From the NCBI GenBank assembly GCA_031385045.1, contig JANNBC010000025.1:32001-96000 (forward strand): DNA of 64,000 bases. Direction: 5' to 3'. Source of the DNA: a bacterium (GTDB lineage Bacteria > Bdellovibrionota_C > UBA2361 > CALJRW01). The notes beneath the pieces are model-generated. The model was not told where the DNA came from, searched no databases, and was given only the letters and a program-made list of their open reading frames with translations. Positions 1 to 64,000 of the stretch are shown in pieces (within the stretch, counting starts at the first letter, position 1; every line of letters begins with the position of its first letter). Position numbers and translations under genes: made by a program.

Positions 1-1744
1 TTGGTGGCCCATAGTAAACAACTTCGCCACCTAATTTCCCTGCTTTCGGGCCAAGGTGTAGGATTTGATCTGCTGCTAAGATACAATCGGGATCATGCTC
101 AACCATTAGGATACTATTTCCACGATTTTTTAATTCTTTTATTGCTTGCATTAAGCGTTCTGAATCCCGTGGGTGAAGGCCAACAGAGGGCTCATCTAAA
201 ACAAATTGGGTGGAAACTAATTCGCTACCAATTGCCGATACTAGATTGACTCGCTGAGTTTCTCCGCCTGATAAGGTCTTTGCTGGGCGGCTTAAGCTTA
301 GGTAATCTAGCCCCAGATTGATCATCTGTTTAATCCTAGCAGTGCTTTGTTGAAAAACTGTTTCTAGTTCGAGAGATTTTGATTTGTTAACTAGTGGTTT
401 TAAACCAGCAATCCAATCTCCTAATTCGTTAATTGGTAGTTCACGGACTTCTGAGACATTCTGATTATTTAATCGAAACAGTAAGGCTTCAGACTTATTG
501 CCACTTCCTTGGCAATCATCACAAATTACTGGAGAGCGGTATTTAGTAAGGTAGATTCGCACATAAGCTTTATAGGATTTACGCTCAATCTTTTTAAACC
601 AGGGATTAAGTCCTAAATAACCTTTGCCTTCGTAATTAAAAATTAAATCTTTTTCCTCAGTAGATAACTTACTCCAAGGAAGATTGATTTTAATCTTATG
701 ATCGGAGGCAAACTTAATTAACTTTTCTTTTAAATTCTGAACGGCTGGTCCTTTCCAACAATCGACGGCATTTTCAATTAATGATAACTCTGGATCGATA
801 ATAATCTTTTTTGAATCCGGAATTAAATTAGCACCAAAACCTTTACAGTGTGGGCATGCTCCCAGTGGATTATTAGGGGAAAAAAGCCCAGGTTTGGGAA
901 TTGGGATTTTAATTTCTAAATTATCTTGAGCTGGATCCGAATAGAAAGAAGTAAAACGCTTAAAATTAATCTGTTCATTTTCTGGAATTGCTAGATAAGC
1001 AATTCCTTTTCCCAATTGATATGCCTGTTCAACTGCCTCAATTAAACGATGAGTTTTGCTTTGATTTGGTTTTAAGCGATCGATTAAAATATAAATTAAA
1101 TCTTGATTGGCAAGTTGATTCAAATCTTCTGCTAATTTATACACATTAGCCGAATTGGGAATTAAAAAACGATTGTAACCCATCAGTTGTAAATTGTTTA
1201 CTTGTTCCGCCAAGTCTTTTTTGGAAACTTTTTTGGCAGAGGATTTTTTCTTTGTTGTTAACTGGCAGGGAGCACAGATATATAAATAATCTGTTGCCAA
1301 GTTTAATCCTGAGATTAGTTCTGCGACTTCATTTGGTGAATGCTTTTGTAGAAGTTGTTGGTTAATTGGGGAATAGGGTAGTGCAAAATTGGCGAATAGA
1401 ATTCCAAGATAGTCATTTAGATCCGTTAAAGTTCCTACTGAAGATCGACTAGAATGGATTTTATTTTTTTGTTCAATAGCAATTGCTGGGCGAACATTCT
1501 CACTACTTTCTAAGTCCGGTTTTTTAACTTTGTCTAAGAATTGACGAACATATGAGGAAAACGTTTCTAAATAACGTCTTTGACCCTCGGCATAGATCGT
1601 ATCAAAAGCTAAGGTTGATTTTCCCGAACCGGAGAGTCCTGTAACAGCAATTAACTGATCATGTGGAAGGGTAATACTTAAATCTTTTAAGTTATTTTCT
1701 TTGAGTCCAGTGAGTGATAAATGAAAATGTTTTTGTTCTGACAA
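1..1744 (-). CDS. uvrA: Excinuclease ABC subunit A, N-terminal part, runs off the window start (not in ORF track)
   Basis: Manual translation from TTG at 1744: ...LKENNLKDLSITLPHDQLIAVTGLSGSGKSTLAFDTIYAEGQRRYLETFSSYVRQFL; later VEHD...GGEVVYYGPP in the same frame near base 1. Confidence 0.95.
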   Translation of the reverse strand, partial: MSEQKHFHLSLTGLKENNLKDLSITLPHDQLIAVTGLSGSGKSTLAFDTIYAEGQRRYLETFSSYVRQFLDKVKKPDLESSENVRPAIAIEQKNKIHSSRSSVGTLTDLNDYLGILFANFALPYSPINQQLLQKHSPNEVAELISGLNLATDYLYICAPCQLTTKKKSSAKKVSKKDLAEQVNNLQLMGYNRFLIPNSANVYKLAEDLNQLANQDLIYILIDRLKPNQSKTHRLIEAVEQAYQLGKGIAYLAIPENEQINFKRFTSFYSDPAQDNLEIKIPIPKPGLFSPNNPLGACPHCKGFGANLIPDSKKIIIDPELSLIENAVDCWKGPAVQNLKEKLIKFASDHKIKINLPWSKLSTEEKDLIFNYEGKGYLGLNPWFKKIERKSYKAYVRIYLTKYRSPVICDDCQGSGNKSEALLFRLNNQNVSEVRELPINELGDWIAGLKPLVNKSKSLELETVFQQSTARIKQMINLGLDYLSLSRPAKTLSGGETQRVNLVSAIGSELVSTQFVLDEPSVGLHPRDSERLMQAIKELKNRGNSILMVEHDPDCILAADQILHLGPKAGKLGGEVVYYGPP

Positions 1745-1774
1745 GGTAATTCGATCTTAGAAAGTTATCTTTGC

Positions 1775-2740
1775 TTATTCTATTGTTTGATTTAAAGCAT
1801 ACGCGGAAAAGGCTGAACCGTAAAATGTAGACTGATCAAATAAAATCTTTTTGCTATTTGTCGCAGTGTCATGGATGGATGTCTTCCATCTCCAGATATA
1901 ATCTTTCTCCATGTGTTTAGCGGAAAGTTCTATCACTAATTTTTGTGAGACGTTAACGTCGATGCCATTTTCAAATGGAAAGAAGACACTGCCGTATACT
2001 TGGTTTTTAGCATCTGGCCCACAGGAATAGGAAACTGTTGAAGTTAGTTCACAGTCAAACCAAGCAAAAAACCCAAATAATGTTTCGTTTGAGCCAGTGA
2101 AGCTTACAGTTGAACGATGAGAATAGTCTTGGATCTTTGTATAATCGAGCTGACACCAGAGGCTTGGTTTTGCTGAAAGCATTTCCTGCTTGATTGGTAA
2201 GGGGTAGAAGGTATTGCAGAGATATTTTTCGTAGGCCTTGGTCGTAAATGGAAATTTTTGGTTTAAAAACGGTCTAACTTTCTGATTGAAAATATTTTTA
2301 TCGCGACAAGGAGCCAAGTAGATCTTATCAATACTTGGTAGAAGTTTACCTGTTGGTTTTAAGAATTTCTCTTGTGCTAATTTCATGATCTTTAAATTAT
2401 CTTCGTAGAAGGGAAGTTTTCCTCTTAAGTCGGCAATAATCAGATCAACTTGCGAAAAATTTAAATTCTCAATTTTTTCTTCATAGAATTCCACTCGGTC
2501 CTCAAATTTATTTTCTTTCACGAGCTCTCGAGCGATTTGAATCGCAGGGTTAGGTTCGACAGCGATTACTTTTTTAGCTCCGAGAGAACATGCCAGGAGC
2601 GTAAAGCCTCCAGTGCCTGCGCCTAAGTCTAGGACAATAGTTTCTGGTGTAATAATTTCCGCTAATGCTTTAGCATAAGCCGGAACTCTTACTGGGTCAG
2701 CTAACATTTGAGAGAAGTGGCGAGGACTATAAGTATTCAT
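1775..2740 (-). CDS. Class I SAM-dependent methyltransferase, PRMT (protein arginine methyltransferase)-like fold
   Basis: QMLADPVRVPAY, VLDLGAGTG, VIAVE, VDLIIADLRG..FYE, LKPTGKLLP and WFD align with the PRMT N-terminal helix, motifs I/post-I/II/III and the beta-barrel. Confidence 0.8.
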   Translation of the reverse strand: MNTYSPRHFSQMLADPVRVPAYAKALAEIITPETIVLDLGAGTGGFTLLACSLGAKKVIAVEPNPAIQIARELVKENKFEDRVEFYEEKIENLNFSQVDLIIADLRGKLPFYEDNLKIMKLAQEKFLKPTGKLLPSIDKIYLAPCRDKNIFNQKVRPFLNQKFPFTTKAYEKYLCNTFYPLPIKQEMLSAKPSLWCQLDYTKIQDYSHRSTVSFTGSNETLFGFFAWFDCELTSTVSYSCGPDAKNQVYGSVFFPFENGIDVNVSQKLVIELSAKHMEKDYIWRWKTSIHDTATNSKKILFDQSTFYGSAFSAYALNQTIE

Positions 2741-2845
2741 TAGATAGATTATTACTGGTGATCTTTTGAAGGATCAACTGCTAGTCTAGGTTATTAATCA
2801 GATAATGAGAACTAAATTTAGAGTAAGAGAGGATTGGAACAAATA

Positions 2846-2986
2846 CTATGTTTGCATACCAAAAAAATCAGCTGACATTGAGCCACCAAATTTAGTTAAC
2901 TCTTTAAGCGAGCCATATTTAATTAGTTTAGGCTTTTGATAAGTTTTTTTTTCTTTTTTAGTATCTGGGGTTTTCTTATCTTCCAT
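2846..2986 (-). CDS. RiPP precursor peptide with lasso-type leader, 46 aa: MEDKKTPDTKKEKKTYQKPKLIKYGSLKELTK-FGGSMSADFFGMQT (not in ORF track)
   Basis: ATG at 2986, TAG at 2846-2848; YxxPxLxxxGxxxxxT leader motif; directly downstream of the PqqD/RRE gene. Confidence 0.88.
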   Translation of the reverse strand: MEDKKTPDTKKEKKTYQKPKLIKYGSLKELTKFGGSMSADFFGMQT

Positions 2987-2993
2987 AGGTTAC

Positions 2994-2999
2994 ATTATA
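2994..2999 (-). promoter_or_regulatory. Putative -10 box (TATAAT) 7 nt upstream of the precursor ATG, leaderless-type promoter
   Basis: Minus strand reads TATAAT-GTAACCT-ATG with no Shine-Dalgarno. Confidence 0.45.
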
Positions 3000-3026
3000 A
3001 TTTAAAATTTAAGTTATGTGAAGCAA

Positions 3027-3311
3027 TTAAATGAGAGTAATAACCTCGGCTTCCAGTAGGCCTTGAATCAGGTTAATTAAGTCTTGCTGTAAATCTGCTT
3101 CATTAACCTCGTAATCTTCCGCTAGTAATTTAGATGCTTCTAGGATAGAGGAGGACTCTACTAGCCTCATGTAAAAAGCATAGCCGGTGGAATCTAGGCC
3201 ATAGTAGTTGTTATTCTTCAAATTTAGCAACACGCAGGTATCATCAAGTTGTTTAACTAGGACATCGTCTTGAGCTACAACTTGACTTTGTAGATTGATA
3301 TTCACAGCCAT
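3027..3311 (-). CDS. PqqD-family RiPP recognition element (lasso B1-like)
   Basis: 94 aa, VLVKQLDDTCVLLNLKNNNYYGLDSTG...LAEDYEV...LQQDL...L..AEVI, the typical stand-alone PqqD/RRE pattern. Confidence 0.88.
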   Translation of the reverse strand: MAVNINLQSQVVAQDDVLVKQLDDTCVLLNLKNNNYYGLDSTGYAFYMRLVESSSILEASKLLAEDYEVNEADLQQDLINLIQGLLEAEVITLI

Positions 3312-3316
3312 TTAAA

Positions 3317-4102
3317 TTACTCTAAAGTGTATTTCTCTAGAGAAATATCAATTCCACCTTCGGAGATGTACTTGGCAATGATATTAGCATTAAAGCAACC
3401 AGGGAATTCCGGACAAAGTACAACTGTGAAACTAGAATCTTCTTTAATATCTTCTTTTTTAATTGTTTTGGTAAAGATAATTTCCTCAGGATTTCCTTTT
3501 TTGAAAACCTTTAAAAGTAAGCTTTGATAATCTGTTTCTTCAGTAGAAAAACTACAAAACAATTGACCACTTTGCGGGGCAAATAAAACCTGATCTGATC
3601 CGGCTTGGTACGCTGGTATATTCTTGCCTTTAAGTTCGCAGTTACCAGAAAATAGACCTGTCACAATATTTGTTTCTTCGTAAGTTGGAGGTAGCACAAG
3701 ATCAACTGGTAATGGCTCAGTTGGTAAATTAGCCTCAGAGGCAAATGTTAATGTCGCATTTAAGCAGTCCTGAATCCCATCACGAATTAATTGCTTGGTG
3801 GCTATTTGGGATTCCATTTTCCGCTTAAGTTTATTACTAGACTCTTTTTTTAGGTCAGCTTTTAGAAGTTTGATTTCTTTTACTACCTGTTTTCGAAGTT
3901 TTAGGGCTTGGCGGTCAGTAAACTCCCGGACATTTTTTTCCAGTCCATCCTGTGTAAAAGTTTTAATCAAGACAGAATTGCTATTTTCTTTGCAAAAATA
4001 AGACTTAGTTTTACTAATTATTGCAATTCTTTGATCTTCAGCCTGGGCACTTAGACTTAACAAAAGGACTAATGGTAATATGTATTTTAGTTTTATGTTC
4101 AC
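3317..4102 (-). CDS. Hypothetical secreted protein
   Basis: Signal peptide ending SAQA, basic coiled-coil segment, several Cys; ends 5 nt before the RRE gene. Confidence 0.7.
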   Translation of the reverse strand: MNIKLKYILPLVLLLSLSAQAEDQRIAIISKTKSYFCKENSNSVLIKTFTQDGLEKNVREFTDRQALKLRKQVVKEIKLLKADLKKESSNKLKRKMESQIATKQLIRDGIQDCLNATLTFASEANLPTEPLPVDLVLPPTYEETNIVTGLFSGNCELKGKNIPAYQAGSDQVLFAPQSGQLFCSFSTEETDYQSLLLKVFKKGNPEEIIFTKTIKKEDIKEDSSFTVVLCPEFPGCFNANIIAKYISEGGIDISLEKYTLE

Positions 4103-4251
4103 TTTCTTTTGATTATAGCCTACTAATTGAGTTTCTTAAATAATCTTTTTTGATTGTTAGAACCTTAATTTAAGGTGTATAATAAGATTATTAAGTTCAT
4201 TTCGGTTTATTAAAGTATTACTTTAATTCTGCCGAAAGTCATTACTATATA

Positions 4252-7200
4252 ATGTCTCATAAGTCGTTTCTCGCTCTTTTTTTATTTTTCCTAGCTAATC
4301 TGCTGGAAGCTCAGGCTCCAGGGAACGTTACAGCTAACTTTCCGCTTTGGTTAAAGGCTAATGCTGGGACGTCTACCACAACAGATGGTGTGGGTGTTCA
4401 GACATGGACGGATCAGGCAACAGCATTGGGAGGAAGTAATAATGCTACTCAAGCTACAGCAGCCAATCGACCACTCTATAAAAGTCTTACTCCAATTAAT
4501 TTTAATCCTTACATTCGTTTTGATGGAGTTAGTGATCGCTTTCAGATTGCCTCCAATACTAGCATTAATAACGTAGCCAGTCTTACTAAGTCTGTATATT
4601 ATGCCTTTCGAACTGGTAGTAGCGTGATTTCTCCTGTCAGGCAGTTAATTTATAAAGAACGAAATCATCAGTCGGGTTTTAACTTATACCTATATAACGG
4701 GAATCTTTACTGTTCAGCTTTTAAAACAAATACAGCACCAACATGGCCATGGAAGGGGAATAGTGTTGCCGCCACGCCTAACACTACTTATGTTGTAAGT
4801 TTTATTATGAATGGGACTGCAGCTAATGCTGGAACGATTGCTTGCTATGTTAATAGTTCTCAGTTTGCGAATCTTACAGGTGTTGGTCAAATTCAAGCTG
4901 TAAATGCCATTAGTAATATAGGTTCTAGAGAATTACGAACGAACTATGAAGGTGTTCAGGTTGCAAATGCTAATGCTGATTTTTCCGCCGTCGATTTTAG
5001 CGAAATTGCTTATTATAATGCTGCTCATACAACGGCAGAGCGCAATAAAATTGAGTCCTATCTGGGGGTAAAGTATGGAGTAACTCTTAATCAAACTGTT
5101 GCTAATAATTACACCAACAGTGCTGGAACTGTAATTTTTAATGCTACAGGTACGCATAATTCTTATCGCAATGATATTGCCGGTATTATGATTGATACAA
5201 ATTCTGGCCTTAGTCAATTACAGTCGAAATCTGTCAATACTGATGCAATCGTAACAATGTCCACAGCTTCTGCCATGGCGAATACTGAATCACTGCTCTG
5301 GGGGAATGACAACGACGATAATGGTGTGATTCAGGAAATCTATACGGGGATTCCTGCTGGCGTTGCCGCTAGATTAGATCGAGTTTGGAGAGCCGATCAA
5401 ACTGGTGATGTTGGGACTGTTACGATCACTTTTAACTTAAATGGCATTGCAGTGTCTGGAACCTCTGCCAGTCAATTTCGTTTGCTGGTTGATTCGGTTA
5501 ATAGTGATTTTACATCAGGTGCTACCCAAGTAAATGCTGCCACATATTCTGGTGGAATTGTAACTTTTAATAATGTTGATTTTACTGGGGATGATTATTT
5601 TACATTAGTAACTTATGTCACACCTAGTCCTCCTACCGTTACGTTAACTACTAATTCTAGTACTATTTTGGAAAATGGTGGGGTGGCAACTCTGACAGCA
5701 ACCCTAAGTAATATTTGGACATCCGCCGTAACTGTTAATTTAAGTTATAGTGGAACAGCTACAAACGTGACTGATTATTCTAGATCAGGAGCATCTATTA
5801 CAATCCCTATTAATTCCTTAAGTGGTTCAGTTACGCTTACGGCAATTGATGATGCTTTTAGTGAAGGAGCGGAAACTGTCATTACCGATATTAGTTCGGT
5901 TTCTGGAGGTGGTACGGAGAGCGGGGTGCAACAAGTTACAGTCACTATTACTGATGATGAGCCTGTTAATAATGCTTGCAGTGGTCAGGAGCGTATATTC
6001 ACTACGGAATTAGCAAGTGGTGATGTTAATACTTATAGTATTGCTGGGGTTTATCAAGCAACCTCAACCTCAGCCTATACTCAAAACTATGAAATGATAA
6101 TCGATCCAGATAATAATTATCGTTATCTAGCATCCTATGGCAACCTTCGAATTACTAGAGCTAACTTTGATGGAACAGGGGAGATAACTCTTTTTAATAC
6201 ATCTCTGTATTCAGCAAATCCTCCTTTTCAAGTTACAATTAATCCAAACCAAGGCAAAATTTATTGGACAGATTGGGCAGCAAATACAGCTAACATTTTT
6301 TGTGCCAATCTTGATGGTACGGGAACACCAGTTGCCATCGCTACGGGATTAAATTACCCGACTGGTATGCAGATCGATAAAAACACAGGGCGTTTATATG
6401 TTTACTTTGGTCTTAATGCGCCTATTACCTTAACTACAGCTCTGACTAACGGAAGTTGTGGTGCAATTACTTTAGCAACACTTTTAAATACGGGACTAGA
6501 CTTAGCTTATAATTTAACAATCGATCCTCCAGGAAATCGACTTTTCTTTGTAGATTACAACTCACAAACGATCAAAAAGGTTAATACAGATGGTACTTCT
6601 TTAGTTACTCTCCGAACTTTAACTGCTCCTGGGGACCAGATGCGGGATATCGTTTATAATAAGAATACTAATAACCTTTACTGGGTTCACACTAATGGTG
6701 TGATTCAGCGAGCCTTGGCCGATGGAACTGGTGGGATTACAACTGTTGTTGCCAGTGGTCAGCCTGATAGTCGTTCGATTGATATTTGTGTTGATGATGC
6801 TGCTCCACGTCTAAGTCGTTTTTATAGTACTTCAGCTAACAGTCGCTATTGTCCGATTGTTCCAATTAATAGCATTGATATTCGTGCGGTTTATGATGAA
6901 TCGGTTGTTGCAGGTTCGACGATCACGGTGCAATTAAACAATGGGGCGAATGTCGTTTTGAGTTCAATCACAGGGAATGAAATATCTGGAACTTATACTG
7001 TCGGTGCTACTGGTAGTGGTCAAACAATTGCTGATTTATCTGTTGCCAGTATTGTTAGTGAGTCTGTTTTAGATGTTAATAATAATACGCGAGTTAATTC
7101 TACAGTTCCAGCTAGTCCAAATAACTTAGGAGATTCTTCCAATATTGTTGTTGATACTTCTGCTCCTGTGATTACAGAAGTAACGCCCGTAGCTTCTCCA

Positions 7201-8898
7201 ACAATAAATCGTAATCCAACATATGTTATTAACTCTAGTGAGGTGGCAACAATTTCCTTTGGTGGTTCATGTAATAGTGTTACCACTAGTTTAGTAGCGG
7301 GGAATAACACAATTACTTTGGATTCTAATGGCGCGGGAGGACAGTTAGCTGATGGGGTTTACAGTAACTGTACGATAACAGTGACCGATGCTTCTGCTTG
7401 TAATACTACGAATTATAATATTTCTGCTTTTACAGTGGCAGCGACAGTTCCAACTGTCACTCTTAGTCGAAATTTTGCAACGATTAATGAAGCTGCTGGA
7501 GTAGCAACTTTTACAGCCACCTTGATTAATACCTATGCCTTAGCAACGACTGTTAATCTTAGTTTTAGTGGAACAGCAGGCGGTAGTGATTATTCTGCTT
7601 CTAATACTCAGATTGTGATTCCAGCACTTAGTACTACTGGGACGATTACAGTTACAGCAACTGAGGATCTTTTGGTTGAAAGTACTGAAACAGTCATCGT
7701 TGATATCTCAACAGTTACAAATGGAACTGAAAGTGGTGTGCAACAGGCTTCAACTTCAATCTTAGATAATGATTCTCCATCTTCTGTAACACTTTCAACA
7801 AACCTCAGTAGTATCTCAGAAGCTGGCGGAGTAGCAATTTTAACCGCGACACTAAATACTCTTAGTGCATTAAATGTAACAGCAAATTTAACCTACACGG
7901 GAACGGCAGCTAATGGCACTGATTATACAGCCGCGACTAGTATCGTAATTACGGCAGGTAGTCTTTCCGCTAGTATTAATTTAACCGGACTAGAAGATGC
8001 TACTTTTGAAGTCACAGAAACAGCTATCGTTGATATTAGTAGTGTTACTAATGGTACAGAAGCTGGTGTTCAGCAAGTAACAGTGAGTATTACAGAGGAT
8101 GCTGTTTGTAATCAGCCTGCTTGGCCGGCTCCTCATGGATTAACCAAATATATTGCCATGAGTTTTGAGCGAACTTTTGCTTCCACTAATGGATATGTGC
8201 CGCCAAGTGGTGATGCTTTTGATACTTACCTTGCTCGAAACCAAACTCAAAAAGATGCTAAGCGTGATAGTGCCTATGCCTTTTTCTTAAGCGAGTATGG
8301 ACTTGATTTTGCAAATGATGGAATTTCTTGCCCAGGGGGAATTTGTATTATGAATGGGCCTGATGCTCAAGTCATGCTTCGTTACATAAGTTTTGATAGT
8401 AATTTTCAAGCTAAGATTAATGCTGCAAGTAGTTACAAAGTTGATACTTCTGGTGGTGATTTAAGAGCTGGTATTTATCAGGTACTTACTTTTGATACTG
8501 AAAATATGTCTGGCAATGATGGTACAATTTTAAATGGTGCTTGGGGTGGAGGCCCCGGTAAACTAGTTCCTCGTGGTACAGTTTTAGAGTACGGTGAATA
8601 TCAACTCCAAATTTTATATCCTTGCACAGATGCCCCTAATCCAAACTTTACTAGAACCGATACCTTTTTAGTTGAATTTCAAAGTCAGAAACCAAGTTTA
8701 GCTGATTTTAATGAGGATAACGGAGCTTTCTTTCTTGATATTCCACAAATTTTTGAATATGAAATTACAAATGTAACTCCTAATTTTCCTACAGGATTTG
8801 TGAATGGTGAGATAATTGGTCGGACTGAGATTAGGCAAGATCCTGCTAGTCCTTATAACGTTACCGCTATTTCTAGTGTTACTTTGACAGTTCCTTAG
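4252..8898 (+). CDS. Large secreted/surface protein: LamG-like domain, three Calx-beta-like repeats, YWTD-like beta-propeller, Ig-like segments, unknown C-terminal domain
   Basis: Signal peptide; LWLKA...WTDQ and KIESYLGVKYG (LamG-associated); repeated TVTL...I.E.GGVAT.TATL...V.L..SGTA...DY...E..ETVI.DI; IYWTD/LFFVD/LYWVH propeller blades. Confidence 0.85.
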   Translation: MSHKSFLALFLFFLANLLEAQAPGNVTANFPLWLKANAGTSTTTDGVGVQTWTDQATALGGSNNATQATAANRPLYKSLTPINFNPYIRFDGVSDRFQIASNTSINNVASLTKSVYYAFRTGSSVISPVRQLIYKERNHQSGFNLYLYNGNLYCSAFKTNTAPTWPWKGNSVAATPNTTYVVSFIMNGTAANAGTIACYVNSSQFANLTGVGQIQAVNAISNIGSRELRTNYEGVQVANANADFSAVDFSEIAYYNAAHTTAERNKIESYLGVKYGVTLNQTVANNYTNSAGTVIFNATGTHNSYRNDIAGIMIDTNSGLSQLQSKSVNTDAIVTMSTASAMANTESLLWGNDNDDNGVIQEIYTGIPAGVAARLDRVWRADQTGDVGTVTITFNLNGIAVSGTSASQFRLLVDSVNSDFTSGATQVNAATYSGGIVTFNNVDFTGDDYFTLVTYVTPSPPTVTLTTNSSTILENGGVATLTATLSNIWTSAVTVNLSYSGTATNVTDYSRSGASITIPINSLSGSVTLTAIDDAFSEGAETVITDISSVSGGGTESGVQQVTVTITDDEPVNNACSGQERIFTTELASGDVNTYSIAGVYQATSTSAYTQNYEMIIDPDNNYRYLASYGNLRITRANFDGTGEITLFNTSLYSANPPFQVTINPNQGKIYWTDWAANTANIFCANLDGTGTPVAIATGLNYPTGMQIDKNTGRLYVYFGLNAPITLTTALTNGSCGAITLATLLNTGLDLAYNLTIDPPGNRLFFVDYNSQTIKKVNTDGTSLVTLRTLTAPGDQMRDIVYNKNTNNLYWVHTNGVIQRALADGTGGITTVVASGQPDSRSIDICVDDAAPRLSRFYSTSANSRYCPIVPINSIDIRAVYDESVVAGSTITVQLNNGANVVLSSITGNEISGTYTVGATGSGQTIADLSVASIVSESVLDVNNNTRVNSTVPASPNNLGDSSNIVVDTSAPVITEVTPVASPTINRNPTYVINSSEVATISFGGSCNSVTTSLVAGNNTITLDSNGAGGQLADGVYSNCTITVTDASACNTTNYNISAFTVAATVPTVTLSRNFATINEAAGVATFTATLINTYALATTVNLSFSGTAGGSDYSASNTQIVIPALSTTGTITVTATEDLLVESTETVIVDISTVTNGTESGVQQASTSILDNDSPSSVTLSTNLSSISEAGGVAILTATLNTLSALNVTANLTYTGTAANGTDYTAATSIVITAGSLSASINLTGLEDATFEVTETAIVDISSVTNGTEAGVQQVTVSITEDAVCNQPAWPAPHGLTKYIAMSFERTFASTNGYVPPSGDAFDTYLARNQTQKDAKRDSAYAFFLSEYGLDFANDGISCPGGICIMNGPDAQVMLRYISFDSNFQAKINAASSYKVDTSGGDLRAGIYQVLTFDTENMSGNDGTILNGAWGGGPGKLVPRGTVLEYGEYQLQILYPCTDAPNPNFTRTDTFLVEFQSQKPSLADFNEDNGAFFLDIPQIFEYEITNVTPNFPTGFVNGEIIGRTEIRQDPASPYNVTAISSVTLTVP

Positions 8899-8998
8899 TT
8901 AAAGTGGAATAGTTTTCAGAAATTATATAAAGTATTAGTTTTGTTTATACACTGCGTGTATTGTTTTTTTGGTATTGAGTACCGAGGCATTTTTAGTA

Positions 8999-9057
8999 AT
9001 CCGCCGTCGCTGGAAGATCTTTAGGGAATATAAGATATTTTTGAGGCTATGGCGGAT
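8999..9057 (+). repeat. Imperfect long hairpin between the surface-protein gene and menB
   Basis: atccgccgtcgc (8999-9010) pairs with gctatggcggat (9046-9057). Confidence 0.4.
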
Positions 9058-9109
9058 AAAGTGTTAGTTTTTTTTGTACGCTTTGCGTACTATTTTTTTG
9101 GTACACTTT

Positions 9110-9922
9110 ATGTGGAATAAGATTAAGGAATTTAGTGATATTTTATTTGAAATTTCTGCTGGTCATTTACCAGAGGGAGTTGCTAAGATCACAATCAATC
9201 GCCCTGAGCGACGCAATGCTTTTCGCCCCGAAACTGTGTCTCAATTACAAGAGGCTTTTATGGTTTGTTGGTCAAATCCTGCTGTTAAAACAATTATCCT
9301 AACAGGCGCAGGAGACCTGGCTTTTTGTGCTGGTGGCGATCAGAAGATTCGTGGTCATGCTGGATATAAAACTGAGCAGGGTGGTGAAACCTTAAATGTT
9401 TTAGAGTTACAAAGAATTATTCGAACAATTCCTAAACCAGTAATTGCCATGATTGCTGGATATGCCATTGGTGGTGGTCATGTCCTACACGTAATTTGTG
9501 ATTTAAGTATTGCGGCTGATAATGCAATTTTTGGTCAAACAGGCCCAAGGGTTGGATCTTTTGATGGTGGATTCGGGGCTAGTTATTTAGCAAGAATTGT
9601 TGGCCAGAAAAAAGCGCGTGAAATTTGGTATCTTTGCCGGCAGTATAATGCCACAGAGGCTTATCAGATGGGATTAGTGAATAAGGTCGTGCCACTTGCG
9701 GAGTTAGAGCAAGAAACACTTGATTGGTGTAAGGATATTGTTAAACATAGTCCAACTGCATTAAGATTATTAAAATCTTCCTTTAATGCCGAGCTTGATG
9801 GACAAGCAGGTATTCAGGAGCTGGCTGGTAACGCAACTATGTTATTTTATCAGACTGCTGAAGCACAAGAAGGTCGCGATGCCTTTGTTGAGAAGCGCAC
9901 ACCTGATTTCTCTAAGTTTTAA
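9110..9922 (+). CDS. menB: 1,4-dihydroxy-2-naphthoyl-CoA synthase
   Basis: [71 protein letters not shown] at 9110 preferred over TTG at 9074. Confidence 0.96.
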
Positions 9923-9934
9923 ATTACTACACAG

Positions 9935-11143
9935 TTGAACCTAATCGATTTAGAAGCATATTTAGTAAGTAATCCAGTAAAGACAATTTTACTACATCTG
10001 GAGAACTCCTTAACTTATGTTGAATTAATCCAGTTTCTTGGACAAAAAGATCTACAGCTAATCTTATTAAATCCTCGGGAATTAACTTCTAAGATTCAAG
10101 AAATAAATCAACACCAACACATTGATTTAGTCATTAGTAATCTTAGCGATTTACCAAATATTACACATTTCTCCCCAGAGAAAATTTTCATTCCACGCCA
10201 TTCACACCTAGATGATCAGCCAGAATTTTTAGCGCAAGTCTCGATCTTAAGTTCTGGAACTGAAAACTTAAAACTCTGGACCTTTAATTTAAAAGAGCTT
10301 TTTCTGCGAGCTAGGATGTTTGTGGAACATTTCAGTTTGGGGAACGCTAATTTTATATTATCAATTTCTTTTGCTTCAATCGCCGGCCTAAATCTTTTGC
10401 TTCGAGCTTGGCAGGCACAGGGGAGTATCGAATTTGAATTAGAAGAAGCTAGTAGTTTTGAAGACACAGTGGTTTCCTTATTCCCAACGCAATTAAGACT
10501 CTGGTATCAGAATAATCTAGCTTTAATTCATCAACTAGAATCAGCTCAAGTCATTTTTCTAGGAGGCGAGCCCCTAGACCCTGTTTCTGAAAAAATTATT
10601 CAAGATTTTAACCTACCAGTTGTTTTAACCTATGCCTTAACTGAGGCAGGAGGAACGGTAGCTTGTAAGAATATTTTTGAGGATTTCTATCAAGGTTTAC
10701 CGGAGTATACATTTAGGATTGAGAAGCAAGAAGATACGTCTCTTCAAAATTCTGGCCAATTGATCATTGAGCGGATGGTTGAGGATCGTAAGATTCAGAT
10801 TCCAACCAATGATTTTGTAGAGTTAATTTCAGATTCCCAAATCAAAACAATTAGTCGAAAAAAGACTTTTGTAAATCGTGGTGGTTTTAAATTTGAAGTT
10901 GGTTTTTTAGAACGTAAAATCGTCCAAGCTTTTACCTTTAAGCATCTGACGTGCCTAAAGTTTCCTGACCAAAGTTTTGGTGAAAGAGTTATTTGTTTCT
11001 ATCAAGGGGAGGCTTCAGTCGCTCAGCTGGAAGAGTGGTCCAAGGCTAATCTAGCGGTTTACTTACAGCCAGAGTTTCGGGAAGTAGCAGATTGGCCAGT
11101 TCTCAGTAATGGTAAAACTAATCTACGGGCTTTAAATCCTTAA
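9935..11143 (+). CDS. menE: Divergent AMP-binding enzyme, probable o-succinylbenzoate-CoA ligase
   Basis: FLGGEP, TYALTE, NRGGFK, PD..FGERV, P.LSNGK; follows menB; P-loop degenerate (SSGTENLK). Confidence 0.6.
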   Translation: MNLIDLEAYLVSNPVKTILLHLENSLTYVELIQFLGQKDLQLILLNPRELTSKIQEINQHQHIDLVISNLSDLPNITHFSPEKIFIPRHSHLDDQPEFLAQVSILSSGTENLKLWTFNLKELFLRARMFVEHFSLGNANFILSISFASIAGLNLLLRAWQAQGSIEFELEEASSFEDTVVSLFPTQLRLWYQNNLALIHQLESAQVIFLGGEPLDPVSEKIIQDFNLPVVLTYALTEAGGTVACKNIFEDFYQGLPEYTFRIEKQEDTSLQNSGQLIIERMVEDRKIQIPTNDFVELISDSQIKTISRKKTFVNRGGFKFEVGFLERKIVQAFTFKHLTCLKFPDQSFGERVICFYQGEASVAQLEEWSKANLAVYLQPEFREVADWPVLSNGKTNLRALNP

Positions 11144-11229
11144 ATAAAAGCTATTGTTATCTATCTTTTTGAATCCCTTTATTTCGTCTATAATCTAAAG
11201 CTTATGTTCATTTCTACCGATATTTTATC

Positions 11230-12090
11230 ATGTATTTAAGGTTTCTCACAGTTTTTTGCATTTTTTCATTATTTGCAGGTAATTGTTTTGCTCAAGCCTG
11301 TGTTGGTGGAGTTGATACCTCTGGTAATCAGACTACACCTACTGGATTAACTAATTTTTTTGTTTTGTCATCAGAGGAATCTTTTAATGCACCATCATTT
11401 AGTACGTTCGATGTAGTAGCAAATCCTAGTATTGATGGGGACCGCTTTGATATTGATAAAATGGGCCGGAGCGTTGCGGCACAGATTGTTCAGCGACAGC
11501 TTGCCGTTGATTATTTTGTGAATCAGTTTGGTGTTAACTTTAGCACCACTGTAAACGCTGACACTAATCATACTCAAAAATCTTGGGTTAGTAATGATGG
11601 TAAGTGGAAGATGTATCATTTTACAATTGAACCAAGATATAACCAAAGAATTGTTTATTCTGGTGGAGAATATGTTCCAACTGATGGTTGGAAAGTTAAT
11701 CAGGGATTTTATCGGATGATGGCTGAATCTGGAAATAATACAGCGTCAACTACAGGCGCATGGGGAGAACTTGTTACAAGAACTGTCTTGGACTCCACCT
11801 TCGCTGATTTTGGTGAAATGAGGATTGAACAACGTTTGCCTTGTGTCACTAGTGGATTTCAAACATCTAATATCGATCTAAATTATGAAAGTATCAGACC
11901 AACCTTTCTCGACGTACTATCTAGGTTTGGAAGTTCTTATGGGTATTTAGGAAATCGAGCAAATATTGATTACAATATTTATAAAGAATCAACTGCTCTA
12001 ACAGGAAAAGCTCGTGGACGAGTAGAATTAAAATCTTTCGGAAGTAATAATTATACCGCGCAAGTTCGAATTGTTTTGAAACTTAGTTAA
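11230..12090 (+). CDS. Secreted protein paralogous to the C-terminal domain of 4252..8898
   Basis: Signal peptide; shared blocks P.GLT, GD.FD, A..(F/Y)F...(Y/F)G..F, (Y/F)GE.......PC, GR.E. Confidence 0.75.
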   Translation: MYLRFLTVFCIFSLFAGNCFAQACVGGVDTSGNQTTPTGLTNFFVLSSEESFNAPSFSTFDVVANPSIDGDRFDIDKMGRSVAAQIVQRQLAVDYFVNQFGVNFSTTVNADTNHTQKSWVSNDGKWKMYHFTIEPRYNQRIVYSGGEYVPTDGWKVNQGFYRMMAESGNNTASTTGAWGELVTRTVLDSTFADFGEMRIEQRLPCVTSGFQTSNIDLNYESIRPTFLDVLSRFGSSYGYLGNRANIDYNIYKESTALTGKARGRVELKSFGSNNYTAQVRIVLKLS

Positions 12091-12490
12091 TTGCTCCAAG
12101 AAAGGTTTCTTTCATTTTTTCAGTAATTGCCTGAAACTGACTCAGGCGCTGATAAGTAAAGCCTTCTCGTTCTAATATAGCTGTTCTCTCTGGTAAATAT
12201 TGTACACTTCCAAATTCATTTGTTCCCAATTTTCCAATCACTACAAAAAGCTCTGGTCGGTTACGGTCTTGATAAATTGACCATTTTAATCCCATCAGAC
12301 TGGCGTCATTTGCCTGCTCACAGACCATTACTCGATCTTTTCCTAAGCGTTCCAGAAAATTCATGGCGTCAGTTGTTAGGGCAGTTCTAAGCCCCGATCT
12401 ATGCTTCCAATCAGCGAGATATTCATCGGGGTTTCTTGGTAGGCTAGCTTGTGGGTGTTTGGTACAATGTAGTGGGATCATGAGGAACAC
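12083..12490 (-). CDS. Hypothetical protein
   Basis: 135-aa ORF filling the gap downstream of nadB; no recognisable motif. Confidence 0.5.
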   Translation of the reverse strand: MFLMIPLHCTKHPQASLPRNPDEYLADWKHRSGLRTALTTDAMNFLERLGKDRVMVCEQANDASLMGLKWSIYQDRNRPELFVVIGKLGTNEFGSVQYLPERTAILEREGFTYQRLSQFQAITEKMKETFLGAIN

Positions 12491-12577
12491 TTATATTACT
12501 TTGCTATTGTAAAACTAATCTATTCTTAGTCAAAGCAATTGCAACAAAATTACAAATTAAATTAATCTTGCGTCGAA

Positions 12578-14179
12578 TTAACTTAAAATTGTATCCTTTT
12601 GCATCGAATCACTAGTTTCTAGGTGATCAATATTATAATGTAAGCCGCGACTTTCTTTCCTGAGCATAGCAGAGCGGATTACTAAGTTTGCTACAAGACT
12701 TAGATTTCTAAGCTCTAGTAAGTCCGACGTTAATTTGAAATCCCAGTAGTACTGTTTAATTTCCTTTTCAATTAAATTACTTCGTTCCAGCGCTCGTTCC
12801 AGCCGTTTATCACTCCTAACAATTCCCACAAAGTTCCACATGAAGCGACGAATCTCTTCCCAGTTTTGGGTGATGACTACTGCTTCATTACTATCTTTGG
12901 CTGTTCCAATGTTCCAAGCAGGGATTGGAGGCAGACTTCTTTTTTGATCTAAATTTTGTAGTGAAGATTCAGCTGCGCGGTAAGCAAAAACTAGTCCTTC
13001 TAGTAAAGAATTAGATGCTAAGCGATTAGCACCATGAAGACCAGTGTGTGAGGCTTCACCAGCAACATAAAGGTTGGTAATTGTAGTTGCTGAATTTTGA
13101 TCTACCACTACACCACCACAACAATAATGGGCGGCAGGTACAACTGGAATGGCTTGTTTAGTAATATCAATTCCAAACTTTAAACAGTTATCATAAATAT
13201 TTGGAAAGTGATTTTTAATAAATTCTTCACCTCGATGACGAATATCTAACATGACATGATCTTCCCCGTGAGCTTTCATTTCATTATCAATTGCCCGAGC
13301 GACGATATCACGAGGGGCAAGTTCTGCCTGAGCAGAATACTTATCCATAAATCGTTTGCCATTTATCCTCGTTAGAATTGCTCCTTCACCGCGCATTGCT
13401 TCGGTGATCAAAAAAGATTTAGCTTGGGGATGATATAGGCATGTCGGATGAAATTGAAAAAATTCCATATTAGCAACAGCAACACCTGCACGGTAGCACA
13501 TAGCAATTCCATCTCCAGAAGCAACGTCAGGATTAGATGTATAGAGATAAACTTTACCTGCTCCACCAGTAGCCATCAAGACTCGGTCCGCAGTAAAGAT
13601 TTCCACGTGACCTTTAGGATTTAAGACATAGGCTCCGAGTACTCGATTATTAAGATTTGTTTCAAAATTTAATTTATGGGTGGTGATTAAATCGACTGCA
13701 TTATAATTAGGAAAAAATGTAATATTAGAATTTCGTTCACAGGCTTCAAGTAAAGTCTTTTGAATTTCCCAACCTGTAGCATCGGCGTTGTGTAATATAC
13801 GACGACAAGAATGTCCGCCTTCTTGATGTAGCTCATAAGAAGCACTTCCTGCTAAACGATCAAAGTTGGCTCCATAATCAATTAATTCTTGGACACGCTC
13901 AGGGCCTTCAGAGACAACTATTCTGGCGATCTCTGGATTAACTAAACCAGCACCAGCATTAATTGTATCTTGGATGTGTAATTCGAAAGAGTCATCTTCT
14001 GTTTGCACGGCAGCAATTCCACCTTGTGCCCAAGCAGTGGAAGATTCCTTGGTCGATTTCTTAAACAGCACAGCAACCGTTCCATGTTCAGCAACTTTTA
14101 GGGCATAGGAAAGGCCAGCAATGCCTCCGCCGATAACTAGGAAATTGTAACTTGTTTGGGGAGATAATGCGTTTGGCAG
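12578..14179 (-). CDS. nadB: L-aspartate oxidase; true start lies upstream of the ORF-track start, probably CTG at 14179
   Basis: STAWAQGGIAAV, EGGHS.RRILH, QFHPT, LITEAMRGEG, AAHYCCGG, GLHGANRLASNSLLE; in-frame upstream FLVIGGGIAGL FAD motif. Confidence 0.95.
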   Translation of the reverse strand: MPNALSPQTSYNFLVIGGGIAGLSYALKVAEHGTVAVLFKKSTKESSTAWAQGGIAAVQTEDDSFELHIQDTINAGAGLVNPEIARIVVSEGPERVQELIDYGANFDRLAGSASYELHQEGGHSCRRILHNADATGWEIQKTLLEACERNSNITFFPNYNAVDLITTHKLNFETNLNNRVLGAYVLNPKGHVEIFTADRVLMATGGAGKVYLYTSNPDVASGDGIAMCYRAGVAVANMEFFQFHPTCLYHPQAKSFLITEAMRGEGAILTRINGKRFMDKYSAQAELAPRDIVARAIDNEMKAHGEDHVMLDIRHRGEEFIKNHFPNIYDNCLKFGIDITKQAIPVVPAAHYCCGGVVVDQNSATTITNLYVAGEASHTGLHGANRLASNSLLEGLVFAYRAAESSLQNLDQKRSLPPIPAWNIGTAKDSNEAVVITQNWEEIRRFMWNFVGIVRSDKRLERALERSNLIEKEIKQYYWDFKLTSDLLELRNLSLVANLVIRSAMLRKESRGLHYNIDHLETSDSMQKDTILS

Positions 14180-14405
14180 GGGGAACTTTCTAAAAATAGG
14201 AATAATTTCTATATAATATAGCTGAGTCTGTAGGCTAGGTCTATCATCCAGATTTAAGTTAAGAATTGAGTTTTAGTAGAGCATGATGGAGAGTATTAAC
14301 TGCTTGATTTTATTAAAACAACTATAGATTTTGATGATAATTGAAAATGTCACATAGAGAATTAAAATTTCATAACTGTCTTAGATAATTTTTCAGCCAA
14401 ATAGG

Positions 14406-15566
14406 ATGATTCAAATGAAAATGACAAGAGAGGAGTTTTTAAAGCCAGTCCGAAGTATGGAAGTTTTGGCTGTGGCAACTATTGGATTCTTAGGATTTAG
14501 AAATTGGGATCAAAAGCGAACCTATCATCGGACTAATAGTTCTAATGCACTGGTGGGGCATGTGGAAACAGATCCTGTAGTATCTAAGTTATCAGTCAGT
14601 CTAACTGGGTACGTCAATAGTTTATCACTTTTAAGAGATGAGTATGCCTCAGCTTATCGTCATGTTCGAATGGTTCCAGTTGTTGTTCCTAGTGGTAAGG
14701 GGCGCGTGACAATTCAGATGCGACCAGAAACTTACTGGTCAGAAGAAAAAAATATTCCCAAACATTCTGAGATTGATCAGTGGCTTGCAACTAGTAAAAT
14801 ATTGTTAGAGAAAGGGGAATATCTTAAAACTCCAGAATTAATTGATATCACTAGGTTACAAAGTGTTGCAATAAAGGCTGAAAAGGGAGATGCCACAAGT
14901 CAGAAAATTTTAACTACAGTAATTTATGGAACACTTGCTGGTGCAACTTTGATGTATGAGGAAGCCTTCGCTTTGTTAACTAAAGGTTATAGTAGCTATC
15001 AGGAAAGTTTGGAATCAATCTCGCTTCCACATGAAGTAAAGCGTCGTGATGTAATTAAATTAATTTCTGGACTTGCTGGAGTTTTAGTAGCAAGTGGTAT
15101 TAATTATGGAATTGATCAAAGTCTAAGTCAGGGAGAGAAAAAATTAAAAACTTTAGTTACTACAGTTGATCTGGAAACAAAACTTACCGCCTCTCAGTTG
15201 ATTAGCAATTATTTTGAAAGGGATTTGGGTTCCATGATTAGCCTTGTTGAATCGCAAATCAACACTAGTGCTGATGCTCTAGGAAAAGGGGTTAGTGAAG
15301 CAAAAGTTTCCGGAGCAATGAAACAGTTTCAGCAATCAGCTTCAGAGTTATCATCGACACTGAAGGAAATTGCTAATAACTCCGATTTTAATGAAGCTTT
15401 AGGATATTATTCTGCCTGTGGAACCGCTACTCAAAAACTCAGTAATGCTTCAGCAGGGGAAGAGCGTTTAGCTAATATGGCTGTTGTTTTTGAAGGCTTA
15501 GGAGTAACAACTGTTATGGGGTTACTGATCACTCTTGGTGAAAGATATAATTTGAGCCATCGCTAA
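14406..15566 (+). CDS. Hypothetical membrane-associated protein
   Basis: 386-aa ORF with hydrophobic N-terminal, internal and C-terminal segments. Confidence 0.7.
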   Translation: MIQMKMTREEFLKPVRSMEVLAVATIGFLGFRNWDQKRTYHRTNSSNALVGHVETDPVVSKLSVSLTGYVNSLSLLRDEYASAYRHVRMVPVVVPSGKGRVTIQMRPETYWSEEKNIPKHSEIDQWLATSKILLEKGEYLKTPELIDITRLQSVAIKAEKGDATSQKILTTVIYGTLAGATLMYEEAFALLTKGYSSYQESLESISLPHEVKRRDVIKLISGLAGVLVASGINYGIDQSLSQGEKKLKTLVTTVDLETKLTASQLISNYFERDLGSMISLVESQINTSADALGKGVSEAKVSGAMKQFQQSASELSSTLKEIANNSDFNEALGYYSACGTATQKLSNASAGEERLANMAVVFEGLGVTTVMGLLITLGERYNLSHR

Positions 15567-15702
15567 AAGATTGCTCTTTCTAGATCTGATTGGAGTTAGA
15601 TGGCTTTTAAAGCTTTGGACAAAGATCGACAATTAAATTAATATTAATACTTCGGATGTTGTAAGCATTCAGATTGCTACTATTTGTTATTATTAATTAT
15701 CC

Positions 15703-16749
15703 ATGGGAATAAATTGCGCTACTTTAGCAGAAACTAAAGAACAAATGTTTAAGAAATTATCTCGTGTTGTTCCAGAGATAGAGATTCCCTATAAAGCAGA
15801 ATTAGTCTTTAAGATTAATCAATTAAAAAAAGAAAAAAATGTTGTAATTCTTGGCCATAATTATATGGAGCCAGCACTTTTTCATACAATCCCAGATATT
15901 GTCGGAGACTCCCTACAGCTTTCGCGCGAAGCTGCTAAAACTAATGCCGATATTATTATTTTCTGTGGTGTGAGGTTTATGGCAGAGACGGCCAAGATTC
16001 TAAATCCTGATAAAACAGTTTTATTGCCGACAAGAGGAAAGGCTGGATGTTCTTTGGCCGCCGCTATCACTGCTCAAGATGTTCGGGATTTACGAGTAGC
16101 TTATCCAGGACTTCCTGTCGTGGCTTACGTCAACACATATGCTGATGTAAAAGCTGAAATTGATTATTGCTGTACTTCTGGAAATGCAGTGAAGCTAGTT
16201 AAGTCTTTAGGCGATCAGCCAATTATTTTTCTACCGGATGAGTATCTTGCAAAAAATGTCGCTGATGAACTCGGTCGCAAAGTTGCCATCGCTAGTCCTG
16301 GAAATTACCCAGAAATTAAAGATGGAGTTTCGATTATTGGTTGGAAGGGGTGTTGCGAGGTCCATGACAAGTTTACTGTTGAGGATATTCAAATTGCTAG
16401 AAGGCAATATCCTGATGTAGCTGTAATTACTCACCCTGAATCTCGCCCGGAAGTAGTCGCAGCATCAGATTTTAGTGGAAGTACCAGTGTGATGAATGCT
16501 TATGTTAAGAATTCTCCGGCAAAGCGTTTCCTAATCCTTACTGAGTGTAGCATGGGGGATAATATTATCGCTGATAATCCTGATAAAGAGACTTTACGGA
16601 TGTGTCATGTGCGTTGCCCTCATATGAATCAAATTACCTTAGAAGATACATTATATGCCCTAGAGCATAATGAAACGGTTATTACCATTCCTGAAGATAT
16701 TAGAATTCGGGCCTTAAAGTCAGTAGAAAGGATGCTAGCTATTGGTTAA
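15703..16749 (+). CDS. nadA: Quinolinate synthase
   Basis: ILGHNYM, GDSLQL, FCGVRFMAETAKILNPDK, AGCSLA, YVNT, CTSGNA, C.VH, HPE, CPHM. Confidence 0.96.
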   Translation: MGINCATLAETKEQMFKKLSRVVPEIEIPYKAELVFKINQLKKEKNVVILGHNYMEPALFHTIPDIVGDSLQLSREAAKTNADIIIFCGVRFMAETAKILNPDKTVLLPTRGKAGCSLAAAITAQDVRDLRVAYPGLPVVAYVNTYADVKAEIDYCCTSGNAVKLVKSLGDQPIIFLPDEYLAKNVADELGRKVAIASPGNYPEIKDGVSIIGWKGCCEVHDKFTVEDIQIARRQYPDVAVITHPESRPEVVAASDFSGSTSVMNAYVKNSPAKRFLILTECSMGDNIIADNPDKETLRMCHVRCPHMNQITLEDTLYALEHNETVITIPEDIRIRALKSVERMLAIG

Positions 16750-16799
16750 GAGAGTAAAATAGGCTATATTACGCGCTAAAGTTTTTATTATATCGTAGT

Positions 16800-17105
16800 A
16801 TGGGTCAGCCAACAGTAGAACAAGCCGTTAGAGAATTATGTATTTCAACATTACCTCGGGTCACTGAGTGCGGTGTGATTTTCAAATCATTACCACGCGA
16901 TCATGAAGGGCGTTATGTAGTTCAAGTCGAGGGACCAAGAAGCATGTCAAACATAACATTTGATTATGATGGCGCTGTTCTTCCATCAATTAGAAAATTT
17001 CTTTCTCCAGATGTTTTAGGATATCTAAAAAAATTACCAGATGCTGGCTTATATTTACCTTATGACGGACCAGATTGGATTCCAAGTTCTGCCCTTAGAT
17101 CCTAA
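16800..17105 (+). CDS. Hypothetical protein
   Basis: 101-aa ORF, co-oriented after nadA. Confidence 0.5.
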   Translation: MGQPTVEQAVRELCISTLPRVTECGVIFKSLPRDHEGRYVVQVEGPRSMSNITFDYDGAVLPSIRKFLSPDVLGYLKKLPDAGLYLPYDGPDWIPSSALRS

Positions 17106-17250
17106 TAGGTAATCAAACTCCTTTTTCAGGTTGAATAAATAGAATCATTTCTGAGGTAACATGTCTTTTTCGTTATAAATTACTAAAATAATAGAATCCT
17201 GGAAGATTTTTATAACATCTTAAGCTCAGCTTATGCTATAAAATTTGACT

Positions 17251-17844
17251 ATGGAATTTAATTTAGAAACTATTTTTTGGATCTCAGCAGTTGTTGGATC
17301 TACTTTTTTTATCTTGAAAACAGCAACAATGTTTTTGGGGTTAGGACATGATTTTGATCTAGCAATTGATCATCAATCCGATCTTCATGGACTTGATAAT
17401 GCGGGTTCTGTCATGGCTTTTAAATTCATGTCGTTAACAGGAATCACAACTTTCTTAATGATGTTTGGCTGGGGCGGTTTAGTTGTCCTTAGGCAGTACC
17501 AAATGTCAGCGCTTGTCAGTTCCATTTTAGCAGTAGTGTTGGGAGTTCTTGCTGTTCTATTGATCGCCGTAATTTTTAAGTATGCTGTGAAATTACAGAG
17601 CTCTGGAGCGGATTATACGGCCAAGGATATTATTGGTTTACACGGCCAAGTCTATTCTCAGATTCCAGCAAATGGCCAAGGAAGAATTCAGATTAATGTT
17701 GGAGGTTTAGTTCGCGAAATTGATGCAATTAGTGCGGAACAAGTTGCGATTGCCTCCCATTTAAATGTTGAAGTTGTCAGTCAGATAGATCCAAATACAG
17801 TTTCAGTAAAACTTATTAATAATTTAAATCAGGGAGATAAATAA
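17251..17844 (+). CDS. NfeD-like (YuaF-type) membrane protein
   Basis: TM helices with FLMMFGWGG, C-terminal OB-fold G..GQVY..IP..G.G.I; coupled to flotillin. Confidence 0.85.
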   Translation: MEFNLETIFWISAVVGSTFFILKTATMFLGLGHDFDLAIDHQSDLHGLDNAGSVMAFKFMSLTGITTFLMMFGWGGLVVLRQYQMSALVSSILAVVLGVLAVLLIAVIFKYAVKLQSSGADYTAKDIIGLHGQVYSQIPANGQGRIQINVGGLVREIDAISAEQVAIASHLNVEVVSQIDPNTVSVKLINNLNQGDK

Positions 17845-19178
17845 TGTTGTGGTTAATTGTTGGTTTCGTCGTTATCGCTTTTGTTTTTGTTGTTTTTATT
17901 GCTTCACGCTATGTCCGTTGTCCGGGTAATCAGATTTTGGTTGTGCAAGGTAAGGTTGGTGAAGGACAAGCTGTTAAGTGTTATCACGGGGGAGCAACTT
18001 TTGTTTGGCCTTTAATTCAACAGGCTTCCTTTTTGGATTTAACTCCTCTGACAATTAATATCCCCTTAAAAGGCGCATTATCGCTACAAAATATTCGAGT
18101 CAACGTCCCGAGTACTTTTACTATCGCAGTTGATACTAGTCGTGAAACAATGAATAACGCCGCCGTTCGTTTACTAGATTTAGGGCCAAGAGAAATTGAG
18201 TTAATGGCTAATGAGATTATTTTTGGTCAACTTCGTTTAACAATTGCCTCGCTTCGCATCGAGGAAATTAACCAAGATCGAGAAAGATTTTTAGAATCAA
18301 TTAAAAACAATATTGATCCCGAGCTTCGTAAAATTGGACTTTACCTAATTAACGTAAACATTACTGATATTACTGATGAGTCAGGCTATATTGAAAGTAT
18401 TGGTAAAAAAGCTGCAGCAACGGCAATTAACCAAGCGAAAATTGACGTAGCTGAGCAAGAGAAGAAAGGGGAAATTGGTAAGGCAGAAGCTGATCGAGAT
18501 CGCCGAGTACAGGTGGCAATGTTTGATTCTCAAGCTGTGGAAGGGGAGAATAATGCTAAGGCTCAAATTGCTGATTACAATGCCGAATTAGAAGAAAGAG
18601 CTGCTATCGCCCATCAAAAAGGGGAAGTTGCTAATCAAAAAGCTATTACTGAAATTCAAATTGAAAAAGCTAAAGCTGAACATCGTCGCTTAGAAGCAGA
18701 AGAGATTGTTCAGATGGAAATTGATAAACGCAAAGTGGAAATTCAAGCTGAAGCTGAAGCTCAGAAACTTCGTAAAGAAGCATCAGGGGAAGCTGATTCG
18801 ATTTTACTTGTTCAAACTGCTACTGCCGAAGGTATTCAAAAAGTTCTTGATGCCAAAGCTGAAGGTTATAAGCGATTGGTGGCCTCTTGTGCCAATGATC
18901 CAAAAGAAGCAGCAACGATGTTGCTTGTTGAAAAACTAGAAGAGATTGTGAAGTTACAAACTGAAGCAATTAAGAATATTAAAATTGATAAAATCACAGT
19001 TTGGGATAGTGGTAATGGAGAGAAAGGAAGCTCTACTGCAAATTTCATGAGTAGTATGGTTAATTCCTTACCGGCATTACATGATGTTGCTGGTATGGCA
19101 GGAATTGATTTGCCTAAGTATCTAGGTAAGGTTCAGGAAGAAAAAGCATCTCAAATTCGCCTTGATGCCAATTCGTAA
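17844..19178 (+). CDS. Flotillin / SPFH domain protein
   Basis: GGATFVWPLIQ, ALSLQNIRVNVPSTFT, LINVNITDITDESGYI, AEA-rich coiled coil, KIDKITVWD. Confidence 0.93.
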   Translation: MLWLIVGFVVIAFVFVVFIASRYVRCPGNQILVVQGKVGEGQAVKCYHGGATFVWPLIQQASFLDLTPLTINIPLKGALSLQNIRVNVPSTFTIAVDTSRETMNNAAVRLLDLGPREIELMANEIIFGQLRLTIASLRIEEINQDRERFLESIKNNIDPELRKIGLYLINVNITDITDESGYIESIGKKAAATAINQAKIDVAEQEKKGEIGKAEADRDRRVQVAMFDSQAVEGENNAKAQIADYNAELEERAAIAHQKGEVANQKAITEIQIEKAKAEHRRLEAEEIVQMEIDKRKVEIQAEAEAQKLRKEASGEADSILLVQTATAEGIQKVLDAKAEGYKRLVASCANDPKEAATMLLVEKLEEIVKLQTEAIKNIKIDKITVWDSGNGEKGSSTANFMSSMVNSLPALHDVAGMAGIDLPKYLGKVQEEKASQIRLDANS

Positions 19179-19184
19179 ATAGAT

Positions 19185-19211
19185 GCTCGTGATGCCTAGG
19201 GCATCACGAGC
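19185..19211. terminator. Hairpin between convergent genes, putative bidirectional terminator
   Basis: gctcgtgatgcc-tag-ggcatcacgagc, perfect 12-bp stem. Confidence 0.6.
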
Positions 19212-19222
19212 TATCATTAGAA

Positions 19223-19858
19223 TTAAAATTGTTGATAAGCAATTAAGGTGCTCCCAGAGTCACTTTTTCTGGCCATAATTCCAACAAACCCACGTTCTAT
19301 TAATTTTGATTGTTGCTCAATATCGGTAGACTCAATCCAAATATCTGATTTAATCTCAAGTTGGATATTATTTAAATCAAGATAGGTGGCATATCTAAGT
19401 GATCCAAAGTGTTCTTCGCTAACATTGACAATCTGAAAACCACTATCCAATAAAATTTTAATAGATTTACCATTCATCGGTGAGACGGTCGCAAGTGCAT
19501 GATTAAGTCCAAGCCTCCTTGCTGCCATTAAACATTCTTTTAGAAGTATTTTTATCAGTCCTGCTTCTCTTGCCTCGATTGAGACAACGTAAGCTAAACG
19601 AATAAAGCCTTGTTCTAAATTAATTTTGGGAAGTATTTTATTGAATATTAAAATATCTTCCTTTTGACTAAATCCAATACAAACAGCGATCAGGCGATCT
19701 TTTAGAAAACTACCAAAGATCATTCCGCGGACTAAGGACTCTTGGACAATTGAATCTTTAATTGGGATATAGGTCTTTATTCCAACTTCTTCAGCCACTT
19801 GTAATTGAAGTTCTTGGATCAAAGCTAAATCGGCTATATTTAATAATCTATTCGACAT
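19223..19858 (-). CDS. GNAT-family acetyltransferase-like protein
   Basis: VVSIEAREAGLIK (motif A-like), ATVSPMNGKSIKILLDSGF; ATG at 19858 overlaps the HD gene end. Confidence 0.7.
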   Translation of the reverse strand: MSNRLLNIADLALIQELQLQVAEEVGIKTYIPIKDSIVQESLVRGMIFGSFLKDRLIAVCIGFSQKEDILIFNKILPKINLEQGFIRLAYVVSIEAREAGLIKILLKECLMAARRLGLNHALATVSPMNGKSIKILLDSGFQIVNVSEEHFGSLRYATYLDLNNIQLEIKSDIWIESTDIEQQSKLIERGFVGIMARKSDSGSTLIAYQQF

Positions 19859-20450
19859 TTTTTTGATGCGCAATGATAAAATCAATTAATTCATCTAATT
19901 TAAGATTAATCCTTGAAAGTGCATCTGAAATATCATCTCGATTAACTTGAGCAGCAAATGCCGGAGTTTTAATTTTTTTAATCACCGATTTAGATTCTAA
20001 TCCTTCGTATTTCGTTGGGCGGATTAAGGCGCAAGCGTGAATCAAACCTGATAATTCATCAAAGGCATAGATCATTTGATCCATTTTGTTTTTAGGTTCT
20101 ACACCAAAGTATCTCGGACTATGAGAGGCAATACACTGAATAATCTCAGGATCAATTTGACGCCTTTCTAATTCTTCAATAATCATTCGACAATGTGCTG
20201 CTGGATCTTTCTCCCAGTCAGCATCATGGAGTAGTCCTGCCAGTTCCCATTTCTGTGCAGTAATTGGATCTGCCTTTTCTTTCTGGATAGCCCAAGCTTT
20301 CATGTTTGCCGCAACTTGTCTCATATGTAAACGGAGTTTAGGATTTGGAACCCATTCCGCAAGTAACTGCTCGGCTTCTTCAATCGGCATTAAATTCCCA
20401 GAGTTTTTTGGGTCTCCAAAAATGTTTCGACCTAAATGATGTGTGTGCAT
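19848..20450 (-). CDS. HD-domain (HDIG-type) phosphohydrolase; start may be ATG at 20390
   Basis: LRLHM, AGLLHDADWE, IASH, YAFDELSGLI, KSVIKKIK.PAFAA.VNR. Confidence 0.88.
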   Translation of the reverse strand: MHTHHLGRNIFGDPKNSGNLMPIEEAEQLLAEWVPNPKLRLHMRQVAANMKAWAIQKEKADPITAQKWELAGLLHDADWEKDPAAHCRMIIEELERRQIDPEIIQCIASHSPRYFGVEPKNKMDQMIYAFDELSGLIHACALIRPTKYEGLESKSVIKKIKTPAFAAQVNRDDISDALSRINLKLDELIDFIIAHQKNVE

Positions 20451-20463
20451 AATAATTAAAAAG

Positions 20464-21420
20464 TTAAATTAATGGATTCTCCCACGGTAAACTCCGAACT
20501 TCTTGAATGATCAGTGGTTTGCTTGTAGCTAGTTTGATAATATCTTCAGCTAGTTCTCTGTTTCTAGCAATAACTATTGGACCAGATCCATTTAATTGAT
20601 AATTATTACCATCAAGTTGCAAAACAACCCCGCCAGCATTTTCTACAATTACCTTAATGGCAGCTAAATCCCAAATTTCTTGTTTAAGCTTGGCACTATT
20701 ATTATCATGGACTACTGCTACTGGTCCATTAGCTAGAAGTGTTCGGCAGCCGATTGCTGAGTGGGGAACTTCTATGGTGACTAATGCGGCACCTTGGGGA
20801 GTTCTTAGATTGGTTCTTAGATTGGCAAACAATTCAGTTTCATAGCGTGAATCCCCGTAATGATTAAGTGCAACCCAGGAGGATTGGAGTGGGGTAGAAT
20901 GAGTAGTTTTTAATTCTACTAGGCCAGTTTCTTTGGAGTAGTAGTGCGAACCTTTTCCAGTGCTAGCAAAAAACCATTCTTCTGTTAGTGGAAGATAGAC
21001 AACCCCAAGTTCTATCTGAAGATTACTTTGTAAGGCAATAAGTACTGCCGGGTGGGCCGGATTGGTTTTAAAGATGAAAGCTGAGGTTCCATCTAGAGGA
21101 TCAATAATCCAACACCTCTGATTTAAATTCATGTAATTATTAGGGCTTTCTTCCGAAATAATTTTGATTTCGGGAGTTGCTGTGTCTAGTAATCGAAGAA
21201 TTGCATCATTAGCTTTTTGGTCAGTTGCTGTTACAAAATCGCCAATTCCCTTAGATCTAAAATCTTGATGCTGTATCGATTGATAAGATTCTTGAATAAT
21301 TTTACCAGCAATCTGACAAGCTTCGCCCGCCGTTAATCCATGTTCATGTATAGCACCCAAGAACCTAAGTGCTAAATTTTGCTTGTTAGGTGTGCTGTTT
21401 AAAGAATGATTTGTTAACAT
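20464..21420 (-). CDS. Inositol monophosphatase (FIG) family phosphatase
   Basis: DFVTATD, ISEE, WIIDPLDGT, WDLAA...IVENAGG. Confidence 0.88.
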   Translation of the reverse strand: MLTNHSLNSTPNKQNLALRFLGAIHEHGLTAGEACQIAGKIIQESYQSIQHQDFRSKGIGDFVTATDQKANDAILRLLDTATPEIKIISEESPNNYMNLNQRCWIIDPLDGTSAFIFKTNPAHPAVLIALQSNLQIELGVVYLPLTEEWFFASTGKGSHYYSKETGLVELKTTHSTPLQSSWVALNHYGDSRYETELFANLRTNLRTPQGAALVTIEVPHSAIGCRTLLANGPVAVVHDNNSAKLKQEIWDLAAIKVIVENAGGVVLQLDGNNYQLNGSGPIVIARNRELAEDIIKLATSKPLIIQEVRSLPWENPLI

Positions 21421-21526
21421 AAAAAATTGCTTAAAAATAAAGTTATTCTTAAATAAAGGAGATTTAAGTGCTTTTCTTCAAATCTAGCTGTCTTTGATCC
21501 GAAAATATGGTAATTATTGGATCAAT

Positions 21527-22486
21527 ATGAAATTAAATGATCAAGAAAAAAGAGTTCTGGCAGCTGTTGAACTAGCAGCAGATAAGACTGTTCCTGAGAT
21601 TGCCAAAGAAACCAGAATGCAAGCTGCAAGTGTACAAAGATCTTTAAGTAATTTGATTTCTCATAGAATTATTGATGGTCGGACAACCATCATCGATTTA
21701 GCCAAACTTGGATTTATTGAACACGGACTTTTTGTTTCCTTAAATGCCAATGTCGCCCAGCTCGAAGCATTTATGAAGGAGCTTCAAAAACATCCTCAAG
21801 TAAGTTGGATTGCAGAAGGTGGAGCTAAGTATGACTTAATGTTTAATCTTGTGGTTCAAAACTCCCGAGAGGCGATGAATTTTTTAGATCGTTTAACTAT
21901 TAGGTTCCCAGAAATTATTCGAGAAAAAGAAATCTTAATTAGAATGGAAAGGTTGCGCTACTGGAGAAGGTATCTAAGTGGTAATATTCGTAAGCGTCCA
22001 CAATTTATCATCGGTGCAGATGCCAAACAGGTTGAAATTGATAGTCGGGATAGGCAAGTACTGCTAGCTCTTAGCCAGACAAAGTTAGAGTCATTTCGAG
22101 AACTGGCACTTACTTGTGAAATGCCGATTAGCTCCTTTCTTCGCCGACTTCAAAAATTAAAAGAATCTAATTTAGTTTTAGGCTTTGGATATCGTCTTAA
22201 TTTAGAAATGCTTGGTGTTCAGCAATATCGCGTTCTAATTGCGACAGCGGATCAATCTGCTGCCTATAAAAGTTTAAAATTATACTGTGAAGAAACTGGT
22301 AAGATTAAATTACTGACTAGATGCCTAGGTCGATATGACTTTGATTTAGAAATAGATATTCCAATGGCTGACGATATTAGACAGGTAATCGGAGATTTGA
22401 AAAACATTTTACATCAATTTAAGCCGGAAATTCAGATTGTTCCCATTTTTAAACATCGTAAATTTATTGCATTCCCTGTAAGTTGA
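21527..22486 (+). CDS. Tandem Lrp/AsnC-type transcriptional regulator
   Basis: Two wHTH+RAM units: MKLNDQEKRVL...IAKE...YDL and IDSRDRQVL...ELA...GRYDFDLE. Confidence 0.8.
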   Translation: MKLNDQEKRVLAAVELAADKTVPEIAKETRMQAASVQRSLSNLISHRIIDGRTTIIDLAKLGFIEHGLFVSLNANVAQLEAFMKELQKHPQVSWIAEGGAKYDLMFNLVVQNSREAMNFLDRLTIRFPEIIREKEILIRMERLRYWRRYLSGNIRKRPQFIIGADAKQVEIDSRDRQVLLALSQTKLESFRELALTCEMPISSFLRRLQKLKESNLVLGFGYRLNLEMLGVQQYRVLIATADQSAAYKSLKLYCEETGKIKLLTRCLGRYDFDLEIDIPMADDIRQVIGDLKNILHQFKPEIQIVPIFKHRKFIAFPVS

Positions 22487-22554
22487 TTTTTTATCTACTT
22501 ATTATCTTCTAATCTCATGGTAAATTTTTATATTCTGGAATGACATTAATTTAA

Positions 22555-24063
22555 CTATACAAGTTCATGACTGGGTGGTGCAATTCTATTTTGTAGAAAG
22601 TTTAAATAGGCACTATTTAAATCAATGACAGATTTTGCAGAATTTGCCCTGGCGCAAATTTTCTCAACAACTTGACGATCGATTGTTGGAGTATGTAGAG
22701 GATCAAAATGAGCACTAAAGATCATTTGATTTACAAGTCCTACTAATTTTCTTAATCCTTTAATATCCATGTAAGGTTCAAACTTTAGGTCTCCATGAAT
22801 TGCTGGGGTTGTTGAGTAAACAGATTGTCCAGTTAAGTAAGCAAAAAAGTCGGCACTATGACTAATTAACTTGGGATTATTACTATTAGCCATCGATAAA
22901 ATTAAACGTGATAGTCGTTGAGGAGAAGTCAAATCCGAGGCCTTAGCTAAGTAACCATCAGAATTAAATTTTACCAACCAAGTTTCCAATTGTACTGAAG
23001 TAGGAGCGAAGGCCTGGATCCGATAAATCCCAGGGAGTCCTTTACTCACGGCATATTTGCCCATTAAATGACGAGTAAATGTCATTAATTCTCGCACAGC
23101 TTGGGAGTTATTAGTTTGTTGATAATTGGAAAGTTCCAGGTAAGCTAATTTATTTAGAAATTCAGGGTTATTACGATTTTGAATAAATGAACCGACAATT
23201 CTAATATTTTCTAAATTAGTTCTTAAGACTGGGTCGCTTACCTGATTAGGATCATGATAAAAATCTAGCTGTCGACGATTAGTCATCTTTGCTCGGAAGA
23301 TCTTCACTTTTTTTAAATCTATTGGCCCATTTAAAGGAACTTGGAACTTAACGATCCAAGCAAAACGTGTTTTTCCTTCTAATAGACTAGTTTCTTTTTC
23401 CACGTCATCGCCAATCATCGGTTGATGCCCATGACTTCCATAAAGTGTATAGCCAAAGCGACTGGCATTCCTAATTAAAGGATCATCTAATGTTAAATTA
23501 AAATAGGGAGTAATATCAGCAAACCCCACATAGACTTCAAAGTGATCTCGCTTGGCTCGGACATACAGAACATCATCGTAATCCCCGTAGACAGGTTGAT
23601 CTTGTTCATCCCGAACACCATCCGAATCAATCGAGATAAAAGGTAGTTCTTGTAGATCAACAAATTTAAGTTTATGCCGATAAAAATTTACTGGTCGAAC
23701 AGAATCTACAAATAATTTTTTATATAACTGATTAGCCTCTTCGCTAGAAATTTTATAATCAAATTCCGCCGGACTTTTCATGATTCGAAAAAAAGCCATT
23801 TGATCAGGCACTAAATTAATTGTTCTGAGATCAAAGGATTTAGCAATTTGACGATTTTCTTCTAAATCGGGAAGCTCCAAGGCATAGATCTTTAATCTTT
23901 GTTTGGTTTTAGCGTCACTTACCTGATAGGTTTTAATACTAAGTCCAATTGCACCTCTTAGTTGATCACGGAGATTTAAAACTTGTTGATCTTCACGCGA
24001 CTGTCTTCGAAATCCAAAGCTTGATAAGTCGAGATGGGTATTGTGGAGGTTCGGAGACTGCAT
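22555..24063 (-). CDS. RNB-domain (RNase II/R-like) protein, divergent
   Basis: DLQELPFISID...DYDDVL, VYVGFADIT, TLYG, SLLEGKTR, ELM, GIYRIQ, YS..P.IHGDL...Y. Confidence 0.7.
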   Translation of the reverse strand: MQSPNLHNTHLDLSSFGFRRQSREDQQVLNLRDQLRGAIGLSIKTYQVSDAKTKQRLKIYALELPDLEENRQIAKSFDLRTINLVPDQMAFFRIMKSPAEFDYKISSEEANQLYKKLFVDSVRPVNFYRHKLKFVDLQELPFISIDSDGVRDEQDQPVYGDYDDVLYVRAKRDHFEVYVGFADITPYFNLTLDDPLIRNASRFGYTLYGSHGHQPMIGDDVEKETSLLEGKTRFAWIVKFQVPLNGPIDLKKVKIFRAKMTNRRQLDFYHDPNQVSDPVLRTNLENIRIVGSFIQNRNNPEFLNKLAYLELSNYQQTNNSQAVRELMTFTRHLMGKYAVSKGLPGIYRIQAFAPTSVQLETWLVKFNSDGYLAKASDLTSPQRLSRLILSMANSNNPKLISHSADFFAYLTGQSVYSTTPAIHGDLKFEPYMDIKGLRKLVGLVNQMIFSAHFDPLHTPTIDRQVVEKICARANSAKSVIDLNSAYLNFLQNRIAPPSHELV

Positions 24064-24150
24064 TACCACCATTATAAGCGATCTTTTTCCTATAGTAACT
24101 ACATATTTTTAATAAGGGAATGTAATTAGATATAAATCAGCCTCATTAGT

Positions 24151-25278
24151 CTAAATCTGAAAGTTTACTAGAGTGGCAGGGATAATAACTGCCTGTCCCA
24201 CTGGTATTGGGTATACTTGATAATCTACTGTGACACTAGCTTCTCCTGCTAGGCAGAAAATTAGTTGAAGCTGATCCTTAGTTGTAAAGATCTGATCAAG
24301 GGTTTGTGCAAATTTACCAATCTTAAAAAAATCATTATCGGGAATTTTGTAAAAGCTTAGTTCGAAGGTCGGGTTAAGCGTTAGAATCTGAGGAACTTGT
24401 TCTTGAAAGTCTAACATTGAAAGTAGAGTTTTCTGATCAATATATTTATGTGTTAATCCTCCGCGCACCACATTATCTGAAGGAGCCATACATTCTAATA
24501 ATTCACCTGATAGGTAAGCATGGGGAATATTAGAATTAATAAACAATGCTCCTCCCGGTTCTACGATTACAAAATTGAGTAAATAAAAGCAGAAGATACC
24601 AAGATCGCCATTTGGGTATCTTGCTTCTAATTTTATAATCTCTTTCTCAAGTTCTGAAGGGACATTCTTTAATTTAAGCCTGGCAAATAGTTTTTGGGAT
24701 TCTGATTTAATTAGTTCAGCATCCGTATTTACAAGTCGTTGATAGATTTTTTGATAAGTTAGGTCAGCAAGATCCTCAAGGATATTCTTAAATTCTGGAA
24801 TAAAGCTTTCATCTTCCTCATTTAGGAAGTTTAATATTTCAGACTGAGCTCTAAAACCATAAAGCAGCTTAACGGGGGAGATGGCAATTCCAACTTCTGG
24901 TTTTGGAAATCTATCGGGGTAATTTTTAGGATCATTAGCGTGAAGGATTGGCGCGCGCTGGGCATCTGGGTGTGCTTGAATAGATAGCGCTTCATTTACA
25001 GAGAGGACTTTAAAGAGAAAGGGGAGACTGGCTCCAAATTTTCCTAGCACCTCTTTCCCTAATATTGCCGGAGTAAATTTAATTTCTTCTAAAAGGTTAT
25101 TTGGGGAATCTGTAATTTTAGCTGGCGCTTTAGGGTGAGTTCCAAACCAAAGTTCCGCAAACTTTCCTGTTTTTGATTCGTAGCCAAAAGGATTAGAAAT
25201 GATCGAAGTTTCATCTTTTCCCCAATCATATTCTTGAACGATGCCTTTGATCTTGATTATTGGGGATTTTATAGTCAT
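24151..25278 (-). CDS. manA: Mannose-6-phosphate isomerase, class I
   Basis: QEYDWGK, AELWFGTHP, LPFLFKVL, LSIQAHPD, NYPD..KPE, PHAYLSG..ECMA.SDNVVRGGLT. Confidence 0.93.
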   Translation of the reverse strand: MTIKSPIIKIKGIVQEYDWGKDETSIISNPFGYESKTGKFAELWFGTHPKAPAKITDSPNNLLEEIKFTPAILGKEVLGKFGASLPFLFKVLSVNEALSIQAHPDAQRAPILHANDPKNYPDRFPKPEVGIAISPVKLLYGFRAQSEILNFLNEEDESFIPEFKNILEDLADLTYQKIYQRLVNTDAELIKSESQKLFARLKLKNVPSELEKEIIKLEARYPNGDLGIFCFYLLNFVIVEPGGALFINSNIPHAYLSGELLECMAPSDNVVRGGLTHKYIDQKTLLSMLDFQEQVPQILTLNPTFELSFYKIPDNDFFKIGKFAQTLDQIFTTKDQLQLIFCLAGEASVTVDYQVYPIPVGQAVIIPATLVNFQI

Positions 25279-25465
25279 GGAATAGATTATAGTAAATTAA
25301 GTGGCAAATTGTCGATGCTCACAGCAAAAGAGTAGTTCAATTTAACAACCCAATTTCCTTCAATCAGTCCTGCTAAAAAGCCTGTAATTCCTAAAAAGAC
25401 TTTAATTTTACTTACTTAAAGAATTAATATAAAAGGAGGCCAGTATTTTTAAAATTAATCTATCT

Positions 25466-27277
25466 GTGAAACAAAACGAAGAAATCCGTAATATCGCCAT
25501 TATTGCCCACGTTGACCATGGGAAAACAACTTTAGTAGATCATTTGTTCAAGCAAAGTGGTTTATTTCGGGAAAACCAAAACGTGGAAGATCGAGCCATG
25601 GATAGTGGGGATCTAGAAAAAGAGCGTGGGATTACCATCACTGCTAAAAACTGTTCCGTTAAACGCGGCAAAACTAAGATCAATATCCTAGATACTCCAG
25701 GTCACGCCGATTTTGGTGGTGAAGTGGAACGTGCCTTGATGATGGTGGATGGTGTAATTCTATTGGTTGATGCTGCTGAAGGACCATTGCCTCAAACCCG
25801 TTTTGTTCTTAAAAAATCTTTAGAAAGAGGTCTGCCGATTATTGTTGTCCTAAACAAAATCGATCGTCAAGATGCAAGACCTGCAGAAGTTTTAAACGAA
25901 ATTTATGATTTATTTATTGACCTTGATGCCAATGAAGATCAGCTAGATTTTCCTGTGCTTTACGCTATTGCTCGTGATGGTATTGCCAAGCGTGCCTTAA
26001 CAGATGAGAATGTTAATTTAGATCCACTTTTTGATGAAATTATTAATTTCTTACCAGCTCCTAAGTACGATGAGAATGAGCCCTTTGGTATGTTAGTAGC
26101 AAACGTTAGTTACTCTGATTATCTAGGCAAGTTAGCAATTGGTCGGATCTTTAATGGTGTAATTAATCCTGGTGATAAATTGGCTAGGATTGATGAGCAG
26201 GAACAAGTTACTAGTCTTAAGTCTGTGGTAGTTCAGGTGTATGAAGGTCTTGATATCAAAAAACTTGATTCAACTGCAGCGGCAGGAGAAATTGTAGTAG
26301 TTTCCGGAATGGAAGATGTGAAAATTGGAGATACTATTTGTTCTGCTGAAAATCCAAGAGTTCTTCCAAGGATTTCAATTGATCCACCAACAGTTTCCAT
26401 GAAATTCTTTGCCAATACTTCACCGCTTTGTGGTCAAGAAGGAACTATTGTTCAAGCTCAGAAGATTGGTGATCGCTTAATGAAAGAGTCACTTTATAAC
26501 GTAGCACTGAAGATTGAAAAAAGTGAAGATGATGATTCTTTTGTAGTTAAAGGTCGTGGTGAATTACAGATGGCCATTCTAATCGAAACTATGCGCCGTG
26601 AAGGTTTTGAACTAACAGTTGGGCGACCAGAGATTATCTTTAAAGAAGTTGATGGTGCACGTCATGAGCCGATTGAGCATTTGATGATTGACTGCGGAGA
26701 AGAGCACGTTGGTGTGATTAGTGAAAAGCTATCAAAGCGTAAAGGTCGAATGACTAATCTTGTGAATCACGGTTCTGGTCGTGTTCGTTTAGAATTTTCT
26801 GTTCCTTCTAGAGCTTTAATTGGTTTTAGAAATGAATTCTTAACTGATACTAAAGGAAGCGGGATGTTGAATTCTTATGTTGAAGGATATGAAGAGTACC
26901 GTGGTGATTTCGAAAATCGTCAAAATGGTTCTTTAGTTTCAGACCGTGCCGGAGTCGCTGTTGCCTATGGTTTATTCGGCTTAGAAGATCGTGGTCGAAT
27001 GCTGGTAAATCCTGGAGATGCTGTGTACGAAGGAATGATTATTGGGGAGCATGCTCGTTACAATGATCTTAACGTAAATCCTTGCAAAGCTAAAAAATTA
27101 AGTAATATGAGAACGGCTGGTAAGGATGATAACATTCTCCTTACTCCCGTAACTAAGATGAGCTTGGAGCGAGCAATCGAAATGATTCGTGAAGACGAGT
27201 TAGTAGAAGTAACTCCAAAGAATGTTCGCTTACGGAAGAAATTCCTTTCACCAAACATGCGAAAAGATCGCTTGTAA
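25466..27277 (+). CDS. typA: Translational GTPase TypA/BipA
   Basis: RNIAIIAHVDHGKTTLVD, ERGITI, DTPGHADFGGEVER, GRGELQMAILIETMRREGFE, ELVEVTPK. Confidence 0.97.
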   Translation: MKQNEEIRNIAIIAHVDHGKTTLVDHLFKQSGLFRENQNVEDRAMDSGDLEKERGITITAKNCSVKRGKTKINILDTPGHADFGGEVERALMMVDGVILLVDAAEGPLPQTRFVLKKSLERGLPIIVVLNKIDRQDARPAEVLNEIYDLFIDLDANEDQLDFPVLYAIARDGIAKRALTDENVNLDPLFDEIINFLPAPKYDENEPFGMLVANVSYSDYLGKLAIGRIFNGVINPGDKLARIDEQEQVTSLKSVVVQVYEGLDIKKLDSTAAAGEIVVVSGMEDVKIGDTICSAENPRVLPRISIDPPTVSMKFFANTSPLCGQEGTIVQAQKIGDRLMKESLYNVALKIEKSEDDDSFVVKGRGELQMAILIETMRREGFELTVGRPEIIFKEVDGARHEPIEHLMIDCGEEHVGVISEKLSKRKGRMTNLVNHGSGRVRLEFSVPSRALIGFRNEFLTDTKGSGMLNSYVEGYEEYRGDFENRQNGSLVSDRAGVAVAYGLFGLEDRGRMLVNPGDAVYEGMIIGEHARYNDLNVNPCKAKKLSNMRTAGKDDNILLTPVTKMSLERAIEMIREDELVEVTPKNVRLRKKFLSPNMRKDRL

Positions 27278-27289
27278 TTTCAAACGATT

Positions 27290-27440
27290 GAGGGGGATTG
27301 CGACTTTTTACGTAGCTGTTCACGTGCTAGGTAAAAGTCTTTTGCCAAGATGCTCAAAGAAAGCAGATCTAGCTATTTCTTTGTCAAAATCTGAACGATT
27401 TTGTCCATTGGTGTGAACGGCTAGTCGTCTCTCCCCCTTC
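27290..27440 (+). ncRNA. Candidate rod-like structured RNA (6S-like architecture) downstream of typA
   Basis: Nested pairings gaggggga/tcccccttc, gcgac/gtcgt, tagctgttcac/gtgaacggcta, caaagaaa/tttctttg; G-U pairs favour the + strand. Confidence 0.3.
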
Positions 27441-27459
27441 GCTAAAGCTACGGGAGGAC
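27427..27459. repeat. REP-like short palindrome (CTTCG-CTAAAG-CTACG type)
   Basis: cccttcgctaaagctacgggagg; related to the element at 31284. Confidence 0.55.
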
Positions 27460-27573
27460 AAGCTACCCCCAATTTACTTCGTAAATTGACCCCTTATAGG
27501 GGATTTGATCTTTCTTTATAATGACTACCTGAACGCTTACCTTTTTACTTAACTTAATCATTTTGATTTAATT

Positions 27574-28044
27574 ATGAAATCTGTGGCAATCTTCCTTAGA
27601 GCTATTGGCTTCATTCTTTCGGCAGGATTGTTTCTAATTTCTGCCTACACCCTTAGTGATTATTATTATTTTAAATTCTTTTCTGTTAAGGCGGAAGGAA
27701 TTATCACTTCTGTCCAAATTCCGGAAGTGCACTCTCGTTTAGCACAGGCTTCTAATGCCAATCACTCAATAATTAGTGAAGCAGAATATTCTCCTAATTA
27801 TCAGATTGATTATCAAGATTTAAATCACCAACCACAGAGCGGAGTCTTAGTTGGCCTGATTGGTCAGGCAATCTATAAGTCAGGTGATGTTATTCAGTTT
27901 TCCTATCTTCAGAGTAATACTCAAAAACTTAGACAGGTAGAATCCGAAAATCCTTGGCCTACAGTTAGCTTATGTTTATTTATTGCCTGTATCCTCTTAG
28001 CGTTCAGCCTGAGATCTGGTTTTAGAAAAAGAGTGAGTTATTAA
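27574..28044 (+). CDS. DUF3592-like membrane protein
   Basis: N-terminal TM, AEGII, Y.IDYQD..Q, YKSGDVIQFSY, C-terminal TM. Confidence 0.65.
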   Translation: MKSVAIFLRAIGFILSAGLFLISAYTLSDYYYFKFFSVKAEGIITSVQIPEVHSRLAQASNANHSIISEAEYSPNYQIDYQDLNHQPQSGVLVGLIGQAIYKSGDVIQFSYLQSNTQKLRQVESENPWPTVSLCLFIACILLAFSLRSGFRKRVSY

Positions 28045-29183
28045 GCACCAACTATTTGTGGGTAAGATTTAGTAGAAATCATTTGCTCACTACCAACGCA
28101 AATCCGTAGCATTTTTCGAAATCTAACAAAGACACTTTCTTGGATATAGGGAATCTTGTATTTTAGACAAAGCGCTTTTACTTCTGGTTGTACTTCTCGA
28201 TATTTAAGCATTGGAAGATCGGGGAATAGGTGATGTTCAATTTGGTAGTTAAGCCAAATTTGTAAATAGTCCTGCCATTCTTTACCGCAATGATAATTAA
28301 CTGACGTTAATACCTGGGTTAGATAAAACTGTTCTTTATTATCATAGTGAAATTCATAGCGATGTAAATCGTCCCCGGCATGATTTGGTCCAATAATTAA
28401 GAAAGAATGAAAATTGGTAATCATTTCTGCTAGCACCTTATTGATTAATACAAACAGAGCTGCCTGTGGGCTAATTAGTAAAAATAGAGCGGGAATAGCA
28501 ATAAAGTGGAAAGTGAAATAGGGTAGATAGCATTGTAGCCAAAGTCTTCTAACTTGTACTTTTTGAAAAGAAAGTAGATCACGGAGAGATAAAAACTTTA
28601 CCTGATCCTTATCGATTCGTTGATACTTCTCATCTAAGCAACTAATTGTATTTAGCGCATAATAGGTGAATTTCCAGCTAATGCAGAAAAAGAACATAAA
28701 AATATACTTACACCAGATAGGCAGCGATAATTTTCTTAAGAATTCTGCATTTCTCTCGACAAGGTCTGGATCTTGATGTTCCCCAGTATGGTAATGGTGA
28801 AGAATATTATGTTCATAGTCCCAACCACTAGGGTGAATCCAATCAAACCAATCAATAAAACGACGATTCCCTTTGGCAAACCCTTTACTTGTATAGCGAG
28901 TTGGGATGTTAGGCACTCGGTCGTAGCCACGGTGCATAATGTGATGTGCCATTAGCCAACGTGTAAATTGTCCTAGGCTTAAAAGAAATGCACTAATCGG
29001 GTTAGGAAGAATCCAAGCAGTTAGATAGCCAAAAAAAGTCGCAATCCTTCCGTAGCTTTCCACTTTTTTTAAATGCTGATAATCTTTACTAGAAATTGAA
29101 GCGTAAATGCGCTGCTTGATTTCCCCAAGTTCAGCAGTAAAGTTTTTAATATCTTCTTTCGAGAATTGATTGGTAACATCCAT
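28041..29183 (-). CDS. Fatty acid desaturase
   Basis: His boxes HHIMH, HNILHHYH, NYQIEHHLFP. Confidence 0.92.
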   Translation of the reverse strand: MDVTNQFSKEDIKNFTAELGEIKQRIYASISSKDYQHLKKVESYGRIATFFGYLTAWILPNPISAFLLSLGQFTRWLMAHHIMHRGYDRVPNIPTRYTSKGFAKGNRRFIDWFDWIHPSGWDYEHNILHHYHTGEHQDPDLVERNAEFLRKLSLPIWCKYIFMFFFCISWKFTYYALNTISCLDEKYQRIDKDQVKFLSLRDLLSFQKVQVRRLWLQCYLPYFTFHFIAIPALFLLISPQAALFVLINKVLAEMITNFHSFLIIGPNHAGDDLHRYEFHYDNKEQFYLTQVLTSVNYHCGKEWQDYLQIWLNYQIEHHLFPDLPMLKYREVQPEVKALCLKYKIPYIQESVFVRFRKMLRICVGSEQMISTKSYPQIVGA

Positions 29184-29229
29184 TAATGGTGTTTATAAAC
29201 TTTAAGACTTGAAGGGGCAAGCATAATAG

Positions 29230-29646
29230 GTGGGTATTTATATGACAAAAATAACTGGAAGATATCTTACTGGACTTAAGGTTGAGTCAACTCATTTAGA
29301 CTCAGGAAGCAAATTTACCACAGTTGCGCCAAAGGATAATAACGGGGACGGTAGCTCATTTTCCCCCTCAGATACAGTAGCCAGTGCTTTGGCTTCTTGT
29401 ATGCTAACAATTTGTGGGATTAAAGCCAAGAAGGAAAATCATTCCTTAGCAGGTGCTCATTACGAGATTGAAAAAATTATGCAATCTAATCCACGTCGCA
29501 TAGGTAAATTAGTGTTAACAATTAATTTACCCTTATCCATCCCAGAGAATGCAAGAGCAGGGTATGAAGATGCCTTAAAAAATTGTCCTGTACATCATAG
29601 TTTGCATCCCGATATCGAGCTGGATCTAACTATTAAATACTTATAG
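29230..29646 (+). CDS. OsmC family protein
   Basis: APKDNNGDGSSFSPSD, LASCMLT, PRRIG, CPVHHSL. Confidence 0.9.
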   Translation: MGIYMTKITGRYLTGLKVESTHLDSGSKFTTVAPKDNNGDGSSFSPSDTVASALASCMLTICGIKAKKENHSLAGAHYEIEKIMQSNPRRIGKLVLTINLPLSIPENARAGYEDALKNCPVHHSLHPDIELDLTIKYL

Positions 29647-29665
29647 CTATACCACCTCGAGCAGA

Positions 29666-30310
29666 CTAATCATCTAATTCTACAGCTGCAGTATTATTAA
29701 TTAAATAGGTATGATTGATCGGTCCCCATTGATGAGTCGTTTCACAGTAGGCCTTTAAGCTGTAAGTTGGAATATCAAGATACCAGGCATGTAACTTTAC
29801 CTGATTTTTCTTAATTTTCTTGGCAATAAAATCAACCTCTTTTAATTTATTAATTTGATTCATTACGTGATGTTGCACATTATAGAGCAATGATCTTTTG
29901 GGGTTTAGATCTTTATCACCAGAGCCTACTTCTAGCCATTTATAAATCTCTTCGTATCTCTGTAAATTTTTAGGATTGAGAATAGCTTTAACCGCGCCAC
30001 AATCTGAGTGCCCACAGATTATAATATGTTTAACTTTTAAGATTTCTACAGCAAACTCAATTGAACCAAGGGAGCCACAGTGTCCTTCGTATGGAGAGGT
30101 AATAATATTACCAGCATTTCTGACTACAAAAACTTCTCCAGGCTTAGCACCCATCAAAAAATATGGTTCTACACGCGAGTCGGAGCAGGTGATAAGTAAT
30201 ATTTCAGGATTTTGATTATTAGCTAACTTAAATAGTTGCTTCTTCTCTTGGATGCTGAGGTTTCTCTGTAATTTATTATAACGAAGAATTAGCTTTTGAA
30301 TAATATCCAT
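29666..30310 (-). CDS. Beta-class carbonic anhydrase
   Basis: ITCSDSRV, FVVRNAGN, IEFAV, CGHSDCGA. Confidence 0.94.
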   Translation of the reverse strand: MDIIQKLILRYNKLQRNLSIQEKKQLFKLANNQNPEILLITCSDSRVEPYFLMGAKPGEVFVVRNAGNIITSPYEGHCGSLGSIEFAVEILKVKHIIICGHSDCGAVKAILNPKNLQRYEEIYKWLEVGSGDKDLNPKRSLLYNVQHHVMNQINKLKEVDFIAKKIKKNQVKLHAWYLDIPTYSLKAYCETTHQWGPINHTYLINNTAAVELDD

Positions 30311-30429
30311 TACAAATAATCAGGGTGAGATAAAGTTCTAGCTAATATTTTAGAATAGTTTTTTCAAAAGGAAAATGCTTATTTAAAATTTTTGCGGAAT
30401 AAATAGTTTTTGGAGGTTTCAAGTCATGA

Positions 30430-31221
30430 TTAACTTGAGGCCGAGGAGTAATTTTTCAGTCCTTGATTCCAAACTATTTTAATTAAAAAGAGCATCAGAA
30501 TAAAGGTTATAATCATTGTCCCAAACATTTGATAATCATGAAAATTAAGTAAAAATCTTACTGGCCCAGAGGCAACCATTAGAATTGGAATTAAATAAAG
30601 TAGTAAAAAGCGAATCTTATTTTGAAAAACAAAGTCTGGCCAAAAAACAAATTGCGAAACTTGATAACGTAGATAATTTAAACCGAGACCCTGAACTGTC
30701 CAGAATGATAAAAGAGTAATTAGGATTAGCAGAGTAGAAACAAAAACTCCGGCAAAGATGATGACAAATGGTAGTAAGACCCAGCCTAAAAGACTAAGCC
30801 CGACATGCCAGGCGGCATAAATTAGAATCCCAACTGGGAACCAAAGAATTAGTAAGGAGCCTGCCGATATATATGTAAAGAAGACTGAGAGGATTTCTGA
30901 GGCAGGTTTTAATAATTTAAAATCTAATTGTCCACGTTTTAGATCGTCCTCTGAGAATCTCCAAAGATTTCCGACTACGAAAGTATAGAATAGATCCATG
31001 GCGGTTACAGAAAAGGCCCAAAAGAAAATAAATTCCTCACGAGTCCAGCCGCTAATTTCTTTGACATTATTAAATAGTACTTCAATTGTTAATAATTGAG
31101 TTCCATAGAAAACAATTTCTTCCAAGACGCCCATAAAGAAGTTTGTTCTGAAGCTAAGTGTTTTGATTAAATTAATCCTTAAGAATTGTTTCCAGAGTTT
31201 TATGTTGTGGGTAATGTTCAT
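30430..31221 (-). CDS. ABC-2 type exporter permease
   Basis: Six-TM pattern, GQLDFKLLKP, GLKNYSSASS; ATG at 31221 preferred. Confidence 0.88.
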   Translation of the reverse strand: MNITHNIKLWKQFLRINLIKTLSFRTNFFMGVLEEIVFYGTQLLTIEVLFNNVKEISGWTREEFIFFWAFSVTAMDLFYTFVVGNLWRFSEDDLKRGQLDFKLLKPASEILSVFFTYISAGSLLILWFPVGILIYAAWHVGLSLLGWVLLPFVIIFAGVFVSTLLILITLLSFWTVQGLGLNYLRYQVSQFVFWPDFVFQNKIRFLLLYLIPILMVASGPVRFLLNFHDYQMFGTMIITFILMLFLIKIVWNQGLKNYSSASS

Positions 31222-31229
31222 TTTATTTT

Positions 31230-31352
31230 TGATTTTCAAGAATTTATCAAAGATAAATAATTTATTTCAATATGTTTCAAGCAATCCGCCTACGCCAAGG
31301 CTTCGGCGGGATGATTTTTAATAATTTATCTTTGATAAATTATTAAAAATCA
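31230..31352. mobile_element. MITE-like palindromic insertion with an internal REP-like hairpin
   Basis: Perfect 19-bp palindrome at 31312-31352, degenerate inverted copy at 31230-31269, ccgcctacgccaaggcttcggcgg at 31286-31309. Confidence 0.45.
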
Positions 31353-32147
31353 CATTCCTGAGGCGGTGTATAGTTTTAGACCTCTTCTCCACAGAAAATT
31401 ACAGAATAATAAACTTAATAGTGACCAGCTAATTACCGCAATAAAACAGTTGATAATTTCAGTGTTAGTAGCCAGTCCCATTCCAATTTTAACTGGGAAG
31501 TAGGTCATAAATGGGAAGGGGGTGAGGTAGAGTATTTTTTGAATAGCGGAAGGGAACATATCAATTGGAAAAATTGCACCAGAGAGTAGGTTAACTAAAG
31601 TCACTAAGATAATCCTAAAAGTCCAAGTCTCTTCCAACCAAAAAGCAATTAGGCCTAGGGCAAAACGTAAGAAGAACCACAAGATTGAGACGAAAATACT
31701 GACAGATAGAAATAGGATTAGGCCAATTGGTTCGATTTGGATCATTCCAAGAAGTGCAAAGACGATAATCGAAAAAAAAGAAATGACTAATTGGAGAATG
31801 CTGAACGCTAAAAAACTAGCAAAATGAAACTTCCAAAAACTAAAAGGATAAATTAAATAAGAGCTAATTCTTCCTAATCTGATATCTTCAGCTAAGCTTC
31901 TTTCGCTATATGAGCTAGTCAGTAAAGAAAAGATTAAGATCCAGCACTGGTAACTAAGCATCATTTCCAAAGTAAAACCAGCAATGATTTGTTTGGAATT
32001 ACTTTGGTAAATTACAGAAAATAAATTGTATTTAATTGCTAGAAATAAAATTGCTGGAATAATAGCAGTTGATAAGAAGTCTAGTTTATAGGCTAAGTAT
32101 TGATTCCAATTTGTCTTAATTGTGGCGAACCATTTATTTTGTGGCAT
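31350..32147 (-). CDS. ABC-2 type exporter permease
   Basis: DIRLGRISSYLIYP, LSGAIFPIDMFP, LWRRGLKLYTASG. Confidence 0.9.
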   Translation of the reverse strand: MPQNKWFATIKTNWNQYLAYKLDFLSTAIIPAILFLAIKYNLFSVIYQSNSKQIIAGFTLEMMLSYQCWILIFSLLTSSYSERSLAEDIRLGRISSYLIYPFSFWKFHFASFLAFSILQLVISFFSIIVFALLGMIQIEPIGLILFLSVSIFVSILWFFLRFALGLIAFWLEETWTFRIILVTLVNLLSGAIFPIDMFPSAIQKILYLTPFPFMTYFPVKIGMGLATNTEIINCFIAVISWSLLSLLFCNFLWRRGLKLYTASGM

Positions 32148-33132
32148 TTAGGGCATTCTGTTTATTAAGCAGTATCTTCATTACTTTTTCAATTGGTAGT
32201 TTCTCCGTTTGAAAATCTTGAATTGGGAAGGCATTAAGGATTTTAATCATTTCGTTATTTAGTTGCTCGATTGGGACTTGAAGTTCAACGCTTAGTCCGT
32301 CAGCTTCCCATTCCGGTAGGAATTTTTCCCAGATTGAATCGGCTTGGTTTGGCGCGGATCCAAAGCGCAGAGTCACTAGTTTCTTGTTTCCTAAAATATT
32401 TTGAAAATCAGCTAACTCACCATCAAAGTCTTTTCGTCCATCTAAGACTAATACAATTCTTCGGCAGAGGGCTGTGATATCTGCCATGTAGTGAGAGGTT
32501 AAGATGATCGTGCAATTACTTTCCGTTTGGTAGTTTTTAAGAAAGTTTCTGATGTTCTCTTGAGCCACAACATCTAGGCCAATTGTTGGTTCATCTAAAA
32601 AGATTACTTGAGGGTTATGTAAGAGACAGGCACTTAATTCCATTTTCATTCTTTCGCCAAGGGAAAGTTTGCGAATTGGTGTGTTTAAAATGCTGGATAA
32701 ATTTAGTTTTGCTGTTAATTCAGCTAAACGTTTCTGGTAGAATTTTGGGTCTAATTCGTAGTATGTTGCTAGCAGATTAAAAGAATCAATTGCTGGGATG
32801 TCCCACCAAAGTTGAGATTTTTGTCCCATTACTAGCGCAATGTTTTTTCTAAAATCTAAGGGCCTTGTAAAAGGAGTGTGCCCTAAAACTTCAGCGACTC
32901 CAGAACTGGGAGCAATAATTCCAGTTAGCATTTTGATTAATGTAGTTTTTCCAGCACCATTTGGACCAAGTAAACCAACGAACTCACCACGCTGAATTTC
33001 TAAATCAAAATCTTGGATGGCAATTTTTGTCTGATAGCTTGGTTTCCAAAGTGATTTAAAGGCGGGAAGAAGGCCAGCTTCTTTCTGGGGAATTAAGAAG
33101 TTTTTATTAAGCTTTACTGTTTTAATAATCAT
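32134..33132 (-). CDS. ABC exporter ATP-binding protein
   Basis: GPNGAGKTT, GQKSQLWWD, LSLGERMK, FLDEPTIGLD, TSHYM. Confidence 0.95.
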   Translation of the reverse strand: MIIKTVKLNKNFLIPQKEAGLLPAFKSLWKPSYQTKIAIQDFDLEIQRGEFVGLLGPNGAGKTTLIKMLTGIIAPSSGVAEVLGHTPFTRPLDFRKNIALVMGQKSQLWWDIPAIDSFNLLATYYELDPKFYQKRLAELTAKLNLSSILNTPIRKLSLGERMKMELSACLLHNPQVIFLDEPTIGLDVVAQENIRNFLKNYQTESNCTIILTSHYMADITALCRRIVLVLDGRKDFDGELADFQNILGNKKLVTLRFGSAPNQADSIWEKFLPEWEADGLSVELQVPIEQLNNEMIKILNAFPIQDFQTEKLPIEKVMKILLNKQNALNATK

Positions 33133-33242
33133 GAATCAAATAATCTTGTAGACAGTGCCTTAGACGAAAAAACTTAATTTATTGGTCATTTGTTTTTAGT
33201 TAAGCTTTACAGACAAGTTAAGACTAAATATAGTTATACTTA

Positions 33243-33620
33243 ATGAATAATCAACTACCTGTTTCCAACTTATATTTCGGCTTGGGCTTATTCTCCCTAG
33301 GACTGGCAATTGTTATTGGTGCATTCGGTGCCCACGGACTAAAAGATATCTTAGATGATTACGGGAAGGATGTCTTCTTTAAAGCTAATTTTTATCACTT
33401 TGTAATTGCATTTACAATCTTAATACTTTGCTTAGCACACGTAAGTTACTTAAAGCTAAGTGTCAGTTTATTACTTCTGGCGAGTATTATCTTCTCTGGA
33501 AGTTTATATGTGCTAGCAATTACTGGACTTAAGTGGTTAGGAGCAATTACTCCGATCGGAGGAACTATTATGATTCTAGTAATTTTCTTCCAAGCTTACT
33601 TAGCCTTTAAAGGTCGATAG
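33243..33620 (+). CDS. DUF423 (YgdD/TMEM256) membrane protein
   Basis: GAFGAHGL, FSGSLY, LGAITPIGG. Confidence 0.92.
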   Translation: MNNQLPVSNLYFGLGLFSLGLAIVIGAFGAHGLKDILDDYGKDVFFKANFYHFVIAFTILILCLAHVSYLKLSVSLLLLASIIFSGSLYVLAITGLKWLGAITPIGGTIMILVIFFQAYLAFKGR

Positions 33621-34352
33621 TTAACAAGCCCAATTAATATTCTCAATATATTTAATCAGTGATTCTGCTGATTTAAAGCGCTTATGAATTAGATTTTTTC
33701 TAAGTCCATTGCAGATTGCTTTAACTTCTGGGGGATGCTTACTGTAGTGCTTGCTACCACCAATCGAATCATAAAAAATTTTAATTAAATCAAATAAATC
33801 ATCTTTCATATTCTGATGACGAGGATGGCTCCAATTGAAAAAATCAATAAACTTTAAATCAAAACCAAGGCCATATCTTTTGATAATAATATTATCAGCA
33901 TGTAAATCACCATGGTACTCCTGATAGTTTTGAATTTCAGCAATTCCTAAGGCTAGGGAGTGCAGTAAGTGTAATCCTTGATAAACAGAAAGTCGTTTTC
34001 CAGGCTGCTTGTTAAGAAATTCACTTAATGATTCTCCGCTCACAAAATCGGATACGAGCATGACAACTTTTTGCTCCTGAAAGGAGATAATATCATGGCT
34101 ATGAAAGGGGATTAGGACCTCACAATCCCGAAGTTTATGAAGCTTACGAGCGGCTGCTTTGGAGGTCTTCATTTGCAAGTTCCGGTGAGGAAAGAAGAAT
34201 TTAGCTCCTCGTTCAATCTTTGTGGAAAGCTCTTTAACCAAATACACTTCTCCCTCCCAGCCACTACCAATTTTATTGGTAATATAGTATTTATCTGCTA
34301 CCCGTTCACCTGTTTTAAAGTTGAATGATGTGATGGTTTTATTTTGGTTCAT
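33621..34352 (-). CDS. Stand-alone Ser/Thr protein kinase
   Basis: IGSGWEGEVY, AKFF, HGDLHADNI, IDFF. Confidence 0.85.
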   Translation of the reverse strand: MNQNKTITSFNFKTGERVADKYYITNKIGSGWEGEVYLVKELSTKIERGAKFFFPHRNLQMKTSKAAARKLHKLRDCEVLIPFHSHDIISFQEQKVVMLVSDFVSGESLSEFLNKQPGKRLSVYQGLHLLHSLALGIAEIQNYQEYHGDLHADNIIIKRYGLGFDLKFIDFFNWSHPRHQNMKDDLFDLIKIFYDSIGGSKHYSKHPPEVKAICNGLRKNLIHKRFKSAESLIKYIENINWAC

Positions 34353-34646
34353 GAATTTTCGAATCTTTTTTATTCAAAGTATTAGGGATTAATTTGCTAG
34401 GTCAATTTCTCAGCAGATTAGAATACAATAGTTCGACTATTTGATAAAGGTTTTGTGATTATTTTTTATAAAAATATTTAGTGTAAGATTGAAGAATTTG
34501 ATCGAGAATCTATTTCTTCAAAAACGAATACTAGAATTTTAAGAGATTTGAGACTCAAACACTAACATTCATTTAAGTAATTTACTTTTGACTGTTGAGC
34601 AGTAAAGCCTTACTGGTTTGAGAGTACTTTTATTAGCCGTGGTAAG

Positions 34647-35408
34647 ATGAAAAAATATTTTCTGCTTGTTATGCTAGTCTGTAGCTGGCAATTTGTTTGG
34701 GCCGAAGTGCCAACTGAAAATGTGCCTACTATTTTGGAAAATACTGTCGCTAGTCCACAGCCCGCAGTTACAGCAACTCCAGTTCCGACTCCAGTAGTCC
34801 TGGCGGAAGAAGTTCCTGCGATTACTCCAGAGATTAAAACTTCTACAGTACCGAATGAGGGTAAAGTTGTACCAGTGGAGGCGGAAGAAGGTGCAGGGGA
34901 AGAGATTATTAATGAAGAGATCTTGGGGAAATCGGAAGAGACTCTCACTGAAAAGACAAATTCTAATGCTGAGAAATTGAATACTAAACCTACTGAGCGA
35001 ATTATCTTAGGTTGGGTTGAGCCTATTTCATTAGGTGAAAAGAACTTATCGATTGATTCTAAACTAACTCCGGGGACAGCTGGAAATGCCTTACATGCGG
35101 ATAATATTGTAATGGTTAAGAAGCCTAATGGTACTAAATGGGTTGATTTTGACGTGACGGACAAGCTTGGTCGTACTGTTCGTTTCCACAAGAAAGTCAT
35201 TAGTATGAGAGAAAAGACTGATCCCAAGAAGAATCAATATAAAGTTACCTTAGAATTTTGTCTTAACATGCAACATTTTAAATTAGATTTTATGATTAGC
35301 GATCGAAGCAATTTTGAACATCCTGCTCGAATTGGAAGAGATAGCCTAGCAGGACATTTTATTGTTGATCCGGGATTAACTAAAACCTCAGTTCCAAGTT
35401 GTAAATAA
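34647..35408 (+). CDS. Secreted RimK-associated retropepsin-like protease homolog, probably catalytically inactive
   Basis: Signal peptide, Pro/Glu/Thr linker, LGWVE, SKLTPG instead of K.DTG, DRSNFEHPARIGR. Confidence 0.75.
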   Translation: MKKYFLLVMLVCSWQFVWAEVPTENVPTILENTVASPQPAVTATPVPTPVVLAEEVPAITPEIKTSTVPNEGKVVPVEAEEGAGEEIINEEILGKSEETLTEKTNSNAEKLNTKPTERIILGWVEPISLGEKNLSIDSKLTPGTAGNALHADNIVMVKKPNGTKWVDFDVTDKLGRTVRFHKKVISMREKTDPKKNQYKVTLEFCLNMQHFKLDFMISDRSNFEHPARIGRDSLAGHFIVDPGLTKTSVPSCK

Positions 35409-35420
35409 TTTCTAAAGATT

Positions 35421-35933
35421 TTGCTGATGTTTTTAAAAAGATTATTTTTAGCACTAATTTTAACTTGTAGCGCATGTGCGACCACTGAGGTTAATGCACC
35501 AAAAGTTCGGAGTATTGGCTGGGTTGAGCGTATTCAGATTTATCCTTTTAATATGCAGCTTGATTCTAAAGTTGATACTGGAGCGGATACCTGTTCTGTT
35601 CACGCCGAAGAAATTGAAAATTTTAAAAAAAATAAAAAGGACTATGTGCGATTTAAGATGGTTAATCGCTATGGTCTAACAAAAGAAGTTGAGCGTAAAG
35701 TCTTACGTTTAACTAAGATCAAGACTAAGGAAGGTGGTTTTCAGATTAGACCAGTTGTGAATCTAGGTCTTTGTATCGATGATTATATCGAATATGTTGC
35801 CTGTAACCTGGTTGACCGCTCTAATTTTGACTATCCAGTACTTGTCGGCCGTAATTACCTAGCAGGACATTTTCTAGTCAATTCTTCAGAGACTTACAAG
35901 TCTGAACCAAATTGTGATTTAAGTGAGAAATAA
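35421..35933 (+). CDS. RimK-associated putative ATP-dependent zinc protease (retropepsin-like), possible lipoprotein
   Basis: IGWVE, KVDTGADTCSVHA, RPVV, DRSNFDYPVLVGRNYL. Confidence 0.9.
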   Translation: MLMFLKRLFLALILTCSACATTEVNAPKVRSIGWVERIQIYPFNMQLDSKVDTGADTCSVHAEEIENFKKNKKDYVRFKMVNRYGLTKEVERKVLRLTKIKTKEGGFQIRPVVNLGLCIDDYIEYVACNLVDRSNFDYPVLVGRNYLAGHFLVNSSETYKSEPNCDLSEK

Positions 35934-35938
35934 TTTAA

Positions 35939-37447
35939 ATGAAAAATAAATTTTTAATTGTGCCTTATCTCTTGTTTGCCATAGCCATTGGCATGCTTGC
36001 CTATCGTCACTTTGTATTAAAAGCAAAATTTTTGCCTGTTATTACTAATGATACCTGGAAGCTTGATGTTACTGTGGACGCCGAAGAGTTGGCCTCTGCT
36101 AAGGTTATTAAGCTAAATATTCCAAGTAGTTTAACAAAGGCTAAGATTATCCAAGAAGGTTATAGTCAAACAGTTCAAGGCTTAACTGTTTTTGAAAGTA
36201 ACGGAATTCGAACGTTAGTTTGGTCAAATCGTTCTACTGATAATTCTATACCAGAGAAAGCCTTTAGTTACTCTACAGTATTACAGCAAGGCACGAACGG
36301 CATAGAAATCCCAGCAAACTTATCTCAGCTTTCGGTTGATCTTGTTACTGATTATCCGGGTTATGATCCAGAGTTAATAGGGAAGTTTATTAGAGAGATT
36401 AAACAGGATAATCATAATTTTGCTTTAGAATTGGGAGAATGCTTTGCCGATAATGAATGTTTAGTAGCAAATACAGGAATTAGTAAATCTCTATCAATGC
36501 GCAAAAAAGCAATTCTATTGCTAAATATTCTTCGGCAACAAAATTATCAAGCAGCTGTTGCACGGGGATTTTTCCCTGAGAAGCCAACTAAAGACACCAG
36601 CTTTATCTATTGGGTACGGGCAGAAAAAGATCAAAAGGTCTATAACGTTTTTCTAGACTCCGAGATTCGTAGTGGCCAGCAAGTACTTTTTTGGGATTTT
36701 TTAGATGAGCTTAATCAAGTCCCTCATTCTGTTAAGATGCAGTATTCAATTCTACCAGATGAAAATTATAATTTTCTTAAGCCTCAAAAAGAAGTTATCC
36801 ATAGCAAGTTTTTTGATTTAATTTCGCTACATGACTTACCAGCCTCTGTGCAGGTTGTTTATCGCGTTATGTTACTGATTCCACTTGGAGCATTAATTGT
36901 TGCCTTTACTCGGATTATTATTGGAGTTTCAGCCTTTGGTACGTTTATGTCGGTCTTAGTAGCTTTATCTTTTAATCAGGTAGGTTTGAAAGTTGGCTTA
37001 CTGTTGTTACTGATTATGATAGTTGCTGGACTAATGTTCCGTGGACTGATGAGTAAAATGCGCTTGCTTTCGGTTGCTCGAATTTCTTGTACATTAATCT
37101 TTGTGATTATGTCGATTGCTGTGATTAGTAAGATTTCATGGAGTTTTAATTTCGTCGAAGGATTTTCAGCAACACTTTTTCCAATTATTGTAATTTCCAT
37201 GATGATTGAGCGAATGTCGATTATGATTGAAGAGGCTGGGATACGTCCAACTATTAAAAATTTGATCAATACAATTATCATGTCTTCTGTGATCCATTTA
37301 GTAATGTCTTTAAAGATTGTGCAGTACTGGAGCTTTAGTTTCTGGGAAATGCATATTGTGACGATGGCACTTTTAATGCTGATTGGAAGGTATAATGGGT
37401 ATCGTCTAAGCGAATTGTTTCGTTTTCGTAACTTAGTCAATAAATAG
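35939..37447 (+). CDS. Inactive transglutaminase with C-terminal 7TM domain
   Basis: SLHDLP, LLIPLGAL, GVSAFGTFM, LFPIIV..MIERMSI..EE.G, GRYNGYRLSELFRF. Confidence 0.88.
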   Translation: MKNKFLIVPYLLFAIAIGMLAYRHFVLKAKFLPVITNDTWKLDVTVDAEELASAKVIKLNIPSSLTKAKIIQEGYSQTVQGLTVFESNGIRTLVWSNRSTDNSIPEKAFSYSTVLQQGTNGIEIPANLSQLSVDLVTDYPGYDPELIGKFIREIKQDNHNFALELGECFADNECLVANTGISKSLSMRKKAILLLNILRQQNYQAAVARGFFPEKPTKDTSFIYWVRAEKDQKVYNVFLDSEIRSGQQVLFWDFLDELNQVPHSVKMQYSILPDENYNFLKPQKEVIHSKFFDLISLHDLPASVQVVYRVMLLIPLGALIVAFTRIIIGVSAFGTFMSVLVALSFNQVGLKVGLLLLLIMIVAGLMFRGLMSKMRLLSVARISCTLIFVIMSIAVISKISWSFNFVEGFSATLFPIIVISMMIERMSIMIEEAGIRPTIKNLINTIIMSSVIHLVMSLKIVQYWSFSFWEMHIVTMALLMLIGRYNGYRLSELFRFRNLVNK

Positions 37448-37453
37448 GAATCT

Positions 37454-38341
37454 ATGTTCTTTTTAAATACTTTAAGACAATTAAGAGAGGCAGGGATCCT
37501 AGGGATTAATCGTCGGAATATCGATTTCATTCAGAAATATAATCGCCGTAGATATTTTCCAAACGTCGACAGTAAACTTAAAAGTAAATTATTGGCGCAA
37601 CAAGTTGGGATTCCAGTTCCAGAGCTTTATTATGTGATTGAGTCTTATTTTCAGATTAAGAATATTGAGGAAGTTTTAGCTAAGTATTCTAGCTTTGTTG
37701 TTAAACCAGAGCATGGCTCTGGTGGTAAAGGAATTGTTGTTTTAAATCAAAAGGATGGGAAGTTCTTTAAGCTTTCGGGCGAGGAAGTTAGTCTTGATAA
37801 AATTAAAGAGCATCTGGGAAATACTCTTTCTGGTTTGTATAGCTTAGGTGGGCAACCAGACCGTGCCTTCATCGAGTATAAGGTTGATTTTGATCCGCAG
37901 TATAGCAACTTAAGTTTTCAGGGAACTCCTGATTTAAGAATTATTATTCTTAAGGGGCAACCAGTAATGTCAATGATGCGTTTACCAACTCAACAGTCTG
38001 GTAATAAAGCTAATTTGCATCAAGGTGCGGTTGGAGTTGGAGTCGATCTGCAAACTGGAATGACTACTTTTGCTATTCAAGGAAGTAGCCTAATTGAGTA
38101 TCATCCTGATACTAAAGCCAAGCTTTCTGGAATTAAGATTAATGAGTGGGAAAAGATTATTACCTATGCTGAAAAATGCTATGAAGTATTTAAGCTTGGC
38201 TACATGGGAGTTGACTTAGTCCTTGATGAAAAGCTAGGTCCACTACTCTTAGAAGCAAACGCCAGACCTGGTCTTTCCATTCAAATCGCCAATCAGTGTG
38301 GAATGTTAAAGCGAATTAAAGATTTGAATCTTAGCTACTAA
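37454..38341 (+). CDS. Alpha-L-glutamate ligase-like ATP-grasp protein
   Basis: ILGINRRN, VVKPEHGSGGKGI, PDLRII, MMRLPT..S..KANLHQG, LEANARPGLSIQIAN. Confidence 0.93.
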   Translation: MFFLNTLRQLREAGILGINRRNIDFIQKYNRRRYFPNVDSKLKSKLLAQQVGIPVPELYYVIESYFQIKNIEEVLAKYSSFVVKPEHGSGGKGIVVLNQKDGKFFKLSGEEVSLDKIKEHLGNTLSGLYSLGGQPDRAFIEYKVDFDPQYSNLSFQGTPDLRIIILKGQPVMSMMRLPTQQSGNKANLHQGAVGVGVDLQTGMTTFAIQGSSLIEYHPDTKAKLSGIKINEWEKIITYAEKCYEVFKLGYMGVDLVLDEKLGPLLLEANARPGLSIQIANQCGMLKRIKDLNLSY

Positions 38342-38396
38342 TCTCCCTATGGTTATTGGGCCATAAATTATGTGAGCAAAGAGAGTCGTTAATGAA

Positions 38397-38645
38397 TTAC
38401 TTTTGGCTAGCAACTACAATTTTCAAAAATCCCTTTGGATCTATTCTTTGTAAATTTGTTACAAAAGTTTCTGCTACTGCTCTAGGAACAGTCTCCGATG
38501 AGATGGAAACAGAAGTAATTCCGTCTACTTCTGTAATTGTTACTGATTCGCCAAGATCTTTAATTCTTGCGGCTTGTCGCTGAAACGAAGCATGGGCAAT
38601 TAGTTCTTTGGCAGATTTGGGTTCGTTGCTAGGAGCTGGATCCAT
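38397..38645 (-). CDS. Hypothetical protein, probable start ATG at 38645
   Basis: 82-aa ORF MDPAPSNEPK... downstream of livG. Confidence 0.4.
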   Translation of the reverse strand: MDPAPSNEPKSAKELIAHASFQRQAARIKDLGESVTITEVDGITSVSISSETVPRAVAETFVTNLQRIDPKGFLKIVVASQK

Positions 38646-38697
38646 ATTTACACTAAAATTAAAAGTTATTAGCAATTCTAAATTCTGGGAAAGATAT

Positions 38698-39438
38698 TTA
38701 GTCTTTTGTTCCAAAATAAATTTCTTGTAGTCTAGGATTTTTCCGCACATTCTCAGGGGTATCATCCATGACAACCCGTCCCGCATCAAGGACAATTACT
38801 CGATCGCAAAAACCATAAATAAAGTTAATATCGTGCTCGATGATTAAGACAGTTTTCTGGCGCTTTTTTAGTTTTTTTATAATCTCCGATATTTCCGCTT
38901 TCATTTTAGGGGAGACTCCAGCCGTTGGCTCATCAAGTAAGAATAGTTCGGCACCAAAGGCTAACGTTCTAATAATTTCTAAAAGTCTCATTTGTCCTCC
39001 AGAGAGGCTAGCGGCTTTTTCATTAGCCTTTTCATGGAGCTTAACCTTTCGTAAGAAACCCAAAGCTCTGACCTTATTAATTCGATTCTGTCTAGACCAA
39101 GGCCAGATAGTTGCCCAAAATGATTGCTTAGTTTCTAGGGCAATCAAAATATTTTCCAGCAAGGATTGTTCTCGAAAGATTCCAAAGTTTTGGAAAACTC
39201 TTCCAATCCCGAGTCGCGCACGGTGATAAGGTGCCAAACGAGTTAAATCTATTCCATTTAGAATTAATTTTCCCTCGTTGCTTTGATGAAAACCAGAAAT
39301 GCTATTAAACAAAGTTGTTTTCCCACTTCCATTTGGTCCAATAATCCCAACAGTCTCACCAGAATTAATCTGGATATCAATTCCTTTTAGGATGTGTAAT
39401 TTATTTAAAGTTAAGTGTAGCCCTTGTATATCTAACAT
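38698..39438 (-). CDS. livG: Branched-chain amino acid ABC transporter ATP-binding protein (LivG-like)
   Basis: GPNGSGKTT, GIGRVFQ, LSGGQMRLLE, LLDEPTAGV, IEHD. Confidence 0.85.
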   Translation of the reverse strand: MLDIQGLHLTLNKLHILKGIDIQINSGETVGIIGPNGSGKTTLFNSISGFHQSNEGKLILNGIDLTRLAPYHRARLGIGRVFQNFGIFREQSLLENILIALETKQSFWATIWPWSRQNRINKVRALGFLRKVKLHEKANEKAASLSGGQMRLLEIIRTLAFGAELFLLDEPTAGVSPKMKAEISEIIKKLKKRQKTVLIIEHDINFIYGFCDRVIVLDAGRVVMDDTPENVRKNPRLQEIYFGTKD

Positions 39439-39441
39439 AGC

Positions 39442-40356
39442 TTAGATCTTCCTTTGAGTTGGGAATAAAATCCCTTTGTTAATATAAACAGTTGTAAACA
39501 AAATAAAAGCGTATAAGAACTGTCGCATTGGCCCTAAAATACTTGAGGGTAAGTCAAAAAATCTTAATCCCTCTGGTAGCAGTACGAGAAAGATTGTGGC
39601 AAAGAGTACTCCCCAAAAAGAACCAGGGCGACCGACAATAATAATCGAAAAGACAAACAACATTTCCTGAAGTGAGAAGGATGAGGGATCAATATAGTTA
39701 AGATAATATGCAAAGAATGAACCAGCAATCCCTGCAAAGAAGGAGGCGATTGTAAAGCTCCAAAGCCTAACAGCAGTAGAATTAATTGCTAAGGTTTGTG
39801 AGGCATGAATAAATTCTGATTGTGCTTTTAGCGCCCGGGAGTATGGTGCTTTAAAGATGAAGTAAAGAATTAAATTTGTAATGACAGCAAAGGAAAAAAC
39901 AAGGATTAGAAAATTATAATTATCGGAAAAATCAATTGTAATTAATTCCTGGAAGTTTGGAAATTTTGTAAAATTAAAAGAATCAATTTGGGGGCGAGGA
40001 ATGCCAGGAATACCTAGAACTCCTCTAGTCAGCTCTTTCCAGTTGATTAATAAGGCTGAAATAATAAAGCTAAAGGAGAGTGTCCCGATTGCAAAATAAT
40101 CTAGGCTAAGCCGCAAGGAAATTGCTCCTAGAATTAGAGATAGGAGGGAAGCTAAAATGGCGCTTGCAAAGATACATATGAAGAAAGAATATTGATAATC
40201 AACAGACAAGATTGCCGTTGTATAAGCCCCAATAGCGTAACAGGCAACATGCGCTAAATTAAATAAACCACCAAGCCCAAAATTTAAATTTAGAGCTTGA
40301 GCTGAGATTAAATAAATACAGCTCATGATTGCTAAGTGTAAGTAATACTCATTCAT
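39442..40356 (-). CDS. livM: Branched-chain amino acid ABC transporter permease (LivM-like)
   Basis: GLGGLFNLAH..YAIGAY, DYFAIGTL, TRGVLGIPGIP, YIDPSSF. Confidence 0.85.
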   Translation of the reverse strand: MNEYYLHLAIMSCIYLISAQALNLNFGLGGLFNLAHVACYAIGAYTTAILSVDYQYSFFICIFASAILASLLSLILGAISLRLSLDYFAIGTLSFSFIISALLINWKELTRGVLGIPGIPRPQIDSFNFTKFPNFQELITIDFSDNYNFLILVFSFAVITNLILYFIFKAPYSRALKAQSEFIHASQTLAINSTAVRLWSFTIASFFAGIAGSFFAYYLNYIDPSSFSLQEMLFVFSIIIVGRPGSFWGVLFATIFLVLLPEGLRFFDLPSSILGPMRQFLYAFILFTTVYINKGILFPTQRKI

Positions 40357-40359
40357 ATT

Positions 40360-41250
40360 TTACGCCTTGCGATATGTTCGCCCAAATAAACCTTGAGGAC
40401 GAATAATTAGAATTACTAAAATAATTAAGAATGCAAAAGCGTCTTTATATCCAGCCGGTAAACTATACCCACCAAAGTCTAAGCCAATACTTAGATTCTC
40501 AACCAAGCCTAAAAGAAAAGCTCCAATAATTGTTCCCCAAAGATTTCCCAAGCCTCCCAAGATCATCGCAGCAAAAGCTTTAATCGTATAGGAATTACCC
40601 ATCAGTGGCTGAAGATTAGTTTCATAGGCCAACATGATCCCGCTAAAAGCTGCTACTAAAGAACCAAAAATAAAGACTCCATAGTAAACATAGTGACTAT
40701 TAATACCTAAACTTTGACCAGCAGGAGAATTTTCGGAGAGGGCTCGGATTAATCTTCCGGTAACTGTTTTATGAATTACAAAGGCAACGAGCGTGAGTAG
40801 GAGCAAGGCACTAGCAATAATAATCATTTGAATTGGAGTAATATAGACACTCCCAATTTCCACACTATTTAATAATTCTCCAGCATCTAAGGATTTAACA
40901 TTTACTCCAAAACCAATGGACACTAAAGATTCCAGCATAATTGAAAGTGCTAGAGTCGTAACAAAAACTAAAATTGGATTGAAATTTAAAAATGGATTGA
41001 TAAATACTTTGAAAGTAAAAGCTGCAAAGATTGCGATAAAGATAAAACTGAGTAGGAAAGACAGGTAGAAGTTGATGCCAAAAGTGTTGTTACAGAGGTA
41101 ATAAGAGTAGGCACCAAGCATTAAAATATGCCCATGGGCAAAGTTTAAAATCCTAAGAAGACCATAAACCAGTGAGATTCCGCAACAAACTAGGGCATAA
41201 ATACTGCCAGTTATCATTGAATTAATCAGGAGTTGAGGTAAAATATCCAT
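40360..41250 (-). CDS. livH: Branched-chain amino acid ABC transporter permease (LivH-like)
   Basis: GSIYAL..GISLVYG..LNFAHG, KAFAAMILGGLG, RPQGLFG. Confidence 0.9.
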   Translation of the reverse strand: MDILPQLLINSMITGSIYALVCCGISLVYGLLRILNFAHGHILMLGAYSYYLCNNTFGINFYLSFLLSFIFIAIFAAFTFKVFINPFLNFNPILVFVTTLALSIMLESLVSIGFGVNVKSLDAGELLNSVEIGSVYITPIQMIIIASALLLLTLVAFVIHKTVTGRLIRALSENSPAGQSLGINSHYVYYGVFIFGSLVAAFSGIMLAYETNLQPLMGNSYTIKAFAAMILGGLGNLWGTIIGAFLLGLVENLSIGLDFGGYSLPAGYKDAFAFLIILVILIIRPQGLFGRTYRKA

Positions 41251-41406
41251 TATTATCAGTATCTTACTATAAACTGATTTTTATACAACTAATTATTCTT
41301 AAATAGCATCCAAATATGTAGGAAATGTGCTTAATATGCTGTGCTTAAAATTTCGTACTTAGAGAGCTTCTCTGTTTTAATCCTCAATATTTAATTACTG
41401 CGCTTA

Positions 41407-42798
41407 ATGATTGAAGTAACTCGCAAGAAAATTCTAGTGGTGGATGATGAGCAAATGATCCGCGACACACTTTGTCTGCTCTTAAAGAACAGTTTTGAAA
41501 TTGAAACTTTGAGTTCTGGAGAGGAGCTACTAGGACAGATTATTGAAATTAAACCTGATCTAGTCTTTCTAGATTTAATCCTACCAGGGATGGATGGCTT
41601 AGAAACTTTAAAAAAATTAAAAGCAATTGATAATCAAGTTCCAGTTGTTATGTTATCTGGAAGTAATACTGTTAAAAGTGCTGTCACTTCCATGAAGCTA
41701 GGCGCGATTGATTATGTCCATAAACCTTTTGATGTGGAAGAGTTAAGTGAATTAATTGCAAATATCTTTTTAATTAAATCCACAGAAAAATCCATCCCGG
41801 ATCTTAGTAACTGTGAAAATGCCTCTTTGGGTTCATCATTTAAAATTATCGGAGAGTCTCCCGCGATTCTTGCTGTTCTTGATAAAGTCAAATTAATTTC
41901 GAATCACAAGACTACGGCTTTAATTTCTGGAGAATCAGGCACTGGTAAAGAATTAATTGCTAGGCAAATCCATAATTTGAGCGCCCAATCTACCGCTCCA
42001 TTTGTAGCTTTAAATTGCGCAGCTATTCCAGAAAATTTAATCGAAGCTGAACTGTTTGGTTATGAAAAGGGGGCCTTCACCGGAGCCGATCAAGTAAAAC
42101 TTGGATTGGTTGAGATGGCTGATCAGGGAACTCTTTTCTTAGATGAGATTGGAGAATTGCCTTTAGCTTTACAGGTGAAGCTACTTAGGTTTTTACAGGG
42201 GCAAGAATTTTTTCGCTTAGGATCTTCCAAGTCTCGAAAGGTTGATGTGCGGATTATTACTGCCACTAATCAGAATTTAGAAAAAATGGTTGAACAAGGT
42301 ACATTTCGGCAGGATTTATTTTATCGCATTAATGTTGTTCATTTAGAATTACCTGCGCTTCGTACTCGAGGTAATGACTGGGAATTAATCGCTGATTATT
42401 TTCATGAAAAATTTGCTAAAAAATATCAAAAATCTGTACTAAAGTTTTCAGCAGATTGCTGGCAGGTAATTGCAAATTATCCTTGGCCGGGCAATGTTCG
42501 TGAATTAGAGAATGTGATGGAAGGTGCTTATGCTCTTAGTAATAGTGCGGTAATCGAAGTTGAACATTTACCAGCAAGGATTAGACCACATCTTGCCAGT
42601 AATAAACTGAATACTTCTATTGAAGTTAGTTCCGATAATTTAGATTTATTAGAGGCGGGGCAAGAGTTTGAAAAAACGATGATTGAAAAGGCTCTAAGCA
42701 AAACTAATAATGTCCAAACCAAAGCTGCTGATTTACTGGGGATTAGTCGTCGGATTCTAAAGTATAAAATGGATAAACTGGGAATTAAAGTATCATAG
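41407..42798 (+). CDS. Sigma54-dependent response regulator (NtrC/AtoC family)
   Basis: Receiver VVDD..D..PGMDG..KPF; GESGTGKE, GAFTGA, FLDEIGE, WPGNVREL; Fis HTH. Confidence 0.95.
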   Translation: MIEVTRKKILVVDDEQMIRDTLCLLLKNSFEIETLSSGEELLGQIIEIKPDLVFLDLILPGMDGLETLKKLKAIDNQVPVVMLSGSNTVKSAVTSMKLGAIDYVHKPFDVEELSELIANIFLIKSTEKSIPDLSNCENASLGSSFKIIGESPAILAVLDKVKLISNHKTTALISGESGTGKELIARQIHNLSAQSTAPFVALNCAAIPENLIEAELFGYEKGAFTGADQVKLGLVEMADQGTLFLDEIGELPLALQVKLLRFLQGQEFFRLGSSKSRKVDVRIITATNQNLEKMVEQGTFRQDLFYRINVVHLELPALRTRGNDWELIADYFHEKFAKKYQKSVLKFSADCWQVIANYPWPGNVRELENVMEGAYALSNSAVIEVEHLPARIRPHLASNKLNTSIEVSSDNLDLLEAGQEFEKTMIEKALSKTNNVQTKAADLLGISRRILKYKMDKLGIKVS

Positions 42799-42811
42799 CG
42801 TCTTACTAAGC

Positions 42812-43114
42812 CTACTTAAACAAATCGTCTAGTTTTTTCAAGCTATCAGTTGATTGCTTAGATTCTAGGTTGCTATTAGTTTTAAATCGAAAAAACTCAC
42901 AGCGATTACTTCGTTCTTTATCAGTAACTTTTTCGGCCTGATTTTCAGCACATTGATTGTTAAGAGTGAAGTCATAAAAGCGACAGTTTTTGCAGACATG
43001 AAGGTCTTGTCGGCATCCCAAACATGATTCTCGAAAGGAAATCTTTTGATTTTCAGTAACAGCAACTTGACGATTGCATTTGTAACATTGATAATCAATT
43101 GTCATATTATTCAT
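42812..43114 (-). CDS. Small Cys-rich, probable zinc-binding protein
   Basis: CYKC, CLGC..DLHVCKNCRFYD...C.E......DKERSNRCEFF, LDDLFK. Confidence 0.7.
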   Translation of the reverse strand: MNNMTIDYQCYKCNRQVAVTENQKISFRESCLGCRQDLHVCKNCRFYDFTLNNQCAENQAEKVTDKERSNRCEFFRFKTNSNLESKQSTDSLKKLDDLFK

Positions 43115-43125
43115 AAAGCTAATTC

Positions 43126-44349
43126 ATGCAAATTAATATCAAAACCTATCCTAACGGTCTTACACTGATTTATCAACAAGTTAAAGAAATAAGTTCTGCG
43201 GCTTATAATTTAAATTTTGGTACTGGAGTAATCGATGACCCTGAATCTCGAGTCGGTGCAAGCTTAATCTTAAGTGAGCTTACTGGTCGTCAAGTTGCTA
43301 AGTATTCTCAACAAGAGCTATCTGACTTATTTGATGGCAATGGTATTTCCCATGGAGAAAGTGCCAAATTAGAAAGGTTTCAGTTTCAGGGTAGTTGCCT
43401 TTCAGCAAAGTTGCCTGAAGCGCTTGAGTTACTCTACTTACTGTTTGATCAGCCTGTTTTATCAGAAGAGAGTTTGCCAAAAGTTAAAGAATTATTAATC
43501 CAAGAAATACTGAGTTTACAGGATGAACCTTCTAAGTTGGTGGGGAGAGAATTTAATCAAAGATATTTTCCAGCACCTTATAACCGTTCTTTAATGGGTG
43601 AGCTTGCTGGAGTAACAGCTACTTCCATCTCTGATCTTGAGCAGGTTTATAAAAACCAATACCAATTATCCAATGCGCTGCTTTCAATTGTTGCTAATCT
43701 GGAATTATCAGAAATTGAATCAGCAATTCAGCCATTTATTGCTAGAGTTAAGGTTGCTGATTTTCGAGCAGATCCAGCTTGGCCAGAATTTCCAGCACAG
43801 TTTCAAGATCACTTAGATTATGACTCTTCGCAAACTCAAATCTTATTAGCCTATAAAGCTCCAAAGATTAGTTCCCTTGACTATTATCCAATGAGACTAG
43901 TTAATGGATTATTATCAGGTGGAATGTTCGGGCGTTTATTTTTAGAAGTTAGAGAGAAGCGGGGACTTTGCTATAGCGTCTATTCTAGTTATACAGCTCA
44001 TCCCGAGTATGGTCGACTAATTTGTTACTCGGGCACAACGGCAGAACGTGCTAGGGCAACTTTAGATGTGATTCAAGAAGTTCTAACTAGTTTAGTAAAT
44101 ACAATAACTAACCAAGAGTTAGGTCGAGTTAAAACAGATATACTTTCCTCATTGGTAATTTCGCGAGAATCCTCACTTTCCAAAGCAATTAGCTATGCTA
44201 ATGATTATGAAAACTTTAAATATATTCGTAGCCTGGATGAGATTAAAACTAAGATTACAGAGTTAAGTATTGATGATTTAAATCAATTTTTAGAAAAAAA
44301 TCCTTTTGAAAATCCATCGATTCTTACTTTAGGAAAGAATAAAATTTAA
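43126..44349 (+). CDS. M16B peptidase, non-catalytic subunit
   Basis: YPNGL, GRLFLEVREKRGLCYSVYS; lacks HXXEH. Confidence 0.88.
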   Translation: MQINIKTYPNGLTLIYQQVKEISSAAYNLNFGTGVIDDPESRVGASLILSELTGRQVAKYSQQELSDLFDGNGISHGESAKLERFQFQGSCLSAKLPEALELLYLLFDQPVLSEESLPKVKELLIQEILSLQDEPSKLVGREFNQRYFPAPYNRSLMGELAGVTATSISDLEQVYKNQYQLSNALLSIVANLELSEIESAIQPFIARVKVADFRADPAWPEFPAQFQDHLDYDSSQTQILLAYKAPKISSLDYYPMRLVNGLLSGGMFGRLFLEVREKRGLCYSVYSSYTAHPEYGRLICYSGTTAERARATLDVIQEVLTSLVNTITNQELGRVKTDILSSLVISRESSLSKAISYANDYENFKYIRSLDEIKTKITELSIDDLNQFLEKNPFENPSILTLGKNKI

Positions 44350-44376
44350 TATCGATCACTTTTAAAATAGTATTTT

Positions 44377-45603
44377 ATGAATATGAATTCTTTATTATCT
44401 CATAAGCTTCCCAATGGTTTGCAAATAGTTGGCGAGTATTTACCATCGGCAAACTCTTGTTCTATTGGTGTGATGGTCAATACAGGCTCTCGTGATGAAA
44501 CAGTCCTAGAAAGTGGGATTTCCCATTTTTTAGAGCATATGCTTTTTAAGGGAACGTTTAAGCGATCAGCCAAAGAAGTGAATGATCGACTGGGAGAATT
44601 GGGAGCGCAGGCTAATGCCTATACTTCAGTGGAACACACAACTTACTATGCAACGATTATTCCTGAGTTTCAGTCGGGCTACTTAGAATTGCTCTTAGAT
44701 ATGCTTCAACCAAAGCTAGATTCCGAAGAATTTGATATGGAGAAGAAAGTTATCCTGGAAGAGATTGCTCGCAAGAATGACGATCCTAGTTCTTATTTTT
44801 ACATGGAAACGGTAGCGGATTATTTTGCTAGTCATCCACTAGGCAACTCTGTCCTTGGATCTGTGGAATCTGTCTCGGCCATTACAGTGGAGCAGATGCG
44901 TGATTATTGGGAGCGTCGCTATCAGACTAAGAATATGGTTTTAAGTGTCGCAGGTAAGTTTGACTGGGAACAGTTTTGTCTAGACGCAGAAAAATTGACT
45001 AAAGATTGGAAGACTCGTGATACTAGCCGCAATTACCCAGAGCTTGTTTTTAATTCTGTGAAAAAAAACTTTCTTCGCGACAAGTTAAACATGACTCATT
45101 TGCTATTTGTGCTTCCTGGCCCATCTGCACAAGACACTGATTATTATCCCGCAAATCTTTGGGCTAATATTATTGGTGATCAAACTGGATCTAAGATTTA
45201 TTGGGATTTGCTTGAGCCCGGTATTGTAGAGTCATGCTATCTTTGGGTTGATGCCAACGATCAAGCTGGATCTATTTTAGTTTATGCTTCTTGCGATCCT
45301 AAAAATATCGATCTTGTTAATGCCAAGCTTAAATCTTATTTGACGGCAGAACTCAATTTTACTGAAAAAGAATTAGAGCGTTCCAAGACAAAACTTGCTA
45401 GTCGTTTGGCGATTTCTGCTGAAATGCCATACAACCGCATGATTAACTTATCAGAGAACTTTTTATATCAAGGTCAAACTGAGACTATTCATCAGACAAT
45501 AGCGAAGGTAAATGCTGTCGGCACTTCTGATATTCAGAAATTTCTGGATGGTCGTGATTTCTCTACTTATGGTGAGTATCGATTGTTAGCGGAAGAGAAT
45601 TAA
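44377..45603 (+). CDS. M16B peptidase, catalytic subunit
   Basis: GSRDE, GISHFLEHMLFKGT, NAYTS.EHT. Confidence 0.93.
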   Translation: MNMNSLLSHKLPNGLQIVGEYLPSANSCSIGVMVNTGSRDETVLESGISHFLEHMLFKGTFKRSAKEVNDRLGELGAQANAYTSVEHTTYYATIIPEFQSGYLELLLDMLQPKLDSEEFDMEKKVILEEIARKNDDPSSYFYMETVADYFASHPLGNSVLGSVESVSAITVEQMRDYWERRYQTKNMVLSVAGKFDWEQFCLDAEKLTKDWKTRDTSRNYPELVFNSVKKNFLRDKLNMTHLLFVLPGPSAQDTDYYPANLWANIIGDQTGSKIYWDLLEPGIVESCYLWVDANDQAGSILVYASCDPKNIDLVNAKLKSYLTAELNFTEKELERSKTKLASRLAISAEMPYNRMINLSENFLYQGQTETIHQTIAKVNAVGTSDIQKFLDGRDFSTYGEYRLLAEEN

Positions 45604-45643
45604 GGTTTTGGATTAATCTTTGTGGAAAGTAGCAGGGGATGCC

Positions 45644-45665
45644 GTGAGTCAGTTAGCTGACTCAC
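45644..45665. terminator. Hairpin between convergent genes
   Basis: gtgagtcag-ttag-ctgactcac. Confidence 0.5.
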
Positions 45666-45692
45666 AGTCTTCCTACTAACAGCTTAGGTATA

Positions 45693-46100
45693 CTAGTAAC
45701 TCTCCTCGTCTTCTTCATCTTCAGACTCTTCATCTTCTTCTATGCTATCAAGATCTTCTAGATCTTCATCTAAGAGTAATTCATCATCTTCCTCGGGATC
45801 ATCTTCTTCCGAGTGATCCTCTTCATCTACATCAAAAACATCAGGATCTATTTCTTGGATAGCTTCCATTAAATGAGCAATAACTGAAGCAATCTCTTCC
45901 GTGGAATAGTCTTCGCTATCAATTACACCTTCTAATGCGAGGCGAACCTCGTTAATGATTTCTGATTCGACTTCAGGGCTTTCTTCTTCTAGCTCTTCAT
46001 CGTCCTCTGTGTGATCTTCTGCAATCTTTGATTGTAGCTCTTGGAATCCTTCCATTAGCATCGCTAACGCTTCCATGATTTTATCTACTGGTTTCGCCAT
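45693..46100 (-). CDS. Highly acidic hypothetical protein
   Basis: 135 aa, D/E-dominated, helical N-half and low-complexity acidic tail. Confidence 0.75.
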   Translation of the reverse strand: MAKPVDKIMEALAMLMEGFQELQSKIAEDHTEDDEELEEESPEVESEIINEVRLALEGVIDSEDYSTEEIASVIAHLMEAIQEIDPDVFDVDEEDHSEEDDPEEDDELLLDEDLEDLDSIEEDEESEDEEDEESY

Positions 46101-46451
46101 ACAATTATTTATTAAAAAGTTTAGTATTACTTAAGTGATCTTATGCAATATTTTGAAATTAAAGAAAAGGGGAAAATTTAAATCCAATTAGCCTTACTGG
46201 GTAAGGTTATTTTCTAATCTATATTTATGTTTATCATATTTAGGTTAGCAGTCTTAGTCGTTTTATACTAATCCTTGCTAGTGTGATGCTGAGTGTTAAT
46301 CCTGAGCTTCAAGAAAGGCGCAATTAATAGTTATTTTGACTTAGTTAGGGTAAAATTTATCTTAATTAAACAGATTTACCCTCTTTTTAAAACCCTTAAA
46401 CTTAACTATATTAGATAGTAATTCCATAAAAGTTAAAATATGGAATCAAGT

Positions 46452-46482
46452 AGTCCTGTCATCTCAAGTTGATGACAGGACT
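46452..46482 (+). promoter_or_regulatory. Perfect hairpin in the ftsK leader
   Basis: agtcctgtcatc-tcaagtt-gatgacaggact, 12-bp stem, T-run shortly after. Confidence 0.35.
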
Positions 46483-46515
46483 GTAAAGGTTTTTTAGCAG
46501 TTAAAAGGTAAGAAT

Positions 46516-49017
46516 ATGGCTAGTCGTAAAAAGGCAAAAGCTGAGGTTGTCATTCCTGAAAATAACAAAGGTTTTGGGGATTTTATCGCCATCGTTTTGT
46601 TTGCCACTGGCATCTTCTCCATGGTTTCGTTCCTTTCACTTCAATATTACATTGCCACAATCCCCCTGGATTCTACATTACAACAGTCCTCAGAGAATAA
46701 TTTAATGGGACCATTAGGGCACTACTTCTCCGTATTAATTAATGGTGCTTTTGGTTGGTCGGCTCTTTTTTTTCCAATTAGTTGTTTTCTACTAGCAACA
46801 TATAACGCTTTCTACCGTGATCAAGATTTTTCTTGGTATTTTAAACCAAGTAGTATCTTCTCATTAATCCTAGCTGGATTGTTAGTAGCTGGTCTAAATT
46901 TTACTTATTTTCAAGATGTTGGCGGTGGTGAAATTGGGGCTTTGATTTCTAATCCATTAATTCGCTATTTTAATTTTGGAGGCGCGGTTCTTGTTCAGAG
47001 CAGTTTAGCTGTTCTGATTATTGCTCACCTTAGTCGCTTAACAATTGCTGAAATCTTAGGTTTTGGGACTAGATTATTTACAGTTGCCAGTAAATTTCTT
47101 TTTTGGGAGTTACCTAAGTATGCTTGTGAATTTATCGGAAGCATCTGGCAGGATTTTGTTAGCTACCGAGAAGAGCGCCGAGAGCTTGCTGTCGCTGGAA
47201 ATTTTGCGATTGATATTGAAATTCCCGAGCCTAAAAAGACACGTGCTCCTAAGAAGAATGAGTTCATTATTGAAAAACCAGTTACTGAGCCTAAAAAGGC
47301 TTCTCGTAAACAGATCGAAACTGAAATTGTAGAAGAAGAGGATGAGGAGTACGAAGAAGATACTAGAGAAGTCATTGTTCGCCGTCGAGATATTCAGGGA
47401 GTAAGTAAGCAACTGAAAAAAAGAAAGCGCCCAGTCTTTGATAGTTATTGTCCACCAGATTTTGATATCTTAACACCGGGGGATAGTTCTGGTGGAATGG
47501 AAGATGATCAATTGTTAATTCAGATGTCTGAGTTGATTGAAGAGAAACTTTCAGATTTTAATATTTTAGGAAAAGTAACTGAAGTTCATCCAGGGCCGGT
47601 GATTACCATGTTTGAGTTTGAACCTGCGGCTGGAGTTAAGGTAGGTAAGATTGCTTCCTTGCAGGACGATCTAGCAATGAGCTTAAAAGCTAGCGCTATT
47701 CGTATTATTGCTCCAATCCCCAATAAGGGGACTGTTGGAATTGAAGTTCCTAATATTCATCGAGACATTGTTCGCCTCCGAGAAGTTTTTGAGTCACCTG
47801 ATTTCTTACAAGAAGAGAAAGATTTAAGTATTGCACTTGGTAAAGATATTTATGGAGAGCCTGTCGTAGTTGACGTTGCTAGTATGCCACACTTATTACT
47901 TGCTGGAGCGACTGGGGCTGGTAAATCAGTTTGTATTAATACTATTTTACTAAGTTTATTATTTCGTTCTTCGCCCGAAGACTTAGGCTTAATTTTAATT
48001 GATCCAAAAATCCTGGAGCTTAGTGTTTATGATGGAATTCCACATTTAAGAGCTCCGGTTGTAACAGTTCCAAAGCAAGCTAAGGCAGTCTTAGAGTGGG
48101 CTGTTAAAGAGATGAATAGCCGTTATCGAATGATGCAAAAACACGGCGTTCGTAATATTGATGGTTATAATCGGATGGTTCGTGGACTAGATGATCAAAA
48201 TTCTTCTCCTAAGAAAAAAATCCCGGGAGTTATTAGCTTACAAGCCGAGCAAGTGATCGCACTTGGGAATACCGATCTCGATCTTAATGATACGTCTAGC
48301 GAAGTTGCTGAAGTTTCTATTTCAGAAGAGCTCCAGACTCTTCCGAAGATTGTAATCGTAATTGATGAAATGGCTGATTTAATGTTATCAGTCGGTCGTG
48401 ATATTGAAGATCTTGTGGCACGCTTAGCTCAGAAAGCTCGGGCCGCAGGGATTCATATGATTCTTGCGACTCAAAGACCTTCTGTTGATGTAATTACTGG
48501 TTTGATTAAAGCCAATTTCCCGGCTCGAATTTCTTTTCGTGTTACTAGCCGCATTGACTCTAGGACAATCTTAGATTCAATGGGCGCAGAAAGATTGCTA
48601 GGCAAGGGCGATATGTTAATGATGATGCCTGGGGCTCACCATTTAAAAAGGGTTCATGGAGCTTTCGTTTCGGATCAAGAAGTAAATAATGTAATTGCTA
48701 AATTAAAAGAAGGTTCCAAGCCACAGTATGACGAAGAAATCATGGACTATTGTGCTAGAGCAATGGAGGAAGATAAAAAGTCTGATGAGAAGGGGAATGA
48801 GTTAGACTATGATGAGCTGTATGATCAGGTTCTAGAATTTGTAGTCGAGAAGGGGCAAGCTTCTACCTCAATGATTCAACGTAATTACCGAATCGGTTAT
48901 AACCGAGCAGCTAGGATTATGGACTCTTTAGAGCGGGACGGTGTTATTGGACCAATGGATGGTGCTAAGCCTAGAGAGGTTTTGATGAAAATGGATGATG
49001 CTGGGTTTAGCCGCTAA
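46516..49017 (+). CDS. ftsK: DNA translocase FtsK
   Basis: 4TM N-terminus, GPVITMFE, MPHLLLAGATGAGKS, IDPK, IDEMADL, ATQRPSVDVITG, gamma domain IGYNRAAR. Confidence 0.97.
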   Translation: MASRKKAKAEVVIPENNKGFGDFIAIVLFATGIFSMVSFLSLQYYIATIPLDSTLQQSSENNLMGPLGHYFSVLINGAFGWSALFFPISCFLLATYNAFYRDQDFSWYFKPSSIFSLILAGLLVAGLNFTYFQDVGGGEIGALISNPLIRYFNFGGAVLVQSSLAVLIIAHLSRLTIAEILGFGTRLFTVASKFLFWELPKYACEFIGSIWQDFVSYREERRELAVAGNFAIDIEIPEPKKTRAPKKNEFIIEKPVTEPKKASRKQIETEIVEEEDEEYEEDTREVIVRRRDIQGVSKQLKKRKRPVFDSYCPPDFDILTPGDSSGGMEDDQLLIQMSELIEEKLSDFNILGKVTEVHPGPVITMFEFEPAAGVKVGKIASLQDDLAMSLKASAIRIIAPIPNKGTVGIEVPNIHRDIVRLREVFESPDFLQEEKDLSIALGKDIYGEPVVVDVASMPHLLLAGATGAGKSVCINTILLSLLFRSSPEDLGLILIDPKILELSVYDGIPHLRAPVVTVPKQAKAVLEWAVKEMNSRYRMMQKHGVRNIDGYNRMVRGLDDQNSSPKKKIPGVISLQAEQVIALGNTDLDLNDTSSEVAEVSISEELQTLPKIVIVIDEMADLMLSVGRDIEDLVARLAQKARAAGIHMILATQRPSVDVITGLIKANFPARISFRVTSRIDSRTILDSMGAERLLGKGDMLMMMPGAHHLKRVHGAFVSDQEVNNVIAKLKEGSKPQYDEEIMDYCARAMEEDKKSDEKGNELDYDELYDQVLEFVVEKGQASTSMIQRNYRIGYNRAARIMDSLERDGVIGPMDGAKPREVLMKMDDAGFSR

Positions 49018-49232
49018 CTAGTTTTTAGATACACTCTTAAACGATGGGCGATAATCAGTGGATTGTTATACTCTGAACTTCACTAATTGAGATTTTAGTG
49101 CCAGTAGTAATCAAGCTGGCTTAGATTTGTTTCTAAAAGTCCTTTAAGTTCTTCTTGAATAATCTAATAAGTTAAGTTTACTATGTACAATTAGTATACC
49201 TCAAATAAATTCCTTTTAACATCAATTTTTCT

Positions 49233-49850
49233 ATGTTGATTTATATTTTGAGTCTCATTGGAGTTTCGGTCTTTGCAGTAAGCGGAGCATTAGCAGCTGG
49301 TAATAAAAATTATGATTGGATTGGAGTTTTTGCAATTGCATTTGTAACTGCTGTAGGTGGAGGAACCTTAAGAGACTTATTGCTTAACAGATCGGCAGTT
49401 TTTTGGGTGGCGGATCCTAACTATCTTTGGACTGTATTAATATCAACAGTCTTAATTTTAATTTATGCCAAATATTTTCAGCCACCATTTAATCTTTTAT
49501 TATCTGCTGATGCCTTTGGGTTGGCCTTATTCTCAATTTCTGGAGCACAAATCGCTGAACAATATTCTTCGGCTGGGATTGTTATTGTACTAATGGGAGT
49601 AATCACTGGAGCTGTCGGTGGTGTAATAAGGGATGTCTTAACTCAGGAAGCGCCACTTGTTTTTAGCCCCAAAGAAAATCTTTATTCATCAGCTGCTATG
49701 ATCGGTATTATTTGTTATCTCTTTAGCAAAACTCTGGGAGTGGGTGGAACAACCGCGAGTTTAATTGGTATTGCTGTAATACTCTTGGTTCGTTTTTCGG
49801 CAATTATTTGGCAGATTCGTCTACCTGCTTTTAATCCACGCAAATCATAA
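49233..49850 (+). CDS. UPF0126 / trimeric intracellular cation channel family protein
   Basis: FAVSGAL, TAVGGGTLRDLL, DAFGLALF, GAVGGVIRDVL. Confidence 0.92.
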   Translation: MLIYILSLIGVSVFAVSGALAAGNKNYDWIGVFAIAFVTAVGGGTLRDLLLNRSAVFWVADPNYLWTVLISTVLILIYAKYFQPPFNLLLSADAFGLALFSISGAQIAEQYSSAGIVIVLMGVITGAVGGVIRDVLTQEAPLVFSPKENLYSSAAMIGIICYLFSKTLGVGGTTASLIGIAVILLVRFSAIIWQIRLPAFNPRKS

Positions 49851-49851
49851 G

Positions 49852-50360
49852 ATGAGATTAACTATAAAAATACTTGTTATTGCTATCGCCACCCTAGCAA
49901 CTTCCTGTGGACCTACTTATCAAACTACCTACTCATATTCTCCACCTGAGGATGCTTTAGCGAGTATCTGTATTAATCAATGTGTAAGTATTCAACAACA
50001 GTGTGTCAGCGAGCAGGAACAACTTTATCAAAACTGTGAAAATAGAGCGGCTTTAAATTATAATAAACCCAGCGTCCTTCATTTTTGAAAAAAATGACGA
50101 GCGGAGGGTTAATTTGCAAATCATCCAAACGTTACGCTTATAATTATTCTAAAAAGCGCTTGGATTGTGTAGCTAACTGTTATTGTTCAAAACCTTACTG
50201 CCCAAATGCGAATATTCAAGGTTGCACGCAAAGACATAATTCATGCTACCTTAGTTGTGGAGGAGCGATAGTGTCAACAACTCAATGTAGCAGCAATTGT
50301 GATCAGGCCGAACTGCCCAAAACCGAAATTTTACGAGGTGCAAAAATTCCGAGTAAATAA
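49852..50360 (+). pseudogene. Cys-rich lipoprotein gene split by a ~47-bp palindromic insertion
   Basis: Lipobox LATSC; both halves Cys-rich; deleting 50065-50111 fuses them in frame (153 aa). Confidence 0.6.
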
Positions 50361-50439
50361 GTTAGGTACTAGGGGATATTGAAAATTACCGTCAAGCTTA
50401 TTCCATGTAAATAAACTTTCCTGAATAATCTTCTAAAAA

Positions 50440-50809
50440 TTAAGTAATAAAGTGACAGGTAATTCCTGTTGACTGTGCTCTGATAAAATTTTGGATATCA
50501 TCTAAGTTTAAGTTAGGCATTATATGTCGAACACGGAATTGAATCTCTGATGAATTCCCTGTTGAAAAACCAATACAGGCATAGTGCTGCTCAGAGTTAT
50601 ATGCCACTCCAATTTTATCTAACTCTTCCTCTAAGCTTAAAGCGATTAAGGCATGCGATGAGTTATTAAATCTAATAATAACGACACCCTCTACCTGACT
50701 TACTAAAAATGCCTGTGTCTTATTTTCTAGATAAGGTCCGATAAATAGGAATACTTTTTAGTTTATCAACGATAGCTGTATTCTTAGCTTTTTCAGAAAA
50801 CATATTCAT
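50440..50809 (-). pseudogene. Possible frameshifted gene remnant
   Basis: About 105 stop-free codons (50757 to 50440), reachable by a +1 shift at an A-run from an ATG ORF starting at 50809. Confidence 0.3.
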
Positions 50810-51001
50810 ATTTCGTCTCTAGTAATGCTCAAAGCTTTTGCCTGGATCTCAGCAAATCTTGATCGAAGCCTGCAAAAAATCGTCAATTTGAATCGGGCAA
50901 TTTTGCAAGATAAAGCAATTCAAAATCATTAAAGTTAAAATTGTAACATAGCATCAACTCAGTCAAATTACCGTTAAAGAGATCTTAAGATTTAGATAAA
51001 A

Positions 51002-51037
51002 AAAATGCTCATAGTCCCGAAGAACTATGAGCATTTT
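51002..51037 (-). terminator. Rho-independent terminator of the RRM gene
   Basis: aaaatgctcatagt-cccgaaga-actatgagcatttt, followed by a U-run on the minus strand. Confidence 0.75.
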
Positions 51038-51057
51038 ATTAGTTAGTGGTAACTAGA

Positions 51058-51507
51058 TTAATATCTAGAATTTCCACCACGGTCACCACCGCGACCGCCA
51101 CCGCCACCGCCGCGAGAACCGCCACGGTCTCCGCCACGATCGCCGCCACGGCCACCGCCGCCGCCAGAACCGCCACCACGGTAACCACCGCCGCCACCGC
51201 GACTGTCGCCACCACGGCCACCACCACCACCGCCACCGAATGAGCGACGAGGACGGTTTTCACCTTCTTCACGAGGACGAGCTTCGTTTACTGTAATGTT
51301 ACGGCCTTCAACTTCTACACCGTTCATAGCTTCGATTGCTGCTTCCATTTGGTCATCAGGAACTTCAACAAATCCAAAACCGCGAGAGCGATCTGAGAAT
51401 TTATCTACGATGACGTTAGCTGAAGAGGGATTGAACTCTTCGAACAAGTCTCTAAGTTGATCCGAGTCAACTGAATGAGGCAAGTTTCCAATAAATAGTT
51501 TTTTCAT
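51058..51507 (-). CDS. RRM RNA-binding protein with Gly/Arg-rich tail
   Basis: KLFIGNL (RNP2), RGFGFVE (RNP1), ITVNEARPRE, RGG repeats. Confidence 0.95.
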   Translation of the reverse strand: MKKLFIGNLPHSVDSDQLRDLFEEFNPSSANVIVDKFSDRSRGFGFVEVPDDQMEAAIEAMNGVEVEGRNITVNEARPREEGENRPRRSFGGGGGGGRGGDSRGGGGGYRGGGSGGGGGRGGDRGGDRGGSRGGGGGGRGGDRGGNSRY

Positions 51508-51960
51508 AATTACTTTTAATTAAATGTTAGACTCTATACGATTCTATATCTTGAGAAAAATTCGATATTTATTGGAATTTCCTAGGATCCTGACTAAGCC
51601 TGAATGTAATTGATACCAGAGATAAAAGATCTATTCTGATGACTGACATTTGTAGCGAATAAGGGACTGATAAAGAACAGTAAAAAGTGTTTCTATGGAC
51701 AAGTATACTATTAACTAATTCAGTAGTCAATTTACTGAATATTAATAGTAAGATAGTAGTCTTAGGAAATGTTTCTATTGGATAAACTGGGGTAGTTTAC
51801 TTCGCTGAACCAAGTAGCTATCTTTGCTAATAACTGGTTAATTTCATTAAAATAGCTAGTTCAATGCGTACTTTTGATAGTTTTAGAGAAATTACCTATA
51901 TATCCTAAGGGAGTCTTTTACATAGACTCTTTTCTTTACCTTATTTACCGGAACTTACGT

Positions 51961-52638
51961 TTGAAAATATTTAATTTGATCTTTGCCGTTCTTTTAGCAA
52001 ATCTGACTTATGCTGAGTCATTTATTTGTAATAAAGACGTAACGGATGGCAATTCTCGCTTGGAATCCCTACAGAAATCCTATCAAAATGTTTTGACTTT
52101 AGAGGCAGACTTTACTCAAAGATCCTATCTTTCCGCATTACAAGTAGAAGAGCAAAGCTCTGGTCGTTTGTGGCTGGAAAAACCAGGCCTGATGAAATGG
52201 CATTACCAGCAACCAGAGGAGTATTATTATTTAATTAAAGAGCAAACATTTACCCAATACTTGCCACTTGATCAGCAGGTCACTATTAACAATTTCGGAG
52301 AAGTGACTTTGTCTGATTTACCAACAAGTTTTCTAATGGGGCTAGGTGAACTTAAGCAGGACTTTAACTTGGATCGAGCTTGTTGGAATTCAAATCAAGA
52401 AATTATCTTATCCATGTCACCTAAGGAACGGAAGACACAAGATGCCGGACTTTCCAAGTTGAACCTATTGGTGAAAAAAACAGATTCTTCTTTGATCGGA
52501 GCACAGATTATAGATTTGACGGATAATGTCACAGAGATTAAATTATCTGAGTTGAAGATTAATCAAGATTTTAAAGCTAGCATCTTCACATTAAATTACC
52601 CTAACGATACTTTCATTAATGACAACCGAGCAAAATAA
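51961..52638 (+). CDS. lolA: Outer-membrane lipoprotein carrier
   Basis: ADFTQ, SSGRLWLEKPGLMKWHY..P, Y.P..QQV; signal peptide from TTG at 51961. Confidence 0.85.
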   Translation: MKIFNLIFAVLLANLTYAESFICNKDVTDGNSRLESLQKSYQNVLTLEADFTQRSYLSALQVEEQSSGRLWLEKPGLMKWHYQQPEEYYYLIKEQTFTQYLPLDQQVTINNFGEVTLSDLPTSFLMGLGELKQDFNLDRACWNSNQEIILSMSPKERKTQDAGLSKLNLLVKKTDSSLIGAQIIDLTDNVTEIKLSELKINQDFKASIFTLNYPNDTFINDNRAK

Positions 52639-53392
52639 AAAATTTCCTAGAATTGGTATTTTTATTATCAATTATAATGCTGTAAATTTGTTAACAAAAA
52701 CTATCTCTCGTATTCCGAAGGAGCTTTACGATCAAGTAGAAGAGATTTATGTGATCGATGATTGCAGTAAGGATAATTCCTATTACGCGGCCTTAGGATA
52801 TAAATTAGAGCATCAAATAGATAAGTTAACGGTGATGCGAAATGAGACTAATCAGGGTTACGGTGGAAATCAGAAGAAGGGTTATCAGTATGCCATTGAT
52901 CGTGGCCTTGATATTGTAGCCTTAGTTCATGGAGATGGGCAGTATGCTCCTGAGGTGTTAGGAGATCTTTTGGAACCATTAATCAAAAAGCAAGCTGCCG
53001 CAGTTTTTGGTTCTCGAATGTCAACTGCTGGTGCGGCGCTTAAGGGTGGCATGCCTTATTATAAGTATGTTGGAAATAAGATTTTAACCAACATTCAAAA
53101 TAAACTATCCGGTTTAAATTTAAGTGAATATCATTCGGGTTATCGTCTATATTCAGTCGATGCCTTGAAACAAATCCCGTTTAATGGTTTTACTAATAAC
53201 TGGCATTTTGATACTCAAATTTTATTATCGATTGCTGAGCGAGACCTGTTAATTAAAGAGCTACCGATTCCTACCTATTATGGAGATGAGATCTGTCACG
53301 TTAATGGTATTCCTTATGCTTTAAACTGTATAAAAACCACTTATCGTTTTTATAAAAACCGTCAAGCAGGCAAATTAACTTACCCAAACTAA
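52619..53392 (+). CDS. Glycosyltransferase family 2
   Basis: IDDCSKD, NQGYGGNQK, HGDGQY, GSRM, EYHSGYRLY, IPTYYGDE. Confidence 0.92.
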   Translation: MTTEQNKKFPRIGIFIINYNAVNLLTKTISRIPKELYDQVEEIYVIDDCSKDNSYYAALGYKLEHQIDKLTVMRNETNQGYGGNQKKGYQYAIDRGLDIVALVHGDGQYAPEVLGDLLEPLIKKQAAAVFGSRMSTAGAALKGGMPYYKYVGNKILTNIQNKLSGLNLSEYHSGYRLYSVDALKQIPFNGFTNNWHFDTQILLSIAERDLLIKELPIPTYYGDEICHVNGIPYALNCIKTTYRFYKNRQAGKLTYPN

Positions 53393-53489
53393 TCTGCATT
53401 ATTCCACGTTGCCGCGCTTTTTCTGTTGCCTAATATCCCAAGCTTATTTAAGCTAATGTTTTGATTCAATTAAGAAGGATTTATCAGAC

Positions 53490-54218
53490 GTGAATAATTA
53501 TAATCTTGAAATTTTAAATCCTGCGGATTTTGATCCTGCAGTAGCTGATGAAATCATTGCTGCGATGAATGATTGTATTAGTGAAAAAGATGTTTGCAAT
53601 TTAGTTTTAGCTGGGGGCAAGACTCCGGCTGGTATTTATCGTTTGCTATCAAGGCCTCCTCGGTCTCAAAGTGTGGATTGGTCGAAGGTTCGTATCTTTT
53701 GGAGTGATGAACGGTTTGTTCCACTAGAAAGTCATAGTAGTAATTTTAATTTGGTTTCGGAAACTTTATTGACTAATGTAAAGATTCCTGGCGCAAATAT
53801 TTTTTCATTTAATACCAGTCTTGCTTCGGCTCGCGAAGTTGCAGAAGACTTTTCTAAGCGAGCGCGTGAACTATTTGCTTTGTCGGCAGGAGAGTTACCA
53901 GTCTTTGATATCGTATTATTAGGTGTGGGCGAAGACGGCCATACTGCTTCTATTTTCCCAGGGGATCCTGTTGCTCAATCTGCGAAGGAGATTGCTATTG
54001 CCGTGGATAATGGCACAGAGATTAAGGATCGTATCAGTTTAACCTTGGGGACATTAAGTCAGAGCCAAAGAATTTATTTTATTGTTCGAGGGAAGAACAA
54101 GGCGGATATTGTGAAAGAAGTTTTGCAGAAAGATAATTATCCAGCATCTTTCTTTAAACAGTCCTCGGCTAAAGTAACCTGGTTTTTGGATGCCGAAGCG
54201 GCCTCTGATTTACCTTAA
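53490..54218 (+). CDS. pgl: 6-phosphogluconolactonase
   Basis: LAGGKTP, FWSDERFVP, SNF, LGVGEDGHTASIFP, RISLT. Confidence 0.93.
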   Translation: MNNYNLEILNPADFDPAVADEIIAAMNDCISEKDVCNLVLAGGKTPAGIYRLLSRPPRSQSVDWSKVRIFWSDERFVPLESHSSNFNLVSETLLTNVKIPGANIFSFNTSLASAREVAEDFSKRARELFALSAGELPVFDIVLLGVGEDGHTASIFPGDPVAQSAKEIAIAVDNGTEIKDRISLTLGTLSQSQRIYFIVRGKNKADIVKEVLQKDNYPASFFKQSSAKVTWFLDAEAASDLP

Positions 54219-54230
54219 AAATTATCATTC

Positions 54231-54812
54231 ATGAAAAAATTATCATTCCTTATTATCTTATTTGTTAGCTTTAACTGCTTTGCTTCTGATAATCCTGAGG
54301 CTCGAGTGGAAGCGATGATCACCCGTGTTAAGCAAGAAAAATCAATGCAACCAACATTAGACTTTGTACATTGGGAAACTGCTTTTAAGGAGCTTGGCGC
54401 AGAAGAAAAAAAAATGTTTGGTGTGACATCTCCCGATGAATTGAAGTTAAAGCTTTCTGGGTTCTTAAGAGATCCTAGTTTGTTTATTAAGCAACAATTA
54501 AAGATTCAATTAGGTGCTCAAAATTTACCGCCAGAGCAAATGCAGATGTTTGAGTCAATTATGGAATCACAAATTTCTGGAATCAAACAACAGATGGATT
54601 CAGAGATTAGTCGTTTGATTAATTCTCAGCATGTAATTCATGGTAGTAACATTATTGGAAATCTAGCCACTGTCGACGTGGAATTTATTTCACCAACAGC
54701 GACTAGTCGTGATAATCTTAATCTGCATTTAGTTGACGATCAGTGGTGGATCTCTTTAAAGGAATTACAAAATAAAAGTAGTCTGGGCGCTGGAAATGCG
54801 TTAGCTAAATAG
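54231..54812 (+). CDS. Hypothetical secreted protein
   Basis: Signal peptide MKKLSFLIILFVSFNCFA. Confidence 0.7.
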   Translation: MKKLSFLIILFVSFNCFASDNPEARVEAMITRVKQEKSMQPTLDFVHWETAFKELGAEEKKMFGVTSPDELKLKLSGFLRDPSLFIKQQLKIQLGAQNLPPEQMQMFESIMESQISGIKQQMDSEISRLINSQHVIHGSNIIGNLATVDVEFISPTATSRDNLNLHLVDDQWWISLKELQNKSSLGAGNALAK

Positions 54813-54864
54813 ATTTCACAAAGAAAATATTCTTTATTTTGATCACTAAATTTCAAGCTGTTTT

Positions 54865-55620
54865 ATGAAAGTTGCAATCATCTCCTCAGGAAGTAAGGCA
54901 AACTGTGCCTATATAGAACATGATGGGGAAGCAATTTTAATTGATTGTGGACTTACTGCCAAAGAGTGTCGCCGAAGATTAGATGAACTTAAAATTGATG
55001 CCTGTAAAATAAAAGCAATCCTTCTAACACATGAACACAGTGATCATTTACGTGGAGTCTCTGTACTTAGTCGGCAGTTATCTGTTCCAGTTTTTGCTAA
55101 TCTTAGTACAGGCAAGTTTGTCCAAAATGTATATGCCCTAGAAAATTTTATGACTGGAGAAGATTTTCAGTATAAAAATTTTGAAATTTATCCTTTTAGT
55201 GTCGTTCATGATGCGGTGGATCCTGTTGGATTCTCAATTATTGCTGGTAACTCCAAATATACTCAAGCGACAGATTTGGGAAGAGTCACGAATATTGTTA
55301 AGCAGGCCGCTAAAGACAGTGATTTTTTATTACTAGAATCTAATTATGATCAGCAGATGCTTCAAGATTGTCAGTATCCCTGGCAATTAAAACAAAGAAT
55401 TAGTTCTGCTCATGGACATTTGAGCAATGAGGATGCTTCATTGTTTTTATCCGAATTACAGGCTCCTAACCTAAAGCACGTTGTTTTAGGTCATTTAAGT
55501 GAAAATAGTAATCAGCCTAATTTGGCAATAAAAGCCGCCTCTGAGTTTAATGATTTAGGCAAGTATCATAGTTTCTTGTGTGGAACGATTGCTAATAGCC
55601 TAGATTTAGTCACTTTTTAG
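54865..55620 (+). CDS. MBL-fold metallo-hydrolase (YycJ/WalJ-like)
   Basis: SSGSKAN, LIDCG, THEHSDH, HDA.DP, TDLG, ESNYD, GHLSN, GHLSENSN. Confidence 0.92.
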   Translation: MKVAIISSGSKANCAYIEHDGEAILIDCGLTAKECRRRLDELKIDACKIKAILLTHEHSDHLRGVSVLSRQLSVPVFANLSTGKFVQNVYALENFMTGEDFQYKNFEIYPFSVVHDAVDPVGFSIIAGNSKYTQATDLGRVTNIVKQAAKDSDFLLLESNYDQQMLQDCQYPWQLKQRISSAHGHLSNEDASLFLSELQAPNLKHVVLGHLSENSNQPNLAIKAASEFNDLGKYHSFLCGTIANSLDLVTF

Positions 55621-55683
55621 CAGAAGCTAATTACTCTATAATCGCATCTATAAACTAATTAATTGCTTTTTATATCTTTACGT

Positions 55684-56700
55684 ATGAATTCTAGTTTGGA
55701 TAAAACTACCTTAACCAGCAGTCCGATTCATCTCAGTCGTTTTGATTTAATTAAAACTTTGGGAGAAGGAGCTGTTGGAGCTGTCTATCTAGTCCGTGAC
55801 CGAGAACGAGGCAATCAAGAAGTTGCTCTTAAGACTTTAGTCAATGAAATTGATTTAGATGAAAATACCTATCAACGTTTCCGTCAGGAAATAAAAATCT
55901 TACAAGAGCTGGATCATCCTAATGTGATTAAAGCCTATGATATAATCGAGAGTGATAGCTATCTATCTTACACCATGGAATATATTAATGGTTCTGATTT
56001 AGGTCAGATCTATACTAATCATAGCTTTAGTGAAATTGAAGTGGAGAGCATTGTTGCTCAGTTATTATCAGCTTTATCTGCTTTGCATAATAAAGGAATT
56101 TGGCACCGAGATATTAAGTTAGAAAATATCATGCTGACCAAGGAAGGAGTGGTTAAATTAGCGGATTTAGGTTTAGTGAAAAATGAATTTAATAAATCCT
56201 TTACTAGAACAGGAGTTTTACTAGGCACTGCCCAGTATATGCCACCAGAGTATGTGAAAGAGTCCCAATATGATGCCCGTGGGGATATCTATGCTGTGGG
56301 TGTGGTTCTTTTTGAAATGTTATCAAATAAAAGAAGATTTCCGAATCTGCCAGGTAATAAAATTGTGGAAAAGCTTTTTAGTTGCGGATTTAAAATACCC
56401 GAAGATGATCTGCTCACCTTCAGTGATAAACAAAAATACATTATTACTAAGGCAACTAACCCCAATATTTTACAGCGCTATCAGACAGCTGAGGAGATGA
56501 TTATTGATTTGGAAAGTAAAGATCTTGGAGATAAGTTAAAGGACTCTAAGATTACTGGTACTCAAGTAAAATCAACAGTTAATTTTCAGCATTTGCAGGG
56601 TTTGAAAAAGAAAAAAAATAAATCTTCGCTGAAGTATGTGCTGATTAGTTTAGTCTCGCTGTTAGTAATTATTGTTTTTGTGTTGCTTTCTTTAAAATAG
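55684..56700 (+). CDS. Ser/Thr protein kinase with C-terminal membrane anchor
   Basis: LGEGAVGAVY, VALK, HRDIKLEN, DLGL, GTAQYMPPE; terminal TM helix. Confidence 0.93.
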   Translation: MNSSLDKTTLTSSPIHLSRFDLIKTLGEGAVGAVYLVRDRERGNQEVALKTLVNEIDLDENTYQRFRQEIKILQELDHPNVIKAYDIIESDSYLSYTMEYINGSDLGQIYTNHSFSEIEVESIVAQLLSALSALHNKGIWHRDIKLENIMLTKEGVVKLADLGLVKNEFNKSFTRTGVLLGTAQYMPPEYVKESQYDARGDIYAVGVVLFEMLSNKRRFPNLPGNKIVEKLFSCGFKIPEDDLLTFSDKQKYIITKATNPNILQRYQTAEEMIIDLESKDLGDKLKDSKITGTQVKSTVNFQHLQGLKKKKNKSSLKYVLISLVSLLVIIVFVLLSLK

Positions 56701-56719
56701 CCGAAATTCTCTTGGTTGT

Positions 56720-57169
56720 TTAGGTAATCCGAGCTAGGTAGTGTCCAATAATACTCGCCCATGGAAGTAAGGCACAGGTGTAGTAAATACCTAGAGCAAA
56801 AACAAAGAAGGGGCGAATTAATCTCATTTTGTTAGATTGAAAAGTAAGAAACAAGATTGCTAAGATTGCTAAACTTTTAGCAATAATAATGGAACCTACT
56901 GGGCCAAAAAGATAAATTGCCTCTCGGATGAAAGCATTTCCTTCTGAATGATTTCCCAGAAACCCAAGTCCTAGTAGGGTAAAGAAACCATCAACGATTT
57001 GACTAAACATTAGTAAGGTCGCAATTATAATAATCTCATTATTAACTGCAGATAATTTAGGAAATAGGATAAAAAAGTGTTGGTTATTAACAGAAAAATG
57101 ATTAAACTTCGGAGAGGTTCTGTTACAAAATTTATTAGCTGAGGAAGCACTGGTGACTAACTGATTCAT
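56720..57169 (-). CDS. DUF5658-like membrane protein
   Basis: QIVDGFFT..G.....EGN, IIAK. Confidence 0.65.
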   Translation of the reverse strand: MNQLVTSASSANKFCNRTSPKFNHFSVNNQHFFILFPKLSAVNNEIIIIATLLMFSQIVDGFFTLLGLGFLGNHSEGNAFIREAIYLFGPVGSIIIAKSLAILAILFLTFQSNKMRLIRPFFVFALGIYYTCALLPWASIIGHYLARIT

Positions 57170-57249
57170 TGTGTTTAACCCTTTTATTTAACCTTACCTT
57201 ACTCTGACGTTGTTTAGTACCAATCATGACTAATTGATAAAATGCTTCT

Positions 57250-58641
57250 ATGAATTTACAAACACCCAGTGATTCTGCTCATCCTCAAGCTGAAATTAGT
57301 TGCTTTGATTTTCTAAAGGCAATTGATTTTGATAGATTTAAAGCGGGCAAAGTGGCTTTTTTGGCGGAAGGCGTGGATTTAGTGGCACAATATCTACCTG
57401 AAAACGGCGCTGTCTTTTCTCCTAGGCCAGCCTTATTGCCCTTAAACTTAGAAGTTCGAGTTGAGGAACGCCAAACATTAGTTCTAGATATTGGTGGTAC
57501 AAGCACCAAGGCTGCGATTCGTTATGTCAAAGACAATCAATATCATTGGAAAAGTTTATTTGAAATTAAGAATGTCGATCTACAGTTATCATGCAAAAAT
57601 CCGAGACAGGCTAGCTTTTCAGATTATTGCCATGTTCTGGCTGATGAAATTTCCAGTAAATTAGGCGATTTAAACCTAAAAAAAGAGTTTGCTCTAGGGG
57701 TTGTTTGGTCTAATGGCTTAGAAAATTATTTTCTAGCAGAAAGCTGGGGAATCGGAGCAAGGGTTTTTAACCGCAAAAACTATGCCAAAAATGAATGGTT
57801 TATTCAAAATCTAAAAGAAGCGGAAGATCTGACACCAAGCTTTTTATCTGCTTTTGAGGGAAAGGGCTTAGCTATCGATCAATTTGTTATTACTAATGAT
57901 ACTCCGGCTACACTTAAAGCTCAAATTGGCGCACAAGCAGGGATGGTTTTATCTACGGGATTAAATATTACTGTTTTACTAAAGCCACAGATTTTAGGTA
58001 TTGAATCGGCAGAGCCATTTATTATCTGCAATTCGGAAATTGGTAATAGTGTCTTAGTTGGAAAACATTTTGCAACTGAGGCCGATTTACTGCCGGCTGG
58101 GAAAGCTGATACAATTGAGCATTTTGCCAGTGGTAAATATTTCCCGATTCTATTTCAAAGTTATCTCTTAGCCGCCGCAAAATTTGGATGTAAAAGCTTG
58201 CAATCATTGGCTGAATATTTAGAGAAAATCCCTGATAGTCTTAGCTTAATTCGTAGTCGAGATCTAAAGGATATAGTTAACGGAACTAATGAATATTTGG
58301 ATGATTCTCCATTGAAGGACTATCTCTTAGAACCTAAAACTAAACAAGCTTTGGCTGAAATTGCCATGTCCTTAATTGAAAGATCTGCGACTATTGGCGC
58401 GATGCTTGGCGCAATCTCAGTGGCAAATATTTTAGATGTTTATCCGCGACCATTGATTGCTTTTGATAGTCGCTTAGCAAGAGAGATGCCTATTTTCTGG
58501 GAAGTTTATCAACAAGAATTAAGTAGTTGCTTACCGGAAGCCAGAGCTATGCTACTCGCACCAATAAAAATATCGGAGAGCCAAGAAATATCTGTACCAA
58601 CTCAAGGCTTAGCGAACACACTTGATTCATTAAAAGTTTAG
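57250..58641 (+). CDS. Hexokinase-family sugar kinase
   Basis: LVLDIGGT, ITNDT, GMVLSTGLN, NSEIGN, IEHFASGKY match hexokinase motifs DLGGT, NDT, GTGTN, NxEWG, EKxxSGxY. Confidence 0.75.
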   Translation: MNLQTPSDSAHPQAEISCFDFLKAIDFDRFKAGKVAFLAEGVDLVAQYLPENGAVFSPRPALLPLNLEVRVEERQTLVLDIGGTSTKAAIRYVKDNQYHWKSLFEIKNVDLQLSCKNPRQASFSDYCHVLADEISSKLGDLNLKKEFALGVVWSNGLENYFLAESWGIGARVFNRKNYAKNEWFIQNLKEAEDLTPSFLSAFEGKGLAIDQFVITNDTPATLKAQIGAQAGMVLSTGLNITVLLKPQILGIESAEPFIICNSEIGNSVLVGKHFATEADLLPAGKADTIEHFASGKYFPILFQSYLLAAAKFGCKSLQSLAEYLEKIPDSLSLIRSRDLKDIVNGTNEYLDDSPLKDYLLEPKTKQALAEIAMSLIERSATIGAMLGAISVANILDVYPRPLIAFDSRLAREMPIFWEVYQQELSSCLPEARAMLLAPIKISESQEISVPTQGLANTLDSLKV

Positions 58642-58656
58642 CAGCTTTGGAGTTGA

Positions 58657-60660
58657 TTACTTACTGACTAATTTCCAAAGGTCTAGAACTTCGCCAACAG
58701 TCCAAGCCTGCGCTGGACAACCACGTGATTTATGGGGAGAGTCCCCATCAAAGATTTCTGAAAGGCTAGCTATTCCTGCTACCTCTAGATTAGTACAAAG
58801 TTCTTCCAGGATATTTTTCAGCTCTATTTTTTTCTCAGCGCCATATGTATTTAAGATTGCCCGACAGTAGGGGCCAATTAACCATCCCCAAACAGTTCCT
58901 TGGTGGTAGCTGGCATCACGACTAACTACATCACCAAAATATGCACCACGATAATTTAAGTCCTCGGGAGAAAGAGTTCTTAGGCCATAGGGTGTTAGTA
59001 GTTTATTCTTTACCACGATTAGAATCTTCTTTGCTAAATCCGTCTTAACTGGGGAAAAATCTAAACTAATGGCAATGACTTGATTAGGGCGAAGGCTAGC
59101 ATCTTTAAGATCCTCGCGAACAACATCATACAAATATTGTCCATGCTCAAACCAGAAAGTAGGGATAAAGTTTTTTTCAAAAAGCTCGGCATTTAGTTGA
59201 TAGCTTTTGGCTAACTTGGAATCACCTAGCTTGCGCTCCAACAGTTCGGCAATCTTTAAAGCATTATACCAAAGGGCATTTATTTCCACTGCCTTGCCAA
59301 AACGAGGGGTAACAACCCACTCTCCAACCTTGGCATCCATCCAAGTTAATTGGGAACTTGGATTACCTGAATTTAAAAGTCCATCAGTATCTAATTTTAT
59401 ATTGTTAATTGTACCTAAGCTGAAGGCTTCAATAATCTGGCGGATGATTAATAAGGCATTTTGCTTGATCCATTTTTTATCACCAGTATTTTTATAAATT
59501 TGATAAATGGCGTTGATATACCAAAGAGAGGCATCAACAGAGTTGTATTCAACTTCTTGATTCTCTTTAATACGGTTTGGAATTAATCCATACTTCATTT
59601 TACTAGCAAAGTAGTTTAGTACTAATTTTGCATCATTGCTTCGTCCTGAGGCTAGGCATAGGCCAGGGAGAGCAATCATGGCATCTCGTCCCCAGTCTGT
59701 GAACCACGGATATCCCGCTAGGATTGTTCGGCTCTGATTCTCAGGTTCTGATTTAGGGTGGACTAAAAATTGATCTGCTGCTTGGATTAGCTTGGCTCCC
59801 AGAGAATCGTTAACCTTAGAAATCTTAATTAATTTTTTTAATCGATCTGCTTGATTTTGAATTAATAATTCAGGAGCAAGATTTAATTGATTATATGTAT
59901 CGGAGTAGATCAAAGATGCTTTCTGATCTTTAAATTCTAAGTTCCAGTAACCAAAGCTACAAAGATCTTCTAAGAAGTCATAGCCTCGATTATCTTCATG
60001 ATAATATTTTAGATTTTCAATCCATCTCGGTTGGTACTGAAATTGGCCTAAAGAGACTTTTGTAATAATTTCTGGGAGATTTGCTTTGGGCTGAATAGTT
60101 AGCGTTTGCTCTTCTAGCTGATAATCAAAATTTATTGACTCACTTTTTTTCTGTAGCTTATGATAGGAACGGGCAGCGATTAGTGGCTCCACCTGTAACT
60201 TAATTGCCTCAGGCGTATTACTACTGATTATTTGGTAATTAATTAAGGTTGTGTTCTGATTTTGAATCATCAAGACTGTCTTGCTTAATTTAATTTGATG
60301 CTCTTGGTTATTTATTTCATATATAAATGTGGCAAATGGGGACTTTTGAAACTCTTTTAAATATTGAAAGCCATGAGGAGCTACGGCATCATTAAAATTA
60401 ATTGTGGATAGATTGTAGGAGGAATTTCCAACTAAAAGAATCTCCAATTGGTTGGCAACTAACACGCTTCGCTCTCCTAATTGCTCAGTGGCAGCGACTA
60501 ATAGTCCGTGATAACGTCGAGTACTGGTGCCTAAGATTGTCGACCCCGACCAACCTCCAATTCCATTGGTTTCTAACCATTCTAGTTGAATACTTTTTTG
60601 GTAATCAGCAATGTTGGCAATTTGATAATTTATTTCTGGTAATTTTTTTCTGAAAAACAC
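58657..60660 (-). CDS. Glycogen debranching enzyme (amylo-alpha-1,6-glucosidase family)
   Basis: EWLETNGIGG, RRYHGLL, AGYPWFTDWGRD, LTWMDAK, VEINALWYNAL, YHQGTVW, EIFDG, AQAW. Confidence 0.93.
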   Translation of the reverse strand: MFFRKKLPEINYQIANIADYQKSIQLEWLETNGIGGWSGSTILGTSTRRYHGLLVAATEQLGERSVLVANQLEILLVGNSSYNLSTINFNDAVAPHGFQYLKEFQKSPFATFIYEINNQEHQIKLSKTVLMIQNQNTTLINYQIISSNTPEAIKLQVEPLIAARSYHKLQKKSESINFDYQLEEQTLTIQPKANLPEIITKVSLGQFQYQPRWIENLKYYHEDNRGYDFLEDLCSFGYWNLEFKDQKASLIYSDTYNQLNLAPELLIQNQADRLKKLIKISKVNDSLGAKLIQAADQFLVHPKSEPENQSRTILAGYPWFTDWGRDAMIALPGLCLASGRSNDAKLVLNYFASKMKYGLIPNRIKENQEVEYNSVDASLWYINAIYQIYKNTGDKKWIKQNALLIIRQIIEAFSLGTINNIKLDTDGLLNSGNPSSQLTWMDAKVGEWVVTPRFGKAVEINALWYNALKIAELLERKLGDSKLAKSYQLNAELFEKNFIPTFWFEHGQYLYDVVREDLKDASLRPNQVIAISLDFSPVKTDLAKKILIVVKNKLLTPYGLRTLSPEDLNYRGAYFGDVVSRDASYHQGTVWGWLIGPYCRAILNTYGAEKKIELKNILEELCTNLEVAGIASLSEIFDGDSPHKSRGCPAQAWTVGEVLDLWKLVSK

Positions 60661-60664
60661 TTTA

Positions 60665-63310
60665 TTATTTTATTGGGTTTTGAATTAAATCTGCAATTAA
60701 ACTAGTCCAACCTGTTTGATGACTGGCTCCTAATCCTTTGCCACATTCTCCATGAAAATACTCAAAGAACAAGAGCTGTTCGTTAAAATCAGGATTATTT
60801 TGGATTTTTTCATGTAAATTATAGATTGGTCGATGATTATTTTCGTTCTTTTTGAAAAGCTTAATTAAGCGATCGCTTAAAAATTGAGCAATCTCTTTTA
60901 GCGTCATAAATTGACCAGATCCAGTTGGGCATTCAATTAAAAAATCATCGGAGTAATAAGAATGAAAGCGTTGTAATGCCTCAATTATTAAATAGTTCAT
61001 TGGTAGCCAAATTGGCCCACGCCAATTGGAATTTCCTCCAAACATCTGATTTTCAGATTCTCCCGGCTGATAGTTTAGATTAAACTCATGACCATCAATA
61101 TTCATCTTAAACGGATGAGCCTCGTGAAATTTTGACATGGCTCGAATACCATACTCTGATAAGAATTCTTCGGGATCTAACATGCGACTTAATAGTTTCT
61201 TCATTCGATGTCCACGAAGTAGGGAGAGAAGTTTACTGGAGCCTTTCCCCGGTTCATTCCAGCGAGAGACTAGATTGGCAAGCTCTGGGCGATTCTCAAA
61301 AAACCAATTCATTTCCAGGCGAAACTTGGGAACTAAATCTAAAAGCTCTTGATCTAAAACTTCTACAGCGAAAAGGGGAATTAGTCCTACAATGGAACGG
61401 ACCTTTAGTGGTTTAACTTCACCATTTGGGAGATTTAGAGCATCATAATAAAACTTATCCTCCTCATCCCAAAGTCCAATCTTTTTCCCCGCCATGTTAG
61501 TCATCGCTTCCGAAATTAATAGAAAGTGATGGAAGAATTTCCCTGCGACTTCTTCATAATTATTATTATGACTAGCAAGTTCAATAGCAATGCGCATTAG
61601 GTTAAGTGAATACATTGCCATCCAGCTAGTGGCATCAGCTTGACTTAAAGAACCTCCCGTTGGCAGTGGGGCACTACGATCAAAAACGGCAATATTATCT
61701 AATCCTAGAAAACCTCCATCAAACAGATTGTGTCCCGAGGAGTCTCGTCGGTTAACCCACCACATGAAATTAATGACTAAACGATGAAAGATTTTTTCTA
61801 AAAAATCTAGGTCTCCTTTTTTGAGATGATTTAATCTTTGATCGTTTTGATAAATTTTCCAGGCAGCCCAAGCATGAACGGGAGGATTCACGTCATTAAA
61901 ACTCCACTCAAATGCTGGAAGTTGGCCATTGGGATGCATATAAAAATCATTGGTGATTAGTAGCATTTGTTTTTTGGCAAAATCTGGATCTACCAAACTT
62001 AATGGAACAGCATGAAAGGCTAGGTCCCAAGCAGCATACCAAGGATACTCCCACTTATCAGGCATAGAAATAATGTCCTCATTAACTAAGTGTTGCCATT
62101 CAGAGTTGCGACGATTCACTCGTGCAGGATTTGCTGTCGGACCAAGGACATCACCATCAAGCCAGTCTTTTACGTCGTAATAATAAAATTGTTTGTTCCA
62201 AAGCAGACCAGCTAAAGCTTCCCGATGGATTCGCTTATTTTCTTCGTTATTGATTTTATTTTGTAAGGTATCGAAAAATGACTGATTCTCAGCCACTCTT
62301 TCCTCGAAGTGTTTGGAAAAATCATCAAAGTTGATTGACTCTGAGTCCTTACTCAGGATTAAACGAAAAACCTGAGTTGATTTTCCATTAATTTCTGCTC
62401 GAAAACGAAATGCTGCTTTAGTACCAGTTCCAGATTTTGTAACACTATTCTGTTCCTGATTTACTATGTAATCATTAAAACCATCTTTAAAATGTGTTAC
62501 ATTCCCTAGTGCATGGGGAACCCTTTCTGGATTTGATTCATTATTAGATATTAATATTTCTTGCGGGTTTTCGGCCTTTAGATAATAAGTTCCCAATTCG
62601 GGGTGTTCAATTTTCAGACAGTCATTTCCTTGGCTTGTAATTGTTGGCAAGAGTTCCGGAAAGCTCCAAGACCAGGTATTTCTAAACCAGATTTGAGGGA
62701 GAATATCTAAAACTGCTTTTTCTAGAGAATAATTTTCAGCTGAAAGCTTAATTAAGGTGCAATAGGGGGAAGCTTTGGCGTACTCTAAGGTTAAATTAAA
62801 GTAGTTTCCTTGATCGAAGATACCCGTATCAATTAGCTCATATTCTGGATCCTTTTTGCTTAACTCCTGTGCTTTTCTTGTTAGCTGCTCATAAGGGAAG
62901 GCGTGATGCGGATATTTATAGAGCATCTTTTGGTAGGAGTGCACAGGATTATTATCAAGATAGTAATAGTACTCCTTAACATCCTCACCATGATTACCTT
63001 GATTACCTGTTAGTCCAAAAAAACGCTCTTTAATAATTGGATCTTTCTGATTCCAAAAAGCAAAACTAAAACAGAGAAGTTGATGTTCATCGCTAATTCC
63101 CCCAATGCCATCTTCTCCCCAACGATAGGCATAGCTCCGAGCGAGGTCATGAGAGATGTGTTCCCAGGCGGATCCGTCAGTACTATAATCTTCGCGAACA
63201 GTACCCCATTGTCTGTCAGATAAATACGGGCCCCAATATTTCCAGTTAGCATATTCGCCATCTGATTTCATTAAGGGATTTTTGATAAAATTCATGATAT
63301 TTTTTTGCAT
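60665..63310 (-). CDS. GH63/MGH1-like glucosidase
   Basis: WGPYLSDRQWGTVREDYS, MPDKWEYPWYAAWDLAFH, GGNSNWRGPIW, GLGASHQTGWT. Confidence 0.92.
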   Translation of the reverse strand: MQKNIMNFIKNPLMKSDGEYANWKYWGPYLSDRQWGTVREDYSTDGSAWEHISHDLARSYAYRWGEDGIGGISDEHQLLCFSFAFWNQKDPIIKERFFGLTGNQGNHGEDVKEYYYYLDNNPVHSYQKMLYKYPHHAFPYEQLTRKAQELSKKDPEYELIDTGIFDQGNYFNLTLEYAKASPYCTLIKLSAENYSLEKAVLDILPQIWFRNTWSWSFPELLPTITSQGNDCLKIEHPELGTYYLKAENPQEILISNNESNPERVPHALGNVTHFKDGFNDYIVNQEQNSVTKSGTGTKAAFRFRAEINGKSTQVFRLILSKDSESINFDDFSKHFEERVAENQSFFDTLQNKINNEENKRIHREALAGLLWNKQFYYYDVKDWLDGDVLGPTANPARVNRRNSEWQHLVNEDIISMPDKWEYPWYAAWDLAFHAVPLSLVDPDFAKKQMLLITNDFYMHPNGQLPAFEWSFNDVNPPVHAWAAWKIYQNDQRLNHLKKGDLDFLEKIFHRLVINFMWWVNRRDSSGHNLFDGGFLGLDNIAVFDRSAPLPTGGSLSQADATSWMAMYSLNLMRIAIELASHNNNYEEVAGKFFHHFLLISEAMTNMAGKKIGLWDEEDKFYYDALNLPNGEVKPLKVRSIVGLIPLFAVEVLDQELLDLVPKFRLEMNWFFENRPELANLVSRWNEPGKGSSKLLSLLRGHRMKKLLSRMLDPEEFLSEYGIRAMSKFHEAHPFKMNIDGHEFNLNYQPGESENQMFGGNSNWRGPIWLPMNYLIIEALQRFHSYYSDDFLIECPTGSGQFMTLKEIAQFLSDRLIKLFKKNENNHRPIYNLHEKIQNNPDFNEQLLFFEYFHGECGKGLGASHQTGWTSLIADLIQNPIK

Positions 63311-63853
63311 TACTAATTGACTATTTCTAACTCATACCTTACATTTACAACAGTTCTTAGTTTTAAGAATGTAAAGATATTGGGTTTGCCAATATGATGC
63401 TAGTTGGTTCTGCTTGTTTTTAAATTTTACAACAACTTCTAGCCTGCAATTCTAGAAAAATTAAAATATTTTTCCACTTTTAAAATGGTAAAATACCATT
63501 TTTGTTCGGTACAAACATAGACGCAACTACTCAGTAATCTCTTCTATTTGTTTTCGGAGATTTCTGAGTATCAGTACAGCTTTTTTACTGATGCTTAGGC
63601 AGTTATTGGGAAGCCGTCGTCGCATTTCAAGCCTGTAAAACTTTAATCGAAGTTCAAAAAGTGAAAAAGTTAATCATCCTAATGTGAGTTATTAGGTGGA
63701 TCGGCTTTAAATCTTTTTTTATTGATCTGGAAATTGGCCTGGCTAATTCAAGCTTGGATAAATCCAAGATTAAAGTTTCTGATAGCGACATAAAATGTGG
63801 TGAACCGCATAGAATAATTTATGTGATTCATTGATCTAGTTTCAAAAAATATA

Positions 63854-64000
63854 ATGAAAGTATTAATGTTAGGTTGGGAATATCCGCCCCAGATTGCTGG
63901 AGGTCTAGGTATGGCCTGTGAAGGTTTAACCAGAGCACTCTCAGGGCAAGATTTGGATATTACCTTTGTGGTTCCGCAACTCTACGGTCAAGAGCAAGCT
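63854..64000 (+). CDS. Glycosyltransferase family 4 (glycogen synthase-like), N-terminal part, runs off the window end
   Basis: Manual translation MKVLMLGWEYPPQIAGGLGMACEGLTRAL...ITFVVP. Confidence 0.85.
   Translation, partial: MKVLMLGWEYPPQIAGGLGMACEGLTRALSGQDLDITFVVPQLYGQEQA

Follow-up and report, generated by a model that had tools for sequence, protein, structure and literature searches.

A probable lasso peptide pathway divided between two loci, with a PRMT-fold methyltransferase beside the precursor gene

The window, a stretch of 64,000 nucleotides from a bacterial genome, carries three genes of what is very probably a lasso peptide pathway of the paeninodin/pseudomycoidin type, split over two loci. 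The other maturation genes were found on contig C48 of the same genome (G000; 2.83 Mb, 61 contigs, 95% complete). In the best reading of the gene set, the product would be a pseudomycoidin-like lasso peptide carrying an uncharacterised methylation. A stable split of a lasso pathway and a clade of cores free of Lys and Arg are what the window newly provides.

The genes for an RRE, a lasso precursor and a methyltransferase lie in the same orientation and are followed by uvrA, as an earlier note on this DNA had described (Table 1). The lasso-type YxxP leader recognised in that note was confirmed by the lasso leader model and by a genome-wide leader PSSM scan in six frames, in which the window peptide scored 36.0 and the next-best site 13.6. 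The window peptide is the only lasso-type precursor of the genome and its leader is not a chance occurrence. With the lasso_cyano model NF033528, the precursor scored 31.9 bits, below the cut-off of 33. The core is predicted to close a Phe1-Asp8 macrolactam, and Phe9 and Phe10 may possibly act as steric locks. The tail beyond Asp8 has six residues only, a point against the lasso reading. Calculated neutral monoisotopic masses of the core are 1481.596 in linear form and 1463.585 when cyclised; for the cyclised core they rise to 1477.601 with an added CH2, 1543.551 with HPO3 and 1557.567 with both. The position of a sigma-70-like promoter just upstream of the precursor suggests that this gene has its own, probably leaderless, transcript; the same layout, with a spacing of 6 nt to the precursor ATG, was found in a second genome of the genus (G001). 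The RRE component of a lasso pathway occurs twice in the genome, as two PF05402 matches above the cut-off, and the window copy is 35–36% identical to the one on C48. With family-built HMMs, no cyclase, B2 protease, kinase or nucleotidyltransferase was detected in the 64-kb window at E ≤ 0.01, which agrees with the earlier note for cyclase and B2. One contig assembled from a public run covers the whole stretch with zero differences, and this run may be where the DNA came from. Three other public runs held short pieces only.

Table 1. Features of the window (plain coordinates) and of contig C48.
Feature	Location	Strand	Evidence or remark
RRE (lasso B1, PqqD family), 94 aa	3027..3311	-	PF05402 45.1 bits vs cut-off 23.4
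Sigma-70-like promoter, 11/12 consensus	2994..3022	-	ends 7 nt before precursor ATG
Lasso precursor A, 46 aa	2846..2986	-	lasso leader NF033521 25.5 bits vs cut-off 19
Leader motif YxxPxLxxYGxLxELT-K, residues 16-32, Thr at -2	2891..2941	-	
Predicted 14-residue core FGGSMSADFFGMQT	2849..2890	-	without Lys, Arg, His, Asn
PRMT-fold SAM methyltransferase, 321 aa	1775..2740	-	sub-threshold PRMT_C and PRMT5_C matches
NTP_transf_5 enzyme	C48:469-1494		98 bits; family-built HMM E 1e-21
HprK-like kinase	C48:3497-4378		family-built HMM E 1e-21
Asparagine-synthetase-like cyclase	C48:9776-11338		over PF00733 cut-off; SGGLDS and GFGGD kept; family-built HMM E 4e-21
RRE2	C48:11340-11666		second PF05402 match, over cut-off
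B2 protease, transglutaminase-like	C48:11863-12288		PF13471 36.3/26, NF033537 41.5/33; family-built HMM E 5e-15

The earlier note had proposed a whole-genome search for Asn_synthase and Transglut_core3 genes, and this search located both on C48, together with the second RRE, the kinase and the NTP_transf_5 enzyme. For the kinase, cyclase, nucleotidyltransferase and B2 alike, the best genome match of the family-built HMM lies on that contig. The cyclase, RRE2 and B2 genes adjoin one another, and the HprK-like kinase and NTP_transf_5 enzyme are features of the paeninodin/pseudomycoidin subtype. The surroundings contain GT4 glycosyltransferases, an O-antigen-ligase-like gene, a polyprenyl sugar transferase and a HepA/MsbA-like ABC transporter. 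The C48 maturation genes thus sit inside a surface-polysaccharide locus. No second precursor was found near them among small ORFs or by the PSSM scan. Since only a single lasso-type leader exists genome-wide, the C48 enzymes have no other evident substrate. The headline of the earlier note, a minimal RiPP class that would be new and lack both cyclase and peptidase, falls by the test set in that note itself, the finding of B2 and cyclase elsewhere in the genome. Its other reading, a pathway with its genes in two places, is the one that survived.

The split is shared by G001, in which RRE, precursor, methyltransferase and uvrA follow one another on contig C9, and B2-RRE-cyclase, kinase and nucleotidyltransferase lie on C63. 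By contig arithmetic, G000 has at least about 43 kb between the trio and the cyclase, and G001 at least about 100 kb. The usual, not obligatory, arrangement of A, B and C genes in one cluster is therefore absent from both genomes, where they occupy two contigs. Because the matching gene order of G001 stands on long contigs, an assembly artefact is unlikely. Between the two genomes, the precursor had a pN/pS of 0.049/0.51 and the methyltransferase one of 0.23/0.82; the values of the cyclase and of B2 were 0.24/0.73 and 0.26/0.72, and that of the kinase was 0.32/0.77. With synonymous sites almost saturated, all genes are still intact, including the SGGLDS and GFGGD motifs of the cyclase, the Cys and His motifs of B2 and the LHA, P-loop and DD motifs of the kinase. 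These comparisons indicate that the split is old and maintained, and that both halves are under purifying selection. The relic option, which the earlier note had also considered, is excluded by the lack of stop codons and the clear purifying selection between G000 and G001.

Among 124 genomes of the class, six match the family profile of the methyltransferase and four are true members (G000, G001, G093 and G097). The matches in G007 and G011 were rejected as members, being a separate PRMT-like protein in which Glu...Glu is retained along with a loop of THW or THW-like type. In G093, the genes cyclase-ABC-RRE-A-methyltransferase-kinase are contiguous and B2 is on another contig; its core, FGGSGSADFFGEMMGM, is of the same type as that of the window. 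In G097, the whole gene set stands in a glycan locus. The window methyltransferase falls together with its G093 and G097 counterparts (SH-aLRT 97 in a quick tree).

The weakest component of the lasso assignment is the C48 cyclase. Its best NCBIfam match is the lasso cyclase NF033535 with 66.9 bits against a cut-off of 525, and it shares 23% identity with the G093 cyclase, its best BLAST match outside the genus among the fetched proteins. In a FastTree phylogeny, from which 22 near-duplicate loci were omitted, its branch has a length of 2.6 changes per site, and the support for its grouping is only 84%. Such strong divergence makes lasso formation less certain than it is for canonical clusters. 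The same genes might instead make a non-lasso product, for which the asparagine-synthetase-like enzyme would catalyse a different reaction, such as C-terminal amidation, and the methyltransferase would methylate the nitrogen so introduced, in the manner of FzmA/FzmH in fosfazinomycin; the peptide may then be a surface or signalling molecule, either linear or linked to a glycan. The long branch and the surface-glycan neighbourhood of C48 favour this explanation, as does a precedent in the available part of PMC13622209, where an asparagine-synthetase-like enzyme works with an RRE, a YxxP peptide, a methyltransferase and a nucleotidyltransferase towards a product that is not a lasso. The B2 protease, however, is kept and intact. 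Asp or Glu at core position 7–9, as in lasso peptides, is found as Asp8 in 13/13 aligned clade precursors including G093 (F1, G2, G3, S4, F9, F10 and G11 are invariant as well) and as an acid in 60/72 family cores from the best 80 of 316 loci. Of 40 sampled family cyclases, 18 match the N-terminal pattern, and 17 of these 18 have Ser replacing the glutaminase Cys, which likewise speaks against a non-lasso product. Owing to the fosfazinomycin and LPP precedents for YxxP peptides and RREs outside lasso chemistry, we leave a small probability for it. According to the accessible sections of PMC13060819, about 3,500 asparagine-synthetase-like enzymes are lasso-related and about 300 are linked to other RiPPs.

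The lasso reading is carried further by the neighbourhoods of the methyltransferase family. The sample consisted of the best 80 of 316 loci confirmed among 600 pattern matches listed (GTDB); neighbours were clustered, their representatives annotated, and the HMMs used for counting were built from the same 80 loci. The neighbours in these loci, which are rich in related Acidobacteriota (51/99 tree rows) and not independent, were kinase (72), cyclase (71), RRE (65), precursor (65), nucleotidyltransferase (61), ABC transporter (47) and B2 (39). When only the 47 well-flanked loci of the best 80 of 316 are taken, the counts are kinase 46, cyclase 46, RRE 45, precursor 42, nucleotidyltransferase 41 and B2 32. 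The linkage of methyltransferase homologues to RREs and YxxP precursors, the survey of which the earlier note had suggested, is thus present. In 59/72 loci of this best 80 of 316, the kinase directly adjoins the methyltransferase. B2 is frequently detached: in all five of the B2-less genomes tested, B2 genes occur elsewhere, although four of the eight fetched are part of other lasso clusters. In the same best 80 of 316, five loci (L022, L066, L063, L079 and L082) have no lasso genes in the fetched DNA. A metagenome scan with the single methyltransferase protein gave 204 pattern matches and no relative. A second metagenome scan gave 16 loci, all 30–36% identical, with a lasso-type neighbour in 14/16. 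Members of the family occur in Acidobacteriota, Cyanobacteriota, Chloroflexota, Gemmatimonadota and others. As judged from gene content, the methyltransferase marks a lasso subfamily, and the linkage holds across several phyla.

A cyclase-free RiPP, in which the window RRE hands the peptide directly to the methyltransferase and the C48 enzymes have another purpose, is very improbable on these counts. None of the 47 well-flanked loci (of the best 80 of 316) has a precursor without cyclase and B2, and B2 and cyclase are present in all four family-bearing genomes among the 124 of the class. A precursor of the same type lies inside the cyclase-containing cluster of G093, and the C48 enzymes are without a second precursor. 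On its side are the trio, which stays together and away from the rest in two genomes, and two Anaerolineae loci of the best 80 of 316, in which the methyltransferase stands beside a radical SAM/SPASM protein with no cyclase. Another point is the pair of RREs in the genome, and such pairs can work for different pathways, as the available text of PMC13381572 describes for the LPPs.

The methyltransferase had been assigned a PRMT fold in the earlier note, and modelling agrees. Its best PDB sequence matches are PRMTs (E 3e-23), its AF2 model has a pLDDT of 94, and Foldseek gave TM values of 0.83–0.85 against PRMT1/PRMT8. For the homologue P0009, the comparison with PRMT2 gave Z 34.0 and rmsd 2.4 over 305 aligned residues. 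The predicted structure is the Rossmann plus beta-barrel PRMT fold. The ESM Atlas gave automatic "L11 methyltransferase" names only. The window enzyme is a short form without the helical C-terminal extension of the family, in which 51/80 enzymes (best 80 of 316 loci) have at least 360 residues. The idea that the window RRE substitutes for the missing extension is unsupported. For the extension as a fused RRE, hhalign gave a probability of 32% across 26 columns, against at most 3% for controls, its AF2 model shows four helices and no sheet (the fold search spanned residues 1–305 only), and short methyltransferases of Pyrinomonadaceae likewise have just one RRE nearby.

With the eukaryotic type I PRMTs (PRMT1, PRMT8 and CARM1), the enzyme shares the two-domain fold (TM about 0.8–0.85) and the SAM-binding M-x-x-D-x-x-R and GxGxG motifs. 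The pocket differs, and consists of D104-L-R106-G, N115 and V248-Y249. Neither the double-E loop nor the THW loop of the PRMTs is kept, and the precursor offers no substrate Arg. The PRMT segment S-E-W-M-G...E-S-M corresponds to S-D-L-R-G-x-L-P in the family. In the double-E loop, Asp takes the place of the first Glu (position 104, 79/80 of the best 80 of 316 loci), and the second Glu is unconserved (position 113, Glu in only 12/80; Glu in the window enzyme, Gln in the G001 orthologue). Position 106 is Arg in 71/80 and His in 7/80, and position 115 is His in 60/80 and Asn, as in the window enzyme, in 10/80 of the same best 80 of 316. The THW loop is replaced by [IV]-Y-G, with I/V in 78/80 and Tyr249 in 79/80 of these loci. 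By its residues, the family is not one of arginine methyltransferases, the pocket having been rebuilt away from the PRMT type.

The cores give some guidance to the methyl acceptor. The clade of the window peptide comprises 12 precursors with a mean core identity of 0.87, of which only 3/12 are tied to a methyltransferase gene (two directly, P0053 indirectly). Lys and Arg are missing from 11/12 of these cores; eleven have Gln as the penultimate residue, and the remaining one has Arg. The last residue is T in 8, S in 2, A in 1 and G in 1, so that the conserved C-terminal Ser, the kinase site of paeninodin and pseudomycoidin, is not a feature of the clade. In the wider family (best 80 of 316 loci), 61/72 cores end in [KR][TS]x0-3, 69/72 have Lys or Arg in the tail and 22/72 contain Arg. 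Lysine is a natural guess for the acceptor from such K/R-rich tails, but the window clade breaks this pattern, and the absence of Lys and Arg from 11/12 clade cores argues against plain Arg/Lys methylation in the clade. Arginine methylation of the window peptide was rejected because Arg is absent from all of its 46 residues.

The side-chain amide nitrogen of the penultimate Gln13, at the Lys/Arg position of the wider family, is quite possibly the acceptor. A nitrogen acceptor is favoured by D104 in 79/80 enzymes (best 80 of 316), by the [KR][TS]x0-3 ends of 61/72 family cores and by the penultimate Gln or Arg in 12/12 clade cores. The conserved Asp at the end of strand 4 is reminiscent of the motifs of amino-methyltransferases like PrmC. 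RiPPs with methylated side-chain amides are known from PoyE, AerE and PbtM1 (PMC11285071, in the part available). Against a nitrogen side chain stands the G093 core, without Lys, Arg, Gln, Asn and His, in a genome whose methyltransferase pocket is standard. An anionic oxygen, of a phospho-Ser/Thr or of the C-terminal carboxylate, seems a rather unlikely acceptor; it fits every core, the Arg/His/Tyr pocket and the adjacency of the kinase, and is opposed by the conserved Asp and by Asn115 of the window clade. Another acceptor, such as a backbone nitrogen, Asp, Met or an added sugar, is doubtful to a similar degree. No side-chain acceptor is common to all cores. This, and three Chloroflexota loci of the best 80 of 316 with an Arg/Gly-rich SHOCT-domain protein and no lasso genes, would suit a methyltransferase that travels with lasso clusters and methylates a protein or glycan; given that it stayed with the precursor upon the cluster split and is linked to lasso genes across several phyla, such a target, even when counted together with the relic option, is the least probable explanation.

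We return to the split lasso pathway. The genes, the fold, the linkage and the selection were observed, and all of the chemistry is inferred from them. An RRE would bind the YxxP leader, as is established for lasso RREs generally. The kinase would phosphorylate a Ser/Thr of the linear precursor, in which Ser4 is invariant across the clade and the last residue varies (T/S/A/G). The methyltransferase would move a methyl group from SAM onto the peptide, as its linkage suggests. From the motifs, B2 is predicted to cleave behind the Thr(-2)-Lys(-1) pair, and Phe1-Asp8 to be closed by the cyclase. By analogy with PsmN, the NTP_transf_5 enzyme may decorate the phosphate with a sugar or nucleotide. 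As a tentative extension, we propose that the PRMT-fold family, retooled from arginine, adds a methyl group undescribed on lasso peptides, either as N5-methyl-glutamine (Lys/Arg elsewhere in the family) or as a methyl-phosphate cap, with precursor, RRE and methyltransferase acting in trans with the enzymes of the polysaccharide locus. Because the maturation enzymes are embedded in that locus, the near-invariant 14-mer may end up linked to a glycan or at the cell surface instead of acting as a secreted antibiotic.

If the enzyme methylates the peptide, it would add a third type to the lasso methyltransferases, and its widespread family would contain a PRMT-fold enzyme whose chemistry is not that of arginine. 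Cultured cyanobacteria are among the bearers of the family and make this testable; their clusters L020, L061, L062 and L078 are in one piece and have cores with Lys. The clade is a natural experiment, for the absence of Lys and Arg from 11/12 cores narrows the acceptor for the whole family. Mining of cluster windows can yield a false "new class" where a lasso pathway is stably split. The interest that remains is in an unstudied PRMT-like methylating enzyme paired with a core without arginine or lysine.

With pseudomycoidin (psm) and paeninodin (pade), the window system has in common A, B1, B2, C, the HprK-like kinase, an NTP_transf_5-type enzyme and an ABC transporter (PMC6993621 and PMC9266682, in their available parts). 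Lasso clusters of this kind are reported within capsular-polysaccharide loci in the accessible text of PMC13381572. Unlike psm and pade, the window system has an extra PRMT-fold methyltransferase, genes in two loci and two RREs per precursor, and its core starts with Phe and does not end in the conserved Ser. The methyltransferase resembles LasF/StspM and the PIMT-like TceM/LihM in being a SAM-dependent tailoring enzyme encoded with lasso genes, as far as the available descriptions go. Unlike them as described, it has the Rossmann plus beta-barrel PRMT architecture. In these descriptions, PMC9266682 among them, LasF/StspM form a C-terminal methyl ester and the PIMT-like LihM an aspartimide, and these enzymes are O-methyltransferase or PIMT homologues, which fits the earlier claim that the window enzyme is unlike the described lasso methyltransferases. 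In the literature, no characterised PRMT-fold lasso methyltransferase was found, and the family may appear in the supplements of papers; reviews of 2022, 2024 and June 2026, in the sections available, name only C-terminal methylation and aspartimide formation for lasso methyltransferases. SznE is a bacterial small-molecule arginine methyltransferase (PMC12637814, available part). A likeness to WbdD, by analogy only, lies in a kinase step followed by methylation, a glycan context and Arg/His/Tyr near the methyl group; its substrate, in the accessible part of PMC3482155, is O-antigen mannose, unlike that of the window system, and Asn in place of His at 115 of the window enzyme weakens the analogy. 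Fosfazinomycin (PMC13622209) and the LPPs (PMC13381572), as far as the available texts describe them, combine YxxP precursors and RREs outside lasso chemistry with kinases, nucleotidyltransferases and, for Fzm, an N-methyltransferase. No phosphonate or hydrazine genes were found in the neighbourhoods of the trio and of the C48 genes. The LPPs are described in the same available text of PMC13381572 with a signal peptidase and no cyclase, whereas both B2 and cyclase are present in the window system.

Because the promoter of the lasso precursor gene ends 7 nt upstream of the ATG in the window and 6 nt upstream in G001, a same-genus genome with the same split of lasso genes, a leaderless precursor mRNA is suggested by this predicted site. 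Of 1539 long ORFs across the genome, 115 have TAxxAT 5–8 nt upstream of their start codon, versus 77 at the control offset.

Just upstream of the RRE gene and co-oriented with it lies a 261-aa ORF, which gave no family match and shares 72% identity with its G001 version. The neighbouring 1548-aa protein appears adhesin-like from its sequence, and its G001 counterpart (1222 aa) is found at the same place.

Features and their locations (L-numbers, fetched loci; MTase, PRMT-fold methyltransferase)
Feature	Location	Strand	Remark
1548-aa protein	window 4252-8898	+	Calx-beta, LDL-receptor class B, LapA-like matches
261-aa ORF	window 3317-4102	-	signal-peptide-like start
-35/-10 promoter	window 2994-3022	-	near-consensus; upstream of lasso precursor ATG
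Counterpart promoter site	L012, upstream of 9337		
Lasso precursors	L130:3779-4156; L135:5054-5437		C-terminal Peptidase_S74 (endosialidase chaperone) fusion
MTase-family gene, then RRE-like ORF and radical SAM/SPASM enzyme	L022:5452-8372; L066:9965-12604		Anaerolineae
Arg/Gly-rich protein gene, MTase-family gene directly after	L063:9436-10933; L079:8928-10426; L082:2225-3707		Chloroflexota
Second, more distant PRMT-like gene	L048:7689; L076:3903		in two clusters
PRMT-like proteins with N-terminal extension	L126:6308-7525 (G007); L127:6150-7241 (G011)		bacterial

The same MTase family is present in the clusters of the S74-fused precursors. In five other clusters (L055, L068, L072, L092, and L095, from Pyrinomonadaceae and other Acidobacteriota), B2 was not in the fetched locus; all five genomes carry B2 genes elsewhere.

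The family also occurs at loci whose fetched DNA shows no lasso genes. No lasso cyclase was found within the fetched DNA of the two Anaerolineae loci, and their arrangement is a candidate RiPP system without a cyclase; at L022 there is also a peptide of 63 aa whose leader carries WxPPxI. The three Chloroflexota loci likewise have no lasso genes within the stretch fetched. Their Arg/Gly-rich protein, with a SHOCT domain in both loci scanned, is possibly a protein substrate of the adjoining MTase.

Regarding the second PRMT-like protein, its L048 copy keeps Glu...Glu, the double-E loop of PRMTs, and the local precursor core contains Arg at both loci. The PRMT-like proteins of G007 and G011, two genomes of the same class as the window, are surrounded by housekeeping genes. 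They retain Glu...Glu together with a THW or THW-like loop and could be true protein arginine methyltransferases.
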